From Candidatus Heimdallarchaeota archaeon (lineage in GTDB: Archaea > Asgardarchaeota > Heimdallarchaeia > Heimdallarchaeales > Heimdallarchaeaceae), in the NCBI GenBank assembly GCA_021399395.1, contig JAAFKJ010000089.1:1-20760 (forward strand): a DNA stretch of 20,760 nucleotides, in the 5' to 3' direction. The notes under the pieces are model-generated. The model saw only the letters and a list, made by a program, of their open reading frames with translations, did not search any database and was not told the DNA's origin. The translations under genes and the position numbers were made by a program. Positions 1 through 20,760 of this stretch are shown here, in pieces; within the stretch, counting starts at the first letter, position 1, and the number at the start of each line of letters is the position of its first letter.

Positions 1-918
1 ATCGTCTCCCCAGCTTACAGCGCTAGGATCTCCGAAACCGAAGAAAGCTAAAGCCGCAAATAGGAAGATCGTATTCGCAATACCCAGCGTAACTATAATG
101 ATAAGTGGTGCTAGTGAGTTCGGTAGGATATGTTTGAAAATAATTCTCATATCGCTCGCACCCAGTGCTTTTTCCGCTTCTACAAAGTCTTGCCGCTTCA
201 GTGAGAAGAAGTTCGACCTTACAATCAGCGCCGTGCCTCCCCACCCTATGAGTGAGAAGAAGATAACTACCACCGCGTACCGGCCACCCGGTATATTCAC
301 GTCTTCGAATAGTACAATGATGAAAATCATCAATATGAATCCTGGCATGGAGTATAACAGTTCAATAATTCTTTGTAGAATGTCGTCTATTGCTCCACCA
401 TAAAATCCAGCTATCGCTCCTAAGAACGTACCAATGATTACCGTGGTCATCTGACCAATAAACCCAAGAGCTAATGAAACGGTTGCTCCAAAGAAAACTC
501 TGGAAAGCATGTCTTGTCCATTTCTATCAGTTCCAAAGGGATGATCGAATGATGGAGGTAATTTAGCCTGATCTGCGAATTGATATCTAGGGTGGTTGAA
601 TAAGACTATAGGACTATCTTTAGGCATACCCGGCACCCACAGTTCAACATACAAGTTGTTCAAACTGATGGAGTTGTTGGGGTCGCCCCAAAGAATGTCT
701 CTGTCGGTTAAGAATTGATCGAATGCTAATATTATCCATGAAGTAAAGGCCATTAGAATTAAGAATAAAACGATGTAAAGACCAAGCATTCCCATCTTGT
801 CTTTCTTAATACGACGCCAAACAATAGACCATTGTCCGGCACCTTTCATGGTTTCAATTTCTCTAAGTGTTTTTTCGTCGAGAAGGAACTCTTCTCGTGG
901 TTCGTCTACAGTTGCCAA
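1..918 (-). CDS. oppC: Peptide/nickel ABC transporter permease, OppC/DppC family (3' end runs off the window)
   Basis: Not in the ORF track because there is no stop inside the window. Manual translation from TTG at 918 gives LATVDEPREEFLLDEKTLREIETMKGAGQWSIVWRRIKKDKMGMLGLYIV...HPFGTDRNGQDMLSRVFFGATVSLALG, containing the HPFGTDxxGxD signature of OppC. A GAGGTG RBS overlaps the oppB stop codon. Confidence 0.92.
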   Translation of the reverse strand, partial: MATVDEPREEFLLDEKTLREIETMKGAGQWSIVWRRIKKDKMGMLGLYIVLFLILMAFTSWIILAFDQFLTDRDILWGDPNNSISLNNLYVELWVPGMPKDSPIVLFNHPRYQFADQAKLPPSFDHPFGTDRNGQDMLSRVFFGATVSLALGFIGQMTTVIIGTFLGAIAGFYGGAIDDILQRIIELLYSMPGFILMIFIIVLFEDVNIPGGRYAVVVIFFSLIGWGGTALIVRSNFFSLKRQDFVEAEKALGASDMRIIFKHILPNSLAPLIIIVTLGIANTIFLFAALAFFGFGDPSAVSWGDD

Positions 919-929
919 TCTTTACACCT

Positions 930-1937
930 CTAATACTTGATCCTCGGGTCAATAAACACGTACGTAATATCCGTAAGTAACCGCGCTATTAAGAAAAGCA
1001 GGGGGAATATGGTATTCGTAGCCATCATCAAAGGATAGTCTCTAAACAGCGCTCCTTCAAGGAATATTGTTCCTAAACCTGGCCATCCGAAAACACGTTC
1101 AATCATGACTGAACCTGATAACAATCCTGGTAAAGAATTACCTATAATTGTTACAATCGGTAATAACCCGTTCCTAAATGCATGTTTGTAAATTACTGCT
1201 CTGTTGTCCAACCCTTTCGCTTTCGCTGTTGTAATATAGTCTTGTCTCAGAATCTCCAAAAGTTGTGATCTTACCAACCTTGCCATGAACACTAAACCTC
1301 CAATTGTAAGTGCTAATGTTGGTAGTATAAGATATTTGTAAAATTGTGGATTCAGAAACAGTGGTTTTCTGAAAGCGTCCTTGTTGGCTACTCCAGTAAA
1401 ATTAAACAATTGAAATGACAATAACATTAGAAGCTTTGCTAGCCAAAACAGTGGCATTGAGTATCCTAGCAACATTGCTACTGTTAATGATCTGTCCCAG
1501 ATTGAGTTTTGTCTTGTTGCCGAGACTACACCTATTGCTGTAGCCAGTAAAAGCGAGAAGATAAACGATAGAACATTGAGTGTTATTGTATATACTGCAC
1601 GTTCTGATATCATCTGCGATATCGGTACTCCTTGCCCCGCCTGAGTATAGTACCAACTATTCCCCAGATCAAAATGCAGTAAATCATTAACAAAATCAAT
1701 ATATCTGTTAAACCATGGAACAGTATACATTTCACGATCTAGGAGCCCCATTTCAATAGCTTCACTGTTATATGCCTGGTTGTAACAAGCTGGCGTTTCA
1801 CAATGGATCAGCCCTATTCTTACAACTACCGGGTCACCTGGACTTACATTAATAAGCGTAAAATTCATTAATGTAATTCCTAGCATAACAGGGACAATAT
1901 AAATGGTTCTTCTAATTATGAATCCTCTTAATGACAT
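930..1937 (-). CDS. oppB: Peptide/nickel ABC transporter permease, OppB/DppB family
   Basis: N-terminal FIIRR...SPGDP, DLGNS, EAA-loop QDYITTAKAKGL..HAFRNGL, IERVFGWPGLG, C-terminal DPRIKY. Start moved to ATG 1937 (MSLRGFIIRR), which has GGAG upstream. Confidence 0.95.
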   Translation of the reverse strand: MSLRGFIIRRTIYIVPVMLGITLMNFTLINVSPGDPVVVRIGLIHCETPACYNQAYNSEAIEMGLLDREMYTVPWFNRYIDFVNDLLHFDLGNSWYYTQAGQGVPISQMISERAVYTITLNVLSFIFSLLLATAIGVVSATRQNSIWDRSLTVAMLLGYSMPLFWLAKLLMLLSFQLFNFTGVANKDAFRKPLFLNPQFYKYLILPTLALTIGGLVFMARLVRSQLLEILRQDYITTAKAKGLDNRAVIYKHAFRNGLLPIVTIIGNSLPGLLSGSVMIERVFGWPGLGTIFLEGALFRDYPLMMATNTIFPLLFLIARLLTDITYVFIDPRIKY

Positions 1938-2094
1938 ATTTTTTTCTCCGCGAAGTTTATACTCAAATTTTGAGTAATAGTGAGTCACTAATTATATGGG
2001 AGCAACTATGTGCTTTTATAAATTTTATCTTCTAACTAGGGGAAACAATTATATATGGGTAGAAAGTCGGGACACCCCAAAAACTGGTGATTTT

Positions 2095-2820
2095 TCATAT
2101 TTTAGCCTTTGGTTCTGGAATTTCTTGATCTAAGTCTTGTTGATCAAAAGTTATTTTCCCATCATGCATATGAAGAATTCTTCTCGCTCTCTTTGCAGCT
2201 GCTAAATCGTGTGTTACTAGAGTAATTGAAGTTCCTCGTTCTTCATTCAATTCTTTGAACAGATTTAATACTGCTTGACCTGTTTTTGTATCCAGATTGC
2301 CTGTTGGTTCATCTGCGAGTAGCATAACTGGATTGTTAATCAACGCACGCATTATTGCCGTTCTTTGCCTTTCTCCAGAACTTAATTCTTCTGGAAATTT
2401 CCCTTTCAAGTCATCCAATTCGAATTCTTTGATTATCTGATTTACTCGGGTTTTTCTTTCTTCATATGGAACAGAATCAAAAATTAATGGGAGTTCTATA
2501 TTTTCTTCTGTTGTTAGCCCTTCAATCAAATTAAAGAATTGAAAAACAAATCCCAAATTTTTCCTTCGAAAATGAGCTAACTCCAATGGAGGGAGATTGC
2601 TGAGGTCTGCATCGTTGATTATCACTCTACCCCTTGTAGGAACTTCTAATGTTCCTATTAAGTTAAGTAGCGTTGTTTTTCCACTCCCACTTGGTCCAAC
2701 AATAGATGTGAATTCTCCGTCTCTTAGAATTAAGTCTACTCCTTGAACAGCTTTCACAACATTAGTCCCTATAATGAAATGTTTTGAAACTTCCTCACAG
2801 ACTACAATCTCATCTTTCAT
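2095..2820 (-). CDS. ABC transporter ATP-binding protein, LolD/MacB/SalX family
   Basis: Walker A GPSGSGKTT, Q-loop GFVFQFFNL, signature LSSGERQR, Walker B/D-loop LLADEPTGNLD, H-loop VTHD. Likely start is ATG 2820 (MKDEIVV). Confidence 0.95.
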   Translation of the reverse strand: MKDEIVVCEEVSKHFIIGTNVVKAVQGVDLILRDGEFTSIVGPSGSGKTTLLNLIGTLEVPTRGRVIINDADLSNLPPLELAHFRRKNLGFVFQFFNLIEGLTTEENIELPLIFDSVPYEERKTRVNQIIKEFELDDLKGKFPEELSSGERQRTAIMRALINNPVMLLADEPTGNLDTKTGQAVLNLFKELNEERGTSITLVTHDLAAAKRARRILHMHDGKITFDQQDLDQEIPEPKAKI

Positions 2821-2904
2821 TAAAAACTTTAGAAAAACAAGCACTAATAAAGTTGTTTAAAGACCTACTGCATGTAAGAATGAGCGGACTACAGCTGCTA
2901 TAGC

Positions 2905-4362
2905 TTAAACCACTGCTGGATTAAGTAAAACTATCTCTTGTGTTGGTGAAAGGAAGATTGCCTTTCCTTCTATAGTTTTATCTCCTTGCTTTGCCTTAAA
3001 AGTATAAAATGTAGTAGGAATATAAATGACATGTATAACAAGATCTTCTAAATCTGAATTAACTAAAACAGAGTCTTCAAGGATACTCCCCACATCTTGG
3101 TTCTCTGTGAAAGAATGAATTTTCTCGATTAAACCCTCAGAATAATTTTCCATCATCATCTTGTTTACTTGATCCATATCAGAATTGGATATAATTTCAA
3201 CCCACCGTTTTAGAGTTTCTTCCATTCTTTTTGTGTGTTCTATACTCTCCTGCAATTGGATTTTCTTACTTTGAAATTCTCTTACTTCTTTGATGAGTTG
3301 TTCTTTCTCCTCTCTTGGGATTTTTTTATTTCTCTTCTCATCAAGTTTGAATTTCTTAGTTCTTGCATCAAGTTTTTTCTGTATTCTTTTTAACTTAATA
3401 AACTCAACTTGTGATTCTCTGCTAACCTTTTTCTGCTTCTCTTCGAATTCAATTAGCTGTTTTTTGAGTTCTTGTTTTGCTTTTAAGAATTCATCATCAT
3501 TTTTCCAAAAAGAATTCTCCTTAATAATCAGTTCTTTGATATCATGAAGGTGATCAAGTATCTCTTGTTGATAATTTTGAAGATTACTCAATTTTTCTTC
3601 ATATTCTTTGATATATTGTTGAATTCTTGAAGCGTTAATTGTTACTAACTTCATTTTGGGTGAGGATTTACTTAGATTCTCTTTTGCTCTGCTGCTTATC
3701 AGCTGAGTTAACTTAATCTGAAAACGGGTAAAAGCTTGATTCCAGACCTTCTTTTCATTTTCAGATAAATTAAGCATTTCTTCATCGCTAACATGTAATA
3801 GTTTGAAGTTTTTACTAGATTCAATCATTAGCGTAGGGAGTTTAATTTTGTCAATTTCAATTGGTATAACTGCTTGATATTTTCCTTTTAATTTGCATAA
3901 TGCGAAAGGCAACCCCAGAGTTTCTTTCTTTTTTACAGTTATCTTATCAATGGATTGAAGTTTAGATTTTATACCATTGATGATATCTTCTTCACGTTTC
4001 TCTTCTTGTTTGTAGTAAAAATCTGATATTTGGATTTTAGCGCCCGAGTATAGCTCTATTAGTTCTTTTTCAATTCTGACTAAGTCTTCCATCTTTTTTT
4101 GGTTGAATTTAACCCCTGTTTTTTCTGCTACACCTGAAATACTTTCTTCTAACTTCAATGTTTGTTGTTCAACCTCCACAAGTTCTTTTTTGTGTGGAAT
4201 TAAAATTTGTTGAGATTCGGAACTATGTTCTGCCAAATTTTCATCAACGAACTTGTCTTCTTGTTTCTTGTCAGGAGTTTGATCAACAATTTCTTCAATT
4301 TTTTTAGCTAAAGAAACAAAATCTGTGAATGTTTGATTTTTTTCTTTTGGAGACTCGCTCAT
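2905..4362 (-). CDS. Hypothetical long coiled-coil protein with beta-rich segments flanking the coil
   Basis: 485-aa ORF with E/K/Q-rich heptad-like central region and predicted beta segments LGLPFALCKL and VIHVIYIPTTFYTF. No recognisable family. Confidence 0.8.
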   Translation of the reverse strand: MSESPKEKNQTFTDFVSLAKKIEEIVDQTPDKKQEDKFVDENLAEHSSESQQILIPHKKELVEVEQQTLKLEESISGVAEKTGVKFNQKKMEDLVRIEKELIELYSGAKIQISDFYYKQEEKREEDIINGIKSKLQSIDKITVKKKETLGLPFALCKLKGKYQAVIPIEIDKIKLPTLMIESSKNFKLLHVSDEEMLNLSENEKKVWNQAFTRFQIKLTQLISSRAKENLSKSSPKMKLVTINASRIQQYIKEYEEKLSNLQNYQQEILDHLHDIKELIIKENSFWKNDDEFLKAKQELKKQLIEFEEKQKKVSRESQVEFIKLKRIQKKLDARTKKFKLDEKRNKKIPREEKEQLIKEVREFQSKKIQLQESIEHTKRMEETLKRWVEIISNSDMDQVNKMMMENYSEGLIEKIHSFTENQDVGSILEDSVLVNSDLEDLVIHVIYIPTTFYTFKAKQGDKTIEGKAIFLSPTQEIVLLNPAVV

Positions 4363-4525
4363 CAGTGATAACCAAGACTAATACAATCTTCAAAATATTT
4401 AAACTACTCGAAATGATAGGGGTGGAATAGAACACAATTTCTCAAGGGTTTCGAGGCTAGAACATTTCCCAAAAAATATCCACGTATTGCCGAATTATAT
4501 AAAGAGAGATTCAATGTTAAATTAG

Positions 4526-5812
4526 GTGAGCCCTATTTCTAATAAGAAATGTCACATATGTAACTCAACCTTTCCAGACAAAGTTATCTTTTGTTCTGTA
4601 TGTGGTACAGAATTGGTAGATGAAATAAAAAAACCTTCTAGCTCCGTTGATTCTCCGATAGATTTACCATCTAGTCATCCAAATTCAAAATCATTCTTTA
4701 GAGATGAACCCTTGGATACTAAACCTGTTGATGGGGATTTTATTGCAGATAAAACTCAGTATGCTTGGCAGATTTCTGAAAACTTGGTTCCATTTCAAAT
4801 GAAAAATCAAATCAGCTATAGTGATGGATTTAAATCTCCTAGAATTGATATTCAAAAATTTAAACAGTTATCAACTCTTGAAGGATTATATCTTGGAAGT
4901 ATTAATGCACTAATCTCTATTTCCCTGATACTTTTCTCAAGTATTATCTTACTAAATATTTTAAATCTAATACCCTCAGGCTGGTTATCAATCTTTCTAG
5001 CTACTTGTATAGCTGTATTATACTTCGGGCTCTCGTATTTTAGCAGTTTCAAAACTGCCCAAATTATCTCTAGTTGGGACGATCAACCTCTAAGAATAAG
5101 TAAATCAAATTTCTTGTCATTCAGTTTTATTCAAGTGATTCATGTCGGATTAATAAGTGCAATTTCGGTGATCTGTATGAAATTATTCTTTCCTTCTTCA
5201 GATTCTATTAGCTCACCTATATCAATATATGTTCCTTCAATCGTTATTATCCTACTAGTTGCTTTTCTCTCACCAACTTTTCGCATAGCGAAGATTTTGT
5301 CTCTCTTGCGAAATACAGGAACTGTTCAAGACTTTCTAGATGCAATTCAATTTCCGAAAATAGGTGCAAAAAGAACAGTAGAGATAATAGTACTATCCTA
5401 TCTAATTCCAGCATCTCTAATATTAGCAATCTTTTCACCAGCATCTCATATGGTATCTATTTTGCTTACTTCCACAATAGAAACGAAAGTGGCAGCTTGG
5501 GAATACATACTAATCTTGTTCGTTATTCTGCTTTTAGCAATATGTTTAACCTTTGTTAACTTCGTGGATGTTAATACATTTTATTTCTATGAGCAATCTA
5601 TCAAAAGTTATATTGAACCCCCAAGTCTAAATTGGGTTAAAAAAGTAGGTCAATACTCTAATCAAGACAATGAAGCTGGATTAAGCAATTATTCTAATTC
5701 ATCAAGTAACAATGAGTTTGAATCCAGAGATGAAAGATGCCCTGCTTGTTCAGCAATATTAGTTGGTGGCGCTGAATTCTGCATAGATTGCGGGAAAAAA
5801 GTTGTAAGATAG
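4526..5812 (+). CDS. Multi-pass membrane protein (about 6 TM) with double-zinc-ribbon motifs at both termini
   Basis: N-terminal CHIC-x10-CSVC, C-terminal CPAC-x10-CIDC, six hydrophobic segments between. GTG start with a TATA-like TTATATAA about 25 bp upstream. Confidence 0.85.
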   Translation: MSPISNKKCHICNSTFPDKVIFCSVCGTELVDEIKKPSSSVDSPIDLPSSHPNSKSFFRDEPLDTKPVDGDFIADKTQYAWQISENLVPFQMKNQISYSDGFKSPRIDIQKFKQLSTLEGLYLGSINALISISLILFSSIILLNILNLIPSGWLSIFLATCIAVLYFGLSYFSSFKTAQIISSWDDQPLRISKSNFLSFSFIQVIHVGLISAISVICMKLFFPSSDSISSPISIYVPSIVIILLVAFLSPTFRIAKILSLLRNTGTVQDFLDAIQFPKIGAKRTVEIIVLSYLIPASLILAIFSPASHMVSILLTSTIETKVAAWEYILILFVILLLAICLTFVNFVDVNTFYFYEQSIKSYIEPPSLNWVKKVGQYSNQDNEAGLSNYSNSSSNNEFESRDERCPACSAILVGGAEFCIDCGKKVVR

Positions 5813-5826
5813 AGTTAGTTAATACT

Positions 5827-6588
5827 CTATTCTTCTTGCATTTTTTGAACTATCTTTTTGATAATTGTTTGAATAGTGTTTAATCTTTCTTCAATTGTAT
5901 CAATTCTATGATTAACTGCCTCGATATCTTCTCTAGTAACATCTGAAGTACTAGCGACACTTTCCACTCTTGTCTCTTTAATAACAATTTCCTGCTTATG
6001 TTCTCGGATATCAATAATACCTCCAGTATTAGCTGGAGGGACAATGCTTTGAATGTTATTTGCTTCCAATAGTTTGTAAGCTAAGAAATCGAATGTCTCT
6101 TGGATGTTATGACCTGATAATGCACTGGTTTCACTGTAGTAGAAATGAATGCCAGTTTCTGCTTCTAAACGGTTACAGAATTCAAGAGCCATATCTATTG
6201 AAACTCTTCTTTTCTCCTCTAGATCAACTTTATTTGCAATAACAAAATAAATAAGAATCCCATTATTTGATCCTTTTGAAGCCTCTTCTAACCAGCTTGA
6301 TAAGTTAGTCATAGTCTTAGGATCTTGACAATCAAAAACCAAAATAGCTGCAGCAGCTCCTTTGTAAAAAGTGCTTCGAACAGCTTGATAACTCTCTTGA
6401 CCTGCTAAATCCCAGATTTGAAAAGCAATGGAATCTTCATCAGTTTGAATTTTCTTTGATGCAAAGTCCGCGCCTATGGTCTTTAGATAACTAGCTTCAA
6501 AACCTCTTCCCATATACTTCTCTCGAATTGAGGTTTTACCGACTGCTCCATCTCCAGCTAAAACCACTTTGAAATTCCATTTTCTCAT
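5827..6588 (-). CDS. Ras-superfamily (Rab-like) small GTPase with C-terminal coiled-coil extension
   Basis: G1 GDGAVGKT, G2 YLKTIGADF, G3 WDLAGQ, G4 NKVD, G5 ETSAL. GGTGA RBS. C-terminal heptads DIEAVNHRIDTIEERLNTIQTIIKKI. No C-terminal Cys prenylation motif. Confidence 0.95.
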   Translation of the reverse strand: MRKWNFKVVLAGDGAVGKTSIREKYMGRGFEASYLKTIGADFASKKIQTDEDSIAFQIWDLAGQESYQAVRSTFYKGAAAAILVFDCQDPKTMTNLSSWLEEASKGSNNGILIYFVIANKVDLEEKRRVSIDMALEFCNRLEAETGIHFYYSETSALSGHNIQETFDFLAYKLLEANNIQSIVPPANTGGIIDIREHKQEIVIKETRVESVASTSDVTREDIEAVNHRIDTIEERLNTIQTIIKKIVQKMQEE

Positions 6589-6601
6589 GTTATCACCGTT
6601 T

Positions 6602-7285
6602 TCATTTGAATTGTGCGAGCTCTTCTTCTAGTTCTTCTATTCTAGCGTGAGATTCCAGCAATTTTTTCTGAAAAGTAATTCCTACTTCTGCTTGAGTTTT
6701 CTCAAAATGTTCTTTTGCATCCTCAAGTTCTTTTTTCATTTTATCTTTGTCCTCTCTTGCTCTTTTCATTTCATCGCTTTCACGAACTTCTTGAACTGAC
6801 TTCTTTAATAGGTCTTCAATATTACTTTCTGAAATGTCTGCTTTAGAGGAAAGTGCTAATTTCATAGCTCTGATTTCTTCATCTGATATCTGTGGTCTAG
6901 ATGATAGTAAATCATTTACTTTTTCATCTAATGCTTTTTTCTCAACAAAAACATCGGCTAATTGTGATTTAAGCTTTCGATTGTCTTCAGATAACTCTGA
7001 AGAGTTTGTCAATTCTAAATCTAAAGAGCGCCTTAAATGTTCTAAATCTTCAGATCCTTCACCATATTGGTTCATATAGCGTATAATCATAGTCATATAT
7101 TCTCTGACCATAGGATGTAGTAATTCCCAATACTGAACTAATTCTCTCTCTACATCTTTCAATCTTGCATCTTTCTGACCTGGGGGAAGTTTTGTAAAAA
7201 CAGGACTTTCAATGTTTATAGATGAATAGTAGTCTGGAATATAATCGTAGATAGTTTCGCCTTTATACTTCTTTGGTTTAGACAT
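6602..7285 (-). CDS. Hypothetical coiled-coil protein, probably co-transcribed with the small GTPase
   Basis: Likely start ATG 7285 (MSKPKKYKG). Small N-terminal helical region then two long heptad stretches. Only 13 bp separate it from the GTPase start. Confidence 0.8.
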   Translation of the reverse strand: MSKPKKYKGETIYDYIPDYYSSINIESPVFTKLPPGQKDARLKDVERELVQYWELLHPMVREYMTMIIRYMNQYGEGSEDLEHLRRSLDLELTNSSELSEDNRKLKSQLADVFVEKKALDEKVNDLLSSRPQISDEEIRAMKLALSSKADISESNIEDLLKKSVQEVRESDEMKRAREDKDKMKKELEDAKEHFEKTQAEVGITFQKKLLESHARIEELEEELAQFK

Positions 7286-7373
7286 AGAATAACCCAAAAC
7301 ACTCTTTTCATTAACAAAAATAAACATTACGAAAGAATCGAAGATTAAAAGTCACGGAATTTGGACTGAAAGA

Positions 7374-7649
7374 TTAATTGTTGGAACTATTTTTCTTCTT
7401 CACATTAATCCGATGAAAACTAAAAGCTGCTTTCAGATTCTTTCGATCAAGGAAGATTTCACCTATGTTAAGATAGTTATTGGTTATTTTTTCAATAGTC
7501 TTTTGATCCAATTTTACTTTGCCTAATTTTTCGTAAAGAACCTTTCTTGTAAATTTCTTTCTTTTTCGCTTCTGTCTTGTGTACCAACCTAGTTTTATTC
7601 TCATAATGAAACCATAAAAAAACGTTTTAATCGAATTAAATATACTCAT
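7374..7649 (-). CDS. Small basic hypothetical protein
   Basis: 91-aa ORF preceded by a strong AAGGTGA RBS. Hydrophobic/amphipathic N-terminus, basic patch RQKRKRKK, helical C-terminal motif shared with the neighbouring gene. Confidence 0.7.
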   Translation of the reverse strand: MSIFNSIKTFFYGFIMRIKLGWYTRQKRKRKKFTRKVLYEKLGKVKLDQKTIEKITNNYLNIGEIFLDRKNLKAAFSFHRINVKKKNSSNN

Positions 7650-7712
7650 TATTTCACCTTAAATGCTGTTGATACTAGATTATTGAAGCCGTTGTAAGCA
7701 AGATCGATGTGG

Positions 7713-8027
7713 CTATTCTTTCTTCTTGAGAACTGCAGCAAAACGATCAACATTTGCTGAATACTCAATCATGATTTTTTCTGCCGTTTGCTTAGTAATA
7801 CCTTCTTCTCGAAGTTTGTTATAAATTCTAATTAGGGCATCAGCAAACGTTTCAGCAACATCTACATTATAAATTGCACCAAGAAACTGTTCAACTAGAG
7901 GGCCAATCTCTCCTGATAAAACCTTGACAATATCTTTAGTTTGAGAAAAATCTTTGATTGGTTCTTTCTGTTTGTCAGCTTTTATGTCATTGATACTCTG
8001 TTTCTTCTTCTTACCTTTCTTAGCCAC
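7713..8027 (-). CDS. Small helical hypothetical protein
   Basis: GTG start at 8027 preceded by AGGTGA RBS. Motif IYNKLREEGITKQTAEKIMIEY. Confidence 0.75.
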   Translation of the reverse strand: MAKKGKKKKQSINDIKADKQKEPIKDFSQTKDIVKVLSGEIGPLVEQFLGAIYNVDVAETFADALIRIYNKLREEGITKQTAEKIMIEYSANVDRFAAVLKKKE

Positions 8028-8152
8028 AAAATCACCTTTTCTCAAGTTCACAATGTCGTGAAGTATAAAACATTTGCCCTTCGGGCTACCTTAGGACATT
8101 TTAGACGTTATATTGAGAAAATTGAAAAACTGATTTTGATTTGTAGAATCGA

Positions 8153-8839
8153 CTACTTTTGTGCTTGAACATCTTCAGCTGTTTCTGCTTTTGTTAGCTG
8201 AATTGAGACATGGACAAACCTTTGGATGACTGTTATCACACAGAGCGCGGTAAGAATCATATATCCTATTGAAAAGTATGATAGTCCCAAAGTTTCCATC
8301 ATACCTCCTGGTGGAGGTGTAATAAATCCTTGATTAGGAACTAGAACTCCAATGAACATTAACAACATTAATACCATGAATCTCTCTCCTCGTTCCATTA
8401 TCCCCACAGCCATCTTTTCAATTCCAATGCTTTCTCCCTTTGCTCTGATATAACTAATTAGAAGAGTAGAAGCTACCATGACTATGCCAACACCAATAGT
8501 AATATTATCATTTGGTTCAATATAGAATGATCGAATAACTACTCCGCTAAATACAGCAACATCACTAAGACGATCTGCAATACTGTCAATAAATGAACCT
8601 TTTTTGGAATCAAGTTTATTGTATCTTGCTACACCGCCATCGATAAAGTCCATCGCACCGGCAAACCAGATAATTATGAAAGCTACCAAGAAATTGTTAA
8701 TAGCGATAAATACAGCAGAAGTTATTGAAAGAAGCAACCCTATTACTGTGAAAACTGTTGGATGTATACCAAGTTTTGCAAAGAAAATAATTAACGGTTG
8801 TACTATCTTTGAGAGTGGTTCTCGTATCTGTGAAATCAT
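8153..8839 (-). CDS. CDP-alcohol phosphatidyltransferase, probably archaetidylinositol phosphate synthase (PgsA-like)
   Basis: Family motif DFIDGGVARYNKLDSKKGSFIDSIADRLSD, plus HPTVFT, ISYIRAKGE and GIMERGER typical of the AIP/PIP synthase subgroup. Start ATG 8839 with AGGTG RBS. Confidence 0.9.
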   Translation of the reverse strand: MISQIREPLSKIVQPLIIFFAKLGIHPTVFTVIGLLLSITSAVFIAINNFLVAFIIIWFAGAMDFIDGGVARYNKLDSKKGSFIDSIADRLSDVAVFSGVVIRSFYIEPNDNITIGVGIVMVASTLLISYIRAKGESIGIEKMAVGIMERGERFMVLMLLMFIGVLVPNQGFITPPPGGMMETLGLSYFSIGYMILTALCVITVIQRFVHVSIQLTKAETAEDVQAQK

Positions 8840-8981
8840 TGGCCAACACCTTTTATCGCCAGAGTTTTTTAAGTTTTCTGTAATCTGTCGATTTGGTTTT
8901 TCATGTAAATATATTGTAAAAAAAACTATATGTGAATCCATAAAGTAAACTAAAAGCAGATAAGGGCCGTTTTGGTGTTTT

Positions 8982-9425
8982 TTAAGACCCTATCACATTA
9001 AGAATTTCTTCCATTTCTTGAATTTTTATCAAAATTATATTCTTGGTTCTTCGCTTGTTTGTATCACTAACCATGTCATAGGAATTTTGAGAAAATCTAT
9101 TACCAATAATTATTGCTCCATCACACTTCATATCGGTAATCTGATGTTCTGTACGAATTATAGTGTTTGTCCCAATACTCTTCTTCCAATGATAGGCAAA
9201 AACTGCGAATTTTTGATCTTGACTTTCAACAATGTAAGGTAGAATTCTACTGTTTGTGTCAATAGAATCTTCTCTGAGTTTCTGAACTTTACCATATCTG
9301 TTTAGAAACTTTCCAACTTGCTCTTGAAATCCCGTTTCTTCCATTTCTCTCATCTGCACATTTTTGTCGGAATATTTGATTGTTGGTAACTCATACGTAT
9401 TACGAAATAAAAGACTATCTGTCAA
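8982..9425 (-). CDS. Mrr_cat/PD-(D/E)XK restriction-endonuclease-fold protein, apparently degenerate
   Basis: Pattern FQEQVGKFL..YG...WKKSIG...GAIIIGNRFS...IILI..EM follows the Mrr_cat secondary-structure order, but no catalytic D or QxK is visible. Confidence 0.6.
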   Translation of the reverse strand: MTDSLLFRNTYELPTIKYSDKNVQMREMEETGFQEQVGKFLNRYGKVQKLREDSIDTNSRILPYIVESQDQKFAVFAYHWKKSIGTNTIIRTEHQITDMKCDGAIIIGNRFSQNSYDMVSDTNKRRTKNIILIKIQEMEEILNVIGS

Positions 9426-9437
9426 AAAGGCTAAATT

Positions 9438-9743
9438 TTATCTTCGGGCTCTCATTTGAAGAGTATCTTCTTCTTTTTCTTCTTCTTCAGGTGGAGCAGA
9501 ATGTTTTCGAGATGATTTCATTGTTAGCAAAATGATACCAACTCCTAAAATTCCCAAAGCGCTGAATAGTACATATGGATTTCCATCCCAAATTGAATAA
9601 GAAAGGATCAAAAGAATAATACCTGCGCCGAAAATAGTATAAACTGCAATGGAGTAAAACAATCTAAACCTGGGTCTTTCCATTAAAGGAAGCTGAACTT
9701 CTTCAGGTATTTCAGGTTCTTTCTTCTTCTTCTTTGAGCTCAT
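9438..9743 (-). CDS. Small two-TM membrane protein
   Basis: Two hydrophobic helices (FYSIAVYTIFGAGIILLILSY; YVLFSALGILGVGIILLTM) with charged termini. Lies in a tight same-strand run. Confidence 0.8.
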   Translation of the reverse strand: MSSKKKKKEPEIPEEVQLPLMERPRFRLFYSIAVYTIFGAGIILLILSYSIWDGNPYVLFSALGILGVGIILLTMKSSRKHSAPPEEEEKEEDTLQMRARR

Positions 9744-9768
9744 ATGCTACTTCACTTTTCTAATCAAT

Positions 9769-10221
9769 TTAGCTAATGGGGTATATGAAAAATGATTCAG
9801 GAACATATAAGATATTCCAAATTAATGTCCATATTGCCACTGCTGATATGAAATATTGAAAAACTGCAGAAGTAAAATATTGACGAGTTTTGATTCCAGT
9901 CTCGATTTTTCTAAATGTAAAGAACCATGCTAGAGATATCCCAATGTAGATTATTAATAAGATCACACCTGGTAACCAGTTTGTGAAATTGGCAAGTCCA
10001 AAGATTAGTCCCACAAAAAATCCAACTAGAAGTTTAGACCAATAAACTTGGTTCATTCTAGGCATTTCGAGGATATTTGCCTTGATGTTCTTAGGTTTCA
10101 AACCTTCTTTTGTGTTTTTGTACATTCTAACAAATGACTTCTTGATCCCATTTATCATTCGTTTGAATAGATTTTTAATCCAAATGAATATTTTTTTTAT
10201 GTCGAAACCCAAATTGATCAC
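9769..10221 (-). CDS. EMC6/C20orf24 (Rab5ip family)-like three-TM membrane protein
   Basis: VYWSKLLVGFFVGLIFGL...second TM...YFTSAVFQYFISAVAIWTLIWNILY resembles the EMC6/C20orf24 pattern (YWxRxxxxxxxGxxxG ... WxxxY near the C-terminus). The start codon is uncertain. Confidence 0.7.
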   Translation of the reverse strand: MINLGFDIKKIFIWIKNLFKRMINGIKKSFVRMYKNTKEGLKPKNIKANILEMPRMNQVYWSKLLVGFFVGLIFGLANFTNWLPGVILLIIYIGISLAWFFTFRKIETGIKTRQYFTSAVFQYFISAVAIWTLIWNILYVPESFFIYPIS

Positions 10222-10231
10222 CGTGATTTAA

Positions 10232-12244
10232 ATGAAGACCTATCTTTCAAGCATTGATATCGCCGCTTTGGTGGCGGAAATACGCCCTAAGATTATTGAT
10301 AGTTGGACTAACAATATATATTCAATCGGGAAAAATTTGGTTATATTAAGGTTTCGTAAATCGACTGAAAGTCCCTTTGAACTTGTTATAGATTTAGGAA
10401 AAAGGTTCCATACAACCCAGTTCTTCAGAAAGAAACCAATATCTCCGAACAACAAAGTTCTTTCAATGAGAAAACATATTCGAGACCTACCAATAAAAGA
10501 TTTTTATCAGATAGGATTAGATAGGGTAGTGGTCTTTGAGATAGCATACAAAGATAGTTTCTATAAATTAATAATTGAATTATTTGGGGAAGGAAACATA
10601 GTCCTAGTTGGACCAAATAACAAAATAATTCTTGCATATAATTATAGAAGAATGAAAGATAGAGATGTCCATCCTGGAAGAGATTATCAATATCCACCTT
10701 CTTCAGATAAAAACATTTTAAATCTGGATGAATCAGATGCCCTCAATGCGATTTCAAACTATGAGGGAAAAATCACTAATTTGTTGAATGAACTGATGGG
10801 ACTTGGACCCGTTTATTCCAAAGATATCTTGGCAAAGTCTGGGGTAGATAAGAAATTAGTTGAAGATATGGAAGAGGGGGAAAAACAGATGCTTATTACT
10901 GAAGTTAAGAAGCTTCAGGATATAGTTATTAACAAGAAGTTTGATTACACCAAATATCTAGATGAAGGGGAAGTAGTAGATATAACTCCAATCCCCTTAT
11001 CTCGATACGAAGACTTAGAACAAGAAAAGTTATCTTCCTTTGATTTAGCCCTAGATGATTTCTTTTCCTATTCAGAAGAAGAACCTGAGTATACTGAAGA
11101 TAAAACGGAAGTCTCAGGTAAAATGAGCAAAACTCAGAAGATTTTGGCTAGTCAAGAGAAGCATCTAGAAGTTTTGAAAGATCAGGAAAGACTGGAAAAG
11201 CAAAAAGGTGATTTGCTCTATGCTAATTTTGCGGTTGTAGATGAATTACTTTCTACTGTTTTAAAGGCTAGACGAGAAGATGTACCCTGGGAAGATATAG
11301 AGGCAAAGCTAGCAATTGCAAAGGAAAAAAACATACCTTCTGCACAAGTATTGGAGACGATTACACCAAAAACCAAGCAAATCTGGGTAAAGTTATCTGA
11401 TGTAGAAAATACCATGGAAGAAATAGTTGAATTAGATTTTACCAAAACCCTAACTGAGAGTGCTAATTCATTCTATGAAAAAGCGAAAAAAGGTCGGAGA
11501 AAAGTACCTGGAGCTATAGCTGCTATTGAAAGAACAAAGAATCAGCTGAGTGAAATTGAATCTACCAAGGAAACAATTGAGAAAGAAATCGAAAGCAAAC
11601 CAATGTTGATAAAAAGATCCAAGAAATGGTACGAAAAGTTTCATTGGATGTTGTGTGATGGTTTTGTAGTAATTGGAGGCACTGATGCTAAGGTAAATGA
11701 ACGAATTCTCAAAACCTATCTAGACGATAATGATTTATTCTTTCACGCTGATGTGCATGGAGCACCGTATGTTGTAGTAAAAGACGGTCAAAACAATCTG
11801 AGTGAAGAATGCAAAGAAAACATTGCTGTATTTGCATTGAGTTATTCAAGCCTTTGGAAAGATCGCAAGTTGGTGGGTGATGTTTATTATGTTTTACCAG
11901 ATCAAGTTAGTTTAACAGCACCTTCTGGACAATTTCTAGCAAAAGGAAGTGTGATGATATATGGCGAAAAAAACTATTTTAAGAATGTAGAAATAGACCA
12001 CTCAATAGGCTTCATCATTTATGATGACTACATACAGATAATAGGTGGACCAACAAATGTTGTAGATTCACGTACTGAATTCTATATTTCAATTAAACCT
12101 GGTGATTTACAGAAAGGAAAAGCAGCTAACGAAATAAAGGGCAAACTCTTAAAACTCTGTCCAGAGGAAGAAAAATCTAAATTTGACCCTATTACAATTA
12201 ATGAGATTCTACCTTTCATCCCTGGTGATAGTGAAATAACATAA
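10232..12244 (+). CDS. rqcH: Ribosome rescue factor RqcH/Rqc2/NEMF (NFACT family)
   Basis: MKTYLSSIDI N-terminus, GLDRVV and IELFGEGNIVL NFACT-N motifs, coiled-coil middle with GDLLYANF, NFACT-R KWYEKFHW..GGTDAKVNE..FFHADVHGAP, and QVSLTAPSGQFLAKGSVMIYGEKNY. Confidence 0.95.
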   Translation: MKTYLSSIDIAALVAEIRPKIIDSWTNNIYSIGKNLVILRFRKSTESPFELVIDLGKRFHTTQFFRKKPISPNNKVLSMRKHIRDLPIKDFYQIGLDRVVVFEIAYKDSFYKLIIELFGEGNIVLVGPNNKIILAYNYRRMKDRDVHPGRDYQYPPSSDKNILNLDESDALNAISNYEGKITNLLNELMGLGPVYSKDILAKSGVDKKLVEDMEEGEKQMLITEVKKLQDIVINKKFDYTKYLDEGEVVDITPIPLSRYEDLEQEKLSSFDLALDDFFSYSEEEPEYTEDKTEVSGKMSKTQKILASQEKHLEVLKDQERLEKQKGDLLYANFAVVDELLSTVLKARREDVPWEDIEAKLAIAKEKNIPSAQVLETITPKTKQIWVKLSDVENTMEEIVELDFTKTLTESANSFYEKAKKGRRKVPGAIAAIERTKNQLSEIESTKETIEKEIESKPMLIKRSKKWYEKFHWMLCDGFVVIGGTDAKVNERILKTYLDDNDLFFHADVHGAPYVVVKDGQNNLSEECKENIAVFALSYSSLWKDRKLVGDVYYVLPDQVSLTAPSGQFLAKGSVMIYGEKNYFKNVEIDHSIGFIIYDDYIQIIGGPTNVVDSRTEFYISIKPGDLQKGKAANEIKGKLLKLCPEEEKSKFDPITINEILPFIPGDSEIT

Positions 12245-12285
12245 GTGCATAATCTTTCCTTGAAGCTGACAAATAGTGTAAAACC

Positions 12286-12293
12286 TTTAAAAG
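12286..12293 (+). promoter_or_regulatory. Putative archaeal TATA box for the CBS/Mut7-C/AMMECR1 operon
   Basis: TTTAAAAG preceded by purine-rich GTAAAAC (BRE-like) in the rqcH-CBS intergenic region. Confidence 0.4.
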
Positions 12294-12372
12294 TAACTTC
12301 ATCTATCTGTCTACATAAGAATAATGGAAGGTTTGCAAATTGAAATCGATTTTTGATGAGAAAAAATTCGAG

Positions 12373-12933
12373 ATGGCTGTAAAAGAAATCATGACAAAGA
12401 ATGTATTTACAGTTCTACCAAATACTTCAGCAGAGATATGTGCTAAACTTATGATTGAAAACAGAATTGGTTCAGTTGTTGTTGTTAATTCTGATGGAAA
12501 ATCAATAGGAATTATTACAAAAGAGAATCTGATAAAGCATGTTCTTGCAGAAAACAAAAAAGCAGACGAAGTAACAGCTGAAGAAGCAATGTCTTCTCCC
12601 CTAATAACAGCTTCTCCTTCCTTAACAATTGTCCAAGCCATGCAAACTATGTTTAAAGACAATATTAGACATCTTATTATTGTGGGAAAGGGAGGTAATC
12701 TACTAGGGATGTGCTCAGATACAGATGTTTTCAAGGTAGTACCTCAGCTCATTTTACTAGAGCAAGAATATCTTAAAGTCATGAAAACAGATATACCAGA
12801 TCCTAAAGATAAAGAAGACATAGCAGGATACTGTGATGATTGTAGAGAATATTCTGAAAGTTTGTTAATTAGTAAAGGGCAATATTTGTGCAAGCGTTGC
12901 GCTCCCGAAGAGTTGATTGAAAGTCATGCTTAA
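12373..12933 (+). CDS. Tandem CBS-domain protein with C-terminal zinc ribbon
   Basis: VKEIMTKNV..MIENRIGSVVV..IGIIT and AMSSPLIT..IRHLII CBS pair, C-terminal GYCDDC-x13-CKRC. ATG 12373 preferred over TTG 12340. Confidence 0.9.
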   Translation: MAVKEIMTKNVFTVLPNTSAEICAKLMIENRIGSVVVVNSDGKSIGIITKENLIKHVLAENKKADEVTAEEAMSSPLITASPSLTIVQAMQTMFKDNIRHLIIVGKGGNLLGMCSDTDVFKVVPQLILLEQEYLKVMKTDIPDPKDKEDIAGYCDDCREYSESLLISKGQYLCKRCAPEELIESHA

Positions 12934-13387
12934 GTTTTATACAGACTCAATGTTTGGTAAATTAACTCGCTTTTTACGTTTTTTAGGATTCGACACACTC
13001 TATCGAAGAAATGAGAGCGTAGAAGAGATGTTAGAAGAATCTAAGCAGAACGAAAGAATAGTTTTATCCAGTTCTCAATCAGTAAGTTCTTCATGCAAAA
13101 AACAACAAATACAATCAATTCATTTAACCTCAACAGATATATCAGATCAACTGAAGGATATTAAAGCAATACTTGACATCACCATTAATTTTCCACCAGA
13201 TAATCTGAGGTGTAGTGTATGTAATGGATCTTTGGCTTCAAGGAACAAATCTGAAGTTGTGGATAGAATACCCGAGGGAACTGCGAAACACTATGATGAT
13301 TACTGGGAATGTAACTCGTGTTCTAAGATTTTCTGGTTAGGAAGCCATTGGGAAGATATTAAAAAGACAATTGAAGAGATAAGATAA
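12926..13387 (+). CDS. Mut7-C (DUF82, PIN-fold) RNase-domain protein with zinc ribbon
   Basis: FYTDSMFGKLTRFLRFLGFDT, RCSVCNG, WECNSCSKIFWLGSHW. The ATG overlaps the end of the CBS gene. Confidence 0.92.
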   Translation: MLKFYTDSMFGKLTRFLRFLGFDTLYRRNESVEEMLEESKQNERIVLSSSQSVSSSCKKQQIQSIHLTSTDISDQLKDIKAILDITINFPPDNLRCSVCNGSLASRNKSEVVDRIPEGTAKHYDDYWECNSCSKIFWLGSHWEDIKKTIEEIR

Positions 13388-13397
13388 GTGATAATCA

Positions 13398-14021
13398 ATG
13401 GAAATTGAGGATGAGACAGGAATATATTTGGTAAAGCTAGCCCGTTATGCAGCTGAAATTTGGGTTAGAGGTGAAAAATCTCCTCAGCCTATGGATCCAA
13501 TACTAGAACAAGCTAAAACTGTTACCGGTGCATTTGTAACCGTCAAAACCGTAGGGGAGGCCGAACACAATCTTCGTGGCTGTATTGGTTATCCTATTGG
13601 AATTGATTCTCTCTATAAGGAAGTAATAGATTTAGCAAAAGCTTCTACTCTAAATGATCCTCGATTTCCTCCTGTAGAAGAGAAAGAGTTGTCTAATTTA
13701 GTTTTTGAAGTAACAATTATGACTCCTCCTCAAAAAATCGATTATTCATCTCCACAGAACTTGCTTGAACAAATAACTGTCCCAGGAGATGGTTTGATTG
13801 TTAAGCTTGGACGTTTTCAGGGATTACTCTTACCTCAAGTTCCAATTGAACAAGGGTGGAACTCGGAAGAATTCCTTTCCTATACTTGCAGAAAAGCATA
13901 CCTGCCAACAGATGCATGGAAAAAGGAGAATATTGAAGTTGAGAAATTCCAAGGAATTGTGTTCTCAGAAACAGAACCACACGGGAAAATAATTCGTCAA
14001 GAACTAGATAACAGCTGCTAA
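13398..14021 (+). CDS. AMMECR1-domain protein (TIGR00296 / AmmeMemoRadiSam protein A family)
   Basis: GAFVT, LRGCIG signature, DPRFPPV, GLLLPQV, FLSYTCRKA. Confidence 0.95.
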   Translation: MEIEDETGIYLVKLARYAAEIWVRGEKSPQPMDPILEQAKTVTGAFVTVKTVGEAEHNLRGCIGYPIGIDSLYKEVIDLAKASTLNDPRFPPVEEKELSNLVFEVTIMTPPQKIDYSSPQNLLEQITVPGDGLIVKLGRFQGLLLPQVPIEQGWNSEEFLSYTCRKAYLPTDAWKKENIEVEKFQGIVFSETEPHGKIIRQELDNSC

Positions 14022-14939
14022 AATGTTGGCTATTTCCCCATCATCAATATCAGTAACGAGATGTGGGATAAAAATAGGTAAAGTTACTGGAAAGACCTTC
14101 TCATATTTTTCAAATATCTTCTTTGATACTGTTAATCCCAGGCACTCGGTATTTGAATAAAACTCTAATAAGTCATTGACATCAAAGTCTTCTTCGATAA
14201 AGTTAATTTTCCTTTCTTTCTCTTTTAACTGAGGTTGCAGCTTTAGTATTAGATCTATTGTTTCCTTGTATTTTTCATCTATTTCTGACAATTTTTGTAG
14301 GGAGTAAATTAGAGTCACTGCACCTCTTTTATAGAGTTGAATAATGTTTGAAATATCTTCTTGTTCCCCAGAGACTAATACGAGAACCTTCCCTTGACAA
14401 CCTACTGGTAATCCTCCTAGTCCTCTCTGGGTTTCATCAAAAACATATGCTTTATCATCTCTAACTTCTATATTCAGTAAATAATCAGGATTTGTAAGAT
14501 TAACTCGCAATTCTTTGTCTACGTTATTTTCCAAAATGAATTCTCCTACTTTTGCTCCAAGTTCAACACTTGTATAGGGGTGCTTTCCTGTTCGTTTCGC
14601 TTTAACAGCAAATGTGGATTTCTTGATAAATTTTGAGAAGAATTGTTTTTCTACACATAAATTTATTTCATCAATATTGGAAGAACACTGAAAAACTTCA
14701 CTTGTACTTACAGCACCTGGAACGAGAGAAGCGATTATACTCTCAACTTTCTTATTTACGGTAGATTCTACAAACACTCTGCTATATTCCCTAATAATTT
14801 GAAAATCCTCAATTTTATGCGCTTTCAATAAGAAATCAATATGTGATATCAATCGACTTGTTAGCCATTTACGTGTTTTCGAACTTTTAATAGCTATCTC
14901 TGAGAATCTAACCATTACCATAGACAAAAATTCTGACAT
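14004..14939 (-). CDS. ThiI-like THUMP-domain protein with degenerate PP-loop domain
   Basis: VRFSEIAIKS N-terminus, THUMP TFAVKAKRTGKHPYTS..VNLTNPD..IEVR, linker GLGGLPVG. The PP-loop reads LVSGEQED instead of LSGGxDS. Confidence 0.85.
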   Translation of the reverse strand: MSEFLSMVMVRFSEIAIKSSKTRKWLTSRLISHIDFLLKAHKIEDFQIIREYSRVFVESTVNKKVESIIASLVPGAVSTSEVFQCSSNIDEINLCVEKQFFSKFIKKSTFAVKAKRTGKHPYTSVELGAKVGEFILENNVDKELRVNLTNPDYLLNIEVRDDKAYVFDETQRGLGGLPVGCQGKVLVLVSGEQEDISNIIQLYKRGAVTLIYSLQKLSEIDEKYKETIDLILKLQPQLKEKERKINFIEEDFDVNDLLEFYSNTECLGLTVSKKIFEKYEKVFPVTLPIFIPHLVTDIDDGEIANILAAVI

Positions 14940-14960
14940 GCTTTTTTCTATCCGTCTGGA

Positions 14961-15221
14961 TTATTCAGTTTCAAAGAAGTCTATTCCTTCAATAAATCTC
15001 TCTCTTCTCGCTTCTAATTCTGCTTCGGATAAACCAGTTTCTCCTTCAACAACAATTACTTCGGTTAAATCACTGGCTTTATGTTCAACTTCATCTTGAA
15101 CCTCATATCCGCCGCTTTTATTTAGTTTAAGCTCTATTCCACACTTTGAACAAGTAAGAATTTTTGACTTTCCTTTTTTCTTTGGGATTAACAATTTTCC
15201 ACATTCGGGGCAGAATTCCAT
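14961..15221 (-). CDS. TFS/RpoM-like zinc-ribbon protein lacking the C-terminal catalytic zinc ribbon
   Basis: MEFCPECGKLLIPK..LTCSKCG N-terminal ribbon followed by an acidic helical tail. Start ATG 15221, 86 aa. Confidence 0.85.
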   Translation of the reverse strand: MEFCPECGKLLIPKKKGKSKILTCSKCGIELKLNKSGGYEVQDEVEHKASDLTEVIVVEGETGLSEAELEARRERFIEGIDFFETE

Positions 15222-15344
15222 TTTTAACACTCTGAATACTAATTTTTTGCCTATATGTCCTTCCAATCTTATGAACCTTTCCGTTTGATACAAAATTGCT
15301 CACATTTTTCGGAACGAATTTTCCAACTACAAGTGACAAAACAC

Positions 15345-15352
15345 TTTATATT
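15345..15352 (+). promoter_or_regulatory. Putative TATA box for a leaderless fni transcript
   Basis: TTTATATT with upstream A-rich BRE-like CAAAA, ending 21 bp before ATG 15374. No RBS visible. Confidence 0.5.
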
Positions 15353-15373
15353 TCTGACAGCATATTTACACTC

Positions 15374-16423
15374 ATGAAAGAGACAGATTCATCAGTAACC
15401 TCTTTTAGAAAAGATGAGCATATCCTTCTCTGTTTAGAAAATGATGTTCAATACAGCGGAATAACAAATGGTTTTGATGATATAGAAATTGAGCCTTCTT
15501 TACTAACACAATTTTCCTTAGAAGAAATCGATTTAGCAACTACATTCTTATCTAAGGAAGTAAAATATCCCATCATAGTTTCAGGTATGACTGGAGGAAG
15601 TAAAAATGGAAGGGTTTTCAATGAATCTGTTGCACGAATTTGTAGTGAATTCAAAATAGGTATGGGGGTTGGCTCTCAAAGGGCTGCTCTCGAAGACCCC
15701 AAGCTTGTTAATACTTACGAGGTTAGACACATAGCCCCCAATATACCACTCATAGCAAATCTAGGAATAGCACAATTTATTCAGGGGTATAATCATGTAC
15801 AAGCACAAAAAGCTATAACTATGATCGGAGCTGATGCATTAGCTATCCACATCAATCCTCTTCAAGAATTTGTTCAAGGGGAAGGCGACAAAGATCAAAC
15901 AAAAGCTCTGGAGAAAATTGTTGCTCTTAAACAAGAATTTGAGTATCCTATTATCATTAAAGGCGTAGGTACAGGTTTAACAAAAGTTGATGCAAAATCC
16001 TTGTCTCAACTAGAAGTTTATGCGTTAGATGTTGCAGGAGCTGGTGGTACCAATTGGTCCCGAATAGAGTTTTATCGTAATGAAGATGTTAAATATCTCT
16101 CAGATAAGTTTCTTAATTGGGGAATATCTACAAAAAACAGTTTGATGAATGTAGTTGATTTTTCAGAGGGTAAAGAAACAAAAATCATTGCCTCTGGAGG
16201 AGTGTGGAGTGGTTTTGATGCAGTAAAAGCTTTACTTCTAGGAGCAGATTATGTTGCTTTAGCTCTACCCATTCTGAGATCTATTGGAAAGGGAGGCATA
16301 GATGAATGTAGAAAATTCCTTTCCACATACATTCTTGAGATGAAAGCTGTTATGGCAATGCTTAACGTAAAGAACTTAGAGGAATTAAAAAAAGAAAGGC
16401 ATAAAATTCTAGACAATATTTAG
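15374..16423 (+). CDS. fni: Type 2 isopentenyl-diphosphate delta-isomerase (FMN-dependent)
   Basis: RKDEHI, GMTGGS, GMGVGSQRAA, IHINPLQEFVQGEGD, DVAGAGGTNW, IASGG motifs. Confidence 0.96.
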   Translation: MKETDSSVTSFRKDEHILLCLENDVQYSGITNGFDDIEIEPSLLTQFSLEEIDLATTFLSKEVKYPIIVSGMTGGSKNGRVFNESVARICSEFKIGMGVGSQRAALEDPKLVNTYEVRHIAPNIPLIANLGIAQFIQGYNHVQAQKAITMIGADALAIHINPLQEFVQGEGDKDQTKALEKIVALKQEFEYPIIIKGVGTGLTKVDAKSLSQLEVYALDVAGAGGTNWSRIEFYRNEDVKYLSDKFLNWGISTKNSLMNVVDFSEGKETKIIASGGVWSGFDAVKALLLGADYVALALPILRSIGKGGIDECRKFLSTYILEMKAVMAMLNVKNLEELKKERHKILDNI

Positions 16424-16425
16424 TG

Positions 16426-16490
16426 TAATCAGTCTAACTATGATTCGTCATTGAGTAAAGCTCTCGGCAATGCCTTGTTCATCCTTTAGT
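16426..16490 (-). ncRNA. Double-guide box C/D sRNA (predicted 2'-O-methylation guide for LSU rRNA H69/H71)
   Basis: Minus strand reads AGGAUGA (C, 16485-16479), ACAAGGCAUUG (guide), CCGA (D'), GAGCUUUACUC (mini hairpin), A, AUGACGA (C'), AUCAUAGUUAGA (guide), CUGA (D, 16432-16429). Both guides are complementary to conserved adjacent LSU rRNA segments. Confidence 0.85.
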
Positions 16491-16546
16491 CAAATAAAAC
16501 TTACCCCTAATTATCTTTTTTGATTATAAATAAAGGAAAATGGAGT

Positions 16547-17545
16547 TTATCCACTTACTGCTGATAAGAAATTTGGATTTAGTATGAATGTTGGGATAAC
16601 GATAGCCAGATTAACTGCTATAAGAATGAAATAAGCAACTTTATTCCAGCTTAATATTTTCTTACCATCCAATTGCCAGATAGGAATACAATTGAATAAA
16701 GCTATTAAGCCATTGAACTGAGCAACAAGGATGAAGATGTTGGGAACACCCCAGAGGCCATACATAGCTAGAGGCCCAACCAATCCAACTGCATAGCCAC
16801 TATAAGTTAGAAATCCTATAATCAAACTTATACTTCCTATAACAGCATTAATTGCGGGTCCCGCAAAAGCAACTAAACCAAGATCTCTCTTGTCCATTTG
16901 TCTGCTCATTGGAACAATTGCTACAAAACCTGGAACGATCAGACCAATTCCTAACACAAGTGTAAGTAATGTAAACAGCATTCCTCTAACCCAGAGAATA
17001 TACCTGGCAAACTGACCTTTTTTGATTGCTACAAACTTGTGAGCTAATTCGTGGGGTAAAAATGCTGTGCCAACCAATATAGCTGCTATTGCAAACCCCC
17101 ACCATTTATTAGTACCTTCCTCAGCTCTGATGAATTGGAAGAAGCCGAAAACAAGAACTATCATTGCAAAACCAGCAAGTATATCCAAAATTTCATTTCC
17201 TAAAGAAAACATCTCTCCTGAAGCAGTGAGTCTTTTTGCAATGAAATCCTTCTTACTTTTTTCATCTGGAAAGTGCATTGGTTGCTGAGCTTGAGCTTGT
17301 TGTTGAGCTGCTTGCTGTGCTACTTGAGCAACACCGTATGCTATCTTACGCATAACATCCTCTGCTCTAACTTGACCTTGGGGAGACCCTTGTTGTGTCC
17401 CTTGTGTAGATTGTTGTGGTTGTTTTAATGATGGACAACTATGTCTGTTGGCATCTCTGTGTTGCTGACAAAATGATCCTCTGCAGAATCTACAGTAGAA
17501 TAGAATATCGGCTTCAGTATTGCACTGGGGATGTTCACATTTCAT
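16547..17545 (-). CDS. Site-2 protease (M50 family) with N-terminal AN1-type zinc finger and Q-rich linker
   Basis: CEHPQC-x9-CRFC-x4-CQQH-x5-HSC (AN1), QQAAQQQAQAQQ linker, HELAH (HExxH), AGPAIN, FNCIPIWQLDG (NxxPxxxLDG). Confidence 0.92.
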   Translation of the reverse strand: MKCEHPQCNTEADILFYCRFCRGSFCQQHRDANRHSCPSLKQPQQSTQGTQQGSPQGQVRAEDVMRKIAYGVAQVAQQAAQQQAQAQQPMHFPDEKSKKDFIAKRLTASGEMFSLGNEILDILAGFAMIVLVFGFFQFIRAEEGTNKWWGFAIAAILVGTAFLPHELAHKFVAIKKGQFARYILWVRGMLFTLLTLVLGIGLIVPGFVAIVPMSRQMDKRDLGLVAFAGPAINAVIGSISLIIGFLTYSGYAVGLVGPLAMYGLWGVPNIFILVAQFNGLIALFNCIPIWQLDGKKILSWNKVAYFILIAVNLAIVIPTFILNPNFLSAVSG

Positions 17546-17680
17546 TAGAATAATCACATGATTGTGTGTTAAGGCTCAAAGAACATGGGCATTTTAGAAC
17601 GTATCTATTTGACAAACAATTACGGGTCTCAAACCATCTCCATCAAGTTGTCCATCCACTCCAATGTTTTCTATAGCTAT

Positions 17681-17696
17681 GAAAATACTTTTTAAG
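17681..17696 (+). promoter_or_regulatory. Putative BRE/TATA promoter of fhs
   Basis: GAAAATAC followed by TTTTTAAG, about 50 bp upstream of ATG 17746. Confidence 0.45.
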
Positions 17697-17745
17697 TGAA
17701 ACCAGAAAAAAAGTTCAATTAACAATCGCTACGTTGATGATTATT

Positions 17746-19437
17746 ATGAAGAAAGATATCGAAATAGCTCAAGAAAAAGCTAAAGATATGAAAAATATCA
17801 AGGAAATTGCTGCCAAGGTAGGTTTAGAAGAAGATGACCTAGAGCAATTCGGAAAGCATGTTGCTAAGATAAATTATCAAACCATGCTTAAGATACTAAA
17901 TTCTGACAAACCAAATGGAAAATTGATTGCTGTAACAGCAATGACAGCCTCAAGAGCTGGTGAAGGAAAGACAGTTACAACTATTGGTCTATCCCAAGCA
18001 ATGCAAAAGATAGGCAAGAGTGTAATGTTCGCACTTAGAGAACCAAGTATGGGTCCAACCTTTGGTATCAAAGGAGGAGCTACAGGTGGAGGATACTCTC
18101 AAGTGTTCCCAATGTGGGACATAAATCTGCACTTTACTGGAGATATACATGCTATTACTTCTGCACATAATTTACTTGCAGCTTTGGTGGATAACCATTT
18201 GACAAAAGGCAATAAATGTAACATTGATCCAACAAAAGTAACCTGGCCAAGAAGCATGGATATGAACGATAGGGCATTAAGAGATATAATCACTGGTCTT
18301 GGTGGAAGAAGAATGGGTGGAGATATAAGAAACACAGGTTTCGTAATTACCGCTGCTTCGGAAATTATGGCAATATTAGCCTTATCTGCTAATGTTGGTG
18401 ATCTAAAAGACAGACTAGGAAGTATTCTAGTTGGTTATACCTATGACGACAAACCAGTTTTTGCACGAGACATAAGCGCTGTAGGTGCAATGACATTAAT
18501 ACTAAAAGATGCTATAAAACCAAACCTAGTACAAAACTTTGAAGGCGTACCAGGGTTCATTCACGCAGGCCCCTTCGCAAATATAGCACACGGTAACTCC
18601 TCAGTTGTTGGTACCAAACTTGCCTTAAAGCTTGCTGACTATACCATCACTGAAGGTGGCTTTGCCGCTGATCTTGGTTTTGAAAAGTTTGTTGATATTG
18701 TCGCTCGACAGTATGATACCTTACCTAACGCTGTTGTTCTTGTAATCACAGCTCGTGCTCTCAAGATGCATGGTGGTATCAGTGATTTAGATCAAGCTAA
18801 AGAAAAGAACATCGAAGCTCTTGAGAAAGGATTCGAGAATGTCGAAAAACATCTTGACAACATGCTCAATGTTTTCAACATCCCTCCAGTTGTTGCTATC
18901 AACAGATTCCCATTTGATAATGATGAAGAAATGGCTTGGATTAAACAAAAATGTGAAGCAATAGGTGTAACCGCTGCTGAAAGTCAAGTCTTTATGAAAG
19001 GTGGAGAAGGTGGAATTGAACTAGCAGAAGCTGTTTTAGCTGCCATTGAAAAAGGTGCAGGAGATGTCAAATTCGCTTATGAATTCTCTGATCCTATCAA
19101 AACCAAAATCGAAAAAATCGCTACTAAGGTTTATGGTGCTGAAGACGTCGAATACTCACCACAAGCTCTTCAAGATATAGCTTCCATCGAAAAGCTCGGT
19201 TTTGCTGACTTTCCTCTTTGTATGGCTAAGACCCAATTGAGTCTTTCAGATAAAGTTGGTCTCATGGGTGCTCCTAAAGGTTGGACACTTAACGTCGATG
19301 AGGTCAGATTATACACCGGTGCTCGTTTTATTGTTCCAATCTGTGGTAGAATGTTCTTGATGCCTGGATTACCTCCAGTTCCATCCGCTAATAAAATGGA
19401 CTATACCGAAGATGGGGATATTATAGGGTTAAACTAG
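17746..19437 (+). CDS. fhs: Formate--tetrahydrofolate ligase
   Basis: DIEIAQ, GEGKTVTTIG, LREPSMGPTFGIKGGATGGGYSQV, INLHFTGDIHAI, GPFANIAHGNSS, CMAKTQLSLS, MPGLP. Confidence 0.97.
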   Translation: MKKDIEIAQEKAKDMKNIKEIAAKVGLEEDDLEQFGKHVAKINYQTMLKILNSDKPNGKLIAVTAMTASRAGEGKTVTTIGLSQAMQKIGKSVMFALREPSMGPTFGIKGGATGGGYSQVFPMWDINLHFTGDIHAITSAHNLLAALVDNHLTKGNKCNIDPTKVTWPRSMDMNDRALRDIITGLGGRRMGGDIRNTGFVITAASEIMAILALSANVGDLKDRLGSILVGYTYDDKPVFARDISAVGAMTLILKDAIKPNLVQNFEGVPGFIHAGPFANIAHGNSSVVGTKLALKLADYTITEGGFAADLGFEKFVDIVARQYDTLPNAVVLVITARALKMHGGISDLDQAKEKNIEALEKGFENVEKHLDNMLNVFNIPPVVAINRFPFDNDEEMAWIKQKCEAIGVTAAESQVFMKGGEGGIELAEAVLAAIEKGAGDVKFAYEFSDPIKTKIEKIATKVYGAEDVEYSPQALQDIASIEKLGFADFPLCMAKTQLSLSDKVGLMGAPKGWTLNVDEVRLYTGARFIVPICGRMFLMPGLPPVPSANKMDYTEDGDIIGLN

Positions 19438-19442
19438 TAACC

Positions 19443-20760
19443 CTACAACTCTTTTCTTTTTCTTTTGATTTTTTGTGATATTATTGAAATCATTATTAAT
19501 CCAGATATTGTTAGATTGTTAATCCATGAGGTTAAATCTGTCTCGGATGGATTAGATGTTGCAGGTTCACAAGGAAGTGGGAATGAATGACTCGCTATTT
19601 GATACTCAATTTTTCCTCCTATCATTGTAAGCATAACTTCAATATCCTTAAGATCATCAGCATTAATTGTTAGAGGATCAGCTGATAGAATGATTATATC
19701 TGCATATTTACCAACTTCCAAAGAACCGATATAATCCTCTTGTTTAACTGCATACGCTCCTTCTATTGTCATCATTCTTAGCGCTTGTTCAACTGTTATA
19801 GTATGATTTGATATCCAAGGATCGGGTTCATGTATTGTTCCATTTTCATCTATTGCTTTTCTAGTGACTAATCCCCATAGATGCAGAAATGGATTGATAT
19901 TTCGAGTGTGACTTAGGTTATCAGGATCAAATCCATTCCAAGTAAAATCAGTTTCTAAGTAAGAATGGATTCCTAATCCTGGAAGTGAATATCTGTTCAT
20001 ATACCATGCTTGCCAAGTAGAGTTGAAAAGCTCTTCATATTCTTTTTGCCAATATGTTGGGAAATACCCTCTTATGGAATGAACGGTATCAAGATTTTGG
20101 GATTTGATGATTAAATCACCTCTTATGAAACTGTTGTGTTCGATTTGATGTCTCGCATATTCGTCAGTAGACCCATTAAGTGCATACTCTAATGAATTCA
20201 ACACAGTTTGAATAGCTCGATCTCCCATTGAATGAAATGCACAAATGAAACCTCGATCATGAATTGCATCAACAGTTGCGTTCAACACAGTTTGATTGAA
20301 ATACAAATTACCATAAGGGTCTCTAGCTCCCCAAGCATCTATCATTTCTTGAGAGTAAGCTATGGTCATCGCTGGATGACCTCTGTTACCCCCTGCACCA
20401 TCAGTATAGAATTTTATTCCTGGAATTCGTAGTTTCAAATGATTATCTAGAACTGGGTCCATATCTGGTGGCCAATGATCTACAAGCACAGTTTCATTGT
20501 CTTCTAGCCAAGCATAATTGTAGATCAAAAAACAATTTATCCGTAATCGAAGATTGTCATTTTGTTCTGCTTCTTGAAACCATGTTAGCTCACCACCGTC
20601 AACACTTTTTTCGTTCAATGTTGTGTAACCATGAGATAACGCAAGGTTCTGTGACTCATAGATATTAGCAGTTTCTCCTATCCAAAACAATGAAGCCATG
20701 TAATGGGTGTGACCATCTACTATCCCAGGCATAATTGTTCGTCCTTCGAGATTATAACAT
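19443..20760 (-). CDS. Amidohydrolase_3 (YtcJ/NfdA-like) metallo-hydrolase with C-terminal membrane anchor (5' end outside window)
   Basis: The frame stays open to the window edge (..CYNLEGRTIMPGIVDGHTH). Motifs GIKFYTDG, HSMGD, QIEH, GSLEVGKYADIIIL, TMIGGKI. C-terminal hydrophobic helix followed by a basic tail. Confidence 0.92.
   Translation of the reverse strand, partial: CYNLEGRTIMPGIVDGHTHYMASLFWIGETANIYESQNLALSHGYTTLNEKSVDGGELTWFQEAEQNDNLRLRINCFLIYNYAWLEDNETVLVDHWPPDMDPVLDNHLKLRIPGIKFYTDGAGGNRGHPAMTIAYSQEMIDAWGARDPYGNLYFNQTVLNATVDAIHDRGFICAFHSMGDRAIQTVLNSLEYALNGSTDEYARHQIEHNSFIRGDLIIKSQNLDTVHSIRGYFPTYWQKEYEELFNSTWQAWYMNRYSLPGLGIHSYLETDFTWNGFDPDNLSHTRNINPFLHLWGLVTRKAIDENGTIHEPDPWISNHTITVEQALRMMTIEGAYAVKQEDYIGSLEVGKYADIIILSADPLTINADDLKDIEVMLTMIGGKIEYQIASHSFPLPCEPATSNPSETDLTSWINNLTISGLIMISIISQKIKRKRKEL
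19451..19474 (+). terminator. Putative oligo-T terminator for fhs, overlapping the 3' end of the convergent amidohydrolase gene
   Basis: CTTTTCTTTTTCTTTTGATTTTTT begins 14 bp after the fhs stop. The opposite strand encodes the KIKRKRK tail. Confidence 0.4.

Follow-up and report, generated by a model that had tools for sequence, protein, structure and literature searches.

A dual-guide box C/D sRNA conserved across a family of Heimdall-type Asgard archaea, with predicted targets in helices 69 and 71 of the large subunit rRNA

A short gap between two protein-coding genes of the window (the whole stretch of DNA analysed herein, 20,760 nt in length) harbours a genuine double-guide box C/D sRNA of a Heimdall-type Asgard archaeon, which is conserved family-wide. 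The reading preferred for this element, at a probability of about 0.85, is that of an independently transcribed archaeal box C/D sRNA gene, the dual guides of which are directed at helix 69 (H69) and helix 71 (H71) of the large subunit rRNA. The biology is of a kind already known in archaea, and the sRNA is an addition to a known class. The evidence comprises the arrangement of boxes and guides at the locus, conservation and covariation amongst relatives, complementarity to the 23S rRNA of those relatives, and the presence of the genes for the three core proteins in the same genome.

The locus and its box C/D architecture

The sRNA is located in a gap of 123 nt, 57 nt downstream of the stop codon of an AN1/M50 peptidase gene that is carried on the same strand; on the other side lies fni, encoding a type 2 IPP isomerase (Table 1). 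When the minus strand is read from 16490 to 16426, the sequence obtained is ACUAA-AGGAUGA-ACAAGGCAUUG-CCGA-GAGCUUUACUCA-AUGACGA-AUCAUAGUUAGA-CUGA-UUA. This is precisely the full archaeal double-guide architecture put forward in the preliminary description, consisting of box C, an 11 nt guide, box D′, a 3 bp hairpin, box C′, a 12 nt guide and box D; the flanks named there, fni and a protease, are likewise borne out by the domain matches of the two open reading frames, on the plus and minus strand respectively.

Table 1. Features of the sRNA locus, given in window coordinates
Feature	Position	Strand	Basis or remark
Box C/D sRNA gene, ~60-65 nt	16426..16490	-	Reading of the four boxes; match to model R1 at 16423-16490, 82.2 bits
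C box AGGAUGA	16479..16485	-	Variant of RUGAUGA, G at position 2
D′ guide ACAAGGCAUUG, 11 nt, N+5 = C16472	16468..16478	-	10 contiguous Watson–Crick bp with AAUGCCUUGU of H71 in same-genus 23S rRNA
D′ box CCGA	16464..16467	-	Relatives mostly CUGA, also CAGA and CGGA; GA invariant, position 2 variable
D′–C′ spacer GAGCUUUACUCA, 12 nt	16452..16463	-	3 bp hairpin, GAG 16463-16461 with CUC 16455-16453
C′ box AUGACGA	16445..16451	-	UGANGA in 28 of 29 copies
D guide AUCAUAGUUAGA, 12 nt, N+5 = U16437	16433..16444	-	10 contiguous Watson–Crick bp with CUAACUAUGA of the H69 loop
D box CUGA	16429..16432	-	Invariant in 29 of 29 copies
A-rich/TATA-like block ATCAAAAAAGATAATTA, probable BRE/TATA promoter	16508..16524	-	Sole upstream block conserved among 29 copies
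AN1 zinc-finger/Peptidase_M50 gene, upstream neighbour on the same strand (context only)	16547..17557	-	Domain matches
Type 2 IPP isomerase gene (fni), convergent neighbour (context only)	15296..16423	+	TIGR02151, 364.8 bits against a cut-off of 281.3

Individually, the elements conform to what is expected of the class. Box C departs from RUGAUGA at one of its seven positions and retains both GA dinucleotides, and box D is an exact CUGA. To judge from kink-turn structure, the G at position 2 of box C is presumably tolerated by L7Ae. Internal D′ and C′ boxes are present as CCGA and AUGACGA, with most relatives possessing CUGA together with UGACGA or UGAUGA. A terminal stem of 2-4 bp is possible at most, and due to the fact that only 57.7 % of cells are paired in the register tested, this stem was dropped from the covariance model described below. 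In stability, the predicted fold does not exceed that of shuffled sequences (z = +0.66), which is usual for C/D sRNAs and lends the reading no support. Both guide spacers, of 11 nt (D′) and 12 nt (D), fall inside the range of 10-12 nt given for archaeal C/D guides in PMC7994747.

With regard to the likelihood of such an arrangement arising at random, a relaxed four-box pattern has one match in the window and none in 100 dinucleotide shuffles, and a similar regular expression has one match in the whole 2.8-Mb genome and none in the reversed genome. From this it is apparent that the observation is real, and not a chance arrangement of motifs. When the scan of the window's genome is relaxed to a single guide, 20 candidates are returned compared to 3 in the reversed genome; apart from the sRNA locus, none of them has the complete set of four boxes or a second matching guide.

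The genome also encodes the proteins with which such an RNA would assemble. A fibrillarin gene (PF01269, 308.9 bits) adjoins a Nop5 gene (PF01798, 229.4 bits) on one contig (C150), and two genes of the L7Ae family (PF01248) are found on two others (C66 and C170). Elsewhere in the genome, Pfam Actin is matched three times (448, 437 and 197 bits) and the Ras family 35 times, and EAP30 of ESCRT-II is encoded as well (77.7 bits); actin, ESCRT-II EAP30 and numerous Ras-family genes together mark Asgard archaea. These matches, alongside the titles of the named records that share the sRNA (see below), point to an Asgard affiliation for the host. Matches to Pfam profilin were absent from this genome and from every control alike, and the FTHFS protein gave bacterial clusters only, neither of which is informative on this point; a search for related loci with the fni protein yielded no relative.

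Conservation within the family

With the 181 nt region as query, blastn yields 17 copies of the element from 16 of the 18 same-genus genomes, and nothing convincing outside of the genus. These 17 copies, along with that of the window, make up the 18 sequences of alignment A1, from which covariance model R1 was built. Using R1, one copy each is detected in 27 of the 30 other genomes of the family (f1), across five genera (g1, g9, g10, g11 and g12), with no match in 16 genomes of three other families of the same order (f2, f3 and f4). The three f1 genomes for which R1 returns no match are 78-89 % complete. In a single genome, G011, the element appears twice in identical form, on separate contigs; one of these contigs stops within the neighbouring gene, and the pair is probably a single locus split by assembly.

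Throughout an alignment of 29 copies, no change is seen in the GAUGA of box C, in the GA of box D′, in the guide core UCAUAGUUA or in the CUGA of box D. The one exception at box C′ is found in G034, where it ends UGAUGU. For box C, GGAUGA is invariant in g1 and g9; as g10, g11 and g12 carry the canonical AUGAUGA or GUGAUGA, the form seen in the first two genera is a derived variant. The CCGA form of box D′ occurs in this genome alone among the copies. Of the cells in the D′–C′ hairpin (23 distinct rows), 97.8 % are paired, and at three of its four pairs changes are seen on both sides (GAGC/GCUC, GAGU/ACUC and GUCU/AGAC). This covariation, which acts at the level of the RNA, attains a score that was reached in none of 500 shuffles, and no slid register comes near to it.

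Genomic context is similarly retained. By tblastn, the peptidase gene is present at 27 of the 29 loci and the isomerase gene at 28, with gaps at G013/G011b and G033; the isomerase matches of G010 and G011a are fragments only. Even where the neighbouring proteins are down to ~48-55 % identity, in other genera, the sRNA still resides between the same two genes.

Other than the sRNA, the sole conserved portion of the intergenic spacer is the block ATCAAAAAAGATAATTA, the ATAATTA core of which is centred ~26 nt before box C, at a distance that is fixed among the 29 copies. Since this distance fits the usual archaeal spacing from TATA element to transcription start, the block is taken to have a promoter role, and the sRNA would be transcribed from a dedicated promoter with a start at, or a few nt before, box C. 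An alternative would be that the sRNA is not transcribed from a dedicated promoter and is cut from the 3′ untranslated region of the peptidase mRNA, given that it follows this gene directly, on the same strand, in an arrangement retained at 27 of 29 loci. That there is a TATA-like block at archaeal-promoter distance between the stop codon and box C, within a spacer that is otherwise unconserved, renders such an origin unlikely; in any case, it would alter the biogenesis of the sRNA, and not its function.

Complementarity to helices 69 and 71

With 201 contigs and a completeness of 81.8 %, the assembly from which the window comes returned no match to LSU rRNA (RF02540), and pairing was therefore checked on the rRNA of relatives. 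For this, 12 23S rRNAs of family f1 were used, from the same genus (G004, G002, G005, G009, G014, G017 and G010) and from four other genera (G031, G033, G034, G035 and G036). The H69 sequence GGAGCUAACUAUGAGCUUC is present in all 12, and the H71 sequence AAAUGCCUUGU in 11, with a single change in G034. Based on this uniformity, the rRNA of the window's own organism is very likely to be identical.

The duplexes listed in Table 1 leave 1-2 nt unpaired at the ends of each guide. Within them, counting five nucleotides upstream from box D leads to the partner of the second A of UAAC in the H69 loop, and the same count from box D′ leads to the partner of the G of AAUGCC in H71. Alignment to E. coli K-12 rrlH places these N+5 targets at A1913 and position 1940, 27 nt apart, the latter being a U in E. 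coli and a G in the family. Both targets, together with the distance between them, are those that had been proposed in the preliminary description, where it was further argued that two guides meeting neighbouring sites would be unlikely by chance. The latter point is upheld by shuffling: at least 10 contiguous bp covering N+5 are reached in 97 of 20000 shuffled guides for D, in 67 of 20000 for D′, and in 0 of 20000 for both.

It could be contended that the element is a functionless, chance set of short motifs within an AT-rich intergenic spacer, as all four boxes are short and two are off consensus. Set against this are the shuffles and the reversed genome, conservation throughout the family, covariation of the hairpin and the matching of both guides to neighbouring rRNA sites, in light of which the idea is exceedingly improbable.

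Comparison of each sRNA with the 23S rRNA of its own genome (10 genomes, G017 and G010 being left out) demonstrates a difference in constancy between the guides. The D guide forms 9-11 contiguous bp, with the same A at N+5, in all 10 genomes; the D′ guide forms 9-10 bp in 7 of the 10. Across the wider alignment, the D′ guide has been lost in seven of the 29 copies (G002, G018, G012, G005, G008, G039 and G034), all of which have a diverged spacer of 10 nt. For six of these (G002, G018, G012, G005, G008 and G039), no match of at least 7 nt covering N+5 was found in the 23S and 16S rRNAs tested, and that of G034 has a single 7 nt match, in 16S rRNA. The H71 target itself is intact in G002 and G005, which are two of the three genomes with a lost D′ guide and a 23S rRNA that was read. 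The H71 guide is therefore dispensable in some lineages, and is the secondary and evolutionarily labile partner of the two. By the same comparison, the H69 guide is under constraint for a function that is most likely methylation of the A1913 equivalent.

Considering the genome studied here, 2′-O-methylation of the A1913 equivalent is predicted as likely. The D′ guide is intact in this genome and is followed by a CCGA box; due to this box, and to the lost D′ guides of relatives, the likelihood of methylation at the 1940 equivalent is lowered, and this second modification is predicted as only somewhat more probable than not.

Mechanistically, the RNA would fold to give a kink-turn at the terminal C/D boxes and a kink-loop at the internal C′/D′ boxes, each of which would be bound by L7Ae and subsequently by Nop5–fibrillarin dimers. 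The 12 nt D guide would pair with the H69 loop at CUAACUAUGA, setting fibrillarin on the 2′-OH of the second A, the counterpart of E. coli A1913, in intersubunit bridge B2a. The 11 nt D′ guide would pair 27 nt downstream, with AAUGCCUUGU in helix 71, and would bring about methylation of the G at the 1940 equivalent. In pairing with neighbouring segments, the two guides may additionally aid folding of the region during assembly. The transcript ends, the formation of this RNP and the methylation of either site are, in each case, predictions made from sequence.

Other archaea and the eukaryotic guides

Of the systems known, the sRNA is nearest to the double-guide sR families of Pyrococcus, Sulfolobus and Pyrobaculum (PMC4644070, PMC6009581 and PMC7994747), which it resembles in its length of ~65 nt, in the order of C/guide/D′/C′/guide/D and in use of the N+5 rule. 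Further common features are the guides of 11 and 12 nt, the choice of nearby sites in one rRNA, a location within the H69–H71 hotspot and the accompanying L7Ae, Nop5 and fibrillarin genes. It differs from them in having a Heimdall-type Asgard host, in the G at position 2 of box C in two genera, in a 12 nt D′–C′ spacer with a conserved and covarying hairpin, and in reaching no Rfam threshold, as an Rfam scan gave no family at gathering score for the sRNA.

The target region is familiar from other archaea. Helices 68, 69 and 71 are described as hotspots of archaeal 2′-O-methylation, where, in hyperthermophiles, the predicted sites of H69 are densely packed around E. coli A1912 (PMC4644070), and thus the site is not special to Asgard archaea. 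The same clustering is reported in PMC6009581, according to which approximately 45 % of Pyrobaculum sRNAs have the targets of both guides within 100 nt. Haloarcula marismortui, a mesophile with very few ribose methylations, carries Gm1950 in its 23S rRNA (E. coli 1909; PMC2584109); this is also a ribose methylation of H69, but of a different nucleotide, and in the stem as opposed to the loop.

Searching named genome records for the exact 22-mer that spans C′, guide and D returned 43 loci. Candidatus Heimdallarchaeota or Heimdallarchaeum is the title of 22 of these, two of which are in complete genomes; in their flanking sequence, too, these loci align with the f1 sRNA family. The same D guide also occurs within complete C/D sRNAs of records titled Thorarchaeota, Promethearchaeota and Njordarchaeota. 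Amongst 400 genomes of the phylum, 40 contain the exact 22-mer and a reversed-pattern control gave 0; by family, these are 26 of 30 for f1 (in addition to the window's own), 1 of 2 for f6, 5 of 5 for f25, 7 of 89 for f31-33 and 0 of 135 for f20. When compared with their own 23S rRNAs, a Thor-titled record places its D guide on the same A and its D′ guide on UAGCCAAAUG, at the C1934 equivalent, and a Crenarchaeota-titled record likewise places its D guide on the same A, with the D′ guide on CUUGCCGGGU, at the G1945 equivalent. For a Promethearchaeota-titled record, the D guide alone is convincing. The overall picture is one of a fixed H69 guide, the partner of which wanders along H70–H71 or is lost.

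Some matches carry titles from outside of the Asgard archaea. Three are titled Nitrososphaerota or Crenarchaeota, and were dismissed as evidence for the sRNA beyond Asgard because the same guide variants are present in all five genomes of f25, a family of the same phylum as the window. Matches in Bathyarchaeota-, Nitrosomonas- and Roizmanbacteria-titled records lack a C or D′ box on their upstream side, and probably arose by chance. One Thermococci-titled record (L086) appears, by eye, to contain a real C/D sRNA in which the H69 guide occupies the D′ slot.

The wandering of the D′ partner (C1934 equivalent in the Thor-titled record, G1945 equivalent in another), its loss from seven of 29 copies and the non-canonical CCGA box of this genome would all suit a different explanation, namely that this is a real C/D sRNP that serves mainly as an rRNA folding chaperone, or as a tether between H69 and H71, with methylation being absent or unimportant at one site, most likely that of D′, or at both. 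Targets 27 nt apart also match the pattern for which a chaperone role is proposed in PMC4644070 and PMC6009581. Copies without a D′ guide are, however, unable to tether and still keep the D guide, and the H69 register does not shift in any of the 29 copies or in the other lineages, a constancy that pairing by itself would not demand. With N+5 also being Watson–Crick paired in both duplexes, a chiefly structural role is considered improbable, and a guide of methylation remains the preferred reading.

As a separate observation, the H69 loop is altered in sister families of the same order. All six 23S rRNAs read from f3 have the loop UAACCAUGA, with a C at E. coli position 1915, one from f2 has the loop UAACCUUGA, and the three from f4 (3 of 3) have a different short hairpin in place of the H69 loop. 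Such altered loops are unusual in themselves. The canonical loop is found in 12 of 12 rRNAs of f1, the only family of the order in which the sRNA was found, and this fits a guide–target relationship; the co-distribution of loop and sRNA represents one to three evolutionary events among kin, and no statistics are claimed for it. As a test of guide–target covariation in the sister families, a guide for the variant loop UAACCAUGA was sought as a full 22-mer, and was present in 0 of 47 genomes. A 15-mer with R gave extra matches in f3, f4 and f1; all eight that were read lack C/D boxes, with four left out of the reading, in f3 (G045 at its second site, G046 and G020) and f1 (G040), and the outcome is a negative one.

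Turning to eukaryotes, the preliminary description equated the A1913 site with yeast Am2256, guided by snR63, and with the site of human SNORD46. In PMC2794176, Am2256 is assigned to the H69 loop with snR63 as its guide, and Psi2258 and Psi2260 are matched to E. coli 1915 and 1917, from which it follows that A2256 corresponds to 1913. The guide ending of SNORD46, described beforehand as near-identical, is borne out by the Rfam consensus (RF00218), where GUCAUAGUUACA is followed directly by CUGA; the window has AUCAUAGUUAGA and many relatives have GUCAUAGUUAGU immediately before the same box. The register agrees accordingly, and both guides would select the same adenosine. For the D′ target, the yeast counterpart would be 2283 by simple arithmetic; in the part of the PMC8307265 table consulted, the entries run 2266, 2278, 2280, 2281 and 2288, with none at 2283.

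As for family membership, a cmscan of a 79 nt stretch against Rfam, up to E = 10, gave two matches, one of which is SNORD46 (RF00218, clan CL00061). This match covers model positions 74-98, aligning CAAGGACUUGUCAUAGUUACACUGA with CAAUGACGAAUCAUAGUUAGACUGA of the sRNA. Its 11.3 bits (E = 4.6) fall far below the gathering score of 40, which places the sRNA outside of the family by that measure. SNORD46 is absent from the Rfam scan of the 181 nt region and from the scan at gathering threshold. Hence, in the suggestion that this is an Asgard counterpart of SNORD46/snR63, the term stands for a shared site rather than for demonstrated homology; the alignment to Rfam SNORD46 confirms the guide and its register and falls short of the gathering score.

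In common with SNORD46 and snR63, the sRNA is directed at the second A of UAAC in the H69 loop, by a guide that is beside box D and in the same register. The likeness is limited to a local match of 25 nt within a eukaryotic model of 104 positions, and, in contrast to both eukaryotic RNAs, the archaeal RNA bears a second guide, for H71. It must also be borne in mind that the guides are alike because a shared target nucleotide dictates their sequence, which leaves the use of the box D slot as the only independent agreement. The sRNA would thus be functionally similar to SNORD46/snR63 at this site, and orthology with the eukaryotic snoRNAs is possible.

A broader proposal is that of an ancient, pre-eukaryotic lineage of H69 guides. 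In this scenario, the sRNAs of Heimdall-, Thor-, Njord- and Prometheoarchaeota-titled records, as well as SNORD46/snR63, would descend from one ancestral double-guide sRNA of an archaeal ancestor, with the box D guide for H69 being fixed and the D′ partner drifting along H70–H71 (1934, 1940 and 1945 equivalents) or being lost. This is speculative, and on balance rather doubtful; if true, it would be a rare instance of guide-RNA orthology across the boundary between archaea and eukaryotes.

Within the terms searched, no description of C/D sRNAs or snoRNAs from Asgard or Heimdall archaea was found in the literature covered, and papers that contain both Asgard and C/D terms mention Asgard in passing only, to judge from two of them. 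Because no family reaches threshold, Rfam-based annotation would miss the sRNA; model R1 can be used to annotate the family. The sRNA also yields a testable prediction for the mapping of rRNA modifications in Asgard cultures or enrichments. Box C/D guide RNAs are common to archaea and eukaryotes, and single guides are rarely traceable between them. Here, a well-supported sRNA from the archaeal group closest to eukaryotes is directed at the bridge B2a nucleotide that snR63/SNORD46 modify, agrees with them in guide slot and register, and may provide a starting point for asking if some snoRNA target sites were inherited or reinvented.

H69 guides in other Asgard-lineage records

The pairing of guides seen in the double-guide box C/D sRNA of the window is not fixed across lineages. 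C/D sRNAs carrying the same H69-directed D guide together with a different D′ guide are found in other Asgard-lineage records (loci L072 with L113, L088 with L112, and L094 with L114), with the D′ guides directed to the C1934 or G1945 equivalents within H70–H71. In a record titled as Thermococci (locus L086), the H69 guide seems to occupy the D′ slot.

H69 and 23S rRNA genes in relatives

The canonical H69 loop is absent from the 23S rRNA of f2, f3 and f4, sister families of the same order, each of which displays its own sequence at this place (see table). To our knowledge, this loop is near-universal elsewhere. A search of 16 genomes from these three families with covariance model R1 returned no example of the sRNA.

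Within f1, the family of the window's genome, the 23S genes span 3.4–4.2 kb versus a model of 2987 positions, and this greater length implies the presence of insertions or expansion segments. In a relative of the same genus (G004), the 16S and 23S genes share a contig but are encoded on opposite strands, and are thus divergent rather than forming a standard operon.

Features in the window and in the rRNA of relatives
Feature	Location	Strand	Remarks
Ras-family small GTPase	window 6070-6570	-	140.6 bits
THUMP/ThiI-ferredoxin-like domain protein	window 14004-14939	-	two genes from the sRNA
Formate-tetrahydrofolate ligase	window 17734-19437	+	795.6 bits; past the peptidase gene
16S gene, same-genus relative	G004:C52, 99-1611	-	loci L062 and L002 (16S and 23S genes)
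23S gene, same-genus relative	G004:C52, 4985-8366	+	loci L062 and L002 (16S and 23S genes)
H69 region, f3	L008, L144-L148		UAACCAUGA in 6/6 rRNAs read; C at E. coli position 1915
H69 region, f2	L149		UAACCUUGA; one rRNA read
H69 region, f4	L001, L003, L150		another short hairpin, e.g. GGUUUGAAUAUCAAACC; 3/3 rRNAs read

Genomic setting and further C/D candidates

Two identical copies of the sRNA occur in the relative G011, on contigs G011:C23 and G011:C27 (L026/L029 and L015/L056), one of which stops inside the neighbouring isomerase gene. The second copy is probably an assembly artefact, produced when a single locus was split or duplicated, and not a genuine duplication.

Amongst the other genes of the window, the small GTPase is one of 35 Ras-family matches in the genome, and the THUMP/ThiI-ferredoxin-like protein is possibly an RNA-modifying enzyme. 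A relaxed single-guide scan of the whole genome yielded 20 candidates with at least 9 bp to rRNA, versus 3 in the reversed genome, with the full four-box architecture confined to the present locus. Canonical C/D sRNAs may be very few in this organism, or its remaining ones may be atypical.
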